Source of the DNA: Escherichia phage vB_EcoM_EP57 | Sequence record: OR544956 | Reading direction: 5' to 3' (one strand) | DNA length: 64,000 nucleotides | Part shown: one piece after another, positions 1 to 64,000 of the stretch | Layout of the letters: the number at the start of each line of letters is the position of its first letter | How positions within the stretch are numbered: position 1 is the first letter of the stretch | Made by a program: the position numbers and the translations under genes | Notes under the pieces: generated by a model | The model's input: only the letters and a program-made list of their open reading frames with translations | What the model was told of the DNA's origin: nothing | Databases searched by the model: none

Positions 1-47
1 TTTGTCGGTAGATAACTTGGTAGTATTTGTAGCAGTATTCGCAAGTT

Positions 48-686
48 TTGGTATTAAAAGCACACACTTGCAGCACAATAGGCACTTACTTGTTAAGTTT
101 GGGCTGGTATGTTAATATCTTCTTCGGTGCGGTCATCCTTTTCTGTGCAGCTAAAATGGTATTTGCTGGAGATAATGACGCAGAAGTTGATTACTCTAAA
201 CACTGGGCTACCCGTATTGTTCGTAAACTGTTCCCTGTATCTAATAAAATGGATGGGGAGAAGTTCTTCACAATCGAAAATGGTGTTCGTGTAGCAACTC
301 CAGCTTTGGTTTGCGTATTCGTGATGGAAATGGTGGATGTAATCTTTGCAGTAGATTCGGTTCCAGCGGTGATCGCAGTGACACAAGAACCCCTGCTTGT
401 ATTCTCTTCGATGTTATGTGCAATCTTAGGTCTACGTGCTCTGTTCTTTGTTCTTAGTGTCGCACTGAAGTATCTGGTTCACTTGGAGAAAGCAGTTATT
501 GTGGTTCTGGTGTTTGTAGGCGTTAAACTGATGTATCACCCGTTTGCAGAAACATTGCATGAGAAAATGAGTTTCCTGCCAGCACATATTGATCCAACTA
601 TTAGTATGTATATCGTGCTTGGTACTTTGGCCCTTGGTGTTATTGCAAGCTTTATCTTCCCTGAAAAAGAAGAAGCTACTGTTTAA
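48..686 (+). CDS. terC: TerC-family integral membrane protein, C-terminal part; the N-terminal part (LSVDNL motif) reads in another frame from position 2 and the gene starts upstream of the window
   Basis: Translation contains the second TerC signature VDVIFAVDSVPAVIAVT...FSSMLCAILGLRALFF; frame 2 at positions 2-112 reads LSVDNLVVFVAVFASFGIK; the two frames overlap at 48-115. Confidence 0.6.
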   Translation: MVLKAHTCSTIGTYLLSLGWYVNIFFGAVILFCAAKMVFAGDNDAEVDYSKHWATRIVRKLFPVSNKMDGEKFFTIENGVRVATPALVCVFVMEMVDVIFAVDSVPAVIAVTQEPLLVFSSMLCAILGLRALFFVLSVALKYLVHLEKAVIVVLVFVGVKLMYHPFAETLHEKMSFLPAHIDPTISMYIVLGTLALGVIASFIFPEKEEATV

Positions 687-692
687 TAAATG

Positions 693-717
693 AGCCTCCT
701 TCGGGAGGCTATTTTAT
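693..717 (+). terminator. Intrinsic terminator after terC
   Basis: agcctcc-ttcg-ggaggct hairpin followed by attttat. Confidence 0.5.
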
Positions 718-728
718 AGGAGAGACTT

Positions 729-1079
729 ATGAGTAATTTTGATGAAATTCAAGAACTTGTTTGGGATTTATCTGGTGATGTGGATTACATTTCAGATTAT
801 CTTTCAAAAGTTTACCCTGGGGTAAGCGTTATGATTGTGACCAAAGATCCAATTAATTTGCCTCCTAATGTTGTAGCTTGTTGTGGAAGTGGTTCAGGAG
901 AAGTAGAGCCTGTATCTCGTTGGGAATTAACTAAAGCTGTTTCAAAACGAAACGGTGAAGTTTTGAATATTGATATTGAGCAAATATGGACTTCTCCAGC
1001 AGCCAAATGGAATGATCCAAATGGTTGGGATTTGTTCTTCTGGGATAATGAGACTGATGATGAGGTGTTTTTAAAATGA
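729..1079 (+). CDS. Hypothetical protein
   Basis: ORF with ATG start preceded by ggagag; no recognisable motif. Confidence 0.4.
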   Translation: MSNFDEIQELVWDLSGDVDYISDYLSKVYPGVSVMIVTKDPINLPPNVVACCGSGSGEVEPVSRWELTKAVSKRNGEVLNIDIEQIWTSPAAKWNDPNGWDLFFWDNETDDEVFLK

Positions 1080-1146
1080 AATACTTGTTGGTTGTGTTTG
1101 AAAATATCTGTTTTGCAATAGGGTTGTTTGTTGTAATTTTTGTATT

Positions 1147-1175
1147 GACAAGCGTAATCAACGGCAGTAAAGTGA
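1147..1175 (+). promoter_or_regulatory. Candidate sigma70-like promoter (TTGACA-17-TAAAGT)
   Basis: TTGACA at 1147-1152 and TAAAGT 17 nt downstream, upstream of the lipoprotein gene. Confidence 0.3.
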
Positions 1176-1262
1176 GTTTATACCGAGATGGAGAGCAACT
1201 TTATTGCTTCTCTGGAGATTTCAAACACAGATGTATTAATAGCCAAAACGAGGAAAGCAAAT

Positions 1263-1700
1263 ATGAAAAAACTAGCCCTGATTTTAATTGGTTGTATCTT
1301 TTTAACAGCTTGCGAGGATGAAACAAATCCTGCACAATACCAACAACCTCCTCAACAATACGCTCAACAAGGATCTGACGGAGATACAACTATTATCAAC
1401 AATGGTGGCGGTTCTAGTAGTAGCGGTGTTGGTGAGTTTGCTACAGGTATGTTGTTAGGGCATATGATGAGTGGCGGTAGTAATCGTAGCAGTGGGGATT
1501 ATAACGATAACAGAACGATTATTAATAAGCATTATAATACACCTAAACCGAAAACTAATTTTTATGGTAAGCCTAAACAAGAGATAAAAACTTATGAAAA
1601 GCCGAGACAAACTTTTAAAACAAATAGTAGCTATACAACTCGTAAATCTTACAATAGCCCTTTAAGTAAAAAGAGTTCATCTCGTAGCAAGCGACGTTAA
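1263..1700 (+). CDS. Putative lipoprotein (signal peptide with lipobox LTAC, Gly/Ser-rich, basic C-terminus)
   Basis: Internal ATG at 1263 preceded by gaggaaag; MKKLALILIGCIFLTAC; the track ORF 1188..1700 is the same frame with an earlier start. Confidence 0.5.
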   Translation: MKKLALILIGCIFLTACEDETNPAQYQQPPQQYAQQGSDGDTTIINNGGGSSSSGVGEFATGMLLGHMMSGGSNRSSGDYNDNRTIINKHYNTPKPKTNFYGKPKQEIKTYEKPRQTFKTNSSYTTRKSYNSPLSKKSSSRSKRR

Positions 1701-1714
1701 TAAGGAGAAAAACA

Positions 1715-2308
1715 ATGACAATTTCTATTCGTACTTCCATCGTAGGTGTTAAAAGGTTGCCTAATGCTTTGCAAATCACACGCGCTTTGAGGGATACATT
1801 CTCTGCTGTGGACGAGCATAAGATGCTTGATAATCTTTCAAATTGGCCCTATTTCCATTATTTTAAAAATGAAGATGACGAGTTTATAGACGCTGTTTCT
1901 TATGGTTATGATTTCGGTAAGGAGGTTTCTGCTGAAGAATTTGTAGCTATGGTGTTCCCAAACGGTTTGCCTACTCGCAGTAAACGTAAAAAAGGACCAA
2001 AAAACAAGAAACGTGCTACTAATAAAGCTACCATTTTCTTTACTGATGGCACACAATATACGATTAAAGATTTTGAAGAGGTATCTTATACAGCAGGTGG
2101 GAATCTTTCTTTCTACACCATCAAAAAACAAAACTCTACGTTCAGCCATGTTTCTAACATGATTGAAATGTTAGTAGAAGATATTGAAAGCGTAGCTGTG
2201 TTAGGTATGCATAAAAGCTTTTTAATTACAAATATTTCAGATTTCAGTGCAAGTTTATCTGGCCCTGATTTTGAAGCCACGACCACGCATTTCGCTTTTA
2301 AGGTGTAA
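1715..2308 (+). CDS. Hypothetical protein
   Basis: ORF with aggagaaaaacaATG ribosome-binding context. Confidence 0.45.
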   Translation: MTISIRTSIVGVKRLPNALQITRALRDTFSAVDEHKMLDNLSNWPYFHYFKNEDDEFIDAVSYGYDFGKEVSAEEFVAMVFPNGLPTRSKRKKGPKNKKRATNKATIFFTDGTQYTIKDFEEVSYTAGGNLSFYTIKKQNSTFSHVSNMIEMLVEDIESVAVLGMHKSFLITNISDFSASLSGPDFEATTTHFAFKV

Positions 2309-2311
2309 GTT

Positions 2312-2902
2312 ATGCATACCGAGAGAGACTTGCAACTCTTGTGGTGGGAAGTGATGCAGGAAATAAAAGAAGATTTTCCTGTTTACTACAACATGTTACG
2401 TGAAGCAGGATATAAAGCTTGTGTTAGAAACAAAGTGAATAACTCTTTCGGTTGGTGCAACTACCGAGATAAAATTGTTGTTGTAAATTGGCACTTGCAT
2501 AAGAACTCCACAAGAGATATGATCGTGGATACAATGAAGCACGAAATTGCTCATGCTATTGATGGTTGTATGGGTAAGTTTAGTAGGCACGGTGCTCATT
2601 GGCAAAAACTGGCAGCAGAATTAGGGGCTAATCCTAAAGCCACTTCCAAAGAGCCGTTGAACCACGAATATAAATATGTTCTTGTTCTGGTAGATAGGTT
2701 TGCGACAAGATGTGTTAGAGGTTATAATCGTAAACCTAATCGCATGTACCCAGGTAAGCAACCTAATATGTGGTTGAAATCAGATAAAGAAGGGACCGAA
2801 GGAAAATTATGGTTGTATAAATGGGACGATTGGGTTAAAGTAGCTAAAGAGTACGGTGTTTCACCATATATAAGAGATGCAGAAGAGGAGAATGAAGAAT
2901 GA
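2312..2902 (+). CDS. SprT-like zinc metallopeptidase domain protein (putative)
   Basis: HEIAH motif in a context (KHEIAHAIDGCMGKFSRHGAHW) resembling SprT-family proteins. Confidence 0.4.
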   Translation: MHTERDLQLLWWEVMQEIKEDFPVYYNMLREAGYKACVRNKVNNSFGWCNYRDKIVVVNWHLHKNSTRDMIVDTMKHEIAHAIDGCMGKFSRHGAHWQKLAAELGANPKATSKEPLNHEYKYVLVLVDRFATRCVRGYNRKPNRMYPGKQPNMWLKSDKEGTEGKLWLYKWDDWVKVAKEYGVSPYIRDAEEENEE

Positions 2903-4011
2903 CAAGTCCATTTTTAAAAGCAGCTACTGGTGGTCAGAAGAAGCCTGAAATGAGCGTATTTGCTGCAACAACAGATGCAAGTAAATCTGTATTCGCTCCA
3001 AGCGTGTTAGATGCCAGTCCTGTTTATGCACCAGCGGCACCGCAAGAAGTTCCAGTTTTGCCTTCTATGACCCGACAAGAGATCGAAGAGATTGGGGCAG
3101 AGGCAGGAACAACCTTGCGTTCCTTGAATGCCGAGGTATTAAAACATCAACGTAGTAATCAAGGCGATCAGATGAGTGAACGACTCACAGCTTTGATTAA
3201 ACAGGCAAAACAACTTGATCCAAACTCTATTAAACAAAGCAAGGGTATTACTAAACTCATTAAAAAAGTTATGGGTATGAAAGAAGACCTGTTTGGGGAG
3301 TTTGATAATGTTAATAACCGTATTGAAGAGTTGGTAAAGAACCTTCAAATGGATATTCGCAAAGAAGAAGATTCCTTGGTATATCTTGAAAAGCTACATC
3401 AAGCTATTGGACAATATGCTGCAAGTTTGAACCGAGATATGCAGCTTCTAACAGCAACCTATGAAAAAGAAGAACAAGCTTTGGCTGCTCTTCCAGAAGA
3501 TGCAGTAGAACAGCGACAAGTGATCCGAGATACTTTGGATCTTCTGGAGATTCGTATTGCAGATTTAAAAGCATTGCGCCTACTGTGTGTCCAAATGGGA
3601 CCGCGTGTACAAGGTATGCAAAAAGTTTCTGCAAGCTTAATGCGATCTGCGCGTAACATAGTAAATAATGTTATTCCTGCTTACTCTGCTAACTTCTCAA
3701 TGTATATAGAGAGCTTACGTCAAATGAAAGCAGCAGAGACGCAGAATAACGTTCTTGATGAATTTAACCTGGCAATTAAACTGGGTAGCGATCTTGCCAC
3801 ACAGAATCAGATCGAAGCAGCAGCACTGGCTAACCGTCAAGTGTTGGATATTGAAACTCTGCGTCACGATCAGGAAAACTTGGTTAAGATGTTGGAAGAA
3901 ACTAACCGCATCAATACGGAAGCCCGTGCTGCTCGTGTTGATTATATTAATGAAGTTCAATCTCTGGAAGACGGGATGGTAGCTGCTGTGAAACGAGGGC
4001 TTGGTAAATGA
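2899..4011 (+). CDS. TelA-like coiled-coil protein (putative toxic-anion-resistance family)
   Basis: 370 aa, coiled-coil rich; pattern LKALRLLCVQMGPRVQGMQKV ... LDIETLRHDQENLVKMLEE resembles TelA/KlaA family; sits inside a Ter-like gene cluster. Confidence 0.4.
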   Translation: MTSPFLKAATGGQKKPEMSVFAATTDASKSVFAPSVLDASPVYAPAAPQEVPVLPSMTRQEIEEIGAEAGTTLRSLNAEVLKHQRSNQGDQMSERLTALIKQAKQLDPNSIKQSKGITKLIKKVMGMKEDLFGEFDNVNNRIEELVKNLQMDIRKEEDSLVYLEKLHQAIGQYAASLNRDMQLLTATYEKEEQALAALPEDAVEQRQVIRDTLDLLEIRIADLKALRLLCVQMGPRVQGMQKVSASLMRSARNIVNNVIPAYSANFSMYIESLRQMKAAETQNNVLDEFNLAIKLGSDLATQNQIEAAALANRQVLDIETLRHDQENLVKMLEETNRINTEARAARVDYINEVQSLEDGMVAAVKRGLGK

Positions 4012-4545
4012 GAATCCGTATCTATATAATTGATGAAGACATTGGTGTCCGTTATGATGACGAAAAACGATTCGCACCGATGGGAGGTATATATCCCCCA
4101 AGTGTTCTAGCAGTTTGTCGTGATTGTTATATTTATGAAGGTTGTCGTAACTTCCGTAAATTCGAACTCCTTGCAGATATTGACTTCAATGAGGAGGAGG
4201 AGTAATGAAAATATTACGAGTGAATATTGAAACTGCTTGGTGTGGATGCAATGAGGTTGTGGATATCGAAATTGAAGATGATATGTCTCAAGAGGATATA
4301 GAAGATCTTGCGCACGAAACCTTTCAGGATTATTGTAATTACGGGTTCCATATTTTAGAGGAGGAAGAAGATGTTTAATTGACTCGACAGGAACTGATCA
4401 CAATCATTGAAGATGCTTTTATTGATGGCTGGAATACACAAGATAATGACTGGGGTGGACCCGAAGCTTTTCTGGAACATCATAAAACTTATGGAGACTC
4501 TTGTGAAACCACTGTAGCTCTTGATAATCTGAAGGAGGGTTTGTA

Positions 4546-5109
4546 ATGGGTTGTTTTAGCTTTTTGTGCAAAGAATCGGGCAAAGCTGCCCTTTCTACTT
4601 CTTTCGACGGATCACCTTGCTACCTCTTTCTTTTGAAGGACGGTGTTGTTATTGAAGAGATGTATGGCAACTATGATAGTTATGGTTGTGTTTTCTCTGG
4701 AAAGGAGGATGAAAACGGCGTTCGTGAACGATTTGAATGGGCTATGGATTGGGGTAAGGTTTGTGATTTGATGCATTCCTCAAATCCAAGGGACGGTATC
4801 GCTATGGTGCTGGAAGAGTACTTTACAGGTGAAATCCCTACAGAACAATCTGACGGAGATCCTAACCAAGGTTGGGGTGATGGTGAAGAAGATCCAGATT
4901 GTTTTTTCAGCACAGAAAAGAATAAGTTTAAACGTGTTGACAACCCTTATCACAAAGTGCATAATACTCTCATTGAAACAGAAGATGACAAGATGGAAAT
5001 TGAAGAAGATGATCCTCTTGTAACACTTCCTGTAAGTGAGTTACAAAAGATCACTAAGGAAGCTTACGATTTGGGCTTCAAAATTGGTAGAGGAGGTATG
5101 CGTGTTTAG
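4546..5109 (+). CDS. Hypothetical acidic protein
   Basis: ORF track; ggagggtttgtaATG context. Confidence 0.35.
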   Translation: MGCFSFLCKESGKAALSTSFDGSPCYLFLLKDGVVIEEMYGNYDSYGCVFSGKEDENGVRERFEWAMDWGKVCDLMHSSNPRDGIAMVLEEYFTGEIPTEQSDGDPNQGWGDGEEDPDCFFSTEKNKFKRVDNPYHKVHNTLIETEDDKMEIEEDDPLVTLPVSELQKITKEAYDLGFKIGRGGMRV

Positions 5110-5380
5110 ATTCAATATTCAAGAAGAAAAAAGTCAGGATTTACCTATTGCTTTCGAAGATCTTGACGTAGGGGCCACATTCATGTATTATGATGCCTAT
5201 GAAGACGCAGGGTTGGATACCTACCGTAACTTGGTGTTCATTAAAAATTCCACAAACAGTGCGATCTGTATTAATGGATCACTAGCACAACGAGGCTATA
5301 CTCATTGCATCCCACCAGATACAAATATGGTGGAAGTAGATTTAGAAGTTACCAATATTACACTTAAGAAGGAGAAATAA
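5102..5380 (+). CDS. Small conserved protein, paralog A (shares DLDVGxTF ... EVxLxVTxITLK with 6402..6671)
   Basis: GTG start at 5102 after ggtagaggaggt; paralogous to 6402..6671. Confidence 0.4.
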   Translation: MFRFNIQEEKSQDLPIAFEDLDVGATFMYYDAYEDAGLDTYRNLVFIKNSTNSAICINGSLAQRGYTHCIPPDTNMVEVDLEVTNITLKKEK

Positions 5381-5381
5381 T

Positions 5382-6176
5382 ATGTCCGAGAAAATCAGCC
5401 TGAAAAAACGTCAAGAAAACCTTGCTTTCTCTCTGAAAAAGAATAAGAACCTGAATGAAGGTAAGATTGTTCTTCGTGTAGCATGTGCTCTAGATATTTC
5501 TGGTAGTATGCATGGTCTATATTCTAGTGGGGTAGTGAGTGATTTTGTAGGTAAACTGCTTCCTTTTGGTATGCTGTTCGACGATAATCAACAAATTGAT
5601 ATGTGGGCCTTCAATACGAGTTCCCAAGAGCTTACTCCAGCAACAGCAGATGTTTACGATGACTATGTTGGTAAATGTATGCGTAATGTTCGTATCGGAG
5701 GTGGAACAAATTACGCCCCTGTAATGGCGGATATCTACGATGAGTATTTTGGCACTGTTACTAAATATATTACCACTAAACAAGTGGTACAAGAGGAGGC
5801 TCCAAAGAAAGGTTTCTTTAATCGTCTACTTGGTAAAACTGAAACAGTATCTGTAGAGCGTGAAAAGGTCGTAGCTGTATCTGAACCAGGTGCTGACGTT
5901 ACCCCTGGTGTTGTATTCTTCCAGACAGACGGTGAGAATGGTGATCCTAGTGCTGTTCGTCGTCTTATCGAAGAGAATAAGAATAAACCTATTTATTGGT
6001 TCATGGTTGGCGTTGGTAATGAGAAGTTTGGCTTCCTGAAAGAACTGGCAAATGCTTATGATAATGTTGGTTTTATTGGCATTAAAGATTTAGACTTGAC
6101 AGATTCAGAGCTTTATGACAAACTCTTATCTGAAGAGTTCGGAGAGTGGGTTGTTAAAGTAGGTGCTAAAAAATGA
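5382..6176 (+). CDS. von Willebrand factor A domain protein (TerY-like)
   Basis: MIDAS-like motif VACALDISGSM near the N-terminus; located next to TerD. Confidence 0.5.
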   Translation: MSEKISLKKRQENLAFSLKKNKNLNEGKIVLRVACALDISGSMHGLYSSGVVSDFVGKLLPFGMLFDDNQQIDMWAFNTSSQELTPATADVYDDYVGKCMRNVRIGGGTNYAPVMADIYDEYFGTVTKYITTKQVVQEEAPKKGFFNRLLGKTETVSVEREKVVAVSEPGADVTPGVVFFQTDGENGDPSAVRRLIEENKNKPIYWFMVGVGNEKFGFLKELANAYDNVGFIGIKDLDLTDSELYDKLLSEEFGEWVVKVGAKK

Positions 6177-6421
6177 TCGACGAGCTTGCCTCTCAAGTCA
6201 TAGAAAATTATTGGCGCGAGAGAGAAGCTTTCATTATGCGCAGTCTCAAAGAGTATTTCATTGGGACTGTGCGAATGGAAGATATTGTAAGTAGAGTAGA
6301 GATTCATGTATGGCCCGATTATGAAGAATGGGTTGACAAAGAAAATGAAAATGCTATAATTCTTCGTATATACAAACCGGAGATAACATTAGGAGGAAGA
6401 AGTGTTAAACTTCGAAATTGA
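6173..6421 (+). CDS. Hypothetical protein
   Basis: ORF overlapping the upstream stop (ATGA). Confidence 0.35.
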   Translation: MIDELASQVIENYWREREAFIMRSLKEYFIGTVRMEDIVSRVEIHVWPDYEEWVDKENENAIILRIYKPEITLGGRSVKLRN

Positions 6422-6671
6422 TGAGCAAAAAGTAAATAAACGATGCCTTACCATTAAAGATTTGGATGTAGGAGATACTTTCGTCTATGAAAATGCATTT
6501 GACGAAAATGGTTTAGACCTTAGTGAAATCATTGTTTATTTAAAAGTAGATGATGGGGAAAATGATTATTCTGCTGTAGAACTAAACCATCATGCACAAT
6601 TAGTATCAATCCAAAACACATCTAAGCTTTTGGAAGTAGAATTGACTGTAACTGGTATTACACTTAAATAA
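6402..6671 (+). CDS. Small conserved protein, paralog B
   Basis: Paralog of 5102..5380; ggaggaagaaGTG context. Confidence 0.4.
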   Translation: MLNFEIDEQKVNKRCLTIKDLDVGDTFVYENAFDENGLDLSEIIVYLKVDDGENDYSAVELNHHAQLVSIQNTSKLLEVELTVTGITLK

Positions 6672-6686
6672 TAGAGGAGACAAAAG

Positions 6687-7289
6687 ATGACTGATAAAAT
6701 TTCCCTGAAAAAAGGCTCTAGCGAAAAAATTTCCCTGAAGAAAGTTGCTCCGGCTCTGAAAGAACTACGCCTGGAATTCTCTTGGAAATCTGATTCTAAA
6801 CTAGATCTGGATGTAAGTGCACTGGTTTGTCGTCACAATGCCGCTGGCAATCCTGAAATGCTGTCTGCACGTCATCTGGTTTGCTATGCTAACAAGTTTG
6901 ATCCTGAACGTTCTACCTTCGCTGGTGACGATGTTCGTGATGGAACTGGCAGCATGGAGCAGATTGATATTACTCTGGCTAAAATCTCTCCTGATGCACA
7001 AGAGATTGCCTTTGTTCTGACCATTGATGATGATACAGGTCTGAAACGTTTTGGTCATGCTTCTGAAGGTATGCTTAAAATCTTCGACTCCGAGCGCAAT
7101 GTGGAAATTCTGGATTTTGACTTCCTGGCTCCTGAAGTAGCTGGCAACACAATCTGCCACGTGGCTTCCTTGGTTCGTGAAGATGGGGAATGGAAGCTGA
7201 AAGCATATGGTGTAGGTAAAGCTGGTCTGGATATTTGTGATGTGGTGATGGCCTTCGGTGGTAAAAAAGAATGGTATGAATGTCCGTAA
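6687..7289 (+). CDS. terD: TerD-family protein (tellurium-resistance TerD/TerZ/TerE-like)
   Basis: ISLKKGSSEKISLKK, DLDVSAL, IAFVLTIDD and EDGEWKLKAYGVGKAGL align with my recollection of E. coli TerD (SLSKGGNVSLSK, DLDASAF, IIFVVTIHD, NGEWKFRAVGQGYAGGL). Confidence 0.8.
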   Translation: MTDKISLKKGSSEKISLKKVAPALKELRLEFSWKSDSKLDLDVSALVCRHNAAGNPEMLSARHLVCYANKFDPERSTFAGDDVRDGTGSMEQIDITLAKISPDAQEIAFVLTIDDDTGLKRFGHASEGMLKIFDSERNVEILDFDFLAPEVAGNTICHVASLVREDGEWKLKAYGVGKAGLDICDVVMAFGGKKEWYECP

Positions 7290-7307
7290 TAATTAACAAA
7301 TGATTTT

Positions 7308-7327
7308 GAGGGGGAGAAATCCCCCTC
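7308..7327 (+). terminator. GC-rich hairpin gaggggg-agaaat-ccccctc after terD (terminator or conserved stem-loop)
   Basis: 7-bp G/C stem; a similar element occurs at 23447-23464. Confidence 0.4.
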
Positions 7328-7388
7328 TTGCAATAAAGCCTCTATCGTGTTATACTAGAAATTCGTTAACTTAAAAAGGAGGCAAAAT

Positions 7389-7910
7389 TTGCTGATAAAA
7401 AACTTTGTAACAGTTGCGTTACTATCCTTAACTGCTTTTACATTTACACCTGTTGTGGCGAAAGCCGAAGCTGCAAACGTAAAAACCGCTAAAGTAGTTC
7501 ACAAATGTACAAAGCAATATAATGATAAAATTCTATTAGCTTGTGCAATTTACGCAGAAGGTCGCGGTCTGGGTAAAAAAGGAATGAATGCCGTTGGGAA
7601 TGTGGTAATCAACAGAAGAAATGATACCTACTTCCCTAACACAGTCAGAGGAGTCTTGTTCCAGAAAGGGCAATTCTCATATGCGAAAACTTTTAACGTA
7701 ACAGAGAAAGATAAGTGGCAGGAAGCAAAAGCAATAGCGGAGCGTTTACTTTATTTAGAGAAACATTTTCCTGAATTGCGGTCTGTTTTAGATGTTACTA
7801 AAGGTGCTCTATACTTCAAGAAACGGAATATAAGAACACACTGGGAACGTGATATGCGTCTTGTTTATCGAGATAAAGTGCATGGTTTCTATCTACCAAA
7901 GGGGAGTTAA
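7389..7910 (+). CDS. Cell-wall hydrolase, SleB/CwlJ-like, with N-terminal signal peptide (candidate endolysin)
   Basis: Signal peptide MLIKNFVTVALLSLTAF; motif LACAIYAEGRGLG...NVVINR typical of Hydrolase_2 family. Confidence 0.5.
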   Translation: MLIKNFVTVALLSLTAFTFTPVVAKAEAANVKTAKVVHKCTKQYNDKILLACAIYAEGRGLGKKGMNAVGNVVINRRNDTYFPNTVRGVLFQKGQFSYAKTFNVTEKDKWQEAKAIAERLLYLEKHFPELRSVLDVTKGALYFKKRNIRTHWERDMRLVYRDKVHGFYLPKGS

Positions 7911-7911
7911 A

Positions 7912-8196
7912 ATGCAAGAAGATAATACTGTTGTTGTAGCAAGTTACCTGGTTGTCGGTCTTACTGAAGAGGATGTATACTACACCCGTAAGCATTTAGA
8001 AGCATACGCTACTTTGTTTATGGAAGATGAAAAGGATGTAGATAAATATAGCATTGACATGATCAACGACAGTATTTATCCTTGTATGGTTCTTAAAGTA
8101 GATGCTGTGTTGTGGGAGCGTTTTGCAAGGACTCATGATGCTGTAGAATGCTCCGCAGTAATGTCTCAAAACAACATTTTAGGGGAGATTCACTGA
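7912..8196 (+). CDS. Hypothetical protein
   Basis: ATG at 7912 after aaggggag; track ORF 7849..8196 is the same frame. Confidence 0.35.
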   Translation: MQEDNTVVVASYLVVGLTEEDVYYTRKHLEAYATLFMEDEKDVDKYSIDMINDSIYPCMVLKVDAVLWERFARTHDAVECSAVMSQNNILGEIH

Positions 8197-8420
8197 TGGG
8201 AGAAGTCATTGAAGTCAATTTTCGCACTAAACAGAAAGTGCAAAAATATGTCGTTATTAAAAACATTTGCGTTGTCTGCTTCAATACAGTAATATACGAC
8301 TCACGACGCGGAGAAAACGAACCTTACATTGAAATTTCTAAGAACAAAGGTCAATGTATTTGTAAGAACTGTGCAGTAGCTATTAAGGAGGTTGTAAATG
8401 AAAACGCTTGGGACCAATGA
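8196..8420 (+). CDS. Small Cys-rich (zinc-ribbon-like) protein
   Basis: CVVCF...CICKNC; ATG overlapping the upstream TGA. Confidence 0.3.
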   Translation: MGEVIEVNFRTKQKVQKYVVIKNICVVCFNTVIYDSRRGENEPYIEISKNKGQCICKNCAVAIKEVVNENAWDQ

Positions 8421-8589
8421 AACTGGCGAGATCTCTCTTCAAGAAGTGACAAACGACAAACTGATTAAACTACGGGACGTAGCCCGTGACCATCTCCAAG
8501 AATCTTTTAAAGAATATATGGAAGCACGAGATCGTGTGATCCAAATCCAACAAGAAATGATTAAACGTGGGATTGTAGCCGACAGTTAA
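8398..8589 (+). CDS. Hypothetical small protein
   Basis: ORF track. Confidence 0.3.
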   Translation: MKTLGTNETGEISLQEVTNDKLIKLRDVARDHLQESFKEYMEARDRVIQIQQEMIKRGIVADS

Positions 8590-8605
8590 TATAACGGAGG
8601 GGAGA

Positions 8606-9169
8606 ATGATTTATTATATTACTCCCTATCTGACAGGAAATATCGGCAAGGCTATCAATGAAGCCATTGCCGTTCTTCCAGATGATAGTTGGGTGTGTTT
8701 AAGAGATACCGATACAATGTTCCTCCTACCTGATCAACCATCTATGCTTGAAGAGCTTGTTATGTCAAACCCGCCTTTTGATGTAATAGGTGCAACTTGT
8801 AACAGGTTAGGCAGTGGTTATCAGCTTTTCTCTAACCAAATTAACGATGATCCAGATATTCTAAACCATATAGAATATGCTAAGATTGCAAGAGAATATC
8901 ATAAAGTAAATGTTGAAGAAGTTCCTTTCGGAACACCTCTGGCAGGTTTCTTTTTGCTTTTTAGAAAATCATTGTGGAATGAAATTCCTTTTGAAGAAAA
9001 ATCTATCCAATTCGACTTAATTTTCTCTCGCACTTTACATGAAAAAGGAAAGAGGTTAGGATTGATGCGGGGAATGTATCTGTTTCACATTTACAGATTA
9101 GGTCAAACAAATCCTCAACGGTCTATACATCATTTATTACACTGTCATGATCACAGTAAAACTATTTAG
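8606..9169 (+). CDS. Putative glycosyltransferase-like protein
   Basis: N-terminal pattern NIGKAINEAIAVLPDDSWVCLRDTDTMF resembles GT-A nucleotide-sugar transferases; first gene of a glycosyltransferase block. Confidence 0.3.
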   Translation: MIYYITPYLTGNIGKAINEAIAVLPDDSWVCLRDTDTMFLLPDQPSMLEELVMSNPPFDVIGATCNRLGSGYQLFSNQINDDPDILNHIEYAKIAREYHKVNVEEVPFGTPLAGFFLLFRKSLWNEIPFEEKSIQFDLIFSRTLHEKGKRLGLMRGMYLFHIYRLGQTNPQRSIHHLLHCHDHSKTI

Positions 9170-9177
9170 GAGAGAAA

Positions 9178-9861
9178 ATGGAAAATATTAAAATCGGAGT
9201 GGGTGTTATCACTGTAGGTGTCCGTCCGCTTAAAGACTACCTTGTAACAGATCCACGTGCAGATTTTCGAGTATTCAACGATCCAGATCGTAAAGGTGTA
9301 GCTTATGCCAGGAATGAACTTATGCACCAGTTTTATGAAGAAGGTTATGATTATTGGTTTATTTTTGACGACGATTGCTACCCAGTCATGGAGGGATGGG
9401 AAACATATTTTGTAGATCAAGCTGTCTCTGGAGGATGGGATTTCTTTGGTATGCCGGAGTACTTCAAAGATAAAGTTGTTGGAAGCAAAGGAGAAGTTAT
9501 TCTCTGGGAACTTGCAATGTGTCAATTTGCAATGTATTCTCGTGCCGTTGTTGAGAAGATGGGTTATTTCCGTCCTTACACTCACGGTTATGGTTTTGAA
9601 GATGCTGAATGGGGACACCGTTTGCAAGCTGCTGGTTTGAATCATGGTATTCAGGCAACACCTTGTCCACTTCGTATCATGGCTTATATCCACCCAGACG
9701 ATGTTTTTGGAAACAATCCTATGCCTTTTGCTAATCTGACAAAAGAAGAGAAAGAAGCTGCTATTGGGATTAACTGGGAAGAATATAAAGCATCTTTAGA
9801 GGATATTAAAAATGGGAAAATCCGAATTTCCTATGAGGAGGCACTAGCACATGTCAAATAA
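9178..9861 (+). CDS. Glycosyltransferase, GT-A fold (family 2-like)
   Basis: GVRPLKDYL...AYARNELM...DYWFIFDDDCYP (DxD-type motif). Confidence 0.5.
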   Translation: MENIKIGVGVITVGVRPLKDYLVTDPRADFRVFNDPDRKGVAYARNELMHQFYEEGYDYWFIFDDDCYPVMEGWETYFVDQAVSGGWDFFGMPEYFKDKVVGSKGEVILWELAMCQFAMYSRAVVEKMGYFRPYTHGYGFEDAEWGHRLQAAGLNHGIQATPCPLRIMAYIHPDDVFGNNPMPFANLTKEEKEAAIGINWEEYKASLEDIKNGKIRISYEEALAHVK

Positions 9862-10798
9862 AAAATGGTCTAAACTAAAAATTGATGCAAAACCTCACAG
9901 CGGTTGTGACTATCATCGTATTGTTATGCCATTTAACAACAATAATATTCAACCTAAGAAAGATGCTGTTGTGTTTAACCGTATCCACTCTAAAGGTGCA
10001 GAATACGTTTTATCTTTGAAACGTCAAGGTGTTAAGATTGTTGTAGATTTAGATGATTTCTACCAACTTAATCCAGAACATTATTTAGCAAGTCTATACG
10101 AGTCAAACACTCATGCTATTGTAGCTATGGTTAAGCTTGCGGATGTGGTTATTGTGACTACGGAATATTTGGCATATAAGATCCGTCACTTAAATAGGAA
10201 TGTTGTTGTGATCCGAAATGCACTTCCTTTTGATAGTGGACAATTCACTTTGTCAAATGATCGTTCATCCGGTACCCCTGTTGTATGGGCTGGCGGTGCT
10301 AGTCACGAACCAGACTTACGACTAGTCTCTAATACTTTCGATGATGAACTTCTTACTATTGCGGGATATGAAACATCACAAAGCATCACGGGACAAGAGT
10401 GGATTAAGATTCGCAGAAATTTACCAAATGCTAAATATAAAGCCGCTGTAAAAGATTTAGATAATTACATGAGTGTTTACGAAAGTCATGCTATTGCTAT
10501 AGCTCCTTTGGTAGATAACGATTTTAATAATTGTAAAAGTAATCTCAAAATCCTGGAAGCTGGAGCAAAAGGTATTCCAATTGTTTGTTCTAAGGTATTA
10601 CCTTATTTTAACCCTGTAGATGCTCGCGCTGTTGCTTACGCAGAGAATAAAGCAGAATGGCATTACGAAATTGTTAAGCTTCTTCGCAATCCAAACTATC
10701 GGGAAGATCGTGGCTTGTTCTTGGCTGAACATGTTCGAACACATTATAATCTGGCAGATGCAAACGAGTTGCGACGCCAGGTTATTGAAAGTTTGTAG
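9851..10798 (+). CDS. Glycosyltransferase, GT-B-like, tandem paralog 1
   Basis: Paralogous to 10806..11750 over the full length; C-terminal NNCKSNLKILEAGAKGIPIVCS resembles the GT-B nucleotide-sugar binding motif. Confidence 0.5.
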   Translation: MSNKKWSKLKIDAKPHSGCDYHRIVMPFNNNNIQPKKDAVVFNRIHSKGAEYVLSLKRQGVKIVVDLDDFYQLNPEHYLASLYESNTHAIVAMVKLADVVIVTTEYLAYKIRHLNRNVVVIRNALPFDSGQFTLSNDRSSGTPVVWAGGASHEPDLRLVSNTFDDELLTIAGYETSQSITGQEWIKIRRNLPNAKYKAAVKDLDNYMSVYESHAIAIAPLVDNDFNNCKSNLKILEAGAKGIPIVCSKVLPYFNPVDARAVAYAENKAEWHYEIVKLLRNPNYREDRGLFLAEHVRTHYNLADANELRRQVIESL

Positions 10799-10805
10799 GT
10801 GAAGT

Positions 10806-11750
10806 ATGGGACAAATAATTCTTGACAATCGTAACGGAATCAATTATAGTGTCTGCGATTTCCATAGGGTAGTGCTGCCTTACTCAAGGCAGTTCTCTTC
10901 ACAACCTAAACACAACGTTTTCGTTTTTAACGGGGTGCCAACAAAAGGTAAAGAGGGCTTTTTAGCCCTTAAAAACCTAGGCTTTAAAATGGTTATGGAT
11001 TTGGATGACTCTTTAGTTATTCCAAAAGGACACATGTTAGAAGGTATTTTTGAATCAGGTATTCGTGAACATTTAAAATGGTTTTTAGAGCACAGCGATC
11101 TTGTTACAACTACGACACCTGCTTTGCAAGTTGAACTTTCACAATACAATGATAATGTGCACATAATCCCTAATGGACTTCCTTACGATGAAGGTCAATT
11201 TGTGTTGACCCGTGATCGCTACTCCAAAACTCCATTAGTCTGGGCTGGAAGTGAAACACATAAACAAGATTTGGCTATCTTGCCCGATTTTGGTAAAGAT
11301 CTTACAATATGTGGTTTTCGTAGGGATTCTGAAGTTTTAAGTAGTCGTGAATGGTCTGTGATCAGAGAAAATGTAGCACCAACTTGTGTTTATGAAGGTG
11401 TAAGACCATATGCCAACTACATGGAATCTTACGATGGTCATCAAATCAGTCTTGCGCCATTGATTGATAACGTGTTTAATAATGCAAAAAGCAATCTTAA
11501 AATTCTTGAGGCAGGTGCTAAGGGTTTACCTTTGATTTGTTCTCCTCGTGAGAATTATCATACACAAGAGTTTAAAGATTTGTTATTCTTTGCTGAAACA
11601 CCTTCCGAGTGGAAAGATATTACGGAATACTTATTAAGTGCTCCCGATGTTTGCATGGAGAAAGGATTAGCATTAGCTAAGTATGTCAGGACTCATTATC
11701 ACATTGATGTGTTGAATGAGCGTCGTAGACTTTTATTTGAGGAGCTATAA
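10806..11750 (+). CDS. Glycosyltransferase, GT-B-like, tandem paralog 2
   Basis: NNAKSNLKILEAGAKGLPLICS; about 35-40 percent identity to paralog 1 by eye. Confidence 0.5.
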   Translation: MGQIILDNRNGINYSVCDFHRVVLPYSRQFSSQPKHNVFVFNGVPTKGKEGFLALKNLGFKMVMDLDDSLVIPKGHMLEGIFESGIREHLKWFLEHSDLVTTTTPALQVELSQYNDNVHIIPNGLPYDEGQFVLTRDRYSKTPLVWAGSETHKQDLAILPDFGKDLTICGFRRDSEVLSSREWSVIRENVAPTCVYEGVRPYANYMESYDGHQISLAPLIDNVFNNAKSNLKILEAGAKGLPLICSPRENYHTQEFKDLLFFAETPSEWKDITEYLLSAPDVCMEKGLALAKYVRTHYHIDVLNERRRLLFEEL

Positions 11751-12028
11751 TGATTAACACTTTTGATTTTGAATACACCACTCGTAACGGGAAAGCTTTA
11801 GTCGTGGAGGTGGATTACTATTATGAAGAGCCTAACCCGCTTTCTCGTGAAAGTGATTGGGATTACCACGGAGGGCTTTTAATCGACGGTATTCGTTTTT
11901 ATGAAGGCTCTACAGAAGTTTTTGAAAAAGATTTAAATGTAACTGTAGCAGAAATTGCTTTCCAATTTAGAAAGCACATGGAAGAACTAGAAGCAGAATA
12001 TATGATGGAGACTAACGAACCATTTTAA
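11750..12028 (+). CDS. Hypothetical protein
   Basis: ATG overlapping the upstream stop. Confidence 0.35.
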   Translation: MINTFDFEYTTRNGKALVVEVDYYYEEPNPLSRESDWDYHGGLLIDGIRFYEGSTEVFEKDLNVTVAEIAFQFRKHMEELEAEYMMETNEPF

Positions 12029-12040
12029 CAGGAGAACAAA

Positions 12041-13561
12041 GTGTCGCACATTATAACTAAATATGGATTTGATGTTGATCTTAGCAAGGAAGGGCATACA
12101 GGTTGTCCGCGCTGCATGAAAAATGGCAAGGATCGCTCTCGTAATAACCTGATGGTTTATGGATTAGATTCTAATGGAGAGCATAAAGGTGCTAAGTGCT
12201 TTGCGTGTGAATACACTATTCCTAGCGTAGAATGGTTACGAGAAAATGGTGAAGTTTTAGAAGAAGAGGAGGAGATTGTGGGTTCGGAATTTAATAAACA
12301 GATTCATCGTAAAATTGTTCAAGAAACATCAACCAACCCACGTGGTTATCGAGGCATTAAAGAAAAAGTTTCATCTTTCTATGGCGTTCGTTATGAATAC
12401 CGTCAGGAAGGGGATCAGATGGTAGTAGAAAGTTGTTTATATCCGACTACCATCGGTAAAGAGTTGGTTGGTTTTAAGCGTCGTATTCATCCTAAAGATT
12501 TCAGTAAACCTATTGGTCAAGTAGGTAAAGATGTAGATCTTTTTGGACAAATTCGTTTTGCAGACCGTTCTCATACTGTGGTAATTACAGGTGGTGAACA
12601 CGATGCTCTGGCAGCTTATCAAATGCTGTCTGAAAACTTGGACAACAAATATGAACTTCCAGCAGTAGTTAGTGGCACAACTGGTGAAACCAGTATGTAT
12701 AAACAAGTTCAGGCACAATATCCTTTCTTTGAAAAATTTAAGAAGATTATTGTTTGCATGGATAATGACAAAGCAGGTAATGAGGCATTTGAAAATATTG
12801 TTAAGGTGCTGCCTCGTAACAAAGTCTACCGTATGCAGATGGATCTAAAGGATGCCAATCAGTATCTGGAAGAAGGCCGTGCAAAAGATTTCGTAAAAGC
12901 TTTTTGGAGTGCTCGTCTATACACCCCAGCAGGTGTTTATGCTTCTAATGTCTTGTATGAAGCTGCATTAGAATGCTTGGAATCCAAGATGATTACCTTG
13001 CCTCCTTTTATGCGTGTTGCTGCAAACATGCTGGGTGGTGGTTTAGTAGAGGAAGAGATTACCGTCATCCTGGCAAAGACCAGTATCGGTAAAACTTTGA
13101 TGGTGAACGAGATCACCAAACATATTATTGTTGCGCACCCAGAACATACCCTAGGTATTCTGTCCTTGGAAGCAACTTATAAGAAATATTCTCGTAACCT
13201 GTTGTCCTCGTTCCTGCATATTCCTCTACACAGGAAAACACCGGAAGAGAAATTTCAAATCTTGGAAGAGAATAAAGAAAAAATCCTAGATTTTTACGAA
13301 AGAGAAGATGGATCACCACGTTTTTATGTGTGTGATGATCGTGGAGCAGATGTGGAGTCTATCAAAGAAAAAGTTTTGGAGATGATCATCTATTTTGGAG
13401 TAACAATTCTTGTTATCGACCCTTATTCTGATTTGCTTTCTGGTATGGATGTTCAAGCCCAGGAAGAGTTAGCAACATGGTTGAAGCGCATCATGAAAGA
13501 GTATGCTATAACCATTATCCACACGTTAAGAAGTCGGCTAATGGTGGCAATGAACACTTAA
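12041..13561 (+). CDS. DNA primase/helicase (T7 gp4-like), N-terminal and central part; reading frame changes near 13520
   Basis: N-terminal Cys4 zinc ribbon (CPRCMKNG...CFACEY), Walker A LAKTSIGKT, beta-strand ITIIH; the C-terminal helicase motifs continue in the -1 frame. Confidence 0.7.
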   Translation: MSHIITKYGFDVDLSKEGHTGCPRCMKNGKDRSRNNLMVYGLDSNGEHKGAKCFACEYTIPSVEWLRENGEVLEEEEEIVGSEFNKQIHRKIVQETSTNPRGYRGIKEKVSSFYGVRYEYRQEGDQMVVESCLYPTTIGKELVGFKRRIHPKDFSKPIGQVGKDVDLFGQIRFADRSHTVVITGGEHDALAAYQMLSENLDNKYELPAVVSGTTGETSMYKQVQAQYPFFEKFKKIIVCMDNDKAGNEAFENIVKVLPRNKVYRMQMDLKDANQYLEEGRAKDFVKAFWSARLYTPAGVYASNVLYEAALECLESKMITLPPFMRVAANMLGGGLVEEEITVILAKTSIGKTLMVNEITKHIIVAHPEHTLGILSLEATYKKYSRNLLSSFLHIPLHRKTPEEKFQILEENKEKILDFYEREDGSPRFYVCDDRGADVESIKEKVLEMIIYFGVTILVIDPYSDLLSGMDVQAQEELATWLKRIMKEYAITIIHTLRSRLMVAMNT

Positions 13562-13812
13562 CAGAGGACGATGCAATGGGTAGTAGTTTCTTGGCTAAAG
13601 GTGCTGGTATTACCTTGGCTTTGGAACGAGATAAAGCCGCTGAAGACCCTGTAGAACGCAATACGACTCATTGCTTTATCCTAAAAAACCGTGAGTTCTC
13701 GGAAACTGGTCCGGCAGGGCAGTTTTACTATGACATTAGAACTGCAACTCTGCATGACAAAGAGCAGTATTTCAACAATCCTGCTAATTTGCCTACGGAT
13801 AGCAACTATTAA
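13477..13812 (+). CDS. C-terminal segment of the primase/helicase in the -1 frame
   Basis: HVKKSANGGNEHLTEDDAMGSSFLAKGAGITLALERDKAAED resembles the T7 gp4 helicase C-terminal motifs (LICHLKNPDKG...[23 protein letters not shown]). Confidence 0.55.
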   Translation: MVEAHHERVCYNHYPHVKKSANGGNEHLTEDDAMGSSFLAKGAGITLALERDKAAEDPVERNTTHCFILKNREFSETGPAGQFYYDIRTATLHDKEQYFNNPANLPTDSNY

Positions 13813-13831
13813 GGGCTTCGGCCCTTTTATT
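13811..13831 (+). terminator. Intrinsic terminator (GGGC-UUCG-GCCC then UUUU)
   Basis: aagggcttcggcccttttatt immediately after the helicase stop. Confidence 0.5.
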
Positions 13832-13842
13832 AAAAATACCTG

Positions 13843-13871
13843 TTGACAACTTTACGGAAGAGATTTATACT
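13843..13871 (+). promoter_or_regulatory. Strong sigma70-type promoter (TTGACA-17-TATACT)
   Basis: Consensus -35 at 13843-13848, 17-nt spacer, TATACT at 13866-13871; gaggagaag then ATG at 13905. Confidence 0.6.
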
Positions 13872-13904
13872 TGTCTCATCAACCAAACAAGAGGAGAAGT
13901 AAAA

Positions 13905-14336
13905 ATGCGTATGACAATCGATCTGAATGCAAAAGTTAAAGCTGCTGGTGCTCTGGGTGCTGGTGTTATTAAACACAAACAAGCGTTGGCATTTGCCATC
14001 CCACATATGATTGTTGAGGATCATCCTGAAGAGTTTGCTGTAAAAGTTGTTGAGAACAATGTCTCTGTTATTGAACATCTTCCAACTGGACGTTCTTACC
14101 GTGTTGTTTCTTCTAAAGGTTTTCGTTTCGATGTAAGCCCTTCTTTCACAAAAGGTGCTGGTCGTAGTAAAGTGGGTATTCTTTCTTACAAATATTATAT
14201 CGATAAAGTTGCAGATGGTGTCGCATTCTGTCGTGTAAGTGAAGGTAAAGTAGATATCATCTTTAAAAATACCAAAAACATGGTTATTTCTGACGATGGT
14301 AAAGTTGACCTCACTATTGAGTTCGCTAACAACTAA
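13905..14336 (+). CDS. Hypothetical protein, first gene behind a strong promoter
   Basis: ORF with strong ribosome-binding site. Confidence 0.45.
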   Translation: MRMTIDLNAKVKAAGALGAGVIKHKQALAFAIPHMIVEDHPEEFAVKVVENNVSVIEHLPTGRSYRVVSSKGFRFDVSPSFTKGAGRSKVGILSYKYYIDKVADGVAFCRVSEGKVDIIFKNTKNMVISDDGKVDLTIEFANN

Positions 14337-14345
14337 GGAGGACTA

Positions 14346-15140
14346 TTGAGCAAGTTGAATACACTTGATCAATATTACACTAACCCCGCTTATGCGGGGT
14401 TCTTATGTGATAAGATCAAAGAAATTTTTGGAGAGGAAGCTAACTACGTAGAACCATCTGCGGGAGAAGGAGCTTTCTCTTTTTGTTTTAAAAACATAAC
14501 TTCTTTTGATATTGATCCTAAGTTTGAAGATTGTATTGAGGCAGATTTTTTAGCTCAATCTGTTGAGTCTGTTGGTAGTGTAACTGCTTTTGTCGGTAAT
14601 CCTCCGTTTGGAAAAAATGCCAGTCTTGCCATTAAGTTCTTTAACCATTGTGCTGAAATGTTGGATAACGAAGGTGGTATTTGTTTTATCTTGCCTCGCA
14701 CATTTCAAAAAATCTTTTTTGCACACAAACTAAATCCCCACATGCATCTTCTTTACGAAGAAGAATGTCCAAAAGGATCTTTTATTCTTCATGGAGAACC
14801 TTGGGATGTTCCTTGTGTATTCCAGATATGGATTAAACGCAACGAGAAGCGTTCTCCCGTTGTTTTAGGAGAAAATCGACTGTTCGTATTAGGTAACAGT
14901 AAAGACTACGACATAGCCGTTAGGAGAGCGGGAGCAAGTGCAGGTAAAGTGTTATCAGAAGAAGATTCTTTATCTGAAGCATCTACCTACTTTTTAAAAG
15001 CCTTGACTTCTGATCTTAAAACACGTATCATTGAGGCTTACCCGTTACTTAAAGCTGAAGCTAGTAAAACTGCGGGAGTAAGAAGTTTAAGTTTAAAAGA
15101 ACTTCAGTGGGTTCTGGAGAACATTAGAAAGGAGGAATAG
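14346..15140 (+). CDS. DNA N6-adenine (amino) methyltransferase
   Basis: Motif I-like EPSAGEGAF and catalytic motif IV GNPPFG (NPPF/Y); TTG start after aaggagga. Confidence 0.6.
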   Translation: MSKLNTLDQYYTNPAYAGFLCDKIKEIFGEEANYVEPSAGEGAFSFCFKNITSFDIDPKFEDCIEADFLAQSVESVGSVTAFVGNPPFGKNASLAIKFFNHCAEMLDNEGGICFILPRTFQKIFFAHKLNPHMHLLYEEECPKGSFILHGEPWDVPCVFQIWIKRNEKRSPVVLGENRLFVLGNSKDYDIAVRRAGASAGKVLSEEDSLSEASTYFLKALTSDLKTRIIEAYPLLKAEASKTAGVRSLSLKELQWVLENIRKEE

Positions 15141-17737
15141 TGAGTAAGTTTACATGGGATATTGAAGCAAACGGATTGTTGAATAATGACACTATTGATT
15201 ATTTAGCTAGTCCTTATCGTCTCAAAGACACATTTCAAATGCACTGTATTGTCTTAGAGAACCATGAAACAGGAGAAATAGTAGCTTTCCACGATGGCCC
15301 TAAATACATCTTTGATGGGCGTCCTTATGAAGAGTCAGATGGTAAATACACATATGTTCTTAAAGAGTATGTGGCGCAAGATTACACACATTTTCAACTA
15401 AAAGATTTCCCAGATTTTATTAATCATGAAGGTTATTTTAAAGATAAGCCTGAATATCTGGTTGAAATGGCTGTGGCTCACAACGGTATCAACTACGACT
15501 GGTTGGCTACAAAACTGTTTTATGGATTAGATTACAGTGTTAAATATAATACGTGGGGCAAAAATAAGGTAAAACTTATTGACTCCTTGATTTTGAGTAA
15601 AGTGTTAAACCCAGATCGAAAGATTGAGGGCAAATCAGGACATAGCTTGGCAGCACTTTCTCGAAAAGCAGGTGGTGATGTAAAAATAGATTTCCGTAAA
15701 GAGATTCCAGAAGAAGATCGATTTAAGACTTTTGCTGCGGATATGCTTTATTACTGTATCTATGACAACAAAGCCAATACGAGCGTATATAATTACCTTA
15801 TGGAAGAATGGGGTGATTATGATAAATGGGAAGGTCCATTTGAACTTGAACAACGTGTAGCAGACATTATTACACGTCAGGAACACCGTGGATTTGCTTT
15901 TAACATGAAACAAGCAGAAGAGAACCTTGCTTTTTTGGATGCAGAAATGGAGCGTCTTCGTTTACTCGTTGAGCCTATTTTGCCACCTAAACCAGCAACA
16001 AAAGGTTATCTTAAGGCTTTTATTCCACCTAAGTTGCAAATTAAAAAGAACTTAGAGCCAACTAACCATATGATCAATTTTGCTAAGAAACATGATGGTC
16101 ATTTGGAAGAGAGGGATGGCGATTGGTGGTTAGTTATGTTGGGGAAAGAGTGGAAACTGCCAGTTGCAGCAGATGAGCCTCTATGTGATCCTAACATCCC
16201 TGCAACATTGAACGATACAACCCATATTAAAAACTGGCTTGTAGGATTAGGTTGGGTACCGTCTGAATATAAAGATAAAGACTTGACGCTTAAATCTGGC
16301 ACCAAAATTAAAAAGAGCGAGGAAGAACTTCAGAAAGGTATTCGAGCTTACGTTGAGCAAACTCTATCTTCTAATTTTTGTCAGGATCGTTGTGATCATC
16401 TGGAGTGCACACCGGAAACCTTGGAAAGGAAGATTCAAGAGCGTATAGCAAAAGGTAAAGGTCGCGGTCTTAAAGTATTGACTAACCCGTGTTTTACCAA
16501 AGGTCAGGAAAAAGAAATTTGTCCTAACCTGCAAGCTTTGGGTGAGAAGTTTCCTTATGCTACACAGATTGTAGAATACTTAACGTATAAGCATCGTAGG
16601 AACTCTATTTTAGGTGGCGGTGCTGATTGGGAAGAAGATGAAGAAGATCAAGAATACGATAAAGGTTTCTTAGCCGCAGTAAGGGCGGATGGTCGTATTC
16701 CTACCCCAGCAGCTACATGTGATGCTGCAACCTCTCGTATGAAGCATAGGTCTGTAGCTAATATTCCTCGTGTCACATCTTTGTTTGGATGGGAGATGCG
16801 TAACTTGTTTGGTGTAGAGGTTCCTAAATACTTCCAGATTGGCTACGACTTCGACTCTTTGGAAGCAAAAATTGAATCACACTACTGTTGGCGGTACGAG
16901 CCGGAGCCACACGAATATTGTAACGCTCTGTTATTAGAGAAACCTAATGATGTTCACACAATGATGGCAAAACGTATCACTGAAACTATCGGACGTAAAT
17001 TTGAACGTAGTCCTGCTAAATCTGTTAAGTATGGTATTACCTATGGTGCACAAGCCGACAAGGTTGCTAAAACAATTGGTAGCGATAAGTTTACAGGTCA
17101 ATTGGTGTTCGATGCTTTCTGGGAAGCTGCATTCCCATTGGCGCGTCTTAAAGAACGTTTAAACGATTTCTGGGTTAAGACTGGTAAACAATATGTTTTG
17201 GGTATTGACGGTCGTAAGGTTCCTACTCGTTCTGCTCACGCGATTCTTAACTCTCTGTTCCAAAGCGGCGGGGTTATCTGTGCTAAACGTGCAATGGTTA
17301 TTTATGACGACATGATCGAAGAAGAAGGGCTAAGTGTTGACTTCTTTAAAGATGACTGGAAGAATAAAGATTTCGTGCAACAAATGATTGCATATCACGA
17401 TGAAGCCCAGCTTGAAGTTTCTCGTAACCTTGTAGAATTTAAATGGTTTTCACCTGAATCATTAGGTTGGAAGAAAGTAGACGATCCTGAAGAACAAAAG
17501 AAAATTGATAAAGAATGCCTTGCTAAAGTTGAAGAATGGAAGCATAATAAGGAAAAAGAGACGGGACAAATTTGGGCTAACATTCATGAATCTCCCAAAG
17601 GTGGATGGTTTACAGCCTATAGTCGGGCAGGTGAACTTGCTGCTTTAGCTGTTACTAAGGCTGGAGAATTTTACAATCTTAACGTTCAGCTTACTGCCGG
17701 ATATGATGTGGGTAACTCTTGGGCGTCCTGTCACTAG
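15140..17737 (+). CDS. DNA polymerase, family A (T7 gp5-like) with N-terminal 3'-5' exonuclease
   Basis: WDIEANGL exonuclease motif; C-terminus RSAHAILNSLFQSGG ... GNSWASCH resembles T7 gp5 (RSPHAALNTLLQSAG ... GPNWAICH); GTG start after aggagg. Confidence 0.85.
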   Translation: MSKFTWDIEANGLLNNDTIDYLASPYRLKDTFQMHCIVLENHETGEIVAFHDGPKYIFDGRPYEESDGKYTYVLKEYVAQDYTHFQLKDFPDFINHEGYFKDKPEYLVEMAVAHNGINYDWLATKLFYGLDYSVKYNTWGKNKVKLIDSLILSKVLNPDRKIEGKSGHSLAALSRKAGGDVKIDFRKEIPEEDRFKTFAADMLYYCIYDNKANTSVYNYLMEEWGDYDKWEGPFELEQRVADIITRQEHRGFAFNMKQAEENLAFLDAEMERLRLLVEPILPPKPATKGYLKAFIPPKLQIKKNLEPTNHMINFAKKHDGHLEERDGDWWLVMLGKEWKLPVAADEPLCDPNIPATLNDTTHIKNWLVGLGWVPSEYKDKDLTLKSGTKIKKSEEELQKGIRAYVEQTLSSNFCQDRCDHLECTPETLERKIQERIAKGKGRGLKVLTNPCFTKGQEKEICPNLQALGEKFPYATQIVEYLTYKHRRNSILGGGADWEEDEEDQEYDKGFLAAVRADGRIPTPAATCDAATSRMKHRSVANIPRVTSLFGWEMRNLFGVEVPKYFQIGYDFDSLEAKIESHYCWRYEPEPHEYCNALLLEKPNDVHTMMAKRITETIGRKFERSPAKSVKYGITYGAQADKVAKTIGSDKFTGQLVFDAFWEAAFPLARLKERLNDFWVKTGKQYVLGIDGRKVPTRSAHAILNSLFQSGGVICAKRAMVIYDDMIEEEGLSVDFFKDDWKNKDFVQQMIAYHDEAQLEVSRNLVEFKWFSPESLGWKKVDDPEEQKKIDKECLAKVEEWKHNKEKETGQIWANIHESPKGGWFTAYSRAGELAALAVTKAGEFYNLNVQLTAGYDVGNSWASCH

Positions 17738-17754
17738 TTAACATATTGTTTTAT

Positions 17755-17776
17755 AAGGGGCTTCTGCCCCTTTATA
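17755..17776 (+). terminator. Intrinsic terminator after the DNA polymerase gene
   Basis: ggggc-ttct-gcccc then tttata. Confidence 0.45.
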
Positions 17777-17785
17777 GGAGGAAAT

Positions 17786-17977
17786 ATGCATTACGATTTA
17801 GATTGTCTTGGTATGCCTTACCTACCAGATGAATTTGAAGGCGAAGAAGAACGTGAATGGGACGATGGGGATATCCGTTGTTGGTCTTGTGGTAAAGATA
17901 TGTCTTATGAACAACATATGCACAATGATGGTTTCTGTATACATTGTTATAATGAAATTGATCTGGAGGAAGATTAA
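17786..17977 (+). CDS. Small Cys-rich protein
   Basis: CWSCG ... CIHC. Confidence 0.35.
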   Translation: MHYDLDCLGMPYLPDEFEGEEEREWDDGDIRCWSCGKDMSYEQHMHNDGFCIHCYNEIDLEED

Positions 17978-18154
17978 TGGGAAATGGTATCATGATTTGC
18001 TATAAAATTGTGCGTATTGTCGGAGACGAAGTTACCACTCGGTATTTTATGATAGAGTCTCAAGCCGATGAGGTTTACAATGACTGGCTTGAAAAAGGTG
18101 GATACGATTTTGTATCTAAAGAAACTTTCCGTTTAGAAGTATAAGGAGAAAACA

Positions 18155-18373
18155 ATGCGTAAACTAGTGAGCTTTAATGTTTCAATTCTTATTGATGAAC
18201 AAAATGAAGATGTTATTAAAGGTCTTGCAAATAAGATTGCAGGTGGAATGACGGAAGCTGAAGTGTGGGAAGAATGTGCTCGACTTTATGAGGAAGGTGT
18301 TATTGAGGTCTTGGGAGATGAGATTAATATGGACGATATTGTTAAAGTAACTGTGGAGCGTATCAATGACTAA
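18155..18373 (+). CDS. Hypothetical small acidic protein
   Basis: ORF track; aaggagaaaacaATG. Confidence 0.3.
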   Translation: MRKLVSFNVSILIDEQNEDVIKGLANKIAGGMTEAEVWEECARLYEEGVIEVLGDEINMDDIVKVTVERIND

Positions 18374-18593
18374 ATCAAAACAAATCAATATTGCCAAAGA
18401 AATTCTTACCGTATTAAAGATCGCTGATCCTAATTCTGTCTTGGCTGGCGGTGCTGTTCGTGATTGGCGTATTCTTGATATTGCTGGACGTGATCTGGAT
18501 TTTTACACATCTCTTCCTGCACATCGGAAGGTGTTACTGGTCTTAAACACGTTTTTGAGTTTGAACGTGATGGTCAGCTTTGCAACCTTATGA
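18366..18593 (+). CDS. Pol-beta-superfamily nucleotidyltransferase (CCA-adding-like head), N-terminal segment; continues in the -1 frame
   Basis: VLAGGAVRDWRILDIAGRDLDFYT (GGxVRD plus DxD). Confidence 0.45.
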   Translation: MTKSKQINIAKEILTVLKIADPNSVLAGGAVRDWRILDIAGRDLDFYTSLPAHRKVLLVLNTFLSLNVMVSFATL

Positions 18594-18868
18594 TTATGGA
18601 ACCAAGCGTAATGACAACCTTTCTAAATGAGTTTGATCTGTCCATCTGTCAAGCTGCATTTGATGGGAAGGATTGTTATTATTCTAAAGATTTTGAAACA
18701 ACCTTGGAAACAGGGATCTGCTTCTTGCACAAAGATGTTAGAGAAGATGCCAAACACGTTATTAAAATTGCTACACGTTTCCCATATCTTCGTTTTGTGA
18801 AAGAGGTTAAGGTTCCACGTCCACCTCAAGTAGATACCAGATTGGAAGAAGATGATATTCCTTGGTAA
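18590..18868 (+). CDS. C-terminal segment of the nucleotidyltransferase (frame -1 relative to 18366..18593)
   Basis: This frame is open upstream of its first Met and reads ...EGVTGLKHVFEFERDGQLCNLMIMEPSV... Confidence 0.4.
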   Translation: MIMEPSVMTTFLNEFDLSICQAAFDGKDCYYSKDFETTLETGICFLHKDVREDAKHVIKIATRFPYLRFVKEVKVPRPPQVDTRLEEDDIPW

Positions 18869-18875
18869 TTAAAGC

Positions 18876-18905
18876 TTGACAATATTAAACATTTTATGAT
18901 AGGAT
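18876..18905 (+). promoter_or_regulatory. Candidate promoter (TTGACA-18-TAGGAT)
   Basis: -35 consensus at 18876-18881; -10 is degenerate. Confidence 0.35.
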
Positions 18906-18913
18906 AGCATTCA

Positions 18914-19306
18914 ATGACTGAACGTTCTAAGATAGCTGTTGAAACTGTTTATGGAAACTATACCAGTTTGACACTAGTTGAGAAAAATGTTGTAGGTCTT
19001 GACAACTCTTTTTATTTTCAAATTTTGGTTATTCAAGGTGGAAACAAGAAGCTAACTGCTCGTGTTGAAACATCTGAAATAATTGAAACCACTGTTACAA
19101 ACAAAGAATTCATTTCACTGCAAGATACAATCCGAAACGTTATAGACGAAGAAGGCAAAGCTGCCACAATTAAACTCGGAGGTTTCCCAGTGCAAATAGT
19201 TCATTTTCCTAATGGTGAAATTGGAGTTGGAATAGGTAAAGGTAAATACCTGTTAGAGCAAGATGATATGGAAAGACTCCGCTCTTTCTGTGCAAAATTA
19301 ATGTAA
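18914..19306 (+). CDS. Hypothetical protein
   Basis: ORF track. Confidence 0.4.
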   Translation: MTERSKIAVETVYGNYTSLTLVEKNVVGLDNSFYFQILVIQGGNKKLTARVETSEIIETTVTNKEFISLQDTIRNVIDEEGKAATIKLGGFPVQIVHFPNGEIGVGIGKGKYLLEQDDMERLRSFCAKLM

Positions 19307-19322
19307 TGTAGAGGAGATAATA

Positions 19323-20210
19323 ATGTCCGTAATTAATACTGAAACTGATCGTAAAGGCAAAACCGTAACTTATGCAACTGGTATCGTAGACTACGTTAAA
19401 CTGGATAAATTCGCTGAACCTAAAACTTTCCATTGGGAAGGAAAAACGATTGTTTCAACTCACCGAGCTTCTCTTGTTCTGAAAGAGAAAGGTGCTAAAC
19501 CAGATGAGAAAGGTGTTTGGATTTCTCTTGGTGACATTGAACTGAAAGAAGGTTATGAAAACCTGCAAGTCAAAGAAGGTGATAACTGGATCACTATTGA
19601 AAAAGGTGTAGAAGTAAGTATTGATATTGATCGCGTTGATAATAAAGGCGGTAAAACTTACTACAATACTAAAAAATCTCGTATTACAGTATTGTCTACC
19701 GAGGGTGTTCAGAAGTCTAACAAATCTTCTGGCAATAAGGGGTCCAACGATGCGGCTCCTAAACAATCCTATAAAAAACGTGATACTGTAGGTCTGGAAA
19801 CTGGTCACGCAGTAAATGGTGCACTGGAACTGATTCGTAATGGTGTTAAAGGCGATGCTTTCGATATTGCTGGGGTTGTTCAATCTGCAACTGTCACGCT
19901 GAAATCTGAAATTGCTGAATCTCGTGGCGTTGATATTAATGATTATGATCTTGGGGCATCTGTTGGTCACGCTATTCTCAATGCTTGTAAAGACCATACT
20001 ATTAAGACTGTCTCTGTAGAAGATCTGATTGATTCTGCTCGTAAAGTTCTGGCTCTGTCTGATAAAGTTGCTGCTGCCATTCGTGGTTCAGCAGAACAGC
20101 CTAAGAAAGAAGAGAAGAAAGAAGTTAAGAAACCTGAACCACAACCAGAACCAACTCCAAGTAATCAAGAAGAACCTCCAATGGACTTCGACGATGATAT
20201 TCCATTCTGA
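19323..20210 (+). CDS. Single-stranded-DNA-binding-like protein with an E. coli SSB-type C-terminal tip
   Basis: C-terminus EEPPMDFDDDIPF is essentially the E. coli SSB interaction tail (MDFDDDIPF), preceded by a Pro/Glu-rich linker. Confidence 0.5.
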   Translation: MSVINTETDRKGKTVTYATGIVDYVKLDKFAEPKTFHWEGKTIVSTHRASLVLKEKGAKPDEKGVWISLGDIELKEGYENLQVKEGDNWITIEKGVEVSIDIDRVDNKGGKTYYNTKKSRITVLSTEGVQKSNKSSGNKGSNDAAPKQSYKKRDTVGLETGHAVNGALELIRNGVKGDAFDIAGVVQSATVTLKSEIAESRGVDINDYDLGASVGHAILNACKDHTIKTVSVEDLIDSARKVLALSDKVAAAIRGSAEQPKKEEKKEVKKPEPQPEPTPSNQEEPPMDFDDDIPF

Positions 20211-20220
20211 TCTTATTGAT

Positions 20221-21849
20221 TTATAAAGAGTTTTTATAAAAGAAAAGATACTCAACAACCATACCAGGTAAGCTTGCTGCCCCTGTTGGCGTTATTTCTG
20301 CTACCATTGTTTGTGTTGTTCCTACATCCATCGCAGATAAGCTAGGAGTGTAAACGCTCAATGTTGAAGCATATCCTCCAGAGGTATCTGATAAAGTTGT
20401 TCCTTCAGCGTTTAAGGCTGTCATACCTGCATCAAAACCACCTTCTGCATGGAAAGTCATTAAACCAGTAGATGATATTGTCATGTTTGCAGGGGCAGAA
20501 GAAGTGTATTTAATATTGAAAAGTTTACCTCCTTCTGGGCTAACAGAATGTGTCAACTGTTTAGTTCCACCTACAATACAAATTCCTAAAGAATCTGTAG
20601 TTAAGCCAGTTGCCAGAATATCACCCGTAATCACGGAGCTTGCTATTGGTGTGAATTTATTATAGTTTAGACCGCTATTGAACAGATACGAGGCTTTCCC
20701 ATCTTTCCAAATACCGGAATAATACATATCTCCATTATAAACGAAAAAGGTTCCTTGATAACCTAATTGGTTAGTAACATCCATATTCAGCGTATGAACG
20801 CTTGTGAGCTTGTTTATATCCCAAGAACCCACTCCTTCAGGTTTAACTGGTTTTCCCACTTGGAGTGGATCTCCGCTCGCAGAATCATACCCCAAACCTA
20901 AGTTTGCAGTGTAGTTCTTACCAATAGCCCACAAGGAATTATTGATCCCAACGAAAAAAGAGTGGCGGCTTGGTGGAAACTTCCATGTTGAGAAACCTGC
21001 TGCAAAGGTATCCAGTTTAGTGTAGGTTGTTTCTGTATTAGACCTAACATATAAGTAGTTTACTGTACCCGAGCCACCGGAGGTATCTCCTACAACTATT
21101 GTCTGGGAAACTGTATTGATGTAATCTTTGACATACACTGTTTCAGTAGCGGATATCTTAGCATTGACAAAAGCTGTTGTTGTGTTATTATTACCTGCTA
21201 AACCTTTACTAGCTCCACAAACACGCAAGGTTCCCACATTGTTGACATAAGAGCATTGGTTGTAACCTGCATCAAAAGCAACTGCTGCACTTGTTATCTG
21301 ACGAGGAGTAGAAACTTCGTTAGTAGTACTTGCACCTAAACTACCTACTGTGTTTTGACCTGATCCATAAAGAACACCACTATTCATTAACCAGAGAGTG
21401 TTGTTATATCCTCCCTTAACCTCTTTAAGATTGGCTAAAGAGATAGTCCCTGTTATTACAGATGGAAAGCTGGTCCAAGTAGTTACACATGCGTCCGTAC
21501 CACCTGCCGCTATAGATCCTACCAATCCTGCTGTCAATCCTGAATATTGCCATCCCCCACTGTTAGTTTTAATAACAAAACAACGATCTGCGGTAAACAC
21601 ATCCGCTACTACAGTAGAAGCTAAGTGGAAATTATTGAATCGTGCACTACGAGTTCCATCTGCAATCTCACCAAAAAGGTTTGCGCCTTGAGTAAACAAT
21701 CTACCATCATTAAGCAAAATTGCTAAACTGCTATTAGAATTACCAGCATTATCTGGGTAATCTAAAGTGATTACTTTTTTAACAATACCTGCTGGCAGAG
21801 GAACGACACCAGTGCTGGTCATAATAGTAAATATTGGAATTGGAAACAT
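20221..21849 (-). CDS. Tail fiber or receptor-binding protein (Gly/Thr/Ser-rich, repetitive)
   Basis: 542 aa, last gene of the late module; repeated G-x-hydrophobic segments. Confidence 0.4.
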   Translation of the reverse strand: MFPIPIFTIMTSTGVVPLPAGIVKKVITLDYPDNAGNSNSSLAILLNDGRLFTQGANLFGEIADGTRSARFNNFHLASTVVADVFTADRCFVIKTNSGGWQYSGLTAGLVGSIAAGGTDACVTTWTSFPSVITGTISLANLKEVKGGYNNTLWLMNSGVLYGSGQNTVGSLGASTTNEVSTPRQITSAAVAFDAGYNQCSYVNNVGTLRVCGASKGLAGNNNTTTAFVNAKISATETVYVKDYINTVSQTIVVGDTSGGSGTVNYLYVRSNTETTYTKLDTFAAGFSTWKFPPSRHSFFVGINNSLWAIGKNYTANLGLGYDSASGDPLQVGKPVKPEGVGSWDINKLTSVHTLNMDVTNQLGYQGTFFVYNGDMYYSGIWKDGKASYLFNSGLNYNKFTPIASSVITGDILATGLTTDSLGICIVGGTKQLTHSVSPEGGKLFNIKYTSSAPANMTISSTGLMTFHAEGGFDAGMTALNAEGTTLSDTSGGYASTLSVYTPSLSAMDVGTTQTMVAEITPTGAASLPGMVVEYLFFYKNSL

Positions 21850-21860
21850 TTAAACCCTCC

Positions 21861-21886
21861 ATAAAAAGAAAGCCCCTTTCGGGGCT
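21861..21886 (-). terminator. Intrinsic terminator (AGCCCC-GAAA-GGGGCU then U-run)
   Basis: Hairpin plus T-run immediately downstream of the 21891..23429 stop on the minus strand. Confidence 0.45.
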
Positions 21887-21890
21887 TCTG

Positions 21891-23429
21891 TTATCGTGTT
21901 ACAACAACCATGTCCACGATATCACCCACACCAGGATACGTTAATTGCAAAATTGTTACTGCGTTAGCAGTAGTTGCTATTTCTGTATCATTTAGTGCTC
22001 CATAAGACGCATCTAGTGTAACCGTGTGTCCCGTTGTATCTTGAATCAAATAAATCATTGCTGAAAACGCTTTAGGTTTTGTAGAGCCAGTGACACCAGG
22101 CCATGCTCCAACTGTCAGAGCGTCAGTTACTGTAACAACATACATATTGGAAGTTCCAGAAGGAGTCCAAGATGCTCCAGAGTTGGCAGTAGTTGTTTCA
22201 AGTTCCATGAAACCTGCTGTAACTCTAGTTGGTGTTATAGCTTCCGTAGGATCTGATCCTGATATTTCGATCCAGTTTCCATCAGAACGACCATACGTCA
22301 AGCCGTCTTGAGGGGCTTCTGGTATACTAGGAAGAGTTCCTATAAGTGTCCACGTAGAAGAATCTGTTTTCTTAAACACTGCTCCAGTGGTAGTATTGAA
22401 GGCGTAATCATTGATAACACCGTCTCCTGCGACTGGATTAGTTGTTGCTACAAACCATTGTGCGCCGTCCTTACCGACAAAATCTACTTCTGTCCCTTCA
22501 TTACCAGCATCCAGCCAACTTTGATATGCAGATTTCCCTTCGTCTCCATCTGTTCCATCTAGACCGTCTTTACCTGCCTCACCTTGTGGACCTTGAGGAC
22601 CAACAATATTACCCATGTTGACCCAAGCTGTCCCATTAGAGACATAAAGATTACCACTGATAGAATAAGCTTGGCTTACGTTTTCAGAGTTAGGTTGTGG
22701 TAAGTTACTTGTAGAAGGCAAATCTCCACGATAATCAAAACCGTTGGCGTTAACACCAGGTGCTCCCTGTGGCCCTGTAGGACCAACATCGCCTTTATCA
22801 CCTTTTATAGAGGTAAGAAAATCATAAACAGACCCTGTATTACCATCTGCCAACCATACCTCGTAAGCTGATTTACCTTCTGGCCCAAGAGAAGAAATAA
22901 GTTTCCAAACAGAACCATCCCAAGCGTAAATCACATCACCTACAATATAACCGTCCCCTGCAACGTTACCTGTGGATGGTAGTTCACTAGTGCTTGCTAA
23001 TGATCCTTTAATATTAAGTTGAGCACCAGTATCCCCTTTCAAAGAGGCAAGCCATTGTGCTTCTGTTCCAACAAAACCATTATCAAGTGCGATCTGATAA
23101 GCCGATTTACCAGCTTCAGGTATTGTTTCCGACAGATCATCAATTTGTTGCTGCACTGCCGTAAACTTGGCATTGATAATTGCTATATCATCAGCGGTCC
23201 CAACACTTTGCCATGCAAGGGAAGAAATACCACCTGTGGTGGCTGGCGTAGAGTTTGCTGGAACTACTTTAGGAAAAGTTCCTTTCCATTGGTAATAATT
23301 CCCTTCTGCTGCTAACAGCAAAACTTCACGGGAATTACGTAATGTAAAACCTGCCTCAAAGCTGCGACGTTTTCGATAAGTAGCTTCTACCAGATCGGCT
23401 ATCGCACTATTAGGTCTTGTTAAATTCAT
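21891..23429 (-). CDS. Tail fiber protein with collagen-like G-X-Y repeats
   Basis: GDKGDVGPTGPQGAPG and GPQGPQGEAGKDGLDGTDGDEGKSAY; repeated KSAYQ/EVWL modules. Confidence 0.6.
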   Translation of the reverse strand: MNLTRPNSAIADLVEATYRKRRSFEAGFTLRNSREVLLLAAEGNYYQWKGTFPKVVPANSTPATTGGISSLAWQSVGTADDIAIINAKFTAVQQQIDDLSETIPEAGKSAYQIALDNGFVGTEAQWLASLKGDTGAQLNIKGSLASTSELPSTGNVAGDGYIVGDVIYAWDGSVWKLISSLGPEGKSAYEVWLADGNTGSVYDFLTSIKGDKGDVGPTGPQGAPGVNANGFDYRGDLPSTSNLPQPNSENVSQAYSISGNLYVSNGTAWVNMGNIVGPQGPQGEAGKDGLDGTDGDEGKSAYQSWLDAGNEGTEVDFVGKDGAQWFVATTNPVAGDGVINDYAFNTTTGAVFKKTDSSTWTLIGTLPSIPEAPQDGLTYGRSDGNWIEISGSDPTEAITPTRVTAGFMELETTTANSGASWTPSGTSNMYVVTVTDALTVGAWPGVTGSTKPKAFSAMIYLIQDTTGHTVTLDASYGALNDTEIATTANAVTILQLTYPGVGDIVDMVVVTR

Positions 23430-23446
23430 TTATCTCTCCTATCATT

Positions 23447-23464
23447 AGACCATTCTATTGGAAG
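23447..23464 (-). other. GC-rich hairpin (GAGGGGGG-AAU-CCCCCUC family), intergenic
   Basis: Similar to the hairpin at 7308-7327. Confidence 0.35.
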
Positions 23465-23491
23465 AAGAGGGGGGAATCCCCCTCTATTCCA

Positions 23492-24940
23492 TTAGGTTGT
23501 TGGCACATCTACTACTGGCGTTGGGCGAATAACCGCAGTATTACCTACAGAAACATTACTGGAATCATTAGGTATGGTTTTAATTCTAACTCCAGCACTT
23601 GTAGGCGTTACAATTGGATCTGCAATGTCTATTTTAACTGGGTTAGTCCACGTATCATTATCTTGATAAGGTGCACGAGTAATAACTGTGTCCAAATCTG
23701 CTCCACCTACGCCAGCACCAGGAATACGGATACGTGTCCCTGCTGACAGAGGGTAATGATACAACCAAGAAGCATTTGTTGCTGTCCCGTTAGGAGTCAA
23801 GTTCTGTGTCAGGAAGGTATCTCCTGCCTGTGTAGCTCGAATACCGAAAGCTGGGATATCTGGAATATATGCCCCACTTGTTGTTACAAGGAAGAACGTA
23901 TTATCCGCCTTGACTATCATATCACCTTTGTCAAACTCTTTCCCTGTTGGGAAATGCATTCCATCAATGTTTCGACTAGGATTAGGCTCTAAGTAATAAA
24001 CTTTGCCCGTTGTCCCTACAATAGCTCCAATACCACCTGCGATATTGGTATACATATTAGCTTCAACATTACAGTTGACACGATGAATATCCGAGTAACG
24101 GCAACGGCTCCACTGTGGACGACCAGTAACCATCGTCTTGCCATCTGGGTAACAGTTTACGTTAACCATTTCAAGAACAGATTTTTCTCTACGGAAGAAT
24201 CCATCATAAAATGTTCCTGGACCAGATTCAGGTTGACCAACACAATCGAAGATATTACAGGTGATGTTAGACATTGAAAGCCAAGAAGCTATACCGAACA
24301 ACTGCAATGCAGCGCAACGAATATTTTCAAAGCTAACTCTGTTTTCATAACCTGGCCCAGCGGAAACTCCCGCAAAAACACGCCCAGTTTTGGTGTGAAT
24401 GTTACGAACAGAATAGTTAAAGCATGGGTTTGAAGGTCTACCCTGTGCCGGAACTACCGGATTACCCTCTTCGTCCAGAACTGCGTTAGTTCCCCACTCC
24501 AAATAAATCATACGGATATTACTTGCAAGTGTGCTACCGTCTGTTTTAGGCTCCCCATAAACACCGTCAATCGTAAAATCTTTACTTCCATACATTACAA
24601 CTGCGCCAGTTGCCAAACCTGTCCCAACAGATACGGTTTGATCTGGATCGCCATGAATGTTTTCGATAGAAATATTACGACCAACTTCTACGTGGACAAT
24701 CTGACGGCAACGTTTTGCAAAAACGTTACGAATTGTAATATTCTTGCAATATTGATCATCAGGGATTCCGTAACCATATGGTCCTTTACCAGCTACACCG
24801 ATACCGATACCCCAGTTGGACAGAGGAATAGGAGCGTTAGTCCCATCGATATTAGACAGGTAAATATTCTCAATCACACAACCATCATCATAATGTTTAT
24901 TGATGACGTTCAGTTCTATCGCATCACCTTGCATGTCCAT
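23492..24940 (-). CDS. Tailspike or tail fiber C-terminal segment with a parallel beta-helix (pectate-lyase-like) region
   Basis: NITIRNV...ISIENIHG...NIRMIYLEWG repeats; its frame is open upstream of the first Met and overlaps the end of 24970..25704 in the -1 frame. Confidence 0.5.
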   Translation of the reverse strand: MDMQGDAIELNVINKHYDDGCVIENIYLSNIDGTNAPIPLSNWGIGIGVAGKGPYGYGIPDDQYCKNITIRNVFAKRCRQIVHVEVGRNISIENIHGDPDQTVSVGTGLATGAVVMYGSKDFTIDGVYGEPKTDGSTLASNIRMIYLEWGTNAVLDEEGNPVVPAQGRPSNPCFNYSVRNIHTKTGRVFAGVSAGPGYENRVSFENIRCAALQLFGIASWLSMSNITCNIFDCVGQPESGPGTFYDGFFRREKSVLEMVNVNCYPDGKTMVTGRPQWSRCRYSDIHRVNCNVEANMYTNIAGGIGAIVGTTGKVYYLEPNPSRNIDGMHFPTGKEFDKGDMIVKADNTFFLVTTSGAYIPDIPAFGIRATQAGDTFLTQNLTPNGTATNASWLYHYPLSAGTRIRIPGAGVGGADLDTVITRAPYQDNDTWTNPVKIDIADPIVTPTSAGVRIKTIPNDSSNVSVGNTAVIRPTPVVDVPTT

Positions 24941-24969
24941 GAAGGTAAGGTTACGGAAGACACCACGTG

Positions 24970-25704
24970 TTACTGGTTCCCCTGTCCCTTGTTGAAGCCA
25001 TATAACCCGTTTTTAAAAGTACAGTTATCAATTTCAAAAGTACCTGATATTGGGTTGCCTTGGAATACCAAGCTACCAACTTGACCTGCGCGAGGAGCAC
25101 CGTCCCACAAACAATCGAACATGCGCACAGCACCACCCCAATACATAACACGAGAGTTACGGAAAGTTGTGCCTTCTACTGTAGCATTTTGCACACGATA
25201 GTCGCGTTGACCACGGAACACACCCCCACGCAAAGTGATATCTTGAATATCAAAAGAGCTTGTCGTGAAAGTCATATCGCAACCGTAAGCATCGAGAATC
25301 TTGCTTTTCGAAGCTTTTGCTGCTAACAGTGCCGCCTGGAAAGCTGCTTCTGGTGTGGTATAGGTAGTTGTATTGTTAGCAAATTCTGACAAGTAGACAA
25401 CATCGAATAAATCGTTGTATGTTCCACCACGAGGGGTTAACAGTCCTTCCGTATTAGTTAGAACCCATGCGTTTGGACCTAATCCACCGCTTGTCTCTAA
25501 TGTGTCAGAGGCCAAAATACTTTTTGGTAAACTTCCAGCCCAACGATAACGACCAGCACCACGTCCAATCGTCTGATTTTTAGCTGTCAGGGTTACGTTA
25601 TTACCAAAGCTTGTAGGCAAATGGACAAATTGTCCACGTTCAACAGCCAGTGCAGAAAGATCTACAGATCCCCCAGAATAAGTCATTACTCCAGAAACAG
25701 ACAA
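24970..25704 (-). CDS. Tailspike middle segment, probably the same gene as 23492..24940
   Basis: This frame is open upstream of its TTG start; junction to the downstream ORF lies at a TTTTAAAAA run near 25010. Confidence 0.4.
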   Translation of the reverse strand: MSVSGVMTYSGGSVDLSALAVERGQFVHLPTSFGNNVTLTAKNQTIGRGAGRYRWAGSLPKSILASDTLETSGGLGPNAWVLTNTEGLLTPRGGTYNDLFDVVYLSEFANNTTTYTTPEAAFQAALLAAKASKSKILDAYGCDMTFTTSSFDIQDITLRGGVFRGQRDYRVQNATVEGTTFRNSRVMYWGGAVRMFDCLWDGAPRAGQVGSLVFQGNPISGTFEIDNCTFKNGLYGFNKGQGNQ

Positions 25705-25709
25705 AGATG

Positions 25710-26261
25710 TTAAAGTTCCTGTAATGTTAGGAGGTAGTGTGTAGGAAGACTGTGACTATCTTCTATGCGGAAAGCTTCCCCCAGAACCTGAATAACACCA
25801 TTGATCGTAACAATAGCACTATCAAAGATGTAAGGAGGACTAATTACTGTTTCATAACCAGTTGCACCAGAATATACCCAAGGGGTGACTTCTGTTGCCA
25901 ATTGTTCTGTCTTCAGTCCCCACAATACCCAGTTGTTATCTCCTACTGGAGTCCCTTGCATAGGGATAGGGTTAACCAATGTAGCGTTAGGAGCATAGTA
26001 ATAACCGCTCAATACTCCATTCTGGAAATAACGAAGTTGGTTAAAAACTGTTTCGTTTGTGCCTTGCGCCCAATCCAATGGGCTTTTAAAGAAAAAGTTG
26101 TCAACAAGGGCTTTTCTCAGGGTTGGTATCAACCCTGATTCTGTTTCAATACTCTCTGTAGCACTTCCATTAATAACATCATGGAGTTGGTTAGATGAGA
26201 AAATAACCAGGTCTACGCCCTGTTCGAGAGACGTTGCTGGATATGTTGGGAATGTTGCCAT
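25710..26261 (-). CDS. Tailspike N-terminal segment or separate tail-associated protein
   Basis: Ends 5 nt upstream of the next ORF; both frames are open across the junction. Confidence 0.35.
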   Translation of the reverse strand: MATFPTYPATSLEQGVDLVIFSSNQLHDVINGSATESIETESGLIPTLRKALVDNFFFKSPLDWAQGTNETVFNQLRYFQNGVLSGYYYAPNATLVNPIPMQGTPVGDNNWVLWGLKTEQLATEVTPWVYSGATGYETVISPPYIFDSAIVTINGVIQVLGEAFRIEDSHSLPTHYLLTLQEL

Positions 26262-26264
26262 TAA

Positions 26265-26516
26265 TTACCCCTTATTCTGTGTACGTTTAACTATGTCATC
26301 TAGCATCATTTGGATAGTCGCATTCTTGAGGTCCATAATCTTTTCAATTTTTTGCTCAAGGGTGTTGTTATTTGCCATTAATGTAGAGTTAATTTGATTT
26401 AGCATCTGGGTAAGTTCGGCTTTAGTTGCGTAAGTTGATTCAACAAAGACCAACTTCTTCTCTAGCTCTCGACTTTTCTCCTCCATTTCCTCAAGATCAG
26501 AGCCGAATTTATCCAT
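26265..26516 (-). CDS. Hypothetical coiled-coil protein
   Basis: ORF track. Confidence 0.3.
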   Translation of the reverse strand: MDKFGSDLEEMEEKSRELEKKLVFVESTYATKAELTQMLNQINSTLMANNNTLEQKIEKIMDLKNATIQMMLDDIVKRTQNKG

Positions 26517-26557
26517 TTTTTGTTTGAAAAAGAACCAGATGACTCCGATTAAAGGGA

Positions 26558-26950
26558 TTATTGCATCCTTTGCAAGTCCCCATGCGTAGCATCTGTAATA
26601 TTTGCCGACAAGTGATTATGACTGTTATCTAGAACTTGAATAGATAAAGTAACTTCTTTATTACCATTCCAAGTAGCCTCACCAGTAGCATCACCTGCCA
26701 TTGTAATCTTAGTTCCAACTAAAGGCAAGTAAGTATCAGGTAAAGTTGGAAGAAAGTCATCCACCAAATAGCGAATCCATAAACCGATATTATTAAGAAT
26801 CCAGTTCATTTCTTCGCAAGTCATGATTTGACCATAATCCATACCAACTGTGCGGATGGTTTCTTTAGGTCTAATTTTGTTTGTGTTTAAAGTTCCTGGG
26901 AGCGTTACAGTTTGTGTAGCCCAGTCAGGATAATATATTGGCTTCGCCAT
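26558..26950 (-). CDS. Hypothetical tail or baseplate protein
   Basis: ORF track; position in the tail module. Confidence 0.35.
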   Translation of the reverse strand: MAKPIYYPDWATQTVTLPGTLNTNKIRPKETIRTVGMDYGQIMTCEEMNWILNNIGLWIRYLVDDFLPTLPDTYLPLVGTKITMAGDATGEATWNGNKEVTLSIQVLDNSHNHLSANITDATHGDLQRMQ

Positions 26951-26959
26951 TTAAACTCC

Positions 26960-27589
26960 TTAATCTATTTGCTTGAGAAGCGTACACATGCGTCCTGTTT
27001 CATCCCCAGTAGATTCCATGTACAGGGAACCTAAACCACCAATACCATGAGGCGGTTTGGTAGCATAATAAGAACTAAAACCAAAAGCTGATCCTGCTTT
27101 TGCTCCAAGACGGTAGCTACTAATGATAGGGAAAACACTTAGCAACTGTTCTAAAGCTTGATCAGATTGAAGACACAGGTTGTAGAAAAACACATCAAAG
27201 GTTTTATTCAAACCTACGTAAGTATTAAGCGTTTCACGCTCTGTTCCTGTGAAACGGGCGAAGATATCAATTATGTCACCACGAGTCCCCGATGAGGCTA
27301 CGCGGTAAGCCCTGATTTTTAATATTGTTCTATACTCTTCATCATCAGAGCCATTACGTTCGATCCCCATTTCTTCTCCTAAGATATCTAGGTATTTGCC
27401 TGTGGCTGTGGAGATCAAGCGGTGTTTAGCAAGATAGATCATTGCCTGATCTATCTTTTGCTTTTCACTGGATACGATGTAGAGGAGCTTGACAATGTTA
27501 GGAGAAGATTTAAAATCTTCAATCAGAAGGTTTTTAACGTCTTCATTGATACTGGCCCAAGTTGTTACATGGTCAACACTCACTGCCAT
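26960..27589 (-). CDS. Hypothetical baseplate-associated protein
   Basis: ORF track; position. Confidence 0.35.
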   Translation of the reverse strand: MAVSVDHVTTWASINEDVKNLLIEDFKSSPNIVKLLYIVSSEKQKIDQAMIYLAKHRLISTATGKYLDILGEEMGIERNGSDDEEYRTILKIRAYRVASSGTRGDIIDIFARFTGTERETLNTYVGLNKTFDVFFYNLCLQSDQALEQLLSVFPIISSYRLGAKAGSAFGFSSYYATKPPHGIGGLGSLYMESTGDETGRMCTLLKQID

Positions 27590-27591
27590 TT

Positions 27592-27933
27592 TTACACTCC
27601 ATACTCGTAAGAAATGTTATCAAGGTCAAAAGAAGGGACAACATTATAAGCAGGAACTATATTATTCTCTGTATATTTACTGTCATCCTCAGTATTAAGT
27701 TTAACATAAACACGAAGAGAAGTCAAGCGTCCAAAAGCAAGTGCTGCATAAATAACCCCTTTGATTTGATCGTTCGTTACTGAAGAACCTAATTCAAAGT
27801 AAGCTTGCAGGTTTTGTAAAGCTTCTACGATGTTTTGTTTTTCTGTTCCACTTAAAGTTGTTCCGTTGACAGTTTGATAAACAAGTTTTACAGAATACAT
27901 AGCAGAAGCACCTTTCTTCAGCACTCCCTCCAT
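27592..27933 (-). CDS. C-terminal segment of the baseplate J-like protein (different frame from 27794..28969)
   Basis: Overlaps 27794..27933 with the upstream ORF, whose last ~40 residues look out-of-frame. Confidence 0.35.
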   Translation of the reverse strand: MEGVLKKGASAMYSVKLVYQTVNGTTLSGTEKQNIVEALQNLQAYFELGSSVTNDQIKGVIYAALAFGRLTSLRVYVKLNTEDDSKYTENNIVPAYNVVPSFDLDNISYEYGV

Positions 27934-28969
27934 AAACTATAGTCTGGAAAGTCATAGCTGGAGCATGTTCTTGATCATGTAACGTAGGGTTATCATAAAT
28001 CTTCACCTTAGTAACACCATCTGTAAGTAACAGAGCTTTCACAATAGCTGCTCGTGTCCCTGCGTTAGCTTCGTCAACGTTGTCATTGAAACGAGAGCGG
28101 AATTCTGCGTCTGTCTCAACATCTCGACCAGGGGAAAATGAATAGAAGTTACCACTATCAAGATAACCTGTAAAGGTAGAAGATATCCCTGTAATAGACT
28201 CCACACCAACAGGATTGTATCCTTTCTCTGCTGCAACTACCGGAATCTCACTCCACTTGGTTCCAACCGGAACACTAGCATAAAATTTAATAGGAGTTAC
28301 CAGTCCCACTGGAGTATCACTGGTTAAAGAAGTAAAACCAATTGATAAGTTACCTGAATCAGAAAATACAAGACTACGATCAGCTTCTGTTAAATTTGCC
28401 TTGATAAAAGTTTCAAGATCGGTTATAAATGTAGAAGAACCAGGTGCAAGTGTTTTACTGTTTAGTCCTCCATCGACCGCACTTTGTGCATAAAAAGTAA
28501 TATTTGGAACACCTGTAGCAGTTGCATTAGCACGAGAGATTTGATAAGCTGCAATCTTAGCATTCAACATGGTTGGTGTGCTAACATAATAGTTCATATC
28601 ACTATCAGAGTTGAAGTAAATATCCGTGCCTAACTCATAAGTCCAAGCTGCTTTGTTATTACTCTTAACATATGCATAACCTGTACTTGCTGCTGCCCCT
28701 GCTCGATAGAAACCGCGTTTAGAAAAAATTTCGTCAAGATAAATACCTTCTGCGCCATCTAGTGTTTGAGTATTATAAACACCTTGCATACCTTCCCACA
28801 ATGTGTAATCTGTGTATGCAATTATTCTAAACAGTTGTCCGATCACAGTATCTTCAGAAGTGGCTGCATCTGCACCAAATGTGTTTTTTACTGCTGTCAT
28901 ATAATTGTTTAGAACATCGTCAAAAGTCGGGATTACAAATCCCGCATCTGTTAAACCATATTCGTCCAT
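27794..28969 (-). CDS. Baseplate J-like (gp6/gpJ-like) wedge protein, frame-disrupted near its C-terminus
   Basis: N-terminus MDEYGLTDAGFVIPTFDDVLNNYMTAVKN... resembles Baseplate_J family; C-terminus ERCFCYVFCKTCLSNCQRNN looks like frame noise. Confidence 0.45.
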   Translation of the reverse strand: MDEYGLTDAGFVIPTFDDVLNNYMTAVKNTFGADAATSEDTVIGQLFRIIAYTDYTLWEGMQGVYNTQTLDGAEGIYLDEIFSKRGFYRAGAAASTGYAYVKSNNKAAWTYELGTDIYFNSDSDMNYYVSTPTMLNAKIAAYQISRANATATGVPNITFYAQSAVDGGLNSKTLAPGSSTFITDLETFIKANLTEADRSLVFSDSGNLSIGFTSLTSDTPVGLVTPIKFYASVPVGTKWSEIPVVAAEKGYNPVGVESITGISSTFTGYLDSGNFYSFSPGRDVETDAEFRSRFNDNVDEANAGTRAAIVKALLLTDGVTKVKIYDNPTLHDQEHAPAMTFQTIVYGGSAEERCFCYVFCKTCLSNCQRNNFKWNRKTKHRRSFTKPASLL

Positions 28970-29151
28970 TAGTCATCCTCTTTGGTAGATTGTGATCTGC
29001 CCCAACGTAAATCAATAAGATTTTTCATGAGGCGAGAAGGGGTTATCATGAAAACAAAAGCCCAACCCATCCATTCAGGAATTTCTTTTTCTATTCCTAA
29101 AAAGATAAACATGCCTGTCATAACAGACATGCCTACAGCGTTCCAGACCAT
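28969..29151 (-). CDS. Small two-TM membrane protein
   Basis: Two hydrophobic segments in 60 aa. Confidence 0.3.
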   Translation of the reverse strand: MVWNAVGMSVMTGMFIFLGIEKEIPEWMGWAFVFMITPSRLMKNLIDLRWGRSQSTKEDD

Positions 29152-29202
29152 TAACTTTTGATGTTTCGGGTAAATTAGTAATTGTAGTTGACATTTTTAC
29201 TC

Positions 29203-29517
29203 CTATATATAAAATTTTTGTGTTGTTACTAAATCTTCTCCAGATTTAGTGGCTAATGTAATTCCACTTATGGTGGCAATCTCAACATTTACCTGTTTAA
29301 GAGTGATATCCTGTAAATAAACGTTCAAAGGCACGTTACCCATATAGAAAACTTGGGATTGAGAATTAACTACCGTGATAGAATCGTGCATTATTTGAGG
29401 ATAGGCCCATATATATTGTGTAAGTCCGTCAAACTTATTGGCGTTCAACACTATGTTACCTATAATCATCTTCCAAAGATACGTGCGGTAGTTTGATTTA
29501 GGATCAAAGCCATACAA
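29203..29517 (-). CDS. C-terminal segment of the Calx-beta tail protein (-1 frame)
   Basis: Overlaps 29466..29517 with 29466..31283. Confidence 0.35.
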   Translation of the reverse strand: MYGFDPKSNYRTYLWKMIIGNIVLNANKFDGLTQYIWAYPQIMHDSITVVNSQSQVFYMGNVPLNVYLQDITLKQVNVEIATISGITLATKSGEDLVTTQKFYI

Positions 29518-31283
29518 AGGTGCAAGAGTAGCATCTGGAACAAAACCTGCATCTTACCTTCCAACAACCAGTCATAACACTCTGAACAGTAAAAATCAAA
29601 AGCTTCAGGAATGTAGTAATCAGACGGGAAGTTAACTTTCTCCATCAAACCGTTGCCGATAATTGATGGCAAGAACGGAAGCAATGTTACCTTGGCTCCT
29701 GGGTAAGTTGCTCTAGTATCTGTTGCAAACTTTGTAACTCTTAATCCTAGTTTACGAGACAAAAATGCATAGTATTCGTCAAACGGCGTTCCTGTTTTAT
29801 AATTATCTATTGTTCCTGCATCTTGTGCAAATAAACCTGTTTCTGTGTTGAATGCCAGTTTGGTAGTGTAATCATATATGCAAGGCATTTTACTTGCTGT
29901 ATTATACCACCACCAAGGCTCACCAATTTGAATGACAACTGGAATATTATTAGCTTGCGAAATAGATGCTATTTTATTAATAACATTTTGCAAATATTCC
30001 ATACCTTCGTCAATAGTTGGAGACAACACATAACTAGGAGGTTTATACCCTGTTGCTGCAAGAGCATCGTTCCAATCATGCTGGACCCATTCTACAGGAC
30101 AAACTGTGCTCATCAATTCAAAACTTAAAGAGTTCATTATTGTGTAGCCCTTCTCGTTTGCTATAGAATGGAAGCTGTTAAGCCAAGCTTCTGTAGCCGG
30201 ATTCAGGAAAACAGATTTATTTAAAGCCCAAGATGTTCCATTCCATGAGAACTCATAATAGTGAGACATTCCGTTATAATGGTTAATCATCCCACGATAA
30301 CCTAGTGCATATGTATTATAAATAACTCTCTCTGGAGTCAGGTTATACATATCATCATAAGATGTGCACATGCGAATATCATGTTCAGGCTGGACAAGGT
30401 TGCTGACTTTCATCATACTGTAACCAGAAGTAGGTTCAAGAAGAGTGAAAGTAAACCAAGCCTCTTGACTGGCAATAGGTACAATCTCTTCTATTTCTTC
30501 GTACCTTGCTGTAATCAAAGAGAAGAAAATATTATCTACAGCACTCATATCCAAAGGAATATCATTATTAGGGCCAGAAAAGATATTACCAAAATCTAAC
30601 TTGATTGTAGCTGTTTTACCATCTTCTGAAATATCTAAAGCGTAGAATCCTAAACTGACATAATGAACACTTTTATCCAGGAGAGTTACAGTCAAAGTCG
30701 GCACCAAAGGTTCTTCTTTAAAACCTGGCATGTTTTGACTAATTTCCATTTTAAACCAAAGTTTCTCTGAACTTAAATCTGTGTGGGGTAAATACCCAAC
30801 ACCTTTATGGTCATATTTGTCAACTGTGCTCCAGATAACCCCTGCCAAACCTGCTGTTGTTCTGTTTACAAATCTTGCAGTAAAAGAGTCTCCATGAGAT
30901 ACAATAGAACAACTTTCCGTTGCTTGAGAATCTATTGTCCAATACATAGGAGAGAACATTTTAACGTCTTTTGTAGTCCAAGTTATTGGAGTAGTATTTT
31001 CTTGGATAGTAGTTATAATACAATTGATGGTTGTTTCAACCATCATATTATTTTGACTAATCCCTGAAACTTGGAGGGAGAAGTTAAGATCTATTGAGTT
31101 CTTTGGTCGTTCAAATACTTCAACCACAATAGTAGCAGAATCAGCATCATCAGGGAACACAAGTGTTCCCGATTTTGCAATATAATCTCTACCAGCGACT
31201 GCTGTTCCGTCAACAGTCGTGTAGTTAAATGAACTCGCATTTACTCTCTTGTCTCGCGTGACAGTAAATATAGCTTGTTTCAT
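29466..31283 (-). CDS. Tail-associated protein with N-terminal Calx-beta domain and a probable glycoside-hydrolase-like domain
   Basis: TVDGTAVAGRDYIAKSGTLVFPDDADSATIVVEVFER matches the Calx-beta signature; C-terminal ~30 aa look out-of-frame. Confidence 0.5.
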   Translation of the reverse strand: MKQAIFTVTRDKRVNASSFNYTTVDGTAVAGRDYIAKSGTLVFPDDADSATIVVEVFERPKNSIDLNFSLQVSGISQNNMMVETTINCIITTIQENTTPITWTTKDVKMFSPMYWTIDSQATESCSIVSHGDSFTARFVNRTTAGLAGVIWSTVDKYDHKGVGYLPHTDLSSEKLWFKMEISQNMPGFKEEPLVPTLTVTLLDKSVHYVSLGFYALDISEDGKTATIKLDFGNIFSGPNNDIPLDMSAVDNIFFSLITARYEEIEEIVPIASQEAWFTFTLLEPTSGYSMMKVSNLVQPEHDIRMCTSYDDMYNLTPERVIYNTYALGYRGMINHYNGMSHYYEFSWNGTSWALNKSVFLNPATEAWLNSFHSIANEKGYTIMNSLSFELMSTVCPVEWVQHDWNDALAATGYKPPSYVLSPTIDEGMEYLQNVINKIASISQANNIPVVIQIGEPWWWYNTASKMPCIYDYTTKLAFNTETGLFAQDAGTIDNYKTGTPFDEYYAFLSRKLGLRVTKFATDTRATYPGAKVTLLPFLPSIIGNGLMEKVNFPSDYYIPEAFDFYCSECYDWLLEGKMQVLFQMLLLHLCMALILNQTTARIFGR

Positions 31284-31291
31284 TTTACCCC

Positions 31292-31885
31292 TTACTCAGT
31301 AACGTCCACACTAATGTTTGCCATTGTCAAAACAGTAAGTGCAGGAATATTGCTCGAATCCAAAACAGGTAATGCATTTTGGGGATTAAGTTTTTTGTAT
31401 AAGGCATACAACCCAAAACCACGTAACAACTCTCCAGCGTGGAAGCCAAAGAAAACTCCGTTATCACTGTCTGGTCTAGGGGCAGCACTCCAACAACCAT
31501 TCATAACGTGATTAGGACCAAGAACAATATAATTTTCCTGAATAAGTTCAAAACAGCGGTCTGCTACTATTTTAATGTTAGGAATTTCTGAATCATATCC
31601 AGCCATCCCCATTATAGCACATCCCGCCATAAAGAGCGCAGACATGTGACTTGTAAAGTCATCTACAGGCGCAGCCACTTCTCCGTTGGGATAAAATATT
31701 GTTGGTGTTCTTCCTTCGTTGTTATCTTGGAACCACTTCAGATAGTTGATCCAGTTTTTACAAACTGTTAAAAGTTTTTCAGGAACTTCTGCTCCTCGTC
31801 GCTTTAGTTCGTATACCGTATGACACGCACAGAAGAATGCTCGTGCTTCATAACCATCCCAAGCTTTATCGTTCCAATGATACAT
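31292..31885 (-). CDS. Tail fiber or depolymerase segment 4 of 4
   Basis: Overlaps the upstream ORF in the -1 frame. Confidence 0.35.
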   Translation of the reverse strand: MYHWNDKAWDGYEARAFFCACHTVYELKRRGAEVPEKLLTVCKNWINYLKWFQDNNEGRTPTIFYPNGEVAAPVDDFTSHMSALFMAGCAIMGMAGYDSEIPNIKIVADRCFELIQENYIVLGPNHVMNGCWSAAPRPDSDNGVFFGFHAGELLRGFGLYALYKKLNPQNALPVLDSSNIPALTVLTMANISVDVTE

Positions 31886-32340
31886 TGTGAACTCATTTTT
31901 GTTTCCATAACATAAGCTTGTGCCATTGGCCCAGGCATTACAGGGGCAAACTTATTATAAAACCACATTTGTGAATCATATAAAAAGTCTATACTGTTGT
32001 TCATACGAACCCAGTCAATATCTCTCCCTTTAAAACAATATAAGGATGGGTATTGATAACCTGGGTAAGGAATACCACGCCAACCGTCATATAATGCTGT
32101 GTTAGGATCACTAATATTGGAAAATGGAATGATTCCTGGAGTATAATTCAAACTATCAAGTTTGTAGTCCAGTATTGTACAATCTCCAAGTTTTGCTGTA
32201 TAAGGATTTTCAGATGAAACTGTAACCCTGAAATACATTGTGTAATCATCGCCAGCGGCTGAAGAATACAAAGATGGGATATCGTTAACGCAATAAAAGT
32301 CGATTGCCCCTGTCAAGCCATTTGCAGGTTCAGAATCCAA
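31804..32340 (-). CDS. Tail fiber or depolymerase segment 3 of 4
   Basis: Frame open upstream of its TTG start, reading ...TAVDQINIALDSEPANG. Confidence 0.35.
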   Translation of the reverse strand: MDSEPANGLTGAIDFYCVNDIPSLYSSAAGDDYTMYFRVTVSSENPYTAKLGDCTILDYKLDSLNYTPGIIPFSNISDPNTALYDGWRGIPYPGYQYPSLYCFKGRDIDWVRMNNSIDFLYDSQMWFYNKFAPVMPGPMAQAYVMETKMSSQCIIGTIKLGMVMKHEHSSVRVIRYTN

Positions 32341-32356
32341 TGCAATATTGATCTGA

Positions 32357-33406
32357 TCAACAGCAGTCAGGTTTATTGACGAAGGTTTTGCCTCGTTGCC
32401 AAGTACTTAATTTGAAATCGGCAGGACTTAAAGCTTTAGTAACCCATGCAGAATTTGTTTTTTCTAACATGGCCCACCATCTCCAACCTGCGGAATCCGT
32501 AATAGTGATGTTAAAATCATCTGCGTATGAACGATATGTAATAGATTTTAAATTGGCTGTTTTAGTTGGTGTTAACCAAAACCCAACAGTAAAACCACCA
32601 TCTGAATCCATATTAGCAGAAACTATCTGATCACTATTTGTCCCAGCAATACCAGTTGCATATTTATATTGTATCACAGTATTGCTTCCCCAGTCAACAA
32701 TAATTCTGGGTTCAGCAATAATATATACACCCCCTCCAGGAGGTTCAGTGCGCATAAAACTGGATAAAGGTATATCCATCTTAGTCATATTAGCTGCACC
32801 AAGAGGTAAGCCACAACGATATGTCACTGTGTCTGTTTCACTCTTAGTCTTGCTTAATTCTAACTCTGGACGGAAAAGAACACCTTCCCCTGCATCATCT
32901 ACACCTTGAAACTCAATACGCAGTTTTGAATTCTGATCCACTCTGAACCAAACTGCTTGTTGTTCTAGAGTTGTTTGTGCTGCAACATCTTGGCGAATTA
33001 CTGTGTATCCTAACTCGTCACGAGAATATTTAGGTATTGCTGTAGATGGGTATGAGTAATCATACGAGATACCATCTGTAAAAGGAATTATTGCTGTCGT
33101 AGATCTACGGAAGAATTTATCAAACATATCGATGTTTGAGTAGTCTTGACACAGCAATAAAGAAGATTGCCAGCAAAGCCAGTATTTTCTCTCTCCTGTG
33201 ATCTGATACATCAGGTAGTTTGCATCACACCACCACGTTTCAGCATCGGAAGCATTATCTTGATAACCTAACTCTACCGGAACGTTTACAGGACGGTTAT
33301 GCCACATCTCATTACGCTTAAGCAGATATCCACCGTGTTCTACAGGGTTGCATGTAGCGTAGTTGAATTTATAGTCACCGTTCACAGAAGCATTTTTAAG
33401 TTGCAC
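32357..33406 (-). CDS. Tail fiber or depolymerase segment 2 of 4
   Basis: Frame is open upstream into 33481..34107 (reads ...ADKAWFAFNGNLGWNSVNATVYAINPDG...). Confidence 0.4.
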   Translation of the reverse strand: MQLKNASVNGDYKFNYATCNPVEHGGYLLKRNEMWHNRPVNVPVELGYQDNASDAETWWCDANYLMYQITGERKYWLCWQSSLLLCQDYSNIDMFDKFFRRSTTAIIPFTDGISYDYSYPSTAIPKYSRDELGYTVIRQDVAAQTTLEQQAVWFRVDQNSKLRIEFQGVDDAGEGVLFRPELELSKTKSETDTVTYRCGLPLGAANMTKMDIPLSSFMRTEPPGGGVYIIAEPRIIVDWGSNTVIQYKYATGIAGTNSDQIVSANMDSDGGFTVGFWLTPTKTANLKSITYRSYADDFNITITDSAGWRWWAMLEKTNSAWVTKALSPADFKLSTWQRGKTFVNKPDCC

Positions 33407-33480
33407 TGTTCCATATTCTGCAAAGCTGTGACCTGTAGATAAAATGTTACCGTCCCAATCAACTTTACGTCCTAGACGAT

Positions 33481-34107
33481 CTATAATCCATTCAACGTCC
33501 CACTGATCTCCATATTCTTTCCAGTTGGTTGAACCGTCTGGGTTAATTGCATAAACTGTTGCGTTAACGGAGTTCCAACCAAGATTACCATTGAAAGCAA
33601 ACCAAGCTTTATCTGCGCACCTTTAGGAATAATAGTCCTTCCGTTAATCCAAGTCATCATGCTACCTTTGAACCCACCGTGCGTAGGATACCCATCATCT
33701 GTGAGAGGATAGTGTGCTAAACGTGGTTCTTTACCATTGATGATCCAGTTGGGACGATATTTAGCTGGAGGATCAGGAATAGGTTGGCCCCCGAAGAAGT
33801 GATCTATATAGGCTTGCCAATACTTCTCGGCAGATTCAAGATATTTTTTATCCCCTGTAGCCAAATATGCATAAGCAAAACCAGTGATAAGCACAGATTG
33901 ACCTTCGGTAGTAGCGTCACCGTTTGGTTGCCCTTCCTGCGCTGTCCAGTTAATAAAGTGTCTGTTGTTCGCCAATACGTTTTGTGGGTTGATAATGTAA
34001 TGCTGAACCGTAGGATCTATGGTAAGCCCAGTATTTCTTTCCAAAAACTGAACCAACCCTTCAATCAACTGAAACGTGTTGTCAATATTGTGCTTAACTC
34101 TTGACAT
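33481..34107 (-). CDS. Tail fiber or depolymerase segment 1 of 4 with a glycosidase-like (alpha/alpha-toroid-like) motif
   Basis: VLITGFAYAYLATGDKKYLESAEKYWQAYIDHF; C-terminal ~35 aa look out-of-frame. Confidence 0.4.
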   Translation of the reverse strand: MSRVKHNIDNTFQLIEGLVQFLERNTGLTIDPTVQHYIINPQNVLANNRHFINWTAQEGQPNGDATTEGQSVLITGFAYAYLATGDKKYLESAEKYWQAYIDHFFGGQPIPDPPAKYRPNWIINGKEPRLAHYPLTDDGYPTHGGFKGSMMTWINGRTIIPKGAQIKLGLLSMVILVGTPLTQQFMQLTQTVQPTGKNMEISGTLNGL

Positions 34108-34400
34108 TAAATAACTCCTGCTAAAACTAAGCTACCTGTCCAAGTTGCACCATTATCATAACTGATAAACTCAAAAGTGTCTGTTGCACCTTGACGATAA
34201 CTCAAAACTGGGGAACGACCAAAACTCCATTTTACAGAAGAAGGCCATACGACTTTATTTGCACCACTTCCTTGACGCAAAGCTAAAGTAAAGTTTAAAA
34301 CTGCATTTGTTGCTACTGGAATATTAGTAAAACTAATTGTGCACGTTGCAGAAGATAAAGTTGCAGAAAAATATTCTGCTGAACTAATATCTAATGCCAA
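34107..34400 (-). CDS. Small tail or baseplate protein
   Basis: ORF track. Confidence 0.3.
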   Translation of the reverse strand: MALDISSAEYFSATLSSATCTISFTNIPVATNAVLNFTLALRQGSGANKVVWPSSVKWSFGRSPVLSYRQGATDTFEFISYDNGATWTGSLVLAGVI

Positions 34401-34578
34401 GGCTGGTTACTGTTCCCCGTGCATTCAGACGGTTTCTAGTTACCCCTGCACCACTCAACAACACTTTCAAAGAAGTTTTCTTTGTTATTCCAGCCTGATC
34501 TGTTACAAAGAAATCTGTATCAGACACAGAGGTTGTTTGTGTAAGATCAGAAATTTTGATCGTAGTTAAATCTGCCAT
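34384..34578 (-). CDS. Small tail or baseplate protein
   Basis: ATG with ggag ribosome-binding site. Confidence 0.3.
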   Translation of the reverse strand: MADLTTIKISDLTQTTSVSDTDFFVTDQAGITKKTSLKVLLSGAGVTRNRLNARGTVTSLGIRY

Positions 34579-35204
34579 TACTCTTCTACTCCTGTCATAG
34601 CTGTTATACCGAAATTATTGTTTGTAGTTAATGCATCACCTTTTTCGTTAACCATGATTCTTTCCACTGCTGACTCTGTAGACCATTCATTCCACCAAGT
34701 AGAGTAGGTATCACGTGGCAAACCAACAAAGTTGATAAAGCGATAAAGTCTATTCGAATTCTCAACAATACTGTAAGCTTCACAAATGATCGCTGCATTG
34801 TCTTCACCAGCTTCAGGGTAAATAAACTCTTCAGAAGGTTGAGTATTGAATATAGATGTTACTGTATCTGCTCCTACTGTGACCATAACTGTCATTGAGT
34901 AATAACGTTGATCCATGTCATAAGCAGATTTATAACTGTTTATTGTATCTATGTAAACGTTTTTGGCAATCTCTGCTAAAAATATTCTGTCTACAATATC
35001 TTTCTTTCTAGCAACACCAATAATCTCTTGTAAGTAAGGAACACCGAAGTTAGTATTTAAAAACCACTCCCCACGATACGTGTTCAGAGTTATCCCAAGA
35101 GTTTGTGCTGCAATTTCTGTTCTGGTTGTAGTGAGGACCAAATCCCCATCATCCATGATGAGGTCGTTGTTTGGTCCAAGTTTTAAGTCAAAAGGGATTC
35201 CCAT
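34578..35204 (-). CDS. Baseplate wedge protein (gpW/gp25-like, putative)
   Basis: Position next to the spike; LKLGPNNDLIMDDGDLVLT motif. Confidence 0.35.
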   Translation of the reverse strand: MGIPFDLKLGPNNDLIMDDGDLVLTTTRTEIAAQTLGITLNTYRGEWFLNTNFGVPYLQEIIGVARKKDIVDRIFLAEIAKNVYIDTINSYKSAYDMDQRYYSMTVMVTVGADTVTSIFNTQPSEEFIYPEAGEDNAAIICEAYSIVENSNRLYRFINFVGLPRDTYSTWWNEWSTESAVERIMVNEKGDALTTNNNFGITAMTGVEE

Positions 35205-35205
35205 G

Positions 35206-35940
35206 TTAGGCTCCTGTTGGTTTTAAGGACTCGGCACTTGAGTTACCGCTCTGAATGTTACGAACCGTGTGCGTGTGAGTATGGAATCCGATGCCATTAC
35301 CATCTGTCATCAAACCGTTCTGGTCTATTTTAAGACCATTGATATCTGCCACGCCGCCTTTGAAAGTTAAATTACCACCTTTTAGATCCAAAGTCCCTGT
35401 GCCATCTGTAATAGTAATACCAGAGGTGGTAATATCTATTTTCATCCCTTGACTATTCCATATTGAAATATTACCTGTAGGGTCGAAAGAAGCGTACGTG
35501 TTTTTGTTATTAGAAATAACTACCTTTTCAGAATCTACAGCTTCTGTTGAATCTGTTCCTGTAGCTATTTTGGGAATAAAACAAATAGGGTATAATCCAC
35601 AAGGCTGCATAAAAGTGGATGATGAAGAGGTTTCTCCACTAGTTTGCAGTGCATTAGAAGGATCTCTTTCAGAAAATATAACAGTTCCTAAATCGCCAGC
35701 TTTAATAGGGAATGAGATTCTTCCTGTCCCACCACCATTAACCATAAAAGGAACATCTTCAAAAGTAGGGTAATCTATTTCATCTTCGCTAGATCGTGTG
35801 TTTTTAACAATAGATTCTAAGGTGACAGTCTTAGCACCATAATTAACGCCAGTCACACGGACTGGCAGGGCTGTATGGACTTCTGCTAATTGTTCTGTCA
35901 TTAAGCCACGCATTGCTGTGACAAAATTTAATGCATCCAT
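35206..35940 (-). CDS. Baseplate central spike protein (gpV/gp5-like)
   Basis: C-terminal tip with HTHTHT motif of the kind seen in metal-binding spike apexes. Confidence 0.5.
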   Translation of the reverse strand: MDALNFVTAMRGLMTEQLAEVHTALPVRVTGVNYGAKTVTLESIVKNTRSSEDEIDYPTFEDVPFMVNGGGTGRISFPIKAGDLGTVIFSERDPSNALQTSGETSSSSTFMQPCGLYPICFIPKIATGTDSTEAVDSEKVVISNNKNTYASFDPTGNISIWNSQGMKIDITTSGITITDGTGTLDLKGGNLTFKGGVADINGLKIDQNGLMTDGNGIGFHTHTHTVRNIQSGNSSAESLKPTGA

Positions 35941-36950
35941 TATTTCTCCTTAGTCATTATTTCAGACACAGATACACACTCCACTTCAGTAACCCACTCT
36001 TTACCCTCTTTATCACCATTGTGAGAAACAGAAACAACTTTAAACGGACCATCATAATCTCGGCTTTTTAACCAGATTGTTTTTTCTGGTAATATTGCAC
36101 CATTCATTTGGCATTTGAATTTAACACCATCTGTAGGTTTCTTTGCCTTCTTAGAGGACTTGGTAACTTTTTTAGTAGGTTTTATATCGTTGTGGAATGG
36201 TTCTGGACTTCCTATCAGACCAGTTTCAGGGCTAATGTAGGCGCTACGTGCACTAGACATTTGTGAACGAGGAGTGACATAAACAGATCCATCTTGTATT
36301 GACACATTGTGATCAATACTTTTACAAATATGTTCTAGGTAATGTGAAGTGTTTCCACACATAGCTGTTGCTGAAGATAAGGTTTGATCATTATCTACGT
36401 GTATATTACCTTCTGTAGTTCCTAAATCCTTTACCAAATCTGTCACAACACGTTTGATTTTAGTTCCTTTTGGATAACTGCGGCTTGTTCTTGCTTCTGC
36501 AATGTTAATACCGCCATCCAAACAGTGTAAAGTGGTTTTCCTGTCTACCGAGTCAAAAGTATCACTAACCCACTGGATAGTTCCTTTGAAAATCATAACC
36601 AACTCTTCACCTTCGTATCCTACCGCTAAAGCAACAGCCAAGTTATTTCGGATACCACGGTTTATATAGTTAACAGTATCATCCGAAAGGTTATAAACTA
36701 CAATCTCTGCTTGGTTAGGATCTTTGTTATTATCTTTCTTAATACTGAAGGTTATTTGATGGTCTTGCAACAAATACAAATTAGAAGAGGATTTTTCTGT
36801 TGTTCCTAACTTGGTATCCAAATCTACTGTAGATTTAAATGCCGAGTTCTTAGTTCTCTTCTGTATTGTGTTTGTGGCAGAACCAATTAATAGTTTGTAT
36901 GCCCTGTTTAAATTAGGGGCAGGAGCTTTTGTATACTCTCTTTCTGCCAT
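35940..36950 (-). CDS. Baseplate hub or tail protein (putative)
   Basis: Position between the distal tail protein and the spike. Confidence 0.35.
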   Translation of the reverse strand: MAEREYTKAPAPNLNRAYKLLIGSATNTIQKRTKNSAFKSTVDLDTKLGTTEKSSSNLYLLQDHQITFSIKKDNNKDPNQAEIVVYNLSDDTVNYINRGIRNNLAVALAVGYEGEELVMIFKGTIQWVSDTFDSVDRKTTLHCLDGGINIAEARTSRSYPKGTKIKRVVTDLVKDLGTTEGNIHVDNDQTLSSATAMCGNTSHYLEHICKSIDHNVSIQDGSVYVTPRSQMSSARSAYISPETGLIGSPEPFHNDIKPTKKVTKSSKKAKKPTDGVKFKCQMNGAILPEKTIWLKSRDYDGPFKVVSVSHNGDKEGKEWVTEVECVSVSEIMTKEK

Positions 36951-36959
36951 ATTATCTCC

Positions 36960-37373
36960 TTACGCCTGATTAGGTTTGTTATCAATATAAACCAATACAA
37001 AACGTTTATCTCGACCTGTAGTTGTATACCCAGGACGACCATTAATCTTGACTGTATCTACTATATATAATTGACCATCTGGCACACTTTCAAGATATTT
37101 ATAAGGTTTAAGAAGATCTAAACCATTTGTAACTTTGAAACTTATACTCGGATCATCCCCAGATAATCCCATCTGACATTGCCAAGATTCGTCCCTAGTG
37201 TTCCACCTTAAACGAATGTCATAATCAACCCCATCCAATGTAACTGTATATGTTTGATCAGGGTACTCTTCAGTTTTCAGATACCATGCAAAATAAGTAG
37301 AATGGTCCTCCAGATAAACTGCACTGTAGCCTGTATTACTTGTAGACCTTGTTGTTTTAGAATAAGTTGTCAC
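36960..37373 (-). CDS. Tail or baseplate protein (hypothetical)
   Basis: ORF track. Confidence 0.3.
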   Translation of the reverse strand: MTTYSKTTRSTSNTGYSAVYLEDHSTYFAWYLKTEEYPDQTYTVTLDGVDYDIRLRWNTRDESWQCQMGLSGDDPSISFKVTNGLDLLKPYKYLESVPDGQLYIVDTVKINGRPGYTTTGRDKRFVLVYIDNKPNQA

Positions 37374-37375
37374 TA

Positions 37376-38077
37376 TTAACCTCCGTTGTTTGTTGGGGTA
37401 TTAGTAGCTTTGGCAGTTCTTACTGTAATATCTGACTTAGGACCATCCGAAGAAACTTGACCTTTCACATCACCACCAGTCGATTTATTTGGTGCTGTTT
37501 TTACAGCAATAGCATTAGTAGTGGCCTTAGAAACGAGACGGATTTGTTCGAACTCTAAATCAAATTGCATAGCAAATTCAGATTTATAATCATAAGAGTA
37601 GCCTTTGAGAATAACATTTTCAAAAGTTCTGTGTTCTGTCAAAAGAACTATTGGTTGTCTTGACTCAAATATTTGATCTAGATATTCTATTGCTTGAGAA
37701 ATCCTTGCACCATTTACACCTGCACTGTATAATTGATCTCGCATAAGCCGAATTGGTGTTTCGGTAATTATACCTGAAAGTTTAAATCTGTTGTTTTTTA
37801 TTTGAACGTGGTCACTTACATCCGATCCTGATTCTACTGGAAAACTTGTAACATCTGCCTCACGAGTTACACCTATTTCAGGGACTGAATCGAAAGTAAT
37901 TGCTTTAAAGTTTTGAATGTATTGATCACTTGAACTATTATAAACACTTGCTAAAATGCAGAAACCATTATCACCCTTTACAGTAGATGCCGAGGTATTT
38001 TTATTCTCGGTAGAGTTGATTTCCTGTTCTGCCTTATAGACGGCTCTCACCGACTGTTGTGGAGTCATTGCTGCCAT
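37376..38077 (-). CDS. Distal tail or baseplate protein (hypothetical)
   Basis: First gene after the tape-measure terminator/promoter. Confidence 0.35.
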   Translation of the reverse strand: MAAMTPQQSVRAVYKAEQEINSTENKNTSASTVKGDNGFCILASVYNSSSDQYIQNFKAITFDSVPEIGVTREADVTSFPVESGSDVSDHVQIKNNRFKLSGIITETPIRLMRDQLYSAGVNGARISQAIEYLDQIFESRQPIVLLTEHRTFENVILKGYSYDYKSEFAMQFDLEFEQIRLVSKATTNAIAVKTAPNKSTGGDVKGQVSSDGPKSDITVRTAKATNTPTNNGG

Positions 38078-38136
38078 GATAACCTCGTAGTAATGATAAT
38101 GCCAAAAGGAAGATGCAAGATCTTCCCATATTGATT

Positions 38137-38166
38137 ATTGTAACACATATAGAAACTTCGTGTCAA
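38137..38166 (-). promoter_or_regulatory. Sigma70-like promoter on the minus strand (TTGACA-18-TACAAT)
   Basis: Reverse complement of 38137-38166 reads TTGACAcgaagtttctatatgtgtTACAAT. Confidence 0.45.
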
Positions 38167-38174
38167 GGGAAACG

Positions 38175-38203
38175 AAAAAACCCCGCCGAAGCGAGGTATT
38201 TTA
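38175..38203 (-). terminator. Intrinsic terminator after the tape-measure gene (CCUCGC-UUCG-GCGGGG then UUUUUU)
   Basis: Hairpin with UUCG loop and six U on the minus strand. Confidence 0.55.
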
Positions 38204-40048
38204 TTAACCACCAGTGTTAGATTGTCCACTTAGAGTTGAAAGAGATAAACGTTGGAAAATGCTATTTCCGCTATTTTGAATTCTTGCATCAAGAATATTT
38301 CCAAACTCTGAAGAAGGGCTGATCGTAACTTTGATAAGATCACTTGGTATTGCTACCGTATTCTCAACAACAGGTTGATTACGAGCCAAACTTACATTAG
38401 GTGTATATGCCGACTGACGTAAATCTTCCAGAGGATTACCAAATCCAAAAGCACGTGTCCTTGTTTGTTCTCCTCTCCACATACGACCAATATCTTGTGT
38501 ATCAATACCTGTTAAATTGTACAACCAATCTGCTACAGGATTGCTGTCTCCACTTTGCGTTGCCTCGTATGCTTTTTGTGCTAAAGATTTATTAGGATCT
38601 GTGTCTTTAACGTTATCCAACCAAGAATCATCTTTAGGTAAGGCTTTCACAAAACCCTCTAAGAAGTGGTTCTGCATACCTTGACCTACAAGCTGAACTG
38701 TTGCAGCAAAACGAGTAAACTCTTTAGAAGCATCTATTTGTTCTTGAGTTAATGTTGCACCTGTTCTTTGAAGCATTTTCAATACTTCATTATACCCTTC
38801 GCCGTTTTTACTAAACATACGTTGGTAGTGCATAAGGTCATCACCAAGGTTTTCAAGAAGTCGCCCGATTTGAGCAGAGTTCATACCTCGACGCTCACCT
38901 TCATTAACAGTAGCCTGAATAAAAGCTAAAGGATCGTTCTGTAAAGGTTTAAGCTGTTCTGGATTCCATCCAAACAAGTTCATAATGTCATTTATGCCAT
39001 TATCACCGCCTTTCCACTTCCCTTCTTTCTCATTCCATTTTGAGGCTAAAACTGTATTACCAAGACGTTCACGAACGTCTTTAATATTATCTATTGACTT
39101 AATAATATTTGCAGAGTCTACACCGTTCTGTTCACCCCAAGCTGTCATCGCTAAAATAGAGTTGGCGTTTGTCTGAACGTTTTCAGCGCCACGACTTACA
39201 AGTTTAATTCTTTCGTTAGTATTCATCAACGTGTTACCAACTACAGAACCACCTGCAAACAGCCCAGCACCTATTAAAGAGGATGCAATCATGCGTGGAT
39301 TAAGACCTGCTGCACCTTCTTTTAATTGTCCATATCGACGATCACGATCACGTTTTTGTTGAGCTAATTCACGCTTACGGTTGCGTTCTATATCTCTAAG
39401 TTCACGATTTCGCATACGTATACGCATTTTAGCTTCTGCTTCTAGCTCTCTACGAATACGGCGACGACCGCGAACCTCGTCTTCTATTTCAGCATTCTTT
39501 TCACGATGAGATCTGCGTAAGGCATCTAACTGGTGAGCAAGAGCTTGGTTCATACGTTGAAGAGTTATTTCACCCTTTTTGTATTGCTCTACAGCTTTAC
39601 CCATAACGTCCCTAGCTTCTTGCATAGCCCCAGGACTGGCTTTACTAAATGCTCTTGCTCTGTAGTTAAAGTTCTGCAAACGAAGATTACCTAAATCTTC
39701 CCTACGTGCTGCTGCTTTAGCTTCGCGTTCAGCAGCTTTACGAGCTTTTTCTTCTTCTCTTCCTTGCGGGGTTTTAGGAGTTCTAGGTCTACCAGATCCG
39801 CCTACAGGAGCACCCGCTCCAGCGGGAGTAGGTGCTCGCATAGGTTTTTGACTTTGAGTTTGAGCTTTCTTAAGTTCACGCTCAATCTCTTTCATTTGTT
39901 GTCTAAACTTGGTCATGTTCATAGTGGGTTGCATTTTATTTGCAAACTTCTGAACACTCAACACGGCATCTTTTGCTTCCTTGAGACTGTTCTTGTCCAC
40001 CTTAAACGTAACCACGTTACTAATTTTGGAGGCGTTAATTTCTAACAA
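38204..40048 (-). CDS. Tail tape measure protein
   Basis: 614 aa, highly charged coiled-coil (RRELEAEAKMRIRMRNRELRDIERNRKRELAQQKRDRDRR), located after the tube and chaperone genes. Confidence 0.7.
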   Translation of the reverse strand: MLEINASKISNVVTFKVDKNSLKEAKDAVLSVQKFANKMQPTMNMTKFRQQMKEIERELKKAQTQSQKPMRAPTPAGAGAPVGGSGRPRTPKTPQGREEEKARKAAEREAKAAARREDLGNLRLQNFNYRARAFSKASPGAMQEARDVMGKAVEQYKKGEITLQRMNQALAHQLDALRRSHREKNAEIEDEVRGRRRIRRELEAEAKMRIRMRNRELRDIERNRKRELAQQKRDRDRRYGQLKEGAAGLNPRMIASSLIGAGLFAGGSVVGNTLMNTNERIKLVSRGAENVQTNANSILAMTAWGEQNGVDSANIIKSIDNIKDVRERLGNTVLASKWNEKEGKWKGGDNGINDIMNLFGWNPEQLKPLQNDPLAFIQATVNEGERRGMNSAQIGRLLENLGDDLMHYQRMFSKNGEGYNEVLKMLQRTGATLTQEQIDASKEFTRFAATVQLVGQGMQNHFLEGFVKALPKDDSWLDNVKDTDPNKSLAQKAYEATQSGDSNPVADWLYNLTGIDTQDIGRMWRGEQTRTRAFGFGNPLEDLRQSAYTPNVSLARNQPVVENTVAIPSDLIKVTISPSSEFGNILDARIQNSGNSIFQRLSLSTLSGQSNTGG

Positions 40049-40068
40049 AGTATGTTCCTCGTGTTGGA

Positions 40069-40404
40069 TTAAACAAGTTTCTTAAACAAATCTGACATTT
40101 TATTTGTCTGGTTTTGATGTTTTCTCTTTATTGAAGTGTCTTTAACATACATGGCTTCAACATACTCTTCGTATGTTAAATACTCATATAGTTTTAAAAG
40201 ATAATCTACACCGTAGTTATCCAATGTTTTCAGTGTTTCCGAGGTATCTTTAACGACTTTGCAAAGAATAACCTCATACCACTTCAAAGTAAGGGTTTTC
40301 GTTGCTGTGTCGATAGCATGTTCAATCGCAGGTGTTAATTTGCTGCTAAACTCGTCATCGCCTGAAGCTGTGTGAACAGTTTTCCGAAACCTCGTTTGAA
40401 AAAA
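40069..40404 (-). CDS. Tail assembly chaperone frameshift extension (GT-like product made by -1 frameshifting from 40335..40817)
   Basis: The -1 frame is open from 40428 to the stop at 40069; slippery site on minus-strand codons occupies plus 40398-40404. Confidence 0.5.
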   Translation of the reverse strand, partial: FFQTRFRKTVHTASGDDEFSSKLTPAIEHAIDTATKTLTLKWYEVILCKVVKDTSETLKTLDNYGVDYLLKLYEYLTYEEYVEAMYVKDTSIKRKHQNQTNKMSDLFKKLV

Positions 40405-40817
40405 GGGCCGTAGTTTACCTCCAGAACTTTAGCAGTAAGATCTAACACTAGTTCTGGGTGAGCCATAAATAATTCATCAAAATTTTCTGCAACGTTATAA
40501 CCGTCTTGAGTATAAACCTCATCTAAAATTTTACGCAAAAATACAGTTAAATTCTTTTCTTCCAAACCTGCAAAAAGTTGGATCAGTGCCATAGCAATAC
40601 GTGACTCAAGGTCTTCGTCTGCGGACATTGTTGCTGTGCTATACATAGTCATAGGAACAACCAGAACACTACCCAATTCTGGAATCCTGTCAAACACTTT
40701 AGATGGACTCCACTTCATAATACGGAAAGTAACAGATCTGTTTCCATCTAACGGAATCTCAACTACTTCTTCTGGTCGAGCATATTTTTGAATCGTGTTA
40801 TCTTGTTCTTGTGACAT
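40335..40817 (-). CDS. Tail assembly chaperone (G-like short product)
   Basis: Sits between tube and tape measure; carries the slippery heptamer T_TTT_TTC 21 codons before its stop. Confidence 0.55.
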   Translation of the reverse strand: MSQEQDNTIQKYARPEEVVEIPLDGNRSVTFRIMKWSPSKVFDRIPELGSVLVVPMTMYSTATMSADEDLESRIAMALIQLFAGLEEKNLTVFLRKILDEVYTQDGYNVAENFDELFMAHPELVLDLTAKVLEVNYGPFFKRGFGKLFTQLQAMTSLAAN

Positions 40818-40862
40818 ATTTTCCTCTCTAATGATAAAAAGGGCATTTCTGCCCTTTATTTA

Positions 40863-41111
40863 TTATTGAATTGTCAGAGCAGAGATTGAGTTAAGGGTGC
40901 TCAAACCTACACCAACTTCATTACGCAGAAGACTTGCATCTTTAAGACCAATAACCCATTGGTTCTCTGTAATCATTTCGCCAATAGTATCTTCAGGCTG
41001 ACTTTGAATCCATCCAATCGTGCTAATGTAATAGCCACGTGGGTCTTCCAAGTAAACACTGAACGCTACTTGACGAGTAGAATACATTGTTTGTGCATAT
41101 GTTGCAAGCAA
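40863..41111 (-). CDS. Tail tube protein, C-terminal segment (frame -1 relative to 41066..41314)
   Basis: Frame is open upstream to a TAA at about 41135; together with 41066..41314 gives about 150 aa. Confidence 0.45.
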   Translation of the reverse strand: MLATYAQTMYSTRQVAFSVYLEDPRGYYISTIGWIQSQPEDTIGEMITENQWVIGLKDASLLRNEVGVGLSTLNSISALTIQ

Positions 41112-41314
41112 GACATTGTGAGTGTTCCCAAACGGTTACGACTCAAAGCTAGTGAAACGTCGCCATCAGTCCCTGAATAAGGGTTGATAATATCGTTAGA
41201 TTTAGCAATAACGATTTTAGTATCAGCCGCAAAACCCCACGGTTCCCAACCACCTAATGAAAGGATAACTTGAGATGGGTCGTAGGCCATTACGCCAGTA
41301 AGCATTTTATCCAT
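41066..41314 (-). CDS. Tail tube protein, N-terminal segment
   Basis: Immediately downstream of the sheath gene. Confidence 0.45.
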   Translation of the reverse strand: MDKMLTGVMAYDPSQVILSLGGWEPWGFAADTKIVIAKSNDIINPYSGTDGDVSLALSRNRLGTLTMSCLQHMHKQCILLVK

Positions 41315-41338
41315 TATAGATCCTCTTTATTTTGATAA

Positions 41339-41355
41339 CGGGGGCTTAACCCCCG
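41339..41355 (-). other. Sheath-tube intergenic hairpin (CGGGGG-UUAAG-CCCCCG)
   Basis: Stable stem-loop between sheath stop and tube ribosome-binding site. Confidence 0.35.
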
Positions 41356-41360
41356 CCGTA

Positions 41361-42734
41361 TTAGTTTGCAGTACGGTTAGTCAGGACGTTGACCTGAACT
41401 TTAACGTAATGGAAGAAGCCAGCGTAAACATATTCAATCTTCATCCCATCGACCAGACGAGCATTGATTTGCGCATCAGTCATATCGGCACGAGAAGGAA
41501 TATAAACAATAGGTTTCAGATCGACACGCAAACCAGTCTCTTCAGAAGTAACAACTTCATTAGCGATGGAACCGTTGAGGATACCTACTTGGATTGGGTT
41601 AGCCAGAACAGCTTGTCGAATCAAAGCCAGACCGTTTGAAGTAGCACGAACACCACCACCCAGCATAGACTGTTGTTTAAACAGTGTAAACAGTGATTCT
41701 TCTGTGCGAGCTTTAAACCACAAAGCATGAACAACATAGTCAACAAAGAAACCGCTAACCATCAATCCATCACGATAGAACAGAGTTCCATGCTCTTTAC
41801 GATAGATGTTACCGTTCTGTTGAACAATATTGTTTTCCGAAGTCTGATCCAGTTTCTCGATCTCTACACCTACCAGTGTTTTACCGTGAAGAGTAGTTAA
41901 ACCAGGTTGACGAGAACAGATTGCACCAACAACTGCTGCTTCTGGGAATACAGAATCTGCATCGGTCATCCACAAAGCAAAGCAAGTGTTATTATAACCG
42001 AGGTCATTCAGTCGTTCCAGAACGTTATCTTCTGCTTTCGTTTTAATTCCAGGTTCAGAACTAGAGAAGAAGTAAACTTTATCATTCTCTTCTACCCATG
42101 CAGCCAAAGCTAGAACATCTTCTGTTTCATGGGAATCTGAAAGGGTCCAGAACCAGCTACTATCAATATCATGCAGAGCAGCGATATCTTCCGTAATAGC
42201 ATTAGCATAGACAGTTTCTTGAGTGAAACCTGTGCTGTCAATAGAACCAAACTTACCTTCTACTGGAGTGAAAGTCATTGCAGCGCCGTTGTTAGCTACT
42301 GTAAACAGTGGGCCATAAACAAGATCTGCATTGATCATTTCAGTCAGACCAACTACAATCTCTTGTGCAGTTGCAGTGTCATCAGCAATGAATTTAAATT
42401 CTTTTTTCTTGGTACCATTTTTGATGGTAATTGTGTAAGTTGCACTATCTTCTACGATTGGAGTTAGAGTAAAGTTTGTAACTTCACGCTTACCAACCAT
42501 GACTTGATCTGGTGGGAACAAACCGTTAAACAGTTTGACTGCCATAATATACGCTGGATCATTTAATCCATAACCTGCTTCCAAAAGTGCATCGGAAGAA
42601 GAGTAATATTGAATCGCTTCGCCAGTTACGTTCTGACCTGTAAGGATCAGGGGAATATCGAACTGGGTTTCACGAATTGATGTAGCACCATACAGTAAAG
42701 TTACGGTTGCTACCTTTTCACGAAAAGTTGCCAT
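41361..42734 (-). CDS. Tail sheath protein
   Basis: 457 aa, directly upstream of tube, chaperone and tape measure. Confidence 0.65.
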   Translation of the reverse strand: MATFREKVATVTLLYGATSIRETQFDIPLILTGQNVTGEAIQYYSSSDALLEAGYGLNDPAYIMAVKLFNGLFPPDQVMVGKREVTNFTLTPIVEDSATYTITIKNGTKKKEFKFIADDTATAQEIVVGLTEMINADLVYGPLFTVANNGAAMTFTPVEGKFGSIDSTGFTQETVYANAITEDIAALHDIDSSWFWTLSDSHETEDVLALAAWVEENDKVYFFSSSEPGIKTKAEDNVLERLNDLGYNNTCFALWMTDADSVFPEAAVVGAICSRQPGLTTLHGKTLVGVEIEKLDQTSENNIVQQNGNIYRKEHGTLFYRDGLMVSGFFVDYVVHALWFKARTEESLFTLFKQQSMLGGGVRATSNGLALIRQAVLANPIQVGILNGSIANEVVTSEETGLRVDLKPIVYIPSRADMTDAQINARLVDGMKIEYVYAGFFHYVKVQVNVLTNRTAN

Positions 42735-42768
42735 TTATGCTCCTGTTAGAAACTTAATTCCAATGAGT

Positions 42769-43407
42769 TTATTCGGTAGGGTTGTTAAATAATGATCCAT
42801 TTTGATTGACTGACGAGTATTCGCCTGGAACCAAAGTAATTGCATAAACCCTGTTTAGAATTAAATCTAAAGGGATAGGATCATTGTAACTATCTCTGAA
42901 TGAACGGATGTGCATGTTGATTGCTTCTATTGGTGTAGTAGCAATATCTTCAATACTCATACGAGTGTTGAACGTCATAACCATACGCGCTCTTAATTCA
43001 GTCTTATCTCCGTCTACAATTGTATTGGCTTGAGCTATATTGGAGGCTCCTAAAAAACCAAGACCTTTAGAATAGAGATGTTTGTATTTTAATTCCTCTG
43101 CACCACGGAGAGCAGCCAGAACATAGCTCATCAAAGTGGTAGGTCTTCCACGATAGGCTACAAGTTCAATCTCGTAGGTATTATCCATCTCGTAGGAATA
43201 CATATCATTTTGAATAGAGCTTCGGTAAGACCAACCTCCAGAATCGCTGGAAGTGATAATATGTAGTGCTAGGTAAGGAGTATCCGGTTTAATGAATGGC
43301 TTATCCATAACATAGACTGGCAACCCCACTAATTCTTGAAGGAAGCCACCTATATTTAAGTAGATGGCATTTTCGTATGCTTCTATTTGTTGGTAAATAT
43401 TAGCCAC
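42769..43407 (-). CDS. Virion structural protein (tail completion or neck, hypothetical)
   Basis: Position between head and tail modules. Confidence 0.3.
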   Translation of the reverse strand: MANIYQQIEAYENAIYLNIGGFLQELVGLPVYVMDKPFIKPDTPYLALHIITSSDSGGWSYRSSIQNDMYSYEMDNTYEIELVAYRGRPTTLMSYVLAALRGAEELKYKHLYSKGLGFLGASNIAQANTIVDGDKTELRARMVMTFNTRMSIEDIATTPIEAINMHIRSFRDSYNDPIPLDLILNRVYAITLVPGEYSSVNQNGSLFNNPTE

Positions 43408-43503
43408 TGTTCTGTTCCTTGTTGTAACCCCTTCATTTCTGTTTTAGTCCAGAAACTATATTGAGCCTTAGATCTGTAACCTTCAGGTAGTGCATTCAGT
43501 GTT

Positions 43504-43695
43504 TTACCAGATATCGGTTGTAAGCTTGCCTTCAATGGTAAATGGTTCATATTCTACACTACTTTCTAAGTTAGCAATAACTGAACCAACAGCCTCTTTG
43601 TAGACTCGTCTACGACCTTGGTATTCAGTTAGATCAAGGAGAGTAAATTGATCTAGTAACACTTGTATCTCCTTTTTAGTATACATCAAAAACAA
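43504..43695 (-). CDS. Hypothetical small protein
   Basis: ORF track. Confidence 0.25.
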   Translation of the reverse strand: MFLMYTKKEIQVLLDQFTLLDLTEYQGRRRVYKEAVGSVIANLESSVEYEPFTIEGKLTTDIW

Positions 43696-43707
43696 AGTTT
43701 ATGCAAG

Positions 43708-44196
43708 TTATTTTTTAGACTTGCTTTTTGTGATTTTTGTTTCGATTGCATTTATCATGTGTGCCGTATCTATTAAGATATGATTAGAATAGTTTCCTTT
43801 ATCTTGTCGTATCTTAATTGTCACAGGAGACAAAGGACGATAACGTTGCATTGCAATCGCTTGAGCTATTCCTTCTCTAGAGGCTCTCGCTATAGGCTCA
43901 AAAACAGCTAACCCGACATTATTCATTAAGTAATTTGCAAACACCTGCTTCATCTTTTTAGCGATATCGTTCTGTGAGATAACAGCACCATCTGTTATAA
44001 AAGGGCGAGCAGGTATGTTATTTGTTTCATTACCATATTGTTGAATAGCTGCTATTGCAGGAATAGTGAGATCTGATTCAGGATGCCTTTTGTTTGTTAA
44101 AAAACCAGCTTCGATTTGAACTTGTTCAAGGTCCATCATCTTTTTGATAATGGTTTCCCAATCTGTATCGTCACCTGGTAAGATCTCACTTTCCAT
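43708..44196 (-). CDS. Head-tail joining protein (hypothetical)
   Basis: Position. Confidence 0.3.
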   Translation of the reverse strand: MESEILPGDDTDWETIIKKMMDLEQVQIEAGFLTNKRHPESDLTIPAIAAIQQYGNETNNIPARPFITDGAVISQNDIAKKMKQVFANYLMNNVGLAVFEPIARASREGIAQAIAMQRYRPLSPVTIKIRQDKGNYSNHILIDTAHMINAIETKITKSKSKK

Positions 44197-44744
44197 TATT
44201 TGTCCCTACGATAAAAAGAAACAGGTCCGTAATTTCGCAAATAATTAACGTTGCGTGTATTCCGATCAACACTTGCAACATTACCAAGACCATTTACAGA
44301 GTTAGGATCGCTGTTTACTCGATCAATCTCACGAGCATCCACACCACCAATAAGAACTTTACTGGTTGCTCCTCGTCCTGCCGTGCACCCAGGGATCACC
44401 ATAAGACCATTTAAATAGTTATGATAGATATCTTCCCACGGAGATTTATAAGTGACTTGACCGTTGTTAAATTTAACTTCAACTTCGACTTCACCCATCT
44501 TTTCTCTGCGGGACATAGCCCCTCCTGTTTGAGTACTGTTGTTAAGAACATCGTTGTTCCATAAATACTCTAAAACAGAAATCAAGCTGTTCCACAATAC
44601 TGCACACTTATCCTTATCTTCATTCCCTATAATATCAATCCAAGTTTGGATGATCTGAATCAGCATTGCGTCTGGCAATACTTCTTGAGAAGGGTTATAA
44701 ACAAGGATTCGGATCAGTGGTGCCAACTCTACCGCATTCAGCAT
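44196..44744 (-). CDS. Head-tail adaptor or head completion protein (hypothetical)
   Basis: Position. Confidence 0.3.
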   Translation of the reverse strand: MLNAVELAPLIRILVYNPSQEVLPDAMLIQIIQTWIDIIGNEDKDKCAVLWNSLISVLEYLWNNDVLNNSTQTGGAMSRREKMGEVEVEVKFNNGQVTYKSPWEDIYHNYLNGLMVIPGCTAGRGATSKVLIGGVDAREIDRVNSDPNSVNGLGNVASVDRNTRNVNYLRNYGPVSFYRRDK

Positions 44745-44753
44745 AAGCCCACC

Positions 44754-45152
44754 TTATTTTTTACGAAGGGAACGTTTTTTAGCTGGAGTGTCTACCGCTT
44801 CTACTTTTAAAACTTCTTCTTTGATTTTTACAGGCGAATAGTCTTCATAACTTACAAGATAGTAACCCATGTGTTCTTCACTTGCAAAAGGATGCACAAG
44901 AATACCTGTTTCTTCTCTCAAACGCGTGAGGAAGTGAATGAAGTTTCCACCTAATGCAATACGACCATCTTTCAGATAGAAAGACATTGGTGGCGCAGAT
45001 ACTAATGTTTTATCAGCATCAATCAGTGGTGAAAGCGATTCGAAATCACGAATCATTTCGTGATAACTAAAGTAACGTTTCAATTCTGGGTTTGACATAT
45101 CAATCTCCTCATTGTAAACTCTTATTGTAAACAGAAAAGGCTCGCCCATCAC
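44754..45152 (-). CDS. Hypothetical structural protein
   Basis: Position downstream of the capsid gene. Confidence 0.3.
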   Translation of the reverse strand: MMGEPFLFTIRVYNEEIDMSNPELKRYFSYHEMIRDFESLSPLIDADKTLVSAPPMSFYLKDGRIALGGNFIHFLTRLREETGILVHPFASEEHMGYYLVSYEDYSPVKIKEEVLKVEAVDTPAKKRSLRKK

Positions 45153-45161
45153 GGACGAGCC
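45129..45161 (-). terminator. Intrinsic terminator after the major capsid gene (GGCUCG...CGAGCC then UUUUCUGUUU)
   Basis: Hairpin plus U-rich tract on the minus strand; overlaps the start of the next gene. Confidence 0.4.
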
Positions 45162-45182
45162 TCTAATATTAACAGAGTTCTA

Positions 45183-46184
45183 TTAAGCCGTAGTCAGTTT
45201 AACTACCAGTTCTGGACGGGTGTTAACTGCGAGCAGCGAGAATTCAGACTGAAGCTGAATAGTGCGGTGCTGGCTGATCATGAAGGTATACAGTTCACGA
45301 GCCTGGGTGTTAGCCAGTTCTGGAGTATCCGCAGGAGCGTAGTGCGCCTGGAACATACCTTCGATACCCATAGGCAGAACATATGCTTCACCAGCAGGGA
45401 TGTTACCGTGGATATCTTCAATGTAAGTTACACCGTTCCATTCGAACACCTGAACATCCATGTTACCGCTAAGGCGGTCACGCAGAAGGTTAGGAGTTCC
45501 CTGGAAATACTGATATGCCTGGCGAACAAATGGAGAGTTAACCAGAGATGCGAAAAACTCACGAGAACACAGAGCTACGATACGGGTAGCGGTAGAGCCA
45601 TCTTGTTTAGTATCGATGATGTAAGCACGAGCTTCTTGTTCGATAGTGGCTGCTGGAGAAACAGTGGTAGAAGCAAAGTCTACAGCAACAGATTTCTGGG
45701 TAGCACCCCATTCGGTATACCAGTTGTATGCAGAGTTAGCTGCACCACCTACGCCGTTATAGGCACGACCCATAACTGCTTCTGCAAAGATTTTCTCTTT
45801 GGTTTTTGCTACGTCACGCAGAATCTGGGACATATAGCGGTTAACAACTTCAGCGTCTGTGCGCAGAGAGTCATTGATTCCTGCCATTGCAAAGCTACGG
45901 AAAGATTGAATATCTTGAGCTTTGATGTTTTTATCCAGAGGGAAGAACGGAATGCGGAACGCTTTCAGTTCTGGATTTTTCATGGTCAGGAAGTTACGCT
46001 CACCACCACGCTCACGAGCGGAGATCAGAGCATCTTCAGCTTTTTCTTTACCGATTTCAATAGCGGTAGTTGAATGATAGTCAACACTGAACAGATTCAG
46101 GCTGGCAATCAGTGTATCAGGGGAATCCTGAAGTTCGATCATAGGGCTGAAATCTACAACCTGATCTAAAATTACTGCTGGCAT
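45183..46184 (-). CDS. Major capsid protein (lambda gpE-like)
   Basis: 333 aa; C-terminal region LPMGIEGMFQAHYAPADTPELANTQARELYTF resembles lambda gpE (LGNTQARGLRTY); follows a decoration-like gene. Confidence 0.65.
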   Translation of the reverse strand: MPAVILDQVVDFSPMIELQDSPDTLIASLNLFSVDYHSTTAIEIGKEKAEDALISARERGGERNFLTMKNPELKAFRIPFFPLDKNIKAQDIQSFRSFAMAGINDSLRTDAEVVNRYMSQILRDVAKTKEKIFAEAVMGRAYNGVGGAANSAYNWYTEWGATQKSVAVDFASTTVSPAATIEQEARAYIIDTKQDGSTATRIVALCSREFFASLVNSPFVRQAYQYFQGTPNLLRDRLSGNMDVQVFEWNGVTYIEDIHGNIPAGEAYVLPMGIEGMFQAHYAPADTPELANTQARELYTFMISQHRTIQLQSEFSLLAVNTRPELVVKLTTA

Positions 46185-46205
46185 TATATTAATCTCCTAT
46201 TAAAA

Positions 46206-46604
46206 TTAAGAAGTGAAAACGACTTTTTCGGTCAGTTTCAGATCATGTGTTTCCAGTGCTGCTACGCCAGCGTCATCTACCAGGGAGCCATCTTTGTAGT
46301 ATACTGCAAAGCGGTTCAGAGTAAGATCACGTACGCCAACAACTGCGGTGAAAGTGTCACCTACTGCTACATCGTCAATACCGAACAGAGCATCAGTCCA
46401 AAGCAGAACTTTAGCAGCATCGGCAGCTTCAGCTTTAGCAGCTTCAGTGTTGTCAGCTTTCAGGATAGAACCAATTTTCATGGTTGCTGTTTTAACCAGG
46501 TTAACTTCACGTACACAGTGTCCAAGGTCAGAGCTAAACACTCCACCCAGAACCAGGTGTCCGAATTCCTGGCGAGAGTTAGATAAAGTAATTCCTTTAG
46601 CCAT
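46206..46604 (-). CDS. Head decoration protein (gpD-like, putative)
   Basis: 132 aa immediately upstream of the capsid gene. Confidence 0.4.
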   Translation of the reverse strand: MAKGITLSNSRQEFGHLVLGGVFSSDLGHCVREVNLVKTATMKIGSILKADNTEAAKAEAADAAKVLLWTDALFGIDDVAVGDTFTAVVGVRDLTLNRFAVYYKDGSLVDDAGVAALETHDLKLTEKVVFTS

Positions 46605-46623
46605 TTAATTTAATCTCCTAAGA

Positions 46624-47739
46624 TTATTGTTTCTGGGCTTTTTTAAGTTCAGCAGCTTTCTGACTAATCAGTTCAGAAGAAGATTTAGCTACAGGTTGAG
46701 TATTGATCACATCAACACCACGTTCTGTTCCAAATTCTTTCTTAACTGCGTCCACTTCTGCACGTGCTTTTTCGAATGCTTTGACGATAGTTTCAGCGAT
46801 ATCTTTATTGTCTACCAGATATTTAACGAGAGCTTCAACTTTGTCTTCTTCTACGAAAGAATAGGATTTAACAACAGTTGTATATTCTTCTTCGATACGA
46901 GCTTGTTCAGCTTTACGAAGTTCTTCTGCTTCCTGTTCTGCCTTAGCGATTTTTTCCTGTGCTTCAAGTTCTGCGGCTGCACGTGCATCTGCTGCTGCTT
47001 TTTCTACAGCTTCAGCGATCTGTGCTTTCATCAGTTCTTGGAATTCAGCAGATTTCAGGAATTCTTCTTTGTTGATATTTTCCAAAGGGGTTTCTCCTTT
47101 ATTGATTCCAGTTGTGTTTGCAGATTTATCACCTGCGGGGTTAGCCTCTGCATCCACAGAGTTTGTATTAGCTTTAGCGTGAGCTTTCACTAAATAATCT
47201 TTAACTTGACTTTGTTTCAAGGAACTCTTAACGAGATTACTCAAAGCATCGTCTAAAACGTCCTCAAAGAAATCAATGGAGATCATTACATCACCATCAA
47301 CAACTTGATAATCAGTAACACGAACAACAGGTTTAGCAACCTCTTCAACTTCAACATTCAGTCCGTCAACTTTAAAGCCAACAGAGAACATACCGTTATC
47401 TGAACAGAAAATTGCAACGTTCGCATCGAAGTCAGCATCAATAACGTAAACCCAATCCCAACCAGCTTCAAATTTTTCACGCACTTTTTCAGAAATGCGA
47501 TCCATCACTTGTTGAATATAGCTTTTACGTAACTCTGTAACATCTTCTCCCATTTTAGTGAGAGCTTCTAACTTTTCAAAAGTTATGTCTGGAGATCCGT
47601 CTGACTTAAATAAAAGGGGGGTATTATAACCAGATGCCGCTCCACCTTGAAAATCAAAAGTGTAAGCAATATGAGCACCTAGTGACTCTTCCGTAGCTTT
47701 TCCAGAAAAGTCTACGTTAGTTAAATATGTATTTGCCAC
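46624..47739 (-). CDS. Head scaffolding protein (possibly with protease domain)
   Basis: Ala/Glu/Lys-rich coiled-coil AAADARAAAELEAQEKIAKAEQEAEELRKAEQARIEEE; position between portal and capsid. Confidence 0.4.
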   Translation of the reverse strand: MANTYLTNVDFSGKATEESLGAHIAYTFDFQGGAASGYNTPLLFKSDGSPDITFEKLEALTKMGEDVTELRKSYIQQVMDRISEKVREKFEAGWDWVYVIDADFDANVAIFCSDNGMFSVGFKVDGLNVEVEEVAKPVVRVTDYQVVDGDVMISIDFFEDVLDDALSNLVKSSLKQSQVKDYLVKAHAKANTNSVDAEANPAGDKSANTTGINKGETPLENINKEEFLKSAEFQELMKAQIAEAVEKAAADARAAAELEAQEKIAKAEQEAEELRKAEQARIEEEYTTVVKSYSFVEEDKVEALVKYLVDNKDIAETIVKAFEKARAEVDAVKKEFGTERGVDVINTQPVAKSSSELISQKAAELKKAQKQ

Positions 47740-47741
47740 GA

Positions 47742-48221
47742 TTAGTCCTTCTTGACTTTAACGCCCATTGCGCCTATACTCAAACCTTTAAGAACGCCGT
47801 CTTTACGAGCTTGATATAATTCAGGGTCGTTGAATTGGATTTTAACGAGGGGAGTTCCTTCCACAACGAGTTCGTCACCAATGTAACAATCGACTTCATT
47901 TACCCAAGCTTTAATTGGAGAAAACTTATCGGTGTTCTTCATGTGACCAAGATTACCACTAATGTTGGTAATATTCTCATTGAAGTTGTCAACCATCTTC
48001 CTGATTTCCAAATCAGACATGCGCTCTCCGTGGAGATCGTCTTCTTCAGGTGGACAATACAAGACCTCAATAACCTGCATCTTTTCTTCATCAAATTTAT
48101 TTTGTTTGACTAGAGTTTCAGGTTTTTGAGATGGTATAGAATCTTGTTGGGATTCAGAATTCTCTTTAAAACCAGCGAAGGTTTTGAAGAGTTCCCACAG
48201 TGTATCTTTATTGAGTTCCAT
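47742..48221 (-). CDS. Head morphogenesis protein (hypothetical)
   Basis: Position after the portal. Confidence 0.3.
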   Translation of the reverse strand: MELNKDTLWELFKTFAGFKENSESQQDSIPSQKPETLVKQNKFDEEKMQVIEVLYCPPEEDDLHGERMSDLEIRKMVDNFNENITNISGNLGHMKNTDKFSPIKAWVNEVDCYIGDELVVEGTPLVKIQFNDPELYQARKDGVLKGLSIGAMGVKVKKD

Positions 48222-48257
48222 TTGAAACCTCTTAAAAACAGATATCCCATAAATCTT

Positions 48258-48286
48258 AGTCTACAGGATATTTGTTGTTTTGTCAA
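48258..48286 (-). promoter_or_regulatory. Promoter on the minus strand with CTATTGACAA -35 context (TTGACA-17-TAGACT)
   Basis: Same extended -35 motif as the three promoters in the tRNA locus. Confidence 0.4.
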
Positions 48287-48314
48287 TAGAAAAATTAAAA
48301 AATATTAAATATTT

Positions 48315-49880
48315 TTAATTCGACAGGTTTTGTGCTGAAGGATCTAAAGCAGAAACAGTATCAGACGTTCCAGTTCCCGCTGTAGCTAAACCGTCTCCTG
48401 ATCGTGAAGTTTTGTCAGGCATATAGTTATCCATGAATTCAAAGAATTTCTCTTTATTGGCAACAATATCGTCAGGGATACGATATTCAAAACCAATTTT
48501 TTCAAGGAACTCGTTAATAACTTCTGGGGTTAAAGGTATTGCACCAGAGGCTACCAACTGCTGAATAGCTTTAGCATTTACTTCAATATCAGGATCACCC
48601 ATTTCACCACTGACAAACTTAGGCATATCTTCATCAGAAAGGAAGATATTGTTTAGTCGTAGTGTTTGAGGGATCAGTTGAGAGTTTATAGCTTCTACAA
48701 CAATATCTACATCTCGCTCAATAAAATGAGACAATAGTGTTTGTTTGTTGTCAGAAAGCGCAAAACTTCCTGCATCACCATCACCCATAATCAACACACC
48801 CGCACCAAAACGGTTATAAATATCTAGCTTGCGTTGTTTGATTAGTGCTTGAGTGTCAAACTGTTTACCCGTGCCATCAACACCTTGGAATACAAGATCG
48901 TATTGACGCATCACTGTGCCTTCATAAACGTCTGAAGGCAATACCATGTAGGCTTGCTCCCCAGAGTGCAGGTTAGCGATGTTGGCTTGAAGAACTCGAA
49001 GAGATTGTGCTTCATCCCCAGCAGGATCTAAAGATGCCCTGTTTAGAATGTCACTTGGAACCTTAAGAACTGGCATACCACCTAAATCTTTAGATACCCC
49101 AATAACCTCAAATTCCTGAATAAGAGATTTTTCACGCCAGCTACGATATACAGCTAAAAGCGGACTAACTCCTAGTGGGTTATTCTCTGTAATGTTGCTA
49201 CCAACAAATAAAACTTTACTGAAAGGAATTTCTTTAATACCAGTTTCTAAAGTTGTATTACCTGGAGCTAACATCGTATTGGTGATATTCTGGTTAACAG
49301 ATAGAATAGAACGTCCGTCTGCCGAATATGTAAAAGGTTGAGCCATGTGAAGAGTGTCTTGTGGTCTAAAAGCCAGTTTGGTTAATCGCCAATACCCAAA
49401 GTAAGGACTTTTAGGATCTTCATCCAACTCATAAACTTTCTCTGCGAATGCAAAACCATATTGCTTATATGTCAAAAGTGATCTAACATATTGACGTAGA
49501 GGGGCTTGCATATTGCGTAACATGTAATCAATAAACTTAGCAGCTTTTCTTGACTTTGCCGAGTTTACATTGTATTTTATCTTGAAATCAAAGAATGCTC
49601 TATCTACAAAGATATATGTAGCGTCAAGAGCAGTAGCTACATCAGGGTCTTCACCCATCTCTTTAAAAGTGCGAATACATTCTGGGAAACGAGTCTCATA
49701 AGGTTGCATGAAATTCGTAAATGCTTTGATTGAGTTTAATCCGATCGTTCCTATTTCAGGTGACAGGAGTAACGTTTTCTCTTTCTCTGCCTCTTTTGTT
49801 GGAGAGAGAGCAGCTTTATTTGCAGCACCTTTGTCCCAGTATTCTGACTTTTTAGTGTACGTTCTTTTTCCTGTTGACAC
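48315..49880 (-). CDS. Portal protein
   Basis: 521 aa, immediately downstream of the large terminase. Confidence 0.55.
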   Translation of the reverse strand: MSTGKRTYTKKSEYWDKGAANKAALSPTKEAEKEKTLLLSPEIGTIGLNSIKAFTNFMQPYETRFPECIRTFKEMGEDPDVATALDATYIFVDRAFFDFKIKYNVNSAKSRKAAKFIDYMLRNMQAPLRQYVRSLLTYKQYGFAFAEKVYELDEDPKSPYFGYWRLTKLAFRPQDTLHMAQPFTYSADGRSILSVNQNITNTMLAPGNTTLETGIKEIPFSKVLFVGSNITENNPLGVSPLLAVYRSWREKSLIQEFEVIGVSKDLGGMPVLKVPSDILNRASLDPAGDEAQSLRVLQANIANLHSGEQAYMVLPSDVYEGTVMRQYDLVFQGVDGTGKQFDTQALIKQRKLDIYNRFGAGVLIMGDGDAGSFALSDNKQTLLSHFIERDVDIVVEAINSQLIPQTLRLNNIFLSDEDMPKFVSGEMGDPDIEVNAKAIQQLVASGAIPLTPEVINEFLEKIGFEYRIPDDIVANKEKFFEFMDNYMPDKTSRSGDGLATAGTGTSDTVSALDPSAQNLSN

Positions 49881-49981
49881 TTGTTCCTCCAGTCAGGTAT
49901 AAAATCGTTAAGGCAAGGCTGTATTATATACAACCTCACCTATCTAGTTATAATACACTTTAAAGTGACTTTTGTCAACAA

Positions 49982-52057
49982 TTATCTTTTACGGACACTA
50001 TACGGTTGGTGAAATCCGCTGTTCATTCTACTGTATCCTGTAGGAGCATTTGTTGTTGTAGGGATAGCTACTGCTTTGAAAGTATTCTCTTTTGACAGAG
50101 TATTAAAACAAGAGGCAGCAGCATCGGGAATGTCATCTTTAATAGTGGCTGTAGATCTTTCACCATTGAAAGATTCCAATTCTTTATAAAAGTGGGTTAA
50201 AGTCTCCACATTAGGGAAAGAATCTTCAACAATATAAACAAAACCGTTTTGACACGCACTACTAAAAGGCATGAAACGCTGAAGCTTTTTCTTGTTACCT
50301 GGCATAGCATCTGGTTTAACAACAAAACCCTCTAGAATAAGTTTCTTTGCAGACTCTGTGTATTCTATTGTCCCAGCACCAGATGGGTCTTTAGGAAGCA
50401 CTACTGTAACTTCTGGTCCATCAATCTTACATTGATTTAGAATCAGGTTATCCCTTTCCCCAGGTAGTCTTCGAAACCTTCCGAAAATTTTACTTTTCTC
50501 ATCCACAGCATCATAATCATAGTCGCCAAAGATGTAGATATTACCATCTTGGTCTTTACCCATTTTGACAGATGTTGTATAGTCTGGATAACGGTAAGTT
50601 TCTGTAGGAACTGAAACAGCTTTATCCCATGCTCGCATTAGTTTAAGATTGTTAGGAACATCTTTATAAGATATTTTATGTAACCATTCACGTTGAAAGA
50701 AAGATTCTTTCTGGATACGTGCAAACCAACAACCGTCCAGAAGCTGTGCTCTTTTGATCGCTGTTTGTGATTTAAGCTGTGCTAAGTAATTAGGGTTAAG
50801 CCTAATGAGTTCTGGGTTATCAAATATTGTCCCACCAATAAATACGAAAGTTTGTGGTTCAATAACAACTGTCTCCCCTGTATTAGGGTTTTCCATGAAA
50901 CAGTTTTCTGGATATTTTTCTTTCAGTTCTTCAGGTGTGTCAGCAAAAACAGGTTCATCGTTAACAATGATGAAATATTTTTGTTTACCACACATATCTT
51001 CTCTAGGATAACCACCCTCATCAAGATAAGGTAACACCCAATTCAAAACCCAACTATCTGCGTCAGGGTTACATGTGCACAACATGAAACTTGTTTCTGA
51101 CTCTGAACGCATACGTCCCAGAAGATAGAGCATTTCATATTGTGTGAAGTGGGTTAACTCGTCAAAACCTACCATTGAATACTGTGTACCCTGATGGTTT
51201 GTTTCTGCTGTTACGTTATCATTTTCCAAATGGTCAAATTTGAGGGTTCCGCCACCAGTGGCTTCAAAAATGATATCCATTGTACTTTCTTTTACGTGTG
51301 GTTGTAAAGGAAGATACAAACGTTTTGCTTCTGTAAACAGACCACCTGGTTTACGGTGAGCAGTGGTGTTCTTACGGAAAAGTATTCCACCAAACAAAGG
51401 GTCTTTGTAGGCGTATTTTAAAGCTTTCAGCAATAGCAGACGAGACTTGCCGCTATTCCCAGTAACGAAGCAGTGATCGCCACGTCTAAAGACAATATAG
51501 CTGCTTGGAGTCTCAAAACAATATTTCTTATCATCTGTTGAAATAACCTCGTGTATTTTTAAGTAAGTGCTCTTTTTACCAGGTATGTTAAAAGGAACAC
51601 GTTTACCGAATGGATTTTCTACATAACCTTGCAGGGGTTTTCCTATTTGCTGTAATGCAATAAGATCTCCTACAAGAATCTCGAAATGTTTCTTTGATTT
51701 CTTTTTCTTATAGAATACAAAACGGTGTTCCATACTAAGTTCTTGGAATAATCCTACACCATTTGTTATTCTGTATAGGTTATCTCCATTTAAATCGTAT
51801 TCTACAAAATAAGGTGTTACCAATTCTAAACGCTTATTCTTAGGATTGTATTGGTAAATATCCTCTCCCGAATATTCACTAATCTGCCTCCAACCATCTT
51901 TTGTAAGATATTCCGTTTCAGCAGAAACACATCCAGCGGCACCACCATAAATCATAACCTCTGGCATTAAATCCATTGCAAGAGTCTGTTTACCTGGTTG
52001 AGCCTTTACTTCAATATCTACTCCAGCTAAACTACCTGCTGCCTTTTTCTTTGCCAC
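49982..52057 (-). CDS. Terminase large subunit, intein-containing
   Basis: Walker A split as GGAAG / SGKS by an insertion; C-terminal nuclease region; 691 aa including a 159-aa intein. Confidence 0.8.
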   Translation of the reverse strand: MAKKKAAGSLAGVDIEVKAQPGKQTLAMDLMPEVMIYGGAAGCVSAETEYLTKDGWRQISEYSGEDIYQYNPKNKRLELVTPYFVEYDLNGDNLYRITNGVGLFQELSMEHRFVFYKKKKSKKHFEILVGDLIALQQIGKPLQGYVENPFGKRVPFNIPGKKSTYLKIHEVISTDDKKYCFETPSSYIVFRRGDHCFVTGNSGKSRLLLLKALKYAYKDPLFGGILFRKNTTAHRKPGGLFTEAKRLYLPLQPHVKESTMDIIFEATGGGTLKFDHLENDNVTAETNHQGTQYSMVGFDELTHFTQYEMLYLLGRMRSESETSFMLCTCNPDADSWVLNWVLPYLDEGGYPREDMCGKQKYFIIVNDEPVFADTPEELKEKYPENCFMENPNTGETVVIEPQTFVFIGGTIFDNPELIRLNPNYLAQLKSQTAIKRAQLLDGCWFARIQKESFFQREWLHKISYKDVPNNLKLMRAWDKAVSVPTETYRYPDYTTSVKMGKDQDGNIYIFGDYDYDAVDEKSKIFGRFRRLPGERDNLILNQCKIDGPEVTVVLPKDPSGAGTIEYTESAKKLILEGFVVKPDAMPGNKKKLQRFMPFSSACQNGFVYIVEDSFPNVETLTHFYKELESFNGERSTATIKDDIPDAAASCFNTLSKENTFKAVAIPTTTNAPTGYSRMNSGFHQPYSVRKR
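51455..51931 (-). other. Mini-intein (Hint domain without homing endonuclease) inserted in the terminase P-loop
   Basis: Begins with Cys (CVSAETEYL) right after GGAAG and ends ...DHCFVTGN followed by SGKS; removing it restores a GGAAGSGKS-type P-loop. Confidence 0.6.
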
Positions 52058-52060
52058 TCC

Positions 52061-52405
52061 TTATTCAGCAATAATACCTTTTTCTTGCAGTGTTTTAATA
52101 TATGTTTGTAAACCTAGAACCTTTCGTCTATCTTGCTCCCAAAGAGCATTGTTTTGAGTTTGGTTGTTAACAACTTCAGATCTACTAACCCCTTTTGCAA
52201 TTTGATTTTTAGTGTATGGCACAGGTGTCGATACTTTATCCATCAAGTCCGAATCTGGACCTTTAACCTTTTCTATGGCTACAGCCTTACACTCATCAAT
52301 AAGAACTGGGGAAACTTTTGTTGATGATGAACAACCCGTCATCATTAGGGGCAAAGCAAGACATACTGCCAGAATTAGTTTTTGCATAATTCGTTGTATC
52401 CTCAT
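52061..52405 (-). CDS. Outer-membrane spanin (o-spanin, Rz1-like lipoprotein)
   Basis: Lipobox LMMTGC; overlaps the 3' end of the i-spanin gene in another frame. Confidence 0.45.
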   Translation of the reverse strand: MRIQRIMQKLILAVCLALPLMMTGCSSSTKVSPVLIDECKAVAIEKVKGPDSDLMDKVSTPVPYTKNQIAKGVSRSEVVNNQTQNNALWEQDRRKVLGLQTYIKTLQEKGIIAE

Positions 52406-52688
52406 TGATCGTTTGTTTCTTCTTCTCTAAATCTGCTTTTAATTGTGCATTGTTTTTAGACAAGTTGTTTATTTGAGTATTTAATAATGCTCTTTCTTCA
52501 TCTGCTCTTTTTTGAAGAACATCAAAATCTTGTTTTGCTTTTGCTTGGGCTGCTTGATATACTTGCGTTTGATAGGCAACACCATCTTTGTAGCCAGACT
52601 CACGTATCTTGTTATAAGCAAACATTCCGGCAAGAATAAGAACAACAATTAAAACAAAACTTAATACAGTTTTAGTCTTTAGATTCAT
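52296..52688 (-). CDS. Inner-membrane spanin (i-spanin, Rz-like)
   Basis: N-terminal TM (VLSFVLIVVLILAGMFAY) followed by coiled-coil. Confidence 0.5.
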   Translation of the reverse strand: MNLKTKTVLSFVLIVVLILAGMFAYNKIRESGYKDGVAYQTQVYQAAQAKAKQDFDVLQKRADEERALLNTQINNLSKNNAQLKADLEKKKQTINEDTTNYAKTNSGSMSCFAPNDDGLFIINKSFPSSY

Positions 52689-52738
52689 TATCTTCTACTT
52701 CCTCATAAAATTTTATTTTAGGAAGAGAAGGGGCGTTG

Positions 52739-52909
52739 TTAACTATCTTCTTCACTTCCATTGGTTGAGCCTCCGCTAGGATCTCTTCCCAAGTCTTCTC
52801 TGTCATCATAAAGTTCTTCCTCCAAGTTCCAAGCCCGTGTGTAATCATTCTTTTTATCTTTATGATAAGAAGAACGGTTAAAATCATTTTTAACTACAAA
52901 ATTGCGCAT
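52739..52909 (-). CDS. Small acidic protein (56 aa) with strong ribosome-binding site; overlaps track ORF 52672..52887 in another frame
   Basis: gaggagga then ATG at 52909; reads MRNFVVKNDFNRSSYHKDKK... Confidence 0.3.
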   Translation of the reverse strand: MRNFVVKNDFNRSSYHKDKKNDYTRAWNLEEELYDDREDLGRDPSGGSTNGSEEDS

Positions 52910-52930
52910 ATTTTATCCTCCTCATATCTG

Positions 52931-52960
52931 ATCTTATCACAAAATGATATATAATTGCAA
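52931..52960 (-). promoter_or_regulatory. Sigma70-like promoter on the minus strand (TTGCAA-18-TAAGAT)
   Basis: Upstream of the small gene and spanin/terminase block. Confidence 0.4.
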
Positions 52961-52964
52961 GCAT

Positions 52965-53002
52965 TAAAAATAAAAAAGCCCCTAACCTTTCGGAGAGGGG
53001 TG
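52965..53002 (-). terminator. Intrinsic terminator (second of a tandem pair) on the minus strand
   Basis: CCCCUCUCC-GAAA-GGUUAGGGG then CUUUUUUAUUUUU; a first hairpin GGGGCUUUGCCCC lies at 53021-53034. Confidence 0.45.
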
Positions 53003-53049
53003 TTAAAAATAACAAGGAGGAGGGGCAAAGCCCCAAGAGAGGAGAGGGA

Positions 53050-53346
53050 TTAGATTACGATCTTTTTAGGAACGTCATCTGTATTCTGCACGGCAGGGGT
53101 TTCTTCTTCCATAGCTTCATAATGTTCTTCTAACCATTCTTCTACTTGCTCTTTAATAGCTTTAGCTGCTTGGAAGCGGAGAGGTTTTGCTGCATCCTTA
53201 TCATTAACAAGTTCAACAATATACCGCATAGCTTCTAAATAATGCTCTGCAAATAATTCTTTTACACTTGCTTGCGCCGCATCCATTGCGTAAATCTGTT
53301 GCATTTCGGCTGTTGGTCTTCCACGACCACGTTTTAGTTTAGGCAT
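53050..53346 (-). CDS. Small DNA-binding protein with AT-hook-like KRGRGRP motif (terminase small subunit candidate)
   Basis: 98 aa; its own promoter and tandem terminators. Confidence 0.3.
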   Translation of the reverse strand: MPKLKRGRGRPTAEMQQIYAMDAAQASVKELFAEHYLEAMRYIVELVNDKDAAKPLRFQAAKAIKEQVEEWLEEHYEAMEEETPAVQNTDDVPKKIVI

Positions 53347-53367
53347 AATAAAATCCTCCTAAACTTT

Positions 53368-53396
53368 ATCTTAACATATAAAAAATAATAAGTCAA
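53368..53396 (-). promoter_or_regulatory. Sigma70-like promoter on the minus strand (TTGACT-17-TAAGAT)
   Basis: Followed by AGGAGG and the ATG of 53050..53346. Confidence 0.45.
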
Positions 53397-53553
53397 GTTT
53401 TATTCAATAGATAGCAAAAAGCCTCCAATAAGGAGGCTAATAAATACTGTTAAGTTGAAATGCTTTATTATAATTGTGCGTTAAGGAGTCGCACCCCTCC
53501 ATCTTAGAAGGAACCAGGCAAGGTCTTCAAAGATACCGCTGGCAAGCGATATT

Positions 53554-53632
53554 TGGAGGCGGGAATTGGATTTGAACCAATGATCTCCAGCATATGAAAC
53601 TGGCGAGGACGACCAGACTCCTCTATCCCGCT
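53554..53632 (-). tRNA. tRNA with anticodon CAT (Met or Ile2)
   Basis: Manual fold: T-arm ATTGG-TTCAAAT-CCAAT, anticodon loop TTCATAT, CCA encoded; 1-72 is an A-C mismatch. Confidence 0.55.
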
Positions 53633-53638
53633 ATTATG

Positions 53639-53708
53639 TATCCCGTGCTGGATTCGAACCAGCATCACAATAAGCTGTGGAACTCTTATCCTGTAAGTCT
53701 AACGGGAA
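53639..53708 (-). tRNA. tRNA-like element, unassigned (anticodon arm cannot be folded; possibly degenerate)
   Basis: Good T-arm GCTGG-TTCGAAT-CCAGC and acceptor pairing, but only about 70 nt. Confidence 0.3.
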
Positions 53709-53710
53709 AC

Positions 53711-53784
53711 TGGTTGTTTCGACAAGAATCGAACTTGTGTCTCACGATTATCAGTCGTGGGTTCTACCATTGAACTACGAAACA
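53711..53784 (-). tRNA. tRNA-Ile (anticodon GAT)
   Basis: Perfect acceptor, T-arm and anticodon stem; loop CTGATAA; CCA encoded. Confidence 0.7.
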
Positions 53785-53790
53785 TTAAAT

Positions 53791-53867
53791 TGGTCGGAAT
53801 TGCAGGATTCGAACCTGCGACCCTACGCTCCCAAAGCGTATGCTCTACCAAACTGAGCTAAATTCCG
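53791..53867 (-). tRNA. tRNA-Pro (anticodon TGG)
   Basis: Perfect cloverleaf; anticodon loop TTTGGGA; CCA encoded. Confidence 0.7.
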
Positions 53868-53960
53868 TCATAACATTCTAAAGGTACACCGCAAAAGAAA
53901 GTGTTCGGCGGCTCCTCGTTTTTAACTTCACACTTGAGGTAGTGACTCACCTTTGTTATA

Positions 53961-54036
53961 TGGCTGGTCTGTCTGGATTTGAACCAAACCTACGACAGTC
54001 AAAGTGTCGTGTGCTACCGGACTACACTACAAACCA
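53961..54036 (-). tRNA. tRNA-Gln (anticodon TTG)
   Basis: Cloverleaf with anticodon loop CTTTGAC; CCA encoded. Confidence 0.65.
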
Positions 54037-54134
54037 ATAAATCATTTAATGAAGGGCAACCAGAAGAGGTGTGAGAGAAGGAGAAAACCATGAGTAAAAG
54101 AGAAAGTTTTCTGGCAACCCTTTATTAAATAATT

Positions 54135-54208
54135 TGGAGCGTTCTACGAGGATCGAACTCGTGCCGCCGACTTGGAAGGACGGAATGCTACCGCTACACC
54201 AAGAACGC
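54135..54208 (-). tRNA. tRNA-Gly (anticodon TCC)
   Basis: Acceptor GCGTTCT/AGAACGC, anticodon loop CTTCCAA; one mismatch in the anticodon stem. Confidence 0.55.
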
Positions 54209-54219
54209 CCTACATCTTT

Positions 54220-54249
54220 ACTATACTACATTTTACTATTGGTTGTCAA
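54220..54249 (-). promoter_or_regulatory. tRNA-operon promoter 1 (CTATTGACAA-18-TATAGT)
   Basis: Minus strand; -10 ends about 11 nt before the tRNA-Gly 5' end. Confidence 0.55.
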
Positions 54250-54524
54250 TAGTTTTATTGAGTGGGACAGTGACGAGTATCCCGTTGGGTGACTAGCCCT
54301 ACGTTCGGTAAGCTAACTTAAAATAATACAAAACCAAAGTCAAATATTATTCTTCGTTGCTGTCGATGGGAGAGCCGCTTCTCATTTTGCCCCATCCAAC
54401 CCTACTCCGGTCAAGTTTCGGGTAACTCTTTTTGTGTGATCAACACAATACTAAGAACACTGTCTTTCGAACAGACCTTGTGCACAGGATACGACGATCA
54501 ATCACAGTGCTCTTAATGTTGTGT

Positions 54525-54599
54525 TGGTGCTCCCACACTGAATCGAACAGAGATCCACGGATTACAAAACCGTTGTAATAGCCATTATACTATAGGAGC
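54525..54599 (-). tRNA. tRNA-Thr (anticodon TGT)
   Basis: Anticodon loop TTTGTAA; minor stem mismatches. Confidence 0.5.
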
Positions 54600-54605
54600 A
54601 AAGCT

Positions 54606-54682
54606 GGGACTCGGCAGGATTCGATACCTGCAATTCCAGAAGCCTCTTGGCGACTGGGGGTTTACCTTAACTCTACAAGTCC
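54606..54682 (-). tRNA. tRNA-like element, unassigned (T-arm near-identical to tRNA-Pro but with an 8-nt loop; no foldable anticodon arm)
   Basis: gcaggattcgatacctgc versus gcaggattcgaacctgc in tRNA-Pro. Confidence 0.3.
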
Positions 54683-54689
54683 ATAATTC

Positions 54690-54775
54690 TGGCGATGAGT
54701 ATAGGATTTGAACCTATATCGTTCTTTCGAACACGGATTAACAGTCCGCCGCTTAAACCATTCAGCCAACTCATC
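54690..54775 (-). tRNA. Class II (long variable arm) tRNA with anticodon GTT
   Basis: Perfect acceptor GATGAGT/ACTCATC, T-arm ATAGG-TTCAAAT-CCTAT, extra arm GTTC-GAAA-GAAC, anticodon loop CTGTTAA. Confidence 0.45.
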
Positions 54776-54781
54776 TTAATT

Positions 54782-54869
54782 TGGTGGTGAGTGATGGAGT
54801 TGAACCACCCGAATCGCAATGATAACAGATTTACAGTCTGCCCCGCTACCCCTACGGAATTAACTCACC
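54782..54869 (-). tRNA. tRNA-Tyr (anticodon GTA), class II
   Basis: Anticodon arm CAGA-CTGTAAA-TCTG as in E. coli tRNA-Tyr; 88 nt. Confidence 0.6.
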
Positions 54870-54947
54870 TAAATACTAATATTTAAATTCTTTTTAAAAT
54901 AGCCAGTGTTCACACCACTAACTATGTAAGCCATATTAAAAAGAACT

Positions 54948-55033
54948 TGGCGGTAGATGTAGGACTCGAACCTACACGCCGTTTCCGACTACAGTTTAGC
55001 AAACTGTCGTGGCTACCATTTCACCAATCTACC
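54948..55033 (-). tRNA. tRNA-Ser (anticodon GCT), class II
   Basis: Anticodon arm ACAGT-TTGCTAA-ACTGT; long variable arm. Confidence 0.65.
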
Positions 55034-55038
55034 TAATC

Positions 55039-55129
55039 TGGCGGAAGGAGGGAGAGTCGAACTCCCAAGGCTCTTTCAAGCTCGGCGGTTTTCAAGACCG
55101 TTTTCGTCGCCACGTCGATTTGCCCTTCC
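55039..55129 (-). tRNA. tRNA-Ser (anticodon TGA), class II
   Basis: Anticodon loop CTTGAAA; long variable arm; 91 nt. Confidence 0.55.
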
Positions 55130-55137
55130 ATACTTAT

Positions 55138-55167
55138 AATCTAACATAAAATAATGTTTGTTGTCAA
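55138..55167 (-). promoter_or_regulatory. tRNA-operon promoter 2 (CTATTGACAA-18-TAGATT)
   Basis: Minus strand; -10 ends about 9 nt before the tRNA-Ser(TGA) 5' end. Confidence 0.5.
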
Positions 55168-55363
55168 TAGTTTTTTAAAACATTTTACCATGAATGGTGA
55201 CTCCACCAACCCCCGTTCTCCACGAACGGTGCTCTTCGAGCATTTATGTCTTCTAATATAACCGTGGCCTTTGTTTATAATGTCTGACATACTTGCCTCA
55301 TTCTCTGCCACCATGATCAGTAGTGGGTTCAAATTACTTGAGCTAATTCATGTTAAAATGTTC

Positions 55364-55438
55364 TGGTGTCTTTACAAGGAATCGAACCTTGACTAAGAGT
55401 TTAGAAGACTCCTGTGCTATCCATTACACCATAAAGAC
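55364..55438 (-). tRNA. tRNA-Arg (anticodon TCT)
   Basis: Anticodon loop CTTCTAA; acceptor GTCTTTA/TAAAGAC. Confidence 0.6.
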
Positions 55439-55440
55439 GT

Positions 55441-55515
55441 TGGTGGCCCTGGCTGGTTTCGATCCAGCTACCTATCGGTTATGAGCCGACAGCTCTCCCA
55501 TTGAGCTACAGGGCC
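55441..55515 (-). tRNA. tRNA with anticodon CAT (Met or Ile2), second copy
   Basis: Acceptor GGCCCTG/CAGGGCC, D-stem GCTC/GAGC, anticodon loop CTCATAA. Confidence 0.6.
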
Positions 55516-55519
55516 ATAA

Positions 55520-55713
55520 ATGTGGTAACAGAGACGCTGACGATTGTAGAGAACCGCTACATTCTCTAAGACCAAGCCCAACTTTCAGCGTAAAAGTTCT
55601 TGAGCCGAGACTGTTCCTTTTCCTCTTTGGTAGCTAACCTCTGAAGAAGTAGTCTCTAACACTACCGCAGTGCAAGCCCCTCTTAACAAAAGTCAACGAC
55701 ACTGTTACCACAC
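55520..55713 (-). ncRNA. Candidate structured small RNA (about 190 nt) closed by a perfect 10-bp terminal stem, first transcript unit behind promoter 3
   Basis: Plus 55522-55531 gtggtaacag is the exact reverse complement of plus 55702-55711; lies between a promoter and the first tRNA; no ORF. Confidence 0.35.
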
Positions 55714-55724
55714 TTGATGAACGT

Positions 55725-55754
55725 ATCCTAACATATGAAGGATACGTTTGTCAA
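55725..55754 (-). promoter_or_regulatory. tRNA-locus promoter 3 (CTATTGACAA-18-TAGGAT)
   Basis: Minus strand, directly downstream of the 55762..56010 stop. Confidence 0.5.
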
Positions 55755-55761
55755 TAGTTAT

Positions 55762-56010
55762 TTAAGCATATTCTGCTACTTCTTCACTATCTTTCTTTTC
55801 CAGAAGAGCAACAACCAAAGCTTCTGCGTTAAAAGTATTAATTTCAAGATCCATCTCTCGCATCAGAGCCAAGAAATCAATAACTTTAACATCTTTAGTG
55901 ATTACAATAGAAGTTGTACCATTGTTTTCAGATGTGTATTTTTCTGGATGGAAAAGAAAAACTGCATTGCCGTTACCATCTTCAAACACGTGTTTTTCTA
56001 ATAGAGACAT
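55762..56010 (-). CDS. Hypothetical protein
   Basis: Strong ribosome-binding site tAGGAGGaacaATG. Confidence 0.45.
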   Translation of the reverse strand: MSLLEKHVFEDGNGNAVFLFHPEKYTSENNGTTSIVITKDVKVIDFLALMREMDLEINTFNAEALVVALLEKKDSEEVAEYA

Positions 56011-56018
56011 TGTTCCTC

Positions 56019-56270
56019 CTAATCTGTTAGTTGTTCGTCCTCTACCAAGTTTGACACGAGAACGTCTGTTATATATTGATGCTGATAAACCCTTTCGGGA
56101 CTATCATCAAAAGCCAAACCTGTGCAAATAGAACAGAGGTCTGATTCCTTGATGACTCCATTTTTATCACGTCTGGAGTGGTTTGTCAAATGCCTATTAC
56201 AAGCACGGCACCTAAAATAAAAGCTATTTTGCATATATCCTTCGAACCCCAAATGGGGAGTGATCGGCAT
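56019..56270 (-). CDS. Small Cys-rich protein
   Basis: CRACN ... CSIC. Confidence 0.35.
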   Translation of the reverse strand: MPITPHLGFEGYMQNSFYFRCRACNRHLTNHSRRDKNGVIKESDLCSICTGLAFDDSPERVYQHQYITDVLVSNLVEDEQLTD

Positions 56271-56307
56271 CTCCTCACTTCTAGTTTAGCACGAAGGATA
56301 TCTTAAG

Positions 56308-56505
56308 TCAACTAGGAATAATTTTATCCCTTTTGGTTTCATAACCAGTCCAATCTAAATCCTCCCAGCCTTCATCATCGTCTAACACATTGTCATCATC
56401 ATAAGATGCAATGTTATAAATAGAACGTGGATTACAAGACATACAATCTTTAATAGGCACATGATGCCATTTGCACGGATTCTCACTAATCATTGCACAC
56501 CTCAT
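56308..56505 (-). CDS. Small Cys-containing acidic protein
   Basis: ORF track. Confidence 0.3.
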   Translation of the reverse strand: MRCAMISENPCKWHHVPIKDCMSCNPRSIYNIASYDDDNVLDDDEGWEDLDWTGYETKRDKIIPS

Positions 56506-56514
56506 CTATAGATC

Positions 56515-56700
56515 AAGTATTATTTATAATAATTTATTATTTTATTTTTAATTGATAGAAGTTGATCTGTACGTACCAGTTCTGATACACTGTACCTGTT
56601 TGTTAGATCTAATAATTATTTATTATTAATATTTAATAATTATTAATCTAGTACGGAGTACAGTACTTGAGTACAGAGTACTACATCAACGACCTAAAAC
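56515..56700. repeat. AT-rich repeat region at the switch between divergent gene blocks (candidate origin or divergent promoter region)
   Basis: Direct repeat TAATAATTATT at 56601 and 56626, imperfect palindrome around 56596-56650, and clustered GTACAG/GTACGG repeats at 56650-56690. Confidence 0.35.
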
Positions 56701-56915
56701 CTTAACTCGCTGCGCTCGTTAATAGATTTCTAGGGTAACATACTTCGAACACAAAAGTCAAGAGTTTTATTAAAAATTATTTTCTGTGTGCAAAAACCTT
56801 GCTTAAACAGGTAGCAATAGTATTAAGAGGCTGTAGAGCAAGTTTACTTACTAGGTAAGGTGATTTATCATCTTATATATAAAAAGTGCGTCAGAGACGC
56901 GTTTAGGAGGCTAGA

Positions 56916-57332
56916 ATGAGATTTACAAGACAAGAGGTAGTTGTACTTGACGAAGCAATGACAATGATCGTCTTTTACTATGAGGATATCTTCTGTGCAG
57001 CATATCATTTAAATGATATTCAGATTGAATGGAAGCAGATAGCATTCCTGTTGGACAAGAGTAATCATTTGGATGGCTTTGAGTATTTGGAGTGGGATGG
57101 TGCAAAGGAAGTTAAAATTGTAGGGTTAAATCACGATCAGATTGTTGACATGCAATGTAAGTTGTGTCATTATCAGTTCTCAAACAATCCTGGCAACAAT
57201 TGTTCTGATTTTTGCCATGTGTGTGGTTCACGATGTTCTGGTAAGCTACTTTTGAAGACACAAGATGTGTCCTACAGCCGTGTTACGCTTACTGGCGACC
57301 ATACCCCAATCATGGAGTACGTAAAGAAATGA
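56916..57332 (+). CDS. Cys-rich hypothetical protein
   Basis: CKLCHY ... CHVCGSRC; taggaggctagaATG. Confidence 0.4.
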   Translation: MRFTRQEVVVLDEAMTMIVFYYEDIFCAAYHLNDIQIEWKQIAFLLDKSNHLDGFEYLEWDGAKEVKIVGLNHDQIVDMQCKLCHYQFSNNPGNNCSDFCHVCGSRCSGKLLLKTQDVSYSRVTLTGDHTPIMEYVKK

Positions 57333-58132
57333 GCAACTATCCAATTACAGGCGTAACCTATTCTTGTGTAGCAAAAGGTGGTTTATATACAGTAGTGGAA
57401 TTTCCAAAACCTGCCGGAATATCTAAAGTGTTTGATCCTGTGGTTATCTATGAAGATCTTAGAACAGGTCAACGTTACTGGAGATTTGTGAATGACTTTT
57501 TAGATCGTATGGAGGTAGTAAGTGGCGAAAACACCGAAGAAGTTATCAAAGCCAACGTTACTAAGAAACCGAAAAACGAGGTTCTCAAAGTAGCCAAATC
57601 AGTTCCTAAGAAAGATAAATTTGATACGGAGGCATTCGTCTTTGACACACCAATCGAGAAGATTGAAGAAGCGTTGCAACGTCTTGAGGAGCAGGAGGCA
57701 GATCCAATGGCTGAACCACTCGCTGAAGCAAAAAACATTGGTCGTTCCAATGAAACAACACCAGAAGAACAAGCTGAACTTGAAGCTTTTGCCAAATGGA
57801 CAAAACAGTTAAAGAATGGCTATTATAAAACAAAAGAAGAAGCTGAAAACCATGTTCCTTCCACACCAATGAAATGCCAGGATTATAAAGATTATCCTGA
57901 AAGGGTTGTGTTCCCTGGTTATGCACAATACAAACTGAACGGGTTACGTTCTATGATTAACATGAAAGGAGAGTGTTTATCAAAAGCTGGGGAAGTGTAC
58001 AACCTGCCACCTCATTGGAAAGGTATTCCAAACTTTATTAGTGAAGTTGTTGGTCATCCTCTTGATGGTGAAGTGTTTGCTGGGTTAGGTGTCCTTAGTC
58101 TGCAACAAATTAACAGTGCTTGCAGTAGTTGA
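57329..58132 (+). CDS. ATP-dependent DNA ligase-like protein, N-terminal and adenylation part; frame changes near 58090-58130
   Basis: Motif I-like YKLNGLR (KxDG-type with N in place of D) and motif III-like LDGEVFA. Confidence 0.45.
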   Translation: MSNYPITGVTYSCVAKGGLYTVVEFPKPAGISKVFDPVVIYEDLRTGQRYWRFVNDFLDRMEVVSGENTEEVIKANVTKKPKNEVLKVAKSVPKKDKFDTEAFVFDTPIEKIEEALQRLEEQEADPMAEPLAEAKNIGRSNETTPEEQAELEAFAKWTKQLKNGYYKTKEEAENHVPSTPMKCQDYKDYPERVVFPGYAQYKLNGLRSMINMKGECLSKAGEVYNLPPHWKGIPNFISEVVGHPLDGEVFAGLGVLSLQQINSACSS

Positions 58133-58592
58133 AGATTATGGTCTTGATGAGCTTATTTGTGTAGTTCATACAGAGTATATTGAAAACCAAGAACAGTTTG
58201 ATGCTTTCTATGAAAAAGCTTTACTTGAGAAAGCTGAAGGTGTAGTATATCGTAATGCTCACGGAGTTTACGAATTTGATAAACGTTCTTATGACGTTAT
58301 TAAACGTAAGCCTCGCCATACGCTTGAAGTTAAAGTAATAAATTCAAAAAGTGATAAAAATGGCGATGGAGTGTTGACAGGTGAGATGGAAAATGGTAAA
58401 GTAGTCGAATTCTTAATGCGTAAAGATGCTCATGAGACTATCAATTATCGTAAAGCAGAGAATGCTTCTACCTTGATTAATCAGTTCGTTGAAATAGAGT
58501 ATGAAGAATTTTCAGATGAAGGTATTCCAACAAAACCTGTTGGTGTTCGTATTCGAGAAATGATCCCAGGCACTTGGGAACCAGCAGAATAA
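58089..58592 (+). CDS. DNA ligase C-terminal part (motif IV/V and OB-fold region), +1 frame relative to 57329..58132
   Basis: EGVVYRN ... KPRHTLEVKV pattern typical of ligase motifs IV-VI. Confidence 0.45.
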   Translation: MSLVCNKLTVLAVVEDYGLDELICVVHTEYIENQEQFDAFYEKALLEKAEGVVYRNAHGVYEFDKRSYDVIKRKPRHTLEVKVINSKSDKNGDGVLTGEMENGKVVEFLMRKDAHETINYRKAENASTLINQFVEIEYEEFSDEGIPTKPVGVRIREMIPGTWEPAE

Positions 58593-58645
58593 GGAGGAAA
58601 AATGTTCTTAGCTTATCATTGTGCAAAATACCTGGAGGCATTTTT

Positions 58646-58828
58646 ATGATAATTTTAGCAACAATTCTTATGATGTTGATAGCAATTGCTATTATAATTC
58701 TGGCATCTTTTCCGGCGGATAAATGGTATTTCAATATTCCACGTATGCTTGTTTTCGGTTTCGCAGGGATTTACATGGGTGAGTCTGTAGTAAATATTAG
58801 CAACTTTCTAGAAAGCTATTTTAAATAA
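58646..58828 (+). CDS. Small two-TM membrane protein (holin-like candidate)
   Basis: Internal ATG at 58646 after ggaggca; MIILATILMMLIAIAIIILA and MLVFGFAGIYMG hydrophobic segments. Confidence 0.3.
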   Translation: MIILATILMMLIAIAIIILASFPADKWYFNIPRMLVFGFAGIYMGESVVNISNFLESYFK

Positions 58829-58837
58829 GGAGTTATA

Positions 58838-59551
58838 ATGATCGAGAATTTTTTTAAAGATATTAAATTCGATACTGAATTTTTCAAAAATGCAGCAAAG
58901 CACGTAATTGATTGGAATGCCAAAGCACGAGGTGGTGAACAACCTGAATTCACTCAAGAGCTATTTATGTCCCAAATCGGGTTCGTTCGTGAAGAGCTTA
59001 AAGAGTATGAAACAGCCGCGAAAGTAAACGATCATGTAGAACTCTTGGATGCAGCAGCGGATATTTTTGTAGTATCCAGTTATCTTACTTACATGTTCTT
59101 TGGTGAAGAACATACGATGAATTTCTTGGACTATGCTGTAGGCGATGTTTTTACTCCAACTGTGTATACTGATTTTGATGCTTTGGAACAAACATTTACA
59201 GAGCCAGTTCAAATGGCACTAATGGCTGCTGGTATTATGCGTATGTCTCGTGACACTCTAATCCGTTCAAAATATCCAGAAAAGAAAGTTATTAAAGAGG
59301 TATTGAAAAGTAATGATTCCAAGTATCCAACTAAACAACAGTTGCTGAAAACTTGGAAAACTTCGGATATCGATTCAGCCATTGCACAAGAATGCGCTGC
59401 AATTGAAGAACGAAATGCCAATCGTCCAGAAGGGGCATACACTGGTGTTCATGCTGTTTATAATGAAAAACAGAAAGTGTATGTGTTCTTTGATGATAAA
59501 GGTAAGATCATGAAACCATCGACCTTTGTCAAACCTAATATTAATAAGTAA
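58838..59551 (+). CDS. Hypothetical protein (possibly MazG-like nucleotide pyrophosphohydrolase)
   Basis: EELKEYETAAKVNDHVELLDAAADIFVV resembles the EExxE...D motif of all-alpha NTP pyrophosphatases. Confidence 0.3.
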   Translation: MIENFFKDIKFDTEFFKNAAKHVIDWNAKARGGEQPEFTQELFMSQIGFVREELKEYETAAKVNDHVELLDAAADIFVVSSYLTYMFFGEEHTMNFLDYAVGDVFTPTVYTDFDALEQTFTEPVQMALMAAGIMRMSRDTLIRSKYPEKKVIKEVLKSNDSKYPTKQQLLKTWKTSDIDSAIAQECAAIEERNANRPEGAYTGVHAVYNEKQKVYVFFDDKGKIMKPSTFVKPNINK

Positions 59552-59607
59552 TGTTGTAAGCCGCCCTTTATGGGCGGTAATGTGAGATGTATTAAATAGG
59601 AGGAAAC

Positions 59608-60486
59608 ATGTTTGTAAAATCTTTTAAATCCGCTCTGCCTATGGTTGTTGGTGACAATGCTTCTGTAGCATCCCTTAACAGCATTACAGATATTCCTCTG
59701 GAATTTGTAACAGCAGAAGGCTCCCAGTCACACACTATTGGTCTTGTTCGTTTTGAAGATGACTCTAAATTTGTAAAAGAGTTCTCAGATCTTGAACTGC
59801 TTAATGTAGGTCAATCTGTGAAGAAGGTAGATAAAAAGAAAGTTAAACGTATTCTGAATGAACGTCTAGAAGAAATGCGTCAGGACATGGAGAGCGAAGG
59901 TAAAGAGTTTTATGTCGATAAAGAAGTAGTCAAAGCAATGAAGGAAGATATTGAATTTGCACTATTGCCTGAAACAGAACCTGAAGATTTCTTTAACTAT
60001 GTTGTCTTGGATAAAACTACGAATCTTCTTTATGTTCTTAATGGAAGTAAAAAGGTTGCAGAAGAGATTACTTCTTTCCTCCGTTCCGTTCTGGGGACTT
60101 TCCCTTCGGTAGGTTTTAGTGTGCATGAAGAAGCTATTGTAAAAGGTTTTGGTGAATTGCTGGAGAATCACGAAGCAGATCGTATTACTCTCGGAAATTA
60201 TATCAAAATGGAGGATAGCGAGGGCGTTGTTGTTTGGAGTAAAGAATCCCTATACGAGTCTAAAGCTGTCGAACTAAAAGAAGATGGTAAAGATGTTGTT
60301 GCAATCGGTCTTGAATATGACGGTGTTGTAGATTTTGTAGTGGATAAAGAGTTTAAACTTTCTAAACTACGTTTTCCGAAATATTTTGCAGACGAAGAAG
60401 GTAGTATTGAAGCTTCAGTCCTTCTGTGCTTCAATGAGATTCGAGGTCTGATGGAAGATTTAACCAAAGCAACAATCCTTAAATAA
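59608..60486 (+). CDS. RdgC-like recombination-associated protein
   Basis: About 290 aa; pattern resembling E. coli RdgC in the C-terminal half. Confidence 0.4.
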   Translation: MFVKSFKSALPMVVGDNASVASLNSITDIPLEFVTAEGSQSHTIGLVRFEDDSKFVKEFSDLELLNVGQSVKKVDKKKVKRILNERLEEMRQDMESEGKEFYVDKEVVKAMKEDIEFALLPETEPEDFFNYVVLDKTTNLLYVLNGSKKVAEEITSFLRSVLGTFPSVGFSVHEEAIVKGFGELLENHEADRITLGNYIKMEDSEGVVVWSKESLYESKAVELKEDGKDVVAIGLEYDGVVDFVVDKEFKLSKLRFPKYFADEEGSIEASVLLCFNEIRGLMEDLTKATILK

Positions 60487-60490
60487 GTTC

Positions 60491-60519
60491 TTGACTTGCG
60501 GGATTAGTTATGATATTAT
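60491..60519 (+). promoter_or_regulatory. Sigma70-type promoter (TTGACT-17-TATTAT)
   Basis: Near-consensus boxes, then aggagg and the ATG at 60559. Confidence 0.5.
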
Positions 60520-60548
60520 GCCTACCTACTTAATGAGGTAGGCTTTTT
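60520..60548 (+). terminator. Intrinsic terminator overlapping the promoter-proximal region (GCCTACCT ... AGGTAGGC then TTTTT)
   Basis: 8-bp stem followed by a T-run. Confidence 0.45.
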
Positions 60549-60558
60549 AGGAGGCGTT

Positions 60559-60768
60559 ATGAAAAAGATTCTGACAGTCGTTCTTTTAGCTTTTAGTTTC
60601 ACAGTAGCAGCAGGTCAAATTACTTTAATCTTGTCTGATTCTGAAGTTAATGGCAATACAAAATATTGCTACTATTCTAACGCTAACCAAGATGAAGTTA
60701 TAGCAATCCCGAAAAGTCGTCAATGTCCGTATACTAAAACATTCTCAACAGAGGATGACGATGAATAA
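60559..60768 (+). CDS. Small secreted protein (signal peptide, two Cys, acidic tail)
   Basis: MKKILTVVLLAFSFTVAAGQ signal peptide. Confidence 0.45.
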   Translation: MKKILTVVLLAFSFTVAAGQITLILSDSEVNGNTKYCYYSNANQDEVIAIPKSRQCPYTKTFSTEDDDE

Positions 60769-61209
60769 TTAGGGGGAAATATTAGCGGTTATATTTTAAT
60801 TAAGCCTGAAGATCTTCATTTATATGTCAACGAAGAAACAATAGCTGCAATTGATTATGATCAGATCGCTTTCCAAGCAGCGTCTGCATTAGAGAAAAGA
60901 ACAATCATTGCAAAGCACATCCCTTCAGGTGCTCAAAAGGAATTTAAAAATAAGACAGAGTTTTGGGGTAAAAGCAAGACTAAGATTGGAGGTTGGCTAG
61001 GAGATACAAATGCAGAAAGAGCCTCCAAAAACAAACGTCCCTTCACAAAGGAAGAGTTCGAAATCATTGATAAGCAATACCCGCCAGAAGATATCGGACA
61101 CACCTTCCAAGCAGCTAAAACAAAAGTCTTAGGTATTCTAAAACATCTACGTTTAGAAAAATATTGCGGAGTTATTGGCGTAGGAAAAACTTTCAGACAC
61201 GCCTTCAAA

Positions 61210-61899
61210 ATGCCTGTAGAATATAAATCTGAACGATTAGATATCAAACCACTTCAGCTTTCAGAAACCAAAGATTATCTTGTGGAGTTCCACAATGGTG
61301 ATGTTGTTACTGTAATAGAAGCTGATGATGAGTTAGAGAAGTATGGTTTCCAAGGTTATAAAGATTATAAAAGGACGGGTAAATTTTCTTATATCGTTGT
61401 ATCTATAGATAAAGATAGTTTACATACTCCTAGTATCCTTTTTAATTTCTACAAAGAGGATGGAGTATTTAAAAATCCAGATATAATTCTTATTGACGAG
61501 TCTATTGGCGATATATGGATCGTAGATAAAGGTAAAAAGAAAGAAGTTAAAGGTTGGGGCAGTTACTGGTTAGCATATCAGATGCTAATGGGAGATAAAA
61601 CAGATAGTATCCGACCTTATCAAGATTTTGATATTAAGTTCGGAGATATTACTTGTTTTAATCTTCTTTCAGCTTGTAAAACTCAAGCAGAACTTTTCCA
61701 AACAGTTAAAGACACTTACTACTCATGGTTCCCAGAGGGTGTTAATTTTACTTCTTGGGATGGAGAAGAAGTCCATATGACAACAGATGAATGGATAGAA
61801 ACAATTTTCCAGTTGGTATACATGAAACGCTGGGATAATGACGATACAACATTTGAGAGTATGCTTCAGTCATACATCTCGCAACAGGAGGCAGAGTGA
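61210..61899 (+). CDS. Hypothetical protein; the reading frame is open from 60769 with no canonical start before 61210
   Basis: Same frame as 60559..60768, separated only by the TAA at 60766-60768. Confidence 0.35.
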   Translation: MPVEYKSERLDIKPLQLSETKDYLVEFHNGDVVTVIEADDELEKYGFQGYKDYKRTGKFSYIVVSIDKDSLHTPSILFNFYKEDGVFKNPDIILIDESIGDIWIVDKGKKKEVKGWGSYWLAYQMLMGDKTDSIRPYQDFDIKFGDITCFNLLSACKTQAELFQTVKDTYYSWFPEGVNFTSWDGEEVHMTTDEWIETIFQLVYMKRWDNDDTTFESMLQSYISQQEAE

Positions 61900-62849
61900 G
61901 CAGATTAACAGAAGAGCAGAAAGCAGATATCCTTAGTATGAGTGCAGAGGGTATGTCTTCTCGTAATATTGCAGCAATTGTTTTAGGTAGTCCAACAAGA
62001 AAAAGCACAGTGAACGATTTCCTTGCACGATTAAGTAAACAAGAGCCAGTTAAAAAGAAACAACCCGTTATTAAAATTATTGATGTTGAAACTGCACCAG
62101 AGATTGCATATACTTTCCGTCGATTCAAAGCCTTCATTTCTCCAGATCAAGTAATTCGTAGGGGTTATTTGTTATCTTACTCTTCTGCTGACCTATATAC
62201 TGGTGAAGTGGAAGGTAAGAACTTGTCTTCTTATCCTCTTTTTGATATTGATCATACAGATGATTGGGAGCTTTGCCAAGATCTTTGGAACCTTCTGAAC
62301 GAGGCAGATGTAGTTGTGGCACACAACGGGTATAAGTTTGACCGTGCATACATTAACCAACGATTTGCATATCACGATATGGCTCCTCCTTCTAATTATG
62401 TAGTTGTTGATACATTGAAGGCAGCTAAGAAACAATTTGCACTTCCTTCCAACTCCCTTAAAGAAATGGGAGCATATTTCGAAACAGAAAGTGAAAAACT
62501 GGATAACGAGGGGTTCCCTTTATGGAAAGCATGTTGTGAAGGTGATCGTGATGCTTTTGAACGTATGCAGATTTACAATGATGGTGATGTTGTTTCACTC
62601 CGTGATTTGTATATGAAAATCCTTCCGTGGATTCCACAGCATCCTAACTTATCCGCTTATTACCCAGATGAGAAAGTCCGTTGTTCTCGTTGTGGCAGTG
62701 ATCACGTTCACGTTGTTACTGGTAAGCAATACCACACTGCGGTAAGTTCTTTCGATATCATTCGTTGTGAATCTTGCGGCGGTTTGTCACGTAGTAGAGC
62801 AAACACCAGATCCAAGGATAAACGAGCAGCAACTATCATTGGAATCTAA
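61896..62849 (+). CDS. DnaQ-like 3'-5' exonuclease (DEDD family) with N-terminal HTH and C-terminal zinc-finger
   Basis: Exo I IIDVETAP, Exo II VVVAHNGYKFDRAYI, Exo III YNDGDVVSLRDLY; C-terminal CSRCG ... CESCGG. Confidence 0.55.
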   Translation: MSRLTEEQKADILSMSAEGMSSRNIAAIVLGSPTRKSTVNDFLARLSKQEPVKKKQPVIKIIDVETAPEIAYTFRRFKAFISPDQVIRRGYLLSYSSADLYTGEVEGKNLSSYPLFDIDHTDDWELCQDLWNLLNEADVVVAHNGYKFDRAYINQRFAYHDMAPPSNYVVVDTLKAAKKQFALPSNSLKEMGAYFETESEKLDNEGFPLWKACCEGDRDAFERMQIYNDGDVVSLRDLYMKILPWIPQHPNLSAYYPDEKVRCSRCGSDHVHVVTGKQYHTAVSSFDIIRCESCGGLSRSRANTRSKDKRAATIIGI

Positions 62850-62855
62850 TAATCA

Positions 62856-62878
62856 GGGAGCTTATTGCTCCCTTTTTT
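62856..62878 (+). terminator. Intrinsic terminator (GGGAGC-UUAUU-GCUCCC then UUUUUU)
   Basis: Hairpin plus T6 right after the exonuclease stop. Confidence 0.55.
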
Positions 62879-62879
62879 A

Positions 62880-62908
62880 TTGACAAAAATTTTATATTAG
62901 TGTATACT
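62880..62908 (+). promoter_or_regulatory. Strong sigma70-type promoter (TTGACA-17-TATACT)
   Basis: Same boxes as the promoter at 13843; followed by aaggagg and the ATG at 62936. Confidence 0.6.
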
Positions 62909-62935
62909 CTGCTAACCACAATAAAAGGAGGAAAT

Positions 62936-63090
62936 ATGAGCATTACATTAACAGGTAACGAAATTTTCGAACTGTTTGAAATGTTAGGTTTGAACTATAC
63001 CATCCGATGGTGATATTATCTATCAAGGTAGGGTAGCTTATTATGCAGACTACCCAGAAGAAGGCGCAGTAGGAATTCAGGAGGAAAATT
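62936..63090 (+). CDS. Small protein (about 50 aa) split by a frame change near 63005-63013
   Basis: MSITLTGNEIFELFEMLGLNYTIRW stop, continuing in another frame as GDIIYQGRVAYYADYPEEGAVGIQEENYV. Confidence 0.3.
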
Positions 63091-63492
63091 ATGTCTAATG
63101 CTTTTGATAATCAGGTTGACGGTGATCACTACACAAAGATGGCAATGCAACCTATTGAACTAGCTTATTTGGTTGGTGGCACACCTTGTTTTTGCAAATT
63201 GGCAAAATATGCAACACGTATTAAAGGTGAACGTCAGATTAACCTAGATAAAGCTATTCATTGTATTGAACTAGAAAGAACCCTTATGCAAAATAACACG
63301 TATATGGTTCGTGAAAATTATCCCTCTATGACAAATGCAGCTAAACATGATCAAGCTATGCTTCTTATTGATTTCTTCACAAAAGATCCTTTAATACGAG
63401 TAGCACTGAAACACATGTATAACTCTTCTTATGTAGATGCAATCGAAGCTATTAAACAACTTAAGGAACGTATTAGTGGCGAGCAATACTAA
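63091..63492 (+). CDS. Hypothetical protein
   Basis: caggaggaaaattATG. Confidence 0.45.
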   Translation: MSNAFDNQVDGDHYTKMAMQPIELAYLVGGTPCFCKLAKYATRIKGERQINLDKAIHCIELERTLMQNNTYMVRENYPSMTNAAKHDQAMLLIDFFTKDPLIRVALKHMYNSSYVDAIEAIKQLKERISGEQY

Positions 63493-63580
63493 ACAATATG
63501 GAGCAGGAGAAGTTTATAAAATATTCAACCGAAAAGGTGATAAACTTTTACTAACTTTGACTATTCCAGAAACAATGTGC

Positions 63581-63610
63581 AAGGCGGGGTTAGACCGCCT
63601 TTTGTTTTTT
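63581..63610 (+). terminator. Intrinsic terminator (AAGGCGG-GGUUAGA-CCGCCUU then UUUGUUUUUU)
   Basis: Strong hairpin plus T-run; it lies inside track ORF 63437..63670, which argues against that ORF being fully coding. Confidence 0.5.
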
Positions 63611-63680
63611 AAACATAATATCCCACCAGGGGAATATACAGCTAAAAAGGTGAGCAATATTGGCAGGTGAACCAAAAATA

Positions 63681-64000
63681 ATGTGGGGTGAAGGAACACC
63701 CTGGAAAACACAAGCTGAATTTTATACTTATCTTAGGGGATGTTTTAGAAAAGCATGGATGAGACACCCTAATAAAATTAAGGTTATCAATGCAAGGCGT
63801 TTTAAAGTTGATCGTGTAGATAAAGACGGCAATGTAATGATAGACAAGAAAACTGGAAAACCAAAACAAGTTTGGAATTGTGAGTGCGAAATATGTGGAC
63901 ACAGAGGAGGAATGAAAGACTTCCAAGTGGATCATATTCACGCAGCAAAACAACTTCAATGTTTTGAGGATATTCCCCTTTTTGTTTTCCGTTTAATCTA
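63681..64000 (+). CDS. HNH/endonuclease VII-like nuclease, 5' partial (runs off the window end)
   Basis: CECEICGHRGGMKDFQVDHIHAAKQ resembles the T4 endonuclease VII CxxC ... HLDHDH zinc/catalytic region; no stop before 64000. Confidence 0.4.
   Translation, partial: MWGEGTPWKTQAEFYTYLRGCFRKAWMRHPNKIKVINARRFKVDRVDKDGNVMIDKKTGKPKQVWNCECEICGHRGGMKDFQVDHIHAAKQLQCFEDIPLFVFRLI

What the first reader, a model, noticed from the sequence alone, without database searches (positions are those of the whole stretch)
40069..40817. Programmed -1 ribosomal frameshift in the tail assembly chaperone
Between the tube and tape-measure genes, 40335..40817 contains the slippery heptamer T_TTT_TTC (plus 40398-40404, read on the minus strand) 21 codons before its stop, and the -1 frame stays open for about 110 further codons to 40069. 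This is the conserved G/GT-type architecture of tailed phages, giving products of about 160 and 250 aa.
Basis: partly seen in the sequence, partly recalled or inferred. Interest (0 to 1): 0.5.

Follow-up and report, generated by a model that had tools for sequence, protein, structure and literature searches.

The report
Tail chaperone G/GT frameshift, confirmed
This E. coli phage very probably makes a short and a long tail-assembly chaperone from one gene by letting a few ribosomes slip back one base at a TTTTTTC run, an expected phage trick that public records of this phage group simply fail to annotate.

Summary

- **Source:** the window is a phAPEC8-like E. coli myophage (Phapecoctavirus, about 99% identical to phage tuntematon).
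- **Gene order (minus strand):** sheath, tube, a 160-aa tail assembly chaperone (40817..40335; Pfam Phage_TAC_15), then the tape measure gene (40048..38204).
- **Slip site:** T_TTT_TTC (40404..40398) lies in the correct register, overlapped by a second heptamer, C_CCT_TTT. The -1 frame opens 24 nt before it and runs 109 codons to 40069, giving a 249-aa fusion.
- **Conservation:** the heptamer is invariant in 52 of 52 related loci from two phage subfamilies, although neighbouring synonymous sites are scrambled.
- **Coding evidence:** the -1 extension is under purifying selection (dN/dS about 0.11). It has no start codon or ribosome-binding site of its own. An invariant Arg-Phe-Arg follows directly after the slip site.
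- **Stimulators:** no downstream stem-loop or pseudoknot was found. An upstream GGAGG, 13 nt 5' of the heptamer, may stimulate the shift.
- **Novelty:** no sampled GenBank record, no protein in a 5.8-billion-protein database, and no paper I found describes the fusion in this lineage. It is a new member of a well-known kind.

Interest is modest. The value is mainly in correcting annotation.

The parts
40335..40817 (-). Gene G: tail assembly chaperone, 160 aa (ATG 40817, TAA 40337..40335)
40398..40404 (-). Slippery heptamer T_TTT_TTC (P site TTT codon 139, A site TTC codon 140)
   Evidence: Register checked. Invariant in 52/52 related loci and 33/33 unique contexts.
40401..40407 (-). Overlapping second heptamer C_CCT_TTT; a shift here gives the same fusion protein
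   Evidence: Present in the Stephanstirmvirinae-type loci and L038 (Pro codon CCT). Absent from the Vequintavirinae-type loci, which have TGT or AGT.
40069..40398 (-). -1 frame extension ('T' part): 109 codons, CAA 40398..40396 to TAA 40071..40069; with G codons 1-140 it gives the 249-aa GT fusion
   Evidence: Translation. phrog_16039 and phrog_10409 hits. dN/dS is 0.11 against 0.9 and above 1.6 in the control frames. Alignment A1 shows the conserved T domain.
40418..40422 (-). Internal Shine-Dalgarno-like GGAGG, 13 nt 5' of T_TTT_TTC (10 nt 5' of C_CCT_TTT); candidate upstream stimulator
   Evidence: Sequence. An SD-like core sits at this position in 23/33 unique contexts. The Glu codon there is GAG 23: GAA 4, against 121:272 elsewhere in G genes.
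38204..40048 (-). Tape measure gene (TTG start, GAGGA ribosome-binding site in the 20-nt gap after the T stop); 144 nt shorter than in relatives
   Evidence: phrog_16051, annotation of relatives, deletion mapped.
40863..41314 (-). Tail tube gene, split here into two ORFs by a private 28-nt deletion at about 41110
   Evidence: The intact 159-aa homologue in tuntematon hits phrog_280 and is annotated as putative tail tube protein in SKA64.
40838..40857 (-). Terminator-like hairpin plus T run between the tube gene and gene G
   Evidence: Consensus scan.
41361..42734 (-). Tail sheath gene (context: this is a contractile-tail phage)
   Evidence: phrog_205 2.9e-100; annotation of relatives.

Best explanation
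Gene 40817..40335 encodes the tail assembly chaperone G of a phAPEC8-like myophage. Most ribosomes read it to its TAA and make the 160-aa G protein.

A minority slip back one nucleotide. They do so when tRNA-Phe molecules occupy the P and A sites on U_UUU_UUC (40404..40398), or one codon earlier on the overlapping C_CCU_UUU. Those ribosomes then read the -1 frame for 109 more codons to 40069. The result is a 249-aa GT fusion: G residues 1-140, an invariant Arg-Phe-Arg, a variable linker, and a conserved domain of about 80 aa.

By analogy with lambda gpG/gpGT and P2 E/E+E', G and the G part of GT are expected to coat the tape measure protein encoded immediately downstream. The T domain is expected to recruit tube subunits. 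The slip frequency would fix the G:GT ratio.

The signal appears minimal. It consists of the heptamer, with no downstream RNA structure, and possibly help from the internal GGAGG 13 nt upstream pairing with 16S rRNA.

Shown here: the anatomy, the family assignment of G, coding selection on the -1 frame, the lack of an independent start, and conservation of the slip site. Inferred: that the shift is ribosomal, its efficiency, and the roles of G and GT.
For: 2. **Register and frames.** The -1 frame opens only 24 nt before the heptamer here and 0-69 nt before it in relatives. In L035 a -1 frame TAG abuts the heptamer, which pins the shift site.
3. **Conservation.** TTTTTTC is invariant in 52/52 loci (33 unique contexts) from Stephanstirmvirinae, Vequintavirinae and IMG/VR contigs, with G proteins down to about 25% identity. 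Entropy is zero at the three third-codon positions inside the heptamer, against a mean of 1.44 bits at the 20 upstream third positions. The preceding codon changes its amino acid (Pro, Cys or Ser) yet keeps its final T. Phe codons elsewhere in G are TTC 50: TTT 43.
4. **The -1 frame is coding.** dN/dS is 0.11 between the window and phiWec181, with controls at 0.9 and above 1.6. The T domain aligns across both subfamilies. R143-F144-R145, directly after the slip, is invariant. In rV5 it is kept (CGG TTT AGG) while the zero-frame residue changes from Phe to Leu.
5. **No independent start.** The -1 frame has no ATG, GTG or TTG between 40428 and the TTG at 40287, which lies downstream of conserved residues and has no SD. 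In relatives the first start codon falls at non-homologous positions, from codon -4 to codon 82.
6. **Motif competence.** U_UU.Y is the second most shift-prone tetramer in E. coli. All-pyrimidine heptamers are generally shift-prone there (PMC4066793).
7. **Precedent.** P2 uses T6G at the same genomic position (PMC3931495). The lambda G/GT mechanism is summarised in PMC5009743.
Against: - There is no protein, ribosome-profiling or reporter evidence for this lineage.
- No downstream stimulatory structure was found. Fold z-scores run from -1.3 to +1.2, and the alifold consensus energy is about 0 with no covarying pairs.
- The upstream SD-like element is absent from 10 of 33 contexts. Its codon bias could reflect shared ancestry.
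- A T6 run could in principle also give the same protein through RNA polymerase slippage.
- The loci were collected with a peptide pattern requiring 'FF', so relatives lacking Phe-Phe were not sampled. Codon choice, however, was not selected.
- No public annotation records a fusion product.
Confidence: 0.88

Rival explanations
1. Transcriptional slippage. RNA polymerase inserts an extra U while copying the T6 run, and ordinary translation of the U7 mRNA gives the same GT protein.
For: The product would be identical (sequence). Homopolymer runs are the known substrate, and realignment on T/C tracts is documented (PMC5009743).
Against: - Productive bacterial slippage is described for runs of 9 A or T (PMC5009743). 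Here the run is exactly six T in all 52 loci and never longer.
- The run sits in a fixed codon register with a conserved 3' C. That is what tandem tRNA re-pairing requires, and polymerase slippage does not.
Confidence: 0.05
2. Two separate genes. The downstream frame is a small independent gene, as many records annotate it (for example the 72-aa ORF 40287..40069, phrog_16039). It would be initiated on its own or by re-initiation after the G stop.
For: Gene callers and several GenBank records list a small ORF here. phrog_16039 is a 72-aa family.
Against: - The TTG at 40287 has no SD.
- Conserved residues (LTPAIEHAIDTATKTL and the RFR motif) lie upstream of every possible start in the window.
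- Annotated starts in relatives are non-homologous.
- The -1 frame is kept open through the whole 20-34 codon overlap in 52/52 loci and opens just before the heptamer. An independent gene would not need that.
Confidence: 0.04
3. Chance or artefact. The heptamer and open frame are coincidental, or a sequencing indel has split a single gene.
For: In-frame heptamers are common, with 78 in this window. This sequence also carries many private deletions.
Against: The same two-frame layout occurs in more than 50 independently sequenced genomes and contigs. This region differs from tuntematon by only three substitutions. The -1 frame shows purifying selection.
Confidence: 0.01

Closest known systems
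Phage lambda gpG/gpGT (Levin, Hendrix & Casjens 1993; Xu, Hendrix & Duda 2004, 2013, 2014; summarised in PMC5009743)
   Same: - Two overlapping frames lie directly upstream of the tape measure gene.
[quoted passage not shown]
- No strong RNA stimulator was found here either (for lambda this is my recollection, not checked here).
   Different: - Lambda is a siphovirus with slip site G_GGA_AAG (from memory). Here the phage is a contractile-tail myophage with U_UUU_UUC.
- There is no sequence-family relationship. G hits only PF21822, and the T part hits no Pfam family.
Phage P2 E / E+E' (Christie et al. 2002; described in PMC3931495)
   Same: Both are myoviruses with the gene order sheath, tube, chaperone, tape measure. 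Both use a -1 shift on a run of six T (T6G in P2, T7C in Xanthomonas prophages). In both, the downstream frame lacks a ribosome-binding site.
   Different: P2 E is much smaller, and E' overlaps the start of the tape measure gene. Here the T frame ends 20 nt before the tape measure start. No sequence similarity was detected. The Z base is C, not G.
E. coli dnaX and IS911/IS3-type -1 frameshift signals
   Same: The heptamer has the X_XXY_YYZ form, and an internal Shine-Dalgarno-like element lies within the 6-17 nt upstream window used for such stimulators (PMC4066793; PMC5009743).
   Different: Those signals also use a downstream stem-loop or pseudoknot and reach 30-50% efficiency. None was found here, so low efficiency is expected.
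HK97 tail assembly chaperone 2ob9, with the uncharacterised chains 3klu (YqbN), 3fgx and 5ir0 (V. cholerae PLE ORF19)
   Different: Sequence identity is 9-17%. Foldseek E-values are not significant. The model has only moderate confidence, with pLDDT 73.7.

Membership tests
G/GT-type tail assembly chaperone frameshift (Xu, Hendrix & Duda 2004) | The gene pair lies between the major tail/tube gene and the tape measure gene | tested here: met
   The order is sheath 42734..41361, tube 41314..40863, G 40817..40335, T frame to 40069, tape measure 40048..38204.
G/GT-type tail assembly chaperone frameshift (Xu, Hendrix & Duda 2004) | The upstream ORF is a tail assembly chaperone | tested here: met
   [not shown]
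G/GT-type tail assembly chaperone frameshift (Xu, Hendrix & Duda 2004) | The second frame overlaps the 3' end of the first and has no start codon or ribosome-binding site of its own | tested here: met
   There is a 91-nt overlap. The -1 frame has no ATG, GTG or TTG from 40428 to 40288, and no SD precedes the TTG at 40287.
G/GT-type tail assembly chaperone frameshift (Xu, Hendrix & Duda 2004) | A slippery sequence lies in the overlap, in the register that allows tRNA re-pairing | tested here: met
   T_TTT_TTC at 40404..40398, plus C_CCT_TTT at 40407..40401.
G/GT-type tail assembly chaperone frameshift (Xu, Hendrix & Duda 2004) | The two-frame architecture and slip site are conserved in divergent relatives | tested here: met
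   Conserved in 52/52 loci, with G identity down to about 25%.
G/GT-type tail assembly chaperone frameshift (Xu, Hendrix & Duda 2004) | Both G and GT are made at a fixed ratio, both are needed for tail assembly, and both are absent from virions | not testable with these tools
   This needs proteomics and genetics. The rV5 proteome paper contains none of the words frameshift, chaperone or tape measure.
Canonical bacterial -1 PRF signal | X_XXY_YYZ heptamer | tested here: met
   The motif class is shift-prone in E. coli (PMC4066793).
Canonical bacterial -1 PRF signal | A downstream stem-loop or pseudoknot a few nt 3' of the heptamer | tested here: not met
   MFE z-scores run from -1.3 to +1.2 against shuffles. 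The consensus fold energy is about 0 with no covarying pairs in either clade. No Rfam match reached a family's gathering score; the only two matches up to E=1 are weak sRNA-family hits around 40745..40905, not at the frameshift site.
Canonical bacterial -1 PRF signal | An upstream Shine-Dalgarno-like stimulator 6-17 nt 5' of the heptamer | tested here: inconclusive
   GGAGG at 40422..40418 has 13-nt spacing. An SD-like core is present in 23/33 contexts, with a GAG-over-GAA bias. It is not universal, and its function is untested.
Lambda gpG / gpT and P2 gpE sequence families | A significant match to those Pfam families | tested here: not met
   G matches only PF21822. The T part and five homologues match no Pfam family above noise.
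Programmed transcriptional slippage | A long homopolymer, with runs of about 9 A/T in bacteria | tested here: not met
   The run is exactly T6 in all 52 loci. The length criterion comes from PMC5009743.

The most novel reading that the evidence does not exclude
The frameshift in this large group of enterobacterial myophages (Stephanstirmvirinae plus Vequintavirinae) may run on a minimal signal that differs from textbook -1 PRF. Three features point that way:

- There is an invariant U_UUU_UUC with a strictly kept 3' C and no downstream RNA structure.
- The shift may be tuned by an internal Shine-Dalgarno-like GGAGG upstream.
- It may also be tuned by the invariant Arg-Phe-Arg / GGUUUCG segment that begins 6-9 nt after the site.

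The T domain would then be a previously unclassified family that links tape measure and tube in contractile tails.
Probability: 0.3. Interest if true: 0.4.

Novelty: new member of a known kind. Interest (0 to 1): 0.3.

Why it matters
- **Annotation.** The 249-aa GT protein is missing from every record I sampled: about 20 inspected feature by feature, and about 120 more by feature names. It is also missing from a 5.8-billion-protein collection. The tblastn search matched 358 phage genomes, many of them candidate therapeutic E. coli, Klebsiella and Salmonella phages. These carry either an unexplained gap of roughly 290 nt or a spurious 40-120-aa 'hypothetical protein' at this spot.
- **Genome engineering.** Correct annotation matters because synonymous recoding of the heptamer, or changes to the overlap, would be expected to break tail assembly.
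- **Frameshift rules.** The absolute conservation of T6C across very divergent genomes is a clean natural example of a structure-less slip site that works in enterobacteria.
- **Limits.** It does not open a new biological question.

Tried and rejected
- **Downstream stimulator.** Eight single-sequence folds and two alignment folds gave nothing above shuffled controls. The only consensus helix pairs the slip site itself with GGAAAA, without covariation, so I rejected it. Tiny hairpins starting 1 nt after the heptamer would lie inside the ribosome and are not conserved.
- **Rfam.** No match reached a gathering score, and the two weak sRNA hits lie away from the site.
- **Structure of the GT fusion.** I modelled G alone instead.
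- **PDB by sequence.** The profile search gave only noise, with E of at least 0.2.
- **Pfam on T domains.** Nothing was found.
- **Literature.** Searches for a published description in rV5, phAPEC8, Phapecoctavirus or Vequintavirus found none.
- **+1 frame.** It closes after 7 codons.
- **Other heptamers.** Those with long -1 frames at 57735 and 1070 are spurious.

Full report
**What the window is.** Megablast of 38000..43000 finds 63 full-length matches among E. coli myophages of the genus Phapecoctavirus (phAPEC8-like, subfamily Stephanstirmvirinae). The best is phage tuntematon at 99.0%. In annotated relatives the homologous stretch reads tail sheath, tail tube ('virion structural protein'), tail assembly chaperone, a gap of about 290 nt or a small hypothetical ORF, then the tape measure protein.

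In the window these lie on the minus strand:
- sheath 42734..41361;
- tube 41314..40863;
- chaperone 40817..40335;
- tape measure 40048..38204.

PHROG and Pfam scans agree. The sheath matches phrog_205 and the tape measure phrog_16051. The 160-aa ORF matches phrog_3840 'tail assembly chaperone' (2.8e-55) and Pfam PF21822 Phage_TAC_15 (84.3 bits against a curated cut-off of 22).

**Checking the observation.** The ORF starts at ATG 40817 and ends at TAA 40337..40335. Counting codons from 40817 places CCT, TTT and TTC at codons 138-140. The run TTTTTTC at 40404..40398 is therefore in the register T_TTT_TTC, with TTT in the P site and TTC in the A site.

A second formal heptamer, C_CCT_TTT (40407..40401), overlaps it. 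A shift on either gives the same protein.

The -1 frame carries 13 stop codons in the first 129 codons of the gene. It then has none from 40428 to TAA 40071..40069, a stretch of 119 codons, of which 109 follow the heptamer. The +1 frame closes after 7 codons.

Against chance, the window's 84 ORFs of at least 100 aa hold 78 in-frame X_XXY_YYZ heptamers. Of these, 59 are followed by fewer than 10 open -1 codons, and only this site exceeds 100. The next two candidates are artefacts. The one at 57735 sits in an ORF antisense to a real gene. The one at 1070 is an ATGA stop/start overlap.

**Comparative evidence.** A tblastn search with the hypothetical fusion finds 358 phage records. In many, the query matches as two pieces in different frames. 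These range from Phapecoctavirus (98%) through Justusliebigvirus (67%) and Klebsiella phage KP13-16 (41%) to rV5-like Vequintavirinae (about 31%).

I extracted 11 annotated loci and 40 IMG/VR loci. All 52 sequences, counting the window, share the following:
- TTTTTTC is present in the same register.
- The -1 frame is open through the whole overlap, 20-34 codons, and for 101-127 codons beyond the heptamer.
- The -1 frame opens only 0-69 nt upstream of the heptamer, mostly 9-24 nt.
- In L035 a -1 frame TAG directly abuts the heptamer, which pins the shift site there.

Among 33 unique 112-nt contexts, the three third-codon positions inside the heptamer have zero entropy. The 20 third positions upstream average 1.44 bits.

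The first T of the heptamer is the last base of a codon whose amino acid changes (Pro CCT, Cys TGT, Ser AGT) while the T stays. The final C is synonymous in frame 0. It is also the first base of a -1 codon whose amino acid varies (Gln, His, Arg). Both are therefore constrained at the nucleotide level, as tandem tRNA re-pairing requires.

Phe codons elsewhere in these genes are TTC 50: TTT 43. The G proteins fall into at least six lineages sharing less than 55% identity. Synonymous sites are saturated, with dS above 1. Retention by chance is therefore very unlikely.

One caveat applies. Loci were retrieved with a peptide pattern containing Phe-Phe, so relatives without FF were not sampled. Codon choice was not selected.

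**The -1 frame is translated, and from the heptamer onward.**
- Beyond the G stop, Nei-Gojobori dN/dS is 0.11 for window against phiWec181 and 0.14 against KP13-16. The same alignment read in the two other frames gives pN/pS of 0.9 and above 1.6 and contains 6-9 stops.
- The fusion proteins align across both subfamilies. A variable Gly/Ser/Asp-rich linker is followed by a conserved domain of about 80 aa, with invariant A168, L178, W180, L208 and E212.
- R143-F144-R145, starting two or three codons after the slip site, is invariant in the 12 aligned fusion proteins.
- In rV5 this motif is preserved (CGG TTT AGG) while the overlapping zero-frame residue changes from Phe to Leu. The -1 reading is thus the better conserved one at that point.
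- In the window the -1 frame has no ATG, GTG or TTG between 40428 and the TTG at 40287. That TTG lies downstream of conserved residues and has no Shine-Dalgarno sequence. G (GAGAGGA, 5 nt before the ATG) and the tape measure gene (GAGGA before the TTG) both have one.
- In relatives the first -1 frame start codon falls anywhere from codon -4 to codon 82 relative to the slip site.

These points argue against the common annotation of a small independent gene (phrog_16039, 72 aa).

**Stimulatory elements.** The downstream stem-loop or pseudoknot proposed as a check is not there.
- Folds of the 48-141 nt around and after the site in the window, rV5, KP13-16 and CB7 have z-scores of -1.3 to +1.2 against dinucleotide shuffles.
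- RNAalifold on 10 Stephanstirmvirinae-type and 14 Vequintavirinae-type sequences gives consensus energies of -0.2 and 0 kcal/mol with no compensatory pairs.
- No Rfam match in 39500..41500 reached a family's gathering score. The two matches up to E=1 are weak sRNA-family hits around 40745..40905, away from the frameshift site.

Upstream, the window has GGAGG at 40422..40418. This is 13 nt before T_TTT_TTC and 10 nt before C_CCT_TTT, within the 6-17 nt range used for SD-like stimulators of -1 shifting (PMC4066793). Such stimulators act in dnaX and many IS elements (PMC5009743).

An SD-like core occupies this position in 23 of 33 unique contexts. The Glu codon that forms it is GAG 23: GAA 4, against GAG 121: GAA 272 elsewhere in the same genes. 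This suggests selection, but it is not universal and is not corrected for shared ancestry.

In E. coli, U_UU.Y is the second most shift-prone tetramer, and all-pyrimidine heptamers are generally shift-prone (PMC4066793). The site should therefore work without strong help, at a low level.

**Structure.**
- An AlphaFold2 model of G, built from a 20-sequence alignment, has mean pLDDT 73.7. It shows a small beta hairpin followed by helices. Confidence drops from above 80 to about 50 after roughly residue 141, exactly at the slip site. The shift thus occurs at the end of the folded chaperone domain.
- Foldseek against the PDB gives no significant match.
- From memory, 3klu and 3fgx have also been discussed as chaperone-like. 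This supports the fold assignment only moderately.
- The T part has no Pfam family.

**Mechanism proposed.** Most ribosomes terminate at 40335 and make G. A minority slip -1 on U_UUU_UUC, or on the preceding C_CCU_UUU, and make GT. By analogy with lambda, many G and few GT molecules coat the tape measure protein, and the T domain recruits tube subunits (PMC5009743). P2 does the same on a T6G run between its tube and tape measure genes (PMC3931495).

The terminator-like hairpin between tube and G (40857..40838) would additionally lower chaperone and tape-measure expression relative to the tube. That is an inference. The roles of G and GT and the shift efficiency are inferred, not shown.

**Rivals.**
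- **Transcriptional slippage** on T6 would give the same protein. However, bacterial slippage is described for runs of 9 (PMC5009743). The run here is never longer than six, and register and flanking bases are conserved in the way ribosomal slippage needs.
- **Independent initiation** of the T frame is contradicted by the evidence above.
- **Chance or sequencing error** is excluded by more than 50 independent sequences.

**Novelty.**
- None of the roughly 20 records I inspected feature by feature carries a joined CDS. The feature names under about 120 further matches show only 'tail assembly chaperone' and/or 'hypothetical protein'.
- A search of 5.8 billion proteins with the fusion returns 41 relatives, all 158-175 aa and covering at most 64% of the query. 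No annotated fusion exists there.
- Literature searches found no description for rV5, phAPEC8, Phapecoctavirus or Vequintavirus. The rV5 genome and proteome paper contains none of the words frameshift, chaperone or tape measure.
- The phenomenon itself is textbook for tailed phages (PMC8785237). This is therefore a new, unannotated member of a known kind.

**Side observation on sequence quality.** Compared with tuntematon, the window lacks many segments at about 99% flanking identity:
- 89, 1092, 486, about 277, 1247, 110, 2225 and 73 nt in replication, tail-fibre and baseplate genes;
- 144 nt, in frame, in the tape measure gene;
- 28 nt, out of frame, in the tube gene;
- 152 + 2 nt in the head-tail connector region.

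For the 38000..43000 stretch, all 20 listed records keep the full length. The four deletions in that stretch are thus private to this sequence among the listed records. For the others I compared only against tuntematon. This points to a defective genome or an assembly artefact. The G/GT region itself is intact, with three substitutions.

Noticed in passing
window 41110 (tube gene 41314..40863): A private 28-nt deletion relative to tuntematon and the other 19 listed relatives splits the tail tube gene into two out-of-frame ORFs (41314..41066 and 41111..40863). The junction lies between short TTGCAAC repeats.
   Followed up: partly
window 18528, 20246, 22476, 25756, 26585, 27912, 29148, 29549, 38604, 43405, 43530: At about 99% flanking identity to tuntematon, the window lacks segments of 89, 1092, 486, about 277, 1247, 110, 2225, 73, 144, 152 and 2 nt. 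Several are frame-breaking in essential genes (baseplate wedge, connector region). This suggests a defective genome or an assembly artefact.
   Followed up: partly
window 40838..40857 (minus strand): A terminator-like hairpin (8-bp stem followed by a T run) lies in the 45-nt gap between the tube stop and the chaperone start. A second lies after the tape measure gene at 38197..38180. This may attenuate chaperone and tape-measure expression relative to the tube.
   Followed up: no
window 40391..40383 (CGA GGT TTC in frame 0; AGG TTT CGG in frame -1): A GGTTTCG core beginning 6-9 nt after the heptamer is almost invariant across both subfamilies. It encodes Gly-Phe in frame 0 and an invariant Arg-Phe-Arg in frame -1. 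Dual coding probably explains it, but a role in the shift (mRNA or nascent peptide) is not excluded.
   Followed up: partly
L008 (Raoultella phage Ro1, MG250486) 135..607: The tube gene of Ro1 is annotated as two short 'structural protein' CDS (135..329 and 368..607), while relatives have one gene of about 158 aa. This is probably a frameshift error in that record.
   Followed up: no
GenBank records MG065689, MG065661 and others ('Campylobacter phage') and OP562383 ('Acinetobacter phage vB_AbaM_ABPW7'): Records labelled as Campylobacter or Acinetobacter phages are near-identical (67-98% over this locus, same genera) to E. coli Justusliebigvirus, Vequintavirus and Phapecoctavirus genomes. The host labels look doubtful.
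   Followed up: no
[not shown]
   Followed up: no
window 57735..57729 and 1070..1076: Two other in-frame heptamers are followed by 81-84 open -1 codons. The first is in an ORF antisense to the real gene 57329..58132. The second is an ATGA stop/start overlap between 729..1079 and 1076..1321. Neither is a frameshift candidate.
   Followed up: yes

Follow-up and report, generated by a model that had tools for sequence, protein, structure and literature searches.

The tail tube gene of Escherichia phage vB_EcoM_EP57 (sequence record OR544956) raises the question of why an essential gene should be spread over two reading frames. In the window, which designates the whole stretch of 64,000 nucleotides that was analysed, the gene appears as two overlapping ORFs at 41066..41314 and 40863..41111. 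An earlier note on this DNA had reported the pair, and its coordinates are exact. Such an arrangement can reflect a recoding event, a decaying gene or a faulty sequence, and these explanations were weighed by comparing the locus with its relatives and then by extending the comparison to most of the window.

By megablast, the window belongs to Phapecoctavirus, the phAPEC8-like E. coli myoviruses, and its nearest relatives are the phages tuntematon and nieznany with about 99% identity. Five records labelled as 'Campylobacter phage' (e.g. MG065650, B15) are also about 98.5% identical to the window and their host label looks doubtful. The tail module lies on the minus strand and comprises the sheath, tube and chaperone genes, a 72-codon ORF and the tape measure gene. 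The order sheath, tube, chaperone, tape measure is the same in Phi92/phAPEC8-type relatives. From upstream to downstream, the features of the locus are the following.

41361..42734, minus strand: tail sheath gene, 457 aa, intact, directly upstream of the tube gene and annotated as tail sheath in relatives.
41321..41328, minus strand: Shine-Dalgarno-like AAAGAGGA upstream of the tube start codon, read from the sequence and a good Shine-Dalgarno for ORF1.
41066..41314, minus strand: ORF1, N-terminal part of the tube, ATG start, 82 aa.
41126..41132, minus strand: T_TTG_GGA heptamer in X_XXY_YYZ phase with ORF1, ordinary Leu-Gly coding sequence.
41109..41110, no strand assigned: deletion junction at which the minus-strand 28 nt TTGCAACGCACATCTCCAGCTAACGAAG are missing, with a placement ambiguous by 1 nt.
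40863..41111, minus strand: ORF2, C-terminal part of the tube, TTG start, 82 aa.
40838..40857, minus strand: terminator-like hairpin and T-run just past the tube stop codon; a putative terminator is annotated in phAPEC8.
40335..40817, minus strand: tail assembly chaperone gene, 160 aa, directly downstream of the tube gene (Pfam Phage_TAC_15, E 1e-23).
40069..40287, minus strand: 72-codon ORF between the chaperone and tape measure genes.
38204..40048, minus strand: tape measure gene, 614 aa here and 662 aa in relatives.

The Pfam domain E217_gp31_N is recorded for a protein identical to the window's sheath. The stop codon of the sheath gene and the start codon of the tube gene are 46 nt apart, and this spacer contains a G+C-rich inverted repeat, GGCGGGGGTTAAGCCCCCGTT, at 41333-41352 on the minus strand. 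This repeat may act as an attenuator or as an RNA-stability hairpin; it has no T-run, which is the reason why the terminator scan did not report it.

The split gene had previously been taken for the tail tube, and both protein families and solved structures agree with this assignment. Against PHROG 280 (143 positions), ORF1 matches positions 3-67 (E 9e-16) and ORF2 positions 74-139 (E 6e-9), while the intact 159-aa homologue reaches an E value of 3e-35. The same homologue matches the solved chain Phi92_gp131 (21vm_A) with an E value of 2e-95 and the 'Tail tube protein' chains 9cuy_J and 9cb9_B with an E value of 6e-30. The window's ORFs are thus collinear with the Stephanstirmvirinae tail tube (Phi92 gp131, PDB 21vm; phAPEC8 gp107 / YP_007348527; PHROG 280), a family for which the Pfam KPP10_Orf10 match is weak. 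The position between the sheath and the tail assembly chaperone genes is also that of a tube gene. In tuntematon, nieznany and phAPEC8, this position is occupied by a single 480-nt CDS encoding 159 aa, which is annotated as 'virion structural protein' or 'putative tail tube protein'. One uninterrupted ORF of about 159 aa characterizes the family, and it was found in 29 of the 29 relatives fetched (11 close relatives and 18 from IMG/VR) but not in the window.

Alignment with nieznany and phAPEC8 revealed one gap of 28 nt in the window's tube gene with near-identical flanks, and outside this gap the nieznany gene matches the window's ORFs base for base. The missing TTGCAACGCACATCTCCAGCTAACGAAG corresponds to codons L69-E77 and 1 nt of V78, and its loss moves the rest of the gene to the -1 frame. 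The split is thus no product of chance and results from 28 nt that the window lacks and all relatives have. Up to the deletion, ORF1 does not differ from the tube gene of the relatives; residues 1-68 of its product are wild-type, and 14 out-of-frame residues (CLQHMHKQCILLVK) and a stop codon follow. ORF2, which overlaps ORF1 by 46 nt, encodes wild-type residues 79-159 after its TTG. Unlike the Phi92/phAPEC8 tube, the window lacks residues 69-77 and one base, and no single frame encodes the full-length protein. The sequence error suspected in the earlier note is therefore correct as far as a lesion is concerned and has to be refined in its nature, since 28 nt including nine conserved residues are lost rather than one nucleotide. 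As these residues are absent, no frameshift could restore the wild-type tube.

A first way to reconcile the split with an essential function would be that the two ORFs are translated separately and that their products then co-assemble into a functional tube. Both fragments indeed keep a recognisable homology to the tube family. Nevertheless, no Shine-Dalgarno sequence was found upstream of the TTG of ORF2 (sequence inspected: AACCGTTTGGGAACACTCACAATGTC), which leaves this start codon without a ribosome-binding site, nine near-invariant residues are absent from both pieces, ORF1 ends in residues that are out of frame, and the gene is split in none of the relatives examined. A two-piece tube is hardly conceivable.

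The 28-nt segment is present in 11 of the 11 close relatives fetched and in all 18 IMG/VR relatives, in which the tube (77-99% aa identity) is encoded in one frame. In the same way, each of the eight contigs that encode an identical sheath protein has a 159-aa tube gene with the 28 nt. Among the phage records listed, 30 of 30 have 2529-2532 nt spanned by a 2501-nt query, and when the 141-nt junction region was used, 15 of the 15 hits listed break into two pieces that span 169 nt. On the contrary, the window's junction was observed in none of six public collections: a scan for a 32-nt junction string gave no match in IMG/VR, GTDB genomes and JGI metagenomes, a BLAST search with the 141-nt region retrieved no intact junction from phages, E. 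coli genomes and plasmids, and an exact-sequence lookup of the ORF1 product in the gene catalogue was negative.

At the protein level, the deleted peptide LQRTS[P/E/D]ANE is near-invariant in the 18 IMG/VR relatives and the codons beneath it vary synonymously. The segment also aligns gap-free to a solved tube protein with about 40% identity. An insertion in the relatives instead of a deletion in the window was considered and rejected, because the 28 nt encode near-invariant residues and align without gap to solved tubes. The gapped state of the tube gene is derived and not ancestral. Repeat-mediated slippage was also rejected as the origin of the gap, since the flanking 7-nt TTGCAAC repeats predict a loss of 31 nt and not 28. 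Microhomology at the tube junction amounts to 1 nt. Microhomology above chance, which is what replication slippage or microhomology-mediated deletion should leave, was found neither here nor genome-wide, where the mean is 0.96 nt over 28 junctions compared with 0.72 nt for random cuts.

The most attractive lead at this locus was the heptamer. A -1 shift can join ORF1 and ORF2 only within 70 nt (41135-41066), between a -1-frame TAA and the ORF1 stop codon, and T_TTG_GGA is located in phase inside this zone. It had been described as lying at the junction and formally slippery-shaped; it does exist with that shape, but it is found 15 nt upstream of the ORF overlap and not inside it. In-phase XXXYYYZ sequences represent 0.39% of the codons in the window's long ORFs, so that 0.09 are expected per 23-codon zone and the occurrence of one here is no surprise. 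T_TTG_GGA is present in 10 of the 11 close relatives, whose tube gene is intact, and it is therefore older than the deletion. Further out it is lost by synonymous drift, distant relatives carrying TTTAGGT, TCTTGGT, TATGGGT, GTTGGGT or TCTCGGC instead of TTTGGGA.

No stimulatory element, either a downstream hairpin or an upstream Shine-Dalgarno-like sequence, was detected around the heptamer. In a pseudoknot-free model, the folding energy of the downstream 86 nt is -14.6 kcal/mol compared with a shuffle mean of -14.7 (z = 0.05), and no Shine-Dalgarno-like stimulator was seen in the 26 nt upstream. The product of a shift at the heptamer would be a 150-aa protein with the junction peptide NRLGNTHNVLLATYAQ, in which 15 conserved residues, TLTMSLQRTSPANEV, are swapped for 6 unrelated ones, NTHNVL. 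Each virion requires tube subunits by the hundred; the lambda virion, for example, contains about 192 major tail subunits (PMC5009743). In an E. coli reporter survey of all 64 heptamers, frameshifting without a stimulator reaches at most about 10 times a background of 0.055%, and the efficient motifs listed there do not include U_UU.G_GG.A (PMC4066793).

It could still be argued that a programmed or compensatory -1 shift at T_TTG_GGA (41132-41126) joins the ORFs into a tube of about 150 aa, given that the heptamer has the X_XXY_YYZ form, in phase, in the only zone that allows fusion, and that low-level compensatory frameshifting over 'savior' indels is known (PMC5009743). With a site that drifts synonymously among relatives, a two-ORF architecture that was seen in none of those examined, a downstream RNA no more stable than its shuffled versions and a fusion that lacks conserved residues, this explanation is scarcely credible. 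T_TTG_GGA is coincidental and not a recoding signal. The tube gene does not belong to the class of programmed -1 frameshift genes, as neither conservation of the slippery site with a two-frame architecture nor a stimulator was found.

The tail module does contain a candidate of the expected kind, one gene downstream of the tube. In the chaperone gene, two slippery heptamers stand in tandem and in phase and form the run C_CCT_TTT_TTC at 40407-40398 on the minus strand: C_CC.U_UU.U covers 40407-40401 and U_UU.U_UU.C covers 40404-40398. Between 40428 and the stop codon at 40071 the -1 frame is uninterrupted, and a shift at the run would give a 249-aa fusion absorbing the 72-aa ORF (40287-40069), which is annotated as a separate hypothetical protein in relatives. 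The sequence CCCTTTTTTC is invariant in 27 of the 27 relatives' loci that cover the site, while flanking synonymous sites vary. Both heptamers are listed in the survey as shift-prone in E. coli without stimulators (PMC4066793). The -1 frameshift signal of the module is thus predicted to be this canonical chaperone site.

Known recoding systems help to separate the two genes. The chaperone gene of the window has the same canonical arrangement as the lambda G/GT-type -1 frameshift (PMC5009743). Lambda G/GT sites combine a conserved slippery site with a conserved two-ORF architecture, and their zero-frame product is full-length and functional alone; the tube split has none of these attributes. 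Recoding inside a tail tube or shaft gene is also documented in the tsh genes of the Listeria phages PSA, A118 and A500, where a +1 shift at CCC_UGA adds a C-terminal extension (PMC5009743). Nevertheless, the Listeria shift takes place where a complete tube domain ends and gives a second product, whereas the break in the window is located in the middle of the core, removes conserved residues and is conserved in no relative. A further parallel is the G-run 'savior' indel of herpesvirus thymidine kinase, in which a gene is likewise broken by an indel near a formally slippery sequence (PMC5009743). 'Savior' indels involve 1 nt inside the slippery run and a near wild-type protein is restored (PMC5009743), while the loss in the window amounts to 28 nt and lies 15 nt past the heptamer, and a restored protein would be without the conserved segment.

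The tube deletion is not isolated. When positions 4379-61659 of the window were compared with tuntematon, 29 deletions were found, a count that is a lower bound (at least 29), with lengths from 2 to 4044 nt and a total of about 10.5 kb. No real insertion was observed in this comparison: the lone 1-nt 'insertion' is an edge effect at an HSP boundary, and refined mapping resolves it into a 281-nt deletion. The short deletions measure 2, 2, 4, 4, 6, 6, 7, 12, 17, 19, 20, 25, 28 and 38 nt, the middle ones 51, 63, 73, 91, 107, 110, 135, 144 and 152 nt, and the long ones 281, 486, 1090, 1247, 2227 and 4044 nt. Their junctions are located at the following positions of the window.

First part: 8318, 13519, 18528, 20245, 22476, 24996, 25758, 26585, 27912, 29148.
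Second part: 29549, 31908, 32394, 33614, 34401, 38604, 41109, 43406, 43529, 52056.
Third part: 54926, 56503, 56823, 57186, 57252, 57554, 57721, 58122, 59538.

According to the annotation of tuntematon, the genes that are struck include those for the primase/helicase (7 nt), a nucleotidyltransferase, several tail fibre and tailspike proteins, the baseplate wedge (110 nt), a large tail protein (25, 17 and 19 nt) and the DNA ligase (107 nt). In the tail module, the tape measure gene has a private in-frame deletion of 144 nt at 38604/38605, which leaves 614 aa compared with 662 aa in all relatives seen. If it were real, a shorter tail would be predicted from this shorter tape measure, but the lesion belongs to the same set of deletions. 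Private deletions of 152 and 2 nt at 43406 and 43529 affect the junction of two neck/head genes and disrupt both a 'hypothetical protein' (Pfam Phage_tail_terminator_9) and a 'minor head protein' (Pfam Phage_HCP). The large terminase gene has a private 6-nt deletion at 52056/52057 (CATTTC, plus strand) that, by the tuntematon annotation, eliminates the initiating ATG together with the 3 nt before it. Many of the genes broken by the deletions are essential, and as it is written, the window is not a viable or faithful phage genome.

No listed relative shares the window's deletions. The top records listed have 24,396 nt spanned by a 24,001-nt query (24,308 in one of them), 17.3-18.4 kb by a 12-kb query and 14.5-16.1 kb by a 10-kb query, each time in many pieces. 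The deletions are distributed over the three frame classes as 9/10/10 and along the reference they are placed as a uniform distribution would predict (KS p = 0.43). Their lengths are heavy-tailed, a single exponential being rejected (p = 7e-6) and a log-uniform distribution being compatible (p = 0.09), although an exponential with a mean of 48.5 nt describes the 23 deletions shorter than 200 nt (p = 0.47). A coverage-gap model was considered on this basis and was not retained, as the exponential fails over all lengths and the fit to the subset below 200 nt is suggestive, not decisive. The length distribution does not point to one specific process or pipeline.

Many deletions, no insertions and many broken genes are also what could be expected from slow pseudogenisation, in which the window would be a decaying phage remnant free of selection, for example within a host genome. 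Pseudogene decay in bacteria is biased toward deletions. Neutral decay should, however, give mostly non-synonymous changes. Selection was therefore examined in a 13-kb alignment of 10 sequences, the window and nine relatives. In this alignment, the window has four private deletions (2, 152, 28 and 144 nt) while each of the nine relatives has none. Of its 17 private substitutions, 16 are synonymous and one is non-synonymous, a pattern that is as in each of the viable relatives and not the near-neutral one of a pseudogene. This 16:1 synonymous excess indicates that the lineage was functional and under purifying selection until the present, and that the deletions were added without selection. In addition, the window is about 99% identical in nucleotides to lytic phages, a search of 5,426 complete E. 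coli genomes and a plasmid collection gave no match to the region, and the junction is absent from GTDB genomes. Slow decay has very little likelihood. The opinion that error or pseudogenisation is likelier than a programmed shift thus holds, since the lesion is private and the heptamer is coincidental, with the refinement that slow pseudogenisation does not agree with the substitutions.

The undeleted parent genome was not found in any collection searched. Among the contigs that encode an identical sheath protein, even the closest show 17-41 mismatches per aligned segment of 3.1-5.2 kb.

Since the lineage is normal and under purifying selection, recent damage to a real genome fits the substitutions as well as an artefact does. 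The deletion could thus be real and the window could represent a defective phage genome, for example of a defective-interfering-like type, that survives only by co-infection with an intact helper, from which the tube and whatever else is broken would be provided. The clean lesions and the fact that deletions are the only kind of lesion go along with this view. On the other hand, one molecule would need at least 29 independent deletions, which fall in replication, structural and packaging genes: the primase/helicase, the DNA ligase, the baseplate wedge, tail proteins, the tube and the terminase start codon are all affected. The junctions show no excess of the microhomology that replication slippage or illegitimate recombination normally leaves, neither dispensable genes nor in-frame lengths are favoured, and a second copy of the tube junction was not found in the collections searched. 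A helper-dependent defective genome is for these reasons improbable. It is very improbable that the deleted tube allele, perhaps with the whole set, is real, packaged and propagated by a helper, possibly with trace -1 slippage at T_TTG_GGA yielding a shortened tube.

Taken together, the tube split is one of at least 29 deletions that look unselected, and it is most likely an artefact of the sequence or its assembly. The artefact is favoured over recent damage because 29 independent lesions in a single molecule would otherwise be required, because the junctions are without the microhomology that is usual for biological deletion, and because positions and lengths do not avoid essential sequence. 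We infer from this pattern a technical rather than a biological cause. The lengths of the deletions count against it. Typical platform errors are homopolymer indels of 1-2 nt, unlike the deletion lengths of the window, and ordinary de Bruijn assembly does not drop segments of 2-40 nt.

In the artefact scenario, segments would have been dropped during assembly, consensus building or later sequence handling, and the written sequence would not be the state of a replicating phage but a set of unselected deletions overlaid on a functional phage genome. At the tube gene, the loss of 28 nt at 41110/41109 removes the conserved L69-E77 and puts the remainder in the -1 frame. An ORF finder then sees two overlapping 82-codon ORFs with nothing to restore the frame, of which ORF1 would give a truncated product and ORF2 is left without a ribosome-binding site.

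For those who use this record, the result is first a matter of quality control, as it removes a false lead of recoding in an essential tube gene. Other split or missing genes, the short tape measure and odd start codons in the window should in the same way be compared with relatives before they are interpreted. A private deletion of 51 nt at 54926 separates no gene from its function in the tRNA region, since it is located in the tRNA-Asn/tRNA-Ser spacer, and the ten tRNA genes at 53554-55515 on the minus strand (Met, Ile, Pro, Gln, Gly, Thr, Asn, Ser, Arg and Met) are intact.

Follow-up and report, generated by a model that had tools for sequence, protein, structure and literature searches.

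An already catalogued and probable two-component spanin gene pair next to the large terminase gene of Escherichia phage vB_EcoM_EP57

Overlapped gene pair and its source

Two overlapping open reading frames (ORFs) of Escherichia phage vB_EcoM_EP57 (OR544956) very probably encode the two-component spanin of a phAPEC8-like phage. They were found in a 64-kb stretch of DNA (64,000 nucleotides, hereafter the window), on the minus strand at 52061..52688, where a 130-aa ORF, the i-spanin gene (52296..52688; phrog_4297, SpaninDB phAPEC8_OIS), overlaps by 110 nt a 114-aa ORF, the o-spanin gene (52061..52405, counted from the first ATG; phrog_1267, SpaninDB phAPEC8_OOS). The original prediction had placed an overlapped pair in different frames at 52061-52688. 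These coordinates proved exact: both ORFs are present in the ORF list as described, and the o-frame is +1 relative to the i-frame over the 110 nt. The spanin identity proposed there was also supported, as all the defining features that could be tested were found and identical proteins are catalogued as an overlapped pair in SpaninDB. Since the identical proteins are listed there, the pair is already known, and the finding is correct but ordinary.

The region 51500-53500 is 99.4-99.7% identical at the nucleotide level to tuntematon, nieznany, phAPEC8 and other E. coli phages of Phapecoctavirus, and on this nucleotide evidence the window is assigned to Phapecoctavirus as a phAPEC8-like E. coli myophage of the subfamily Stephanstirmvirinae. 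Nucleotide identity to Phapecoctavirus genomes likewise gives a Gram-negative (diderm) host, E. coli. The phAPEC8-like genus is well sampled and is used in phage-therapy work; more than 130 phage genomes have both spanin ORFs intact, and the i-spanin is 100% identical in 30+ phage records. In phage SKA64, a feature somewhere in the region that matches 51500..53500 bears the name 'RNA polymerase sigma factor'.

Protein family membership

Both proteins are 100% identical to proteins of phAPEC8, gp121 (i-spanin) and gp120 (o-spanin). Residues 1-128 of the i-spanin match positions 7-129 of 130 in phrog_4297 'Rz-like spanin' (E 3.4e-35), and residues 7-113 of the o-spanin match positions 2-92 of 119 in phrog_1267 'Rz-like spanin' (E 8.7e-21). 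In their family tables for i-spanins and o-spanins alike, Kongari et al. (2018; PMC6139136) group phi92 with phAPEC8 under 'Overlapped'. The SpaninDB supplement contains these very sequences, marked 'ovl', with a 110-nt overlap, the lipobox 'MMTG', periplasmic parts that are 105 and 90 residues long, and a single periplasmic Cys each (PMC6139136). At least one periplasmic Cys is present in 507 of the 528 spanin systems (PMC6139136); here such residues are available for intermolecular disulfides in both proteins (i-spanin C111, o-spanin C39). The RefSeq name for phAPEC8 gp121 is 'Rz-like spanin', and homologs are annotated as i-spanin and o-spanin in Shigella phage SF1-1 and in the BASEL phages EmilieFrey and PaulScherrer.

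Neither PF03245 (Phage_lysis) nor an Rz1 model was among the Pfam hits with E up to 1, and in sequence the two proteins thus do not belong to the lambda Rz/Rz1 families. The best Pfam match of the i-spanin, DUF7365, scored 18.5 bits, below the cut-off of 27, and is sub-threshold coiled-coil noise; the o-spanin gave zero Pfam matches in the same range (E up to 1). Against NCBIfam, the i-spanin scored 16.6 bits (E 0.0073) with the P2 LysB model TIGR03495, the curated cut-off of which is 92.75, and therefore it is not a member of the P2 LysB family. A unimolecular spanin of the T1 gp11 type was considered and rejected, the o-spanin having neither a C-terminal transmembrane (TM) domain nor any hydrophobic segment beyond the signal peptide. 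No functional experiments on the phi92/phAPEC8 spanin family were found in the literature searched.

The i-spanin

The i-spanin gene starts with ATG, with GAGGAAG 11 nt upstream. The best Kyte-Doolittle 19-mer of the protein reaches 2.57 at residues 7-25, TVLSFVLIVVLILAGMFAY (codons 52614..52670, minus strand), and other hydrophobic segments are absent; a hydrophobic N-terminal segment is kept in all i-spanin homologs compared. The protein thus has a single predicted TM domain at its N-terminus, and from this we infer an orientation with the bulk of the chain in the periplasm.

In the AlphaFold2 (AF2) model the i-spanin forms one continuous helix at residues 3-104, and mean pLDDT per 10-residue block is 89-95 between residues 11 and 90; after the helix comes a C-terminal part, of low confidence, that contains two short strands. 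The long helix would extend about 80 residues beyond the membrane helix and end in a strongly conserved Cys-containing tail, whose motif, GSMSCFAPNDDGLxIINKSFP, reads GSMSCFxPNDxGLxIINKSFP across the alignment; C111, the only Cys of the protein, is invariant in the aligned homologs. SpaninDB lists a Pepcoil coiled coil at residues 42-106 and about 49% helix in the periplasmic domain (PMC6139136). The periplasmic domain is accordingly modeled as largely alpha-helical or coiled coil, and the N-terminal TM segment plus coiled coil that had been proposed for this ORF were both recovered (Kyte-Doolittle 2.57 at 7-25, Pepcoil 42-106, AF2 helix 3-104). The alignments used for AF2, built from database homologs, were shallow (7 and 9 rows), and hence the i-spanin C-terminus and the N-terminal half of the o-spanin were modeled with low confidence.

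The o-spanin and its start codon

The o-spanin begins with MRIQRIMQKLILAVCLALPLMMTGC, which carries K/R in the n-region and a core, CLALPLMMTGC, that satisfies the PROSITE PS51257-type pattern; the lipobox LMMTGC of the original prediction was thereby found in place. The lipobox codons M-T-G-C (52331..52342, minus strand; regular expression plus PS51257 core) end at Cys25, the predicted lipid-modified residue, which is followed by Ser-Ser. As Ser occupies the +2 position, there is no Lol-avoidance signal, i.e., no inner-membrane-retaining Asp. Position -3 of the lipobox is Met, not L, V or I, and this counts against the spanin reading; the lipobox Cys is invariant, the boxes of relatives being MTGC, ITGC or VVGC, followed by A, S or T, and the ITGC and VVGC boxes of the Klebsiella relatives are canonical. 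The mature protein has 90 aa with one further Cys, C39, invariant in the alignment. In the AF2 model of the o-spanin, a signal helix and a short helix (33-46) precede a 34-residue amphipathic helix at the C-terminus (75-108); block means were about 82-89 pLDDT over residues 71-100, the N-terminal half having low confidence.

Translation probably starts at Met7 (ATG 52387), since every homolog has its M[QRK]K start about 18 residues ahead of the Cys; the product would then have 108 aa and the overlap 92 nt. The mature lipoprotein is unchanged whether the start is Met1 or Met7. In many records the gene is mis-started at the internal MMTGC, giving a 94-95-aa product that has lost its signal peptide: this was seen in SF1-1, in iGC_PHA_EC001, in BASEL and in all six clusters (6/6) returned by the o-spanin homolog search of the protein database. 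RefSeq labels phAPEC8 gp120 'hypothetical protein'. With the start mis-called, or the product left 'hypothetical', in most entries, automated pipelines under-call the o-spanin in Stephanstirmvirinae, so that the practical value of the pair is annotation hygiene, and its weight for discovery is little.

Conservation of the two overlapping frames

The dual-coding overlap (52296..52405, minus strand; 110 nt) encodes the C-terminus of the i-spanin and the signal peptide of the o-spanin. The pair was compared with five divergent relatives: phiWec179, the Klebsiella phages phi1_175008 and 05F01, EmilieFrey and phi92. All five (5/5) have the same gene order, namely a small acidic ORF, a TM/helical ORF, a +1-frame overlapping lipobox ORF and the gene for the large terminase subunit (TerL), at protein identities of 39-55% for the i-spanin and 53-71% for the o-spanin. 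The o-frame overlap in relatives is 92-95 nt, against 110 nt here, or 92 nt if counted from Met7. The lipobox Cys and C39 are among the 42 invariant columns of the o-spanin alignment.

Mean pairwise nucleotide identity among the five divergent lineages was 75% in the overlap versus 56% and 62% in the flanks. In the single-coding parts only 8% (i-frame) and 13% (o-frame) of third codon positions are invariant; for the o-frame outside the overlap, 40% of first and 60% of second positions are invariant, compared with the 13% of third positions. Within the overlap, where the i-frame third positions are the o-frame second positions, 55% are invariant. Because third-position freedom is lost in the overlap and nucleotide conservation is highest there, both frames are judged to be under purifying selection. 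In these alignments, Stephanstirmvirinae keep the synteny, the lipobox Cys, a single periplasmic Cys in each protein and the dual-frame constraint. Scanning of all six frames of the 64-kb window gave only three lipobox-type ORFs, versus a mean of 0.2 in 20 shuffles; chance does not account for the pair.

Genomic neighborhood

The pair lies directly upstream of the large terminase gene, as had been predicted: TerL (49982..52057, minus strand; 691 aa) starts with GTG at 52057, 3 nt past the o-spanin stop, and was recognized by Terminase_6N (E 5e-17) and phrog_979 (E 1e-216). Upstream of the pair there are a 56-aa acidic ORF similar to phAPEC8 gp122 (52739..52909, minus strand), a terminator, a 98-aa ORF and ten tRNA genes; TerL, portal and head genes follow downstream. 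The 56-aa ORF has no TM segment, belongs to phrog_15229 (E 7e-38; function unannotated) and is the first gene past the terminator, in the same direction. The prediction that neither holin nor endolysin neighbors the pair was borne out by this gene content, which comprises small ORFs, tRNAs, TerL, portal and head genes.

The terminator is a hairpin with a U-tract (52966..53000, minus strand) resembling an intrinsic terminator; it was recognized by its fold energy of -12.3 kcal/mol, with a z-score of only -1.57, and is followed by CUUUUUUAUUUUU. The annotation of phage ASO2A lists it as a rho-independent terminator; a simple terminator scan missed it. The hairpin separates the upstream 98-aa gene from a unit formed by the 56-aa ORF, the spanin genes, TerL and portal, and the position of the spanin genes at the head of the packaging operon suggests late co-expression with the terminase and packaging genes. 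A promoter scan of the window returned 14 sites against 11.2 +/- 3.6 expected, which is not above chance; TTGCAA-N18-TAAGAT was seen by eye upstream of 52909 and is absent from the scan output.

The 98-aa ORF (53050..53346, minus strand; phrog_3330) encodes an N-terminal PKLKRGRGRPT and an acidic helical remainder, and has terminator-like hairpins on both sides. The ten tRNA genes (Met, Ile, Pro, Gln, Gly, Thr, Asn, Ser, Arg, Met) lie at 53554..55515 on the minus strand, upstream of the spanin/terminase unit.

Candidate lysins and holins

A SleB-like cell-wall hydrolase is encoded on the plus strand at 7389..7910 (PF07486 Hydrolase_2, E 1.9e-17; phrog_938 endolysin, E 1e-18). Its gene starts with TTG, and the hydrophobic N-terminus, FVTVALLSLTAFTFTPVVAKA followed by EA (..TPVVAKA/EA), resembles a signal peptide or a SAR segment, so that the enzyme may be exported without a large-hole holin; it is a possible lysis partner of the spanins. 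It had been named the only lysin candidate, which is true within the window and no longer so when relatives are included, as these carry a T4-E-like endolysin: EmilieFrey bas61_0208, annotated as endolysin, is a T4-E-like lysozyme that shares about 50% identity with T4 E, and the phapecoctavirus-like TSP7_1 has a copy that matches bas61_0208 at 77%. This lysozyme has no match in the 64-kb window. In BASEL, the homolog of the SleB-like hydrolase is left 'hypothetical'.

The search of the window for holins yielded only two small TM ORFs, 58646..58828 (60 aa, two TM segments) and 1076..1321 (81 aa, one TM segment), both with PHROG function unassigned; from their predicted topology they could be holins. 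The 60-aa ORF (plus strand; phrog_19851) has two strongly hydrophobic segments in a class II holin-like topology and sits between DNA ligase and nucleotide pyrophosphohydrolase. For phage BME3, a pair of distant holin-like proteins of class II has been noted, one with 61 residues and one with 81 (PMC12210895). The annotation of EmilieFrey is devoid of holins throughout. The 'Hol-like chemotaxis protein' of iGC_PHA_EC001 was rejected as a holin, having no TM segment; it has no match in the window.

The window contains a second overlapped pair on the plus strand, in which the 81-aa ORF with an N-terminal TM segment (1076..1321) overlaps by 59 nt a 145-aa lipobox ORF (1263..1700). The predicted lipoprotein has LTAC followed by Glu-Asp and a low-complexity sequence rich in Q, P, G and S with a basic C-terminus; both proteins belong to function-unassigned PHROGs, and the TM protein lacks a long helix. 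This pair is not regarded as a spanin and is possibly an exclusion or envelope-modifying module. Its presence means that the architecture of a TM ORF overlapping a lipobox ORF is, taken alone, not diagnostic.

Comparison with known spanins

No substantive difference was found from phAPEC8 gp121/gp120: the proteins are identical, with the same 110-nt overlap, lipobox and pre-TerL position. The phi92 pair, gp118 and an unannotated partner, is 48-66% identical, with the same overlap, lipobox and place upstream of TerL. With lambda Rz/Rz1 the present pair shares the combination of a type II inner-membrane helical protein with a +1-frame outer-membrane lipoprotein, a periplasmic Cys in both proteins and a Gram-negative host, but detectable sequence homology is absent. 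Rz1 is fully embedded in Rz, whereas the genes here overlap by only 110 nt; the lambda spanin genes come after S and R, while here there is no adjacent holin or endolysin; and the long, helical o-spanin, of 90 aa when mature, is unlike the short lambda Rz1, a proline-rich protein of about 40 aa. In lambda, Nu1 and cos lie between the spanin genes and the large terminase gene. The earlier comparison with lambda-like late operons is thus only a loose analogy, Rz1 being embedded in lambda, any lysin lying far from the pair here, and the lysis genes being scattered as in T4.

The T4 genome is likewise that of a large myophage with dispersed lysis genes, and its o-spanin PseT.2 is structured and not proline-rich; the PseT.3/PseT.2 genes differ in being 'separated' (4-nt junction) and in belonging to other sequence families (PMC6139136). 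Spanin families vary widely in secondary structure, and structured o-spanins include T4 PseT.2 (PMC6139136); the present o-spanin, longer and more structured than lambda Rz1, falls within this range. P2 LysB/LysC have an overlapped architecture too, and the weak LysB-model match spans the TM segment and helix of the present i-spanin.

Proposed mechanism and alternative interpretations

By analogy with lambda Rz/Rz1 and T4 PseT.3/PseT.2, the i-spanin would sit in the inner membrane, its C-terminus reaching into the periplasm, and the o-spanin would be lipidated at Cys25, processed by signal peptidase II and taken to the outer membrane by the Lol system. Each subunit would form disulfide-linked homodimers via its single periplasmic Cys, while the C-terminal regions of the two proteins would bind each other across the periplasm, through the murein meshwork. 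Once the endolysin has destroyed the murein, the complexes are expected to collapse and fuse the inner and outer membranes, removing the last barrier to release. The phi92/phAPEC8 spanin might further be a structurally distinct subclass, with an uninterrupted i-spanin helix of about 100 residues that runs into a small, conserved, Cys-containing beta motif, and a 34-residue amphipathic helix in the o-spanin, encoded by the first cistrons of the packaging operon without a lysis cassette or a recognized holin; we regard this as unlikely. If true, the rod that spans the periplasm would differ from that of lambda Rz/Rz1 both in its construction and in the way it collapses.

Several points speak against the spanin reading, namely the lack of Pfam matches to the lambda families, the long and helical o-spanin, the Met in the lipobox, the want of a neighboring holin or endolysin, the second pair with a similar layout and the low AF2 confidence over parts of both proteins. 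Several other readings of the locus were weighed against a two-component spanin. It is very improbable that the lipoprotein is a superinfection-exclusion or receptor-blocking outer-membrane lipoprotein (T5 Llp, Cor-like) and the TM protein an unrelated one that merely overlaps it. Phage lipoproteins with other roles do exist, another lipobox ORF of the window overlaps a TM ORF, and the o-spanin has weak, signal-peptide-level PHROG matches to Cor (phrog_1119, E 0.91); the strong match, however, is to the spanin family phrog_1267 (E 9e-21), and the protein is curated as an o-spanin. Moreover, throughout the subfamily its gene invariably overlaps an Rz-like TM/coiled-coil partner, it is located in the late packaging operon, not in an early or moron position, and no second coiled-coil spanin candidate was seen in the window. 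That the 130-aa gene alone is genuine, with the 114-aa frame an accidental same-strand open frame, is almost certainly wrong, even though gene callers usually cut the o-spanin to 94 aa, RefSeq calls it 'hypothetical' and a Pfam domain is absent: the frame is open in divergent phages at 53-71% protein identity with 42 invariant columns, its third positions are free outside the overlap while its second positions are conserved inside, and most of the mature domain is encoded beyond the overlap.

There is also little chance that the pair acts in lysis as a regulator or as a non-fusogenic disruptor of the outer membrane rather than by fusion of the Rz/Rz1 type. One record does name the i-spanin 'LysB family lysis regulatory protein'; P2 LysB is the P2 i-spanin, and therefore this record uses an older term for the i-spanin role. 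In favor of a regulator or disruptor, the o-spanin is helical in AF2, not unstructured, and the AF2 helix of the i-spanin is uninterrupted, without the two-helix hinge described for lambda Rz (PMC6139136), but neither hinges nor oligomers can be seen in a monomer AF2 model built on 9 sequences. Besides, SpaninDB gives the periplasmic domain about 49% helix, and secondary structure varies between spanin families.

Additional features of the terminase and of the window

The TerL gene contains an insertion of about 158 aa (Cys43..Asn200; 51458..51931, minus strand) that splits Walker A (MIYGGAAG/C...VTGN/SGKS); the TerLs of Felixounavirus and Seunavirus are uninterrupted at this site (GGAAGAGKT and GGAAGSGKS, respectively). 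The insertion looks like a mini-intein in sequence, its N-junction having Cys and its C-junction Asn-Ser. No intein match for it was found in Pfam, NCBIfam or PDB; phrog_32482 'PhoH-like' matches TerL residues 23-134. In a tblastn search with the spliced-junction TerL, matches began only at query position 41, even in phages with an identical TerL.

Several blocks of the 98%-identical iGC_PHA_EC001 are missing from the window, at 57250..58600 and at other sites. Among them are about 5 kb in which the 'Hol-like' gene lies together with those for RNA ligase and polynucleotide kinase; an HNH endonuclease gene is also absent, as is a portion of the tail-spike region. The DNA ligase of the window is read as two ORFs, 57329..58132 and 58089..58592.
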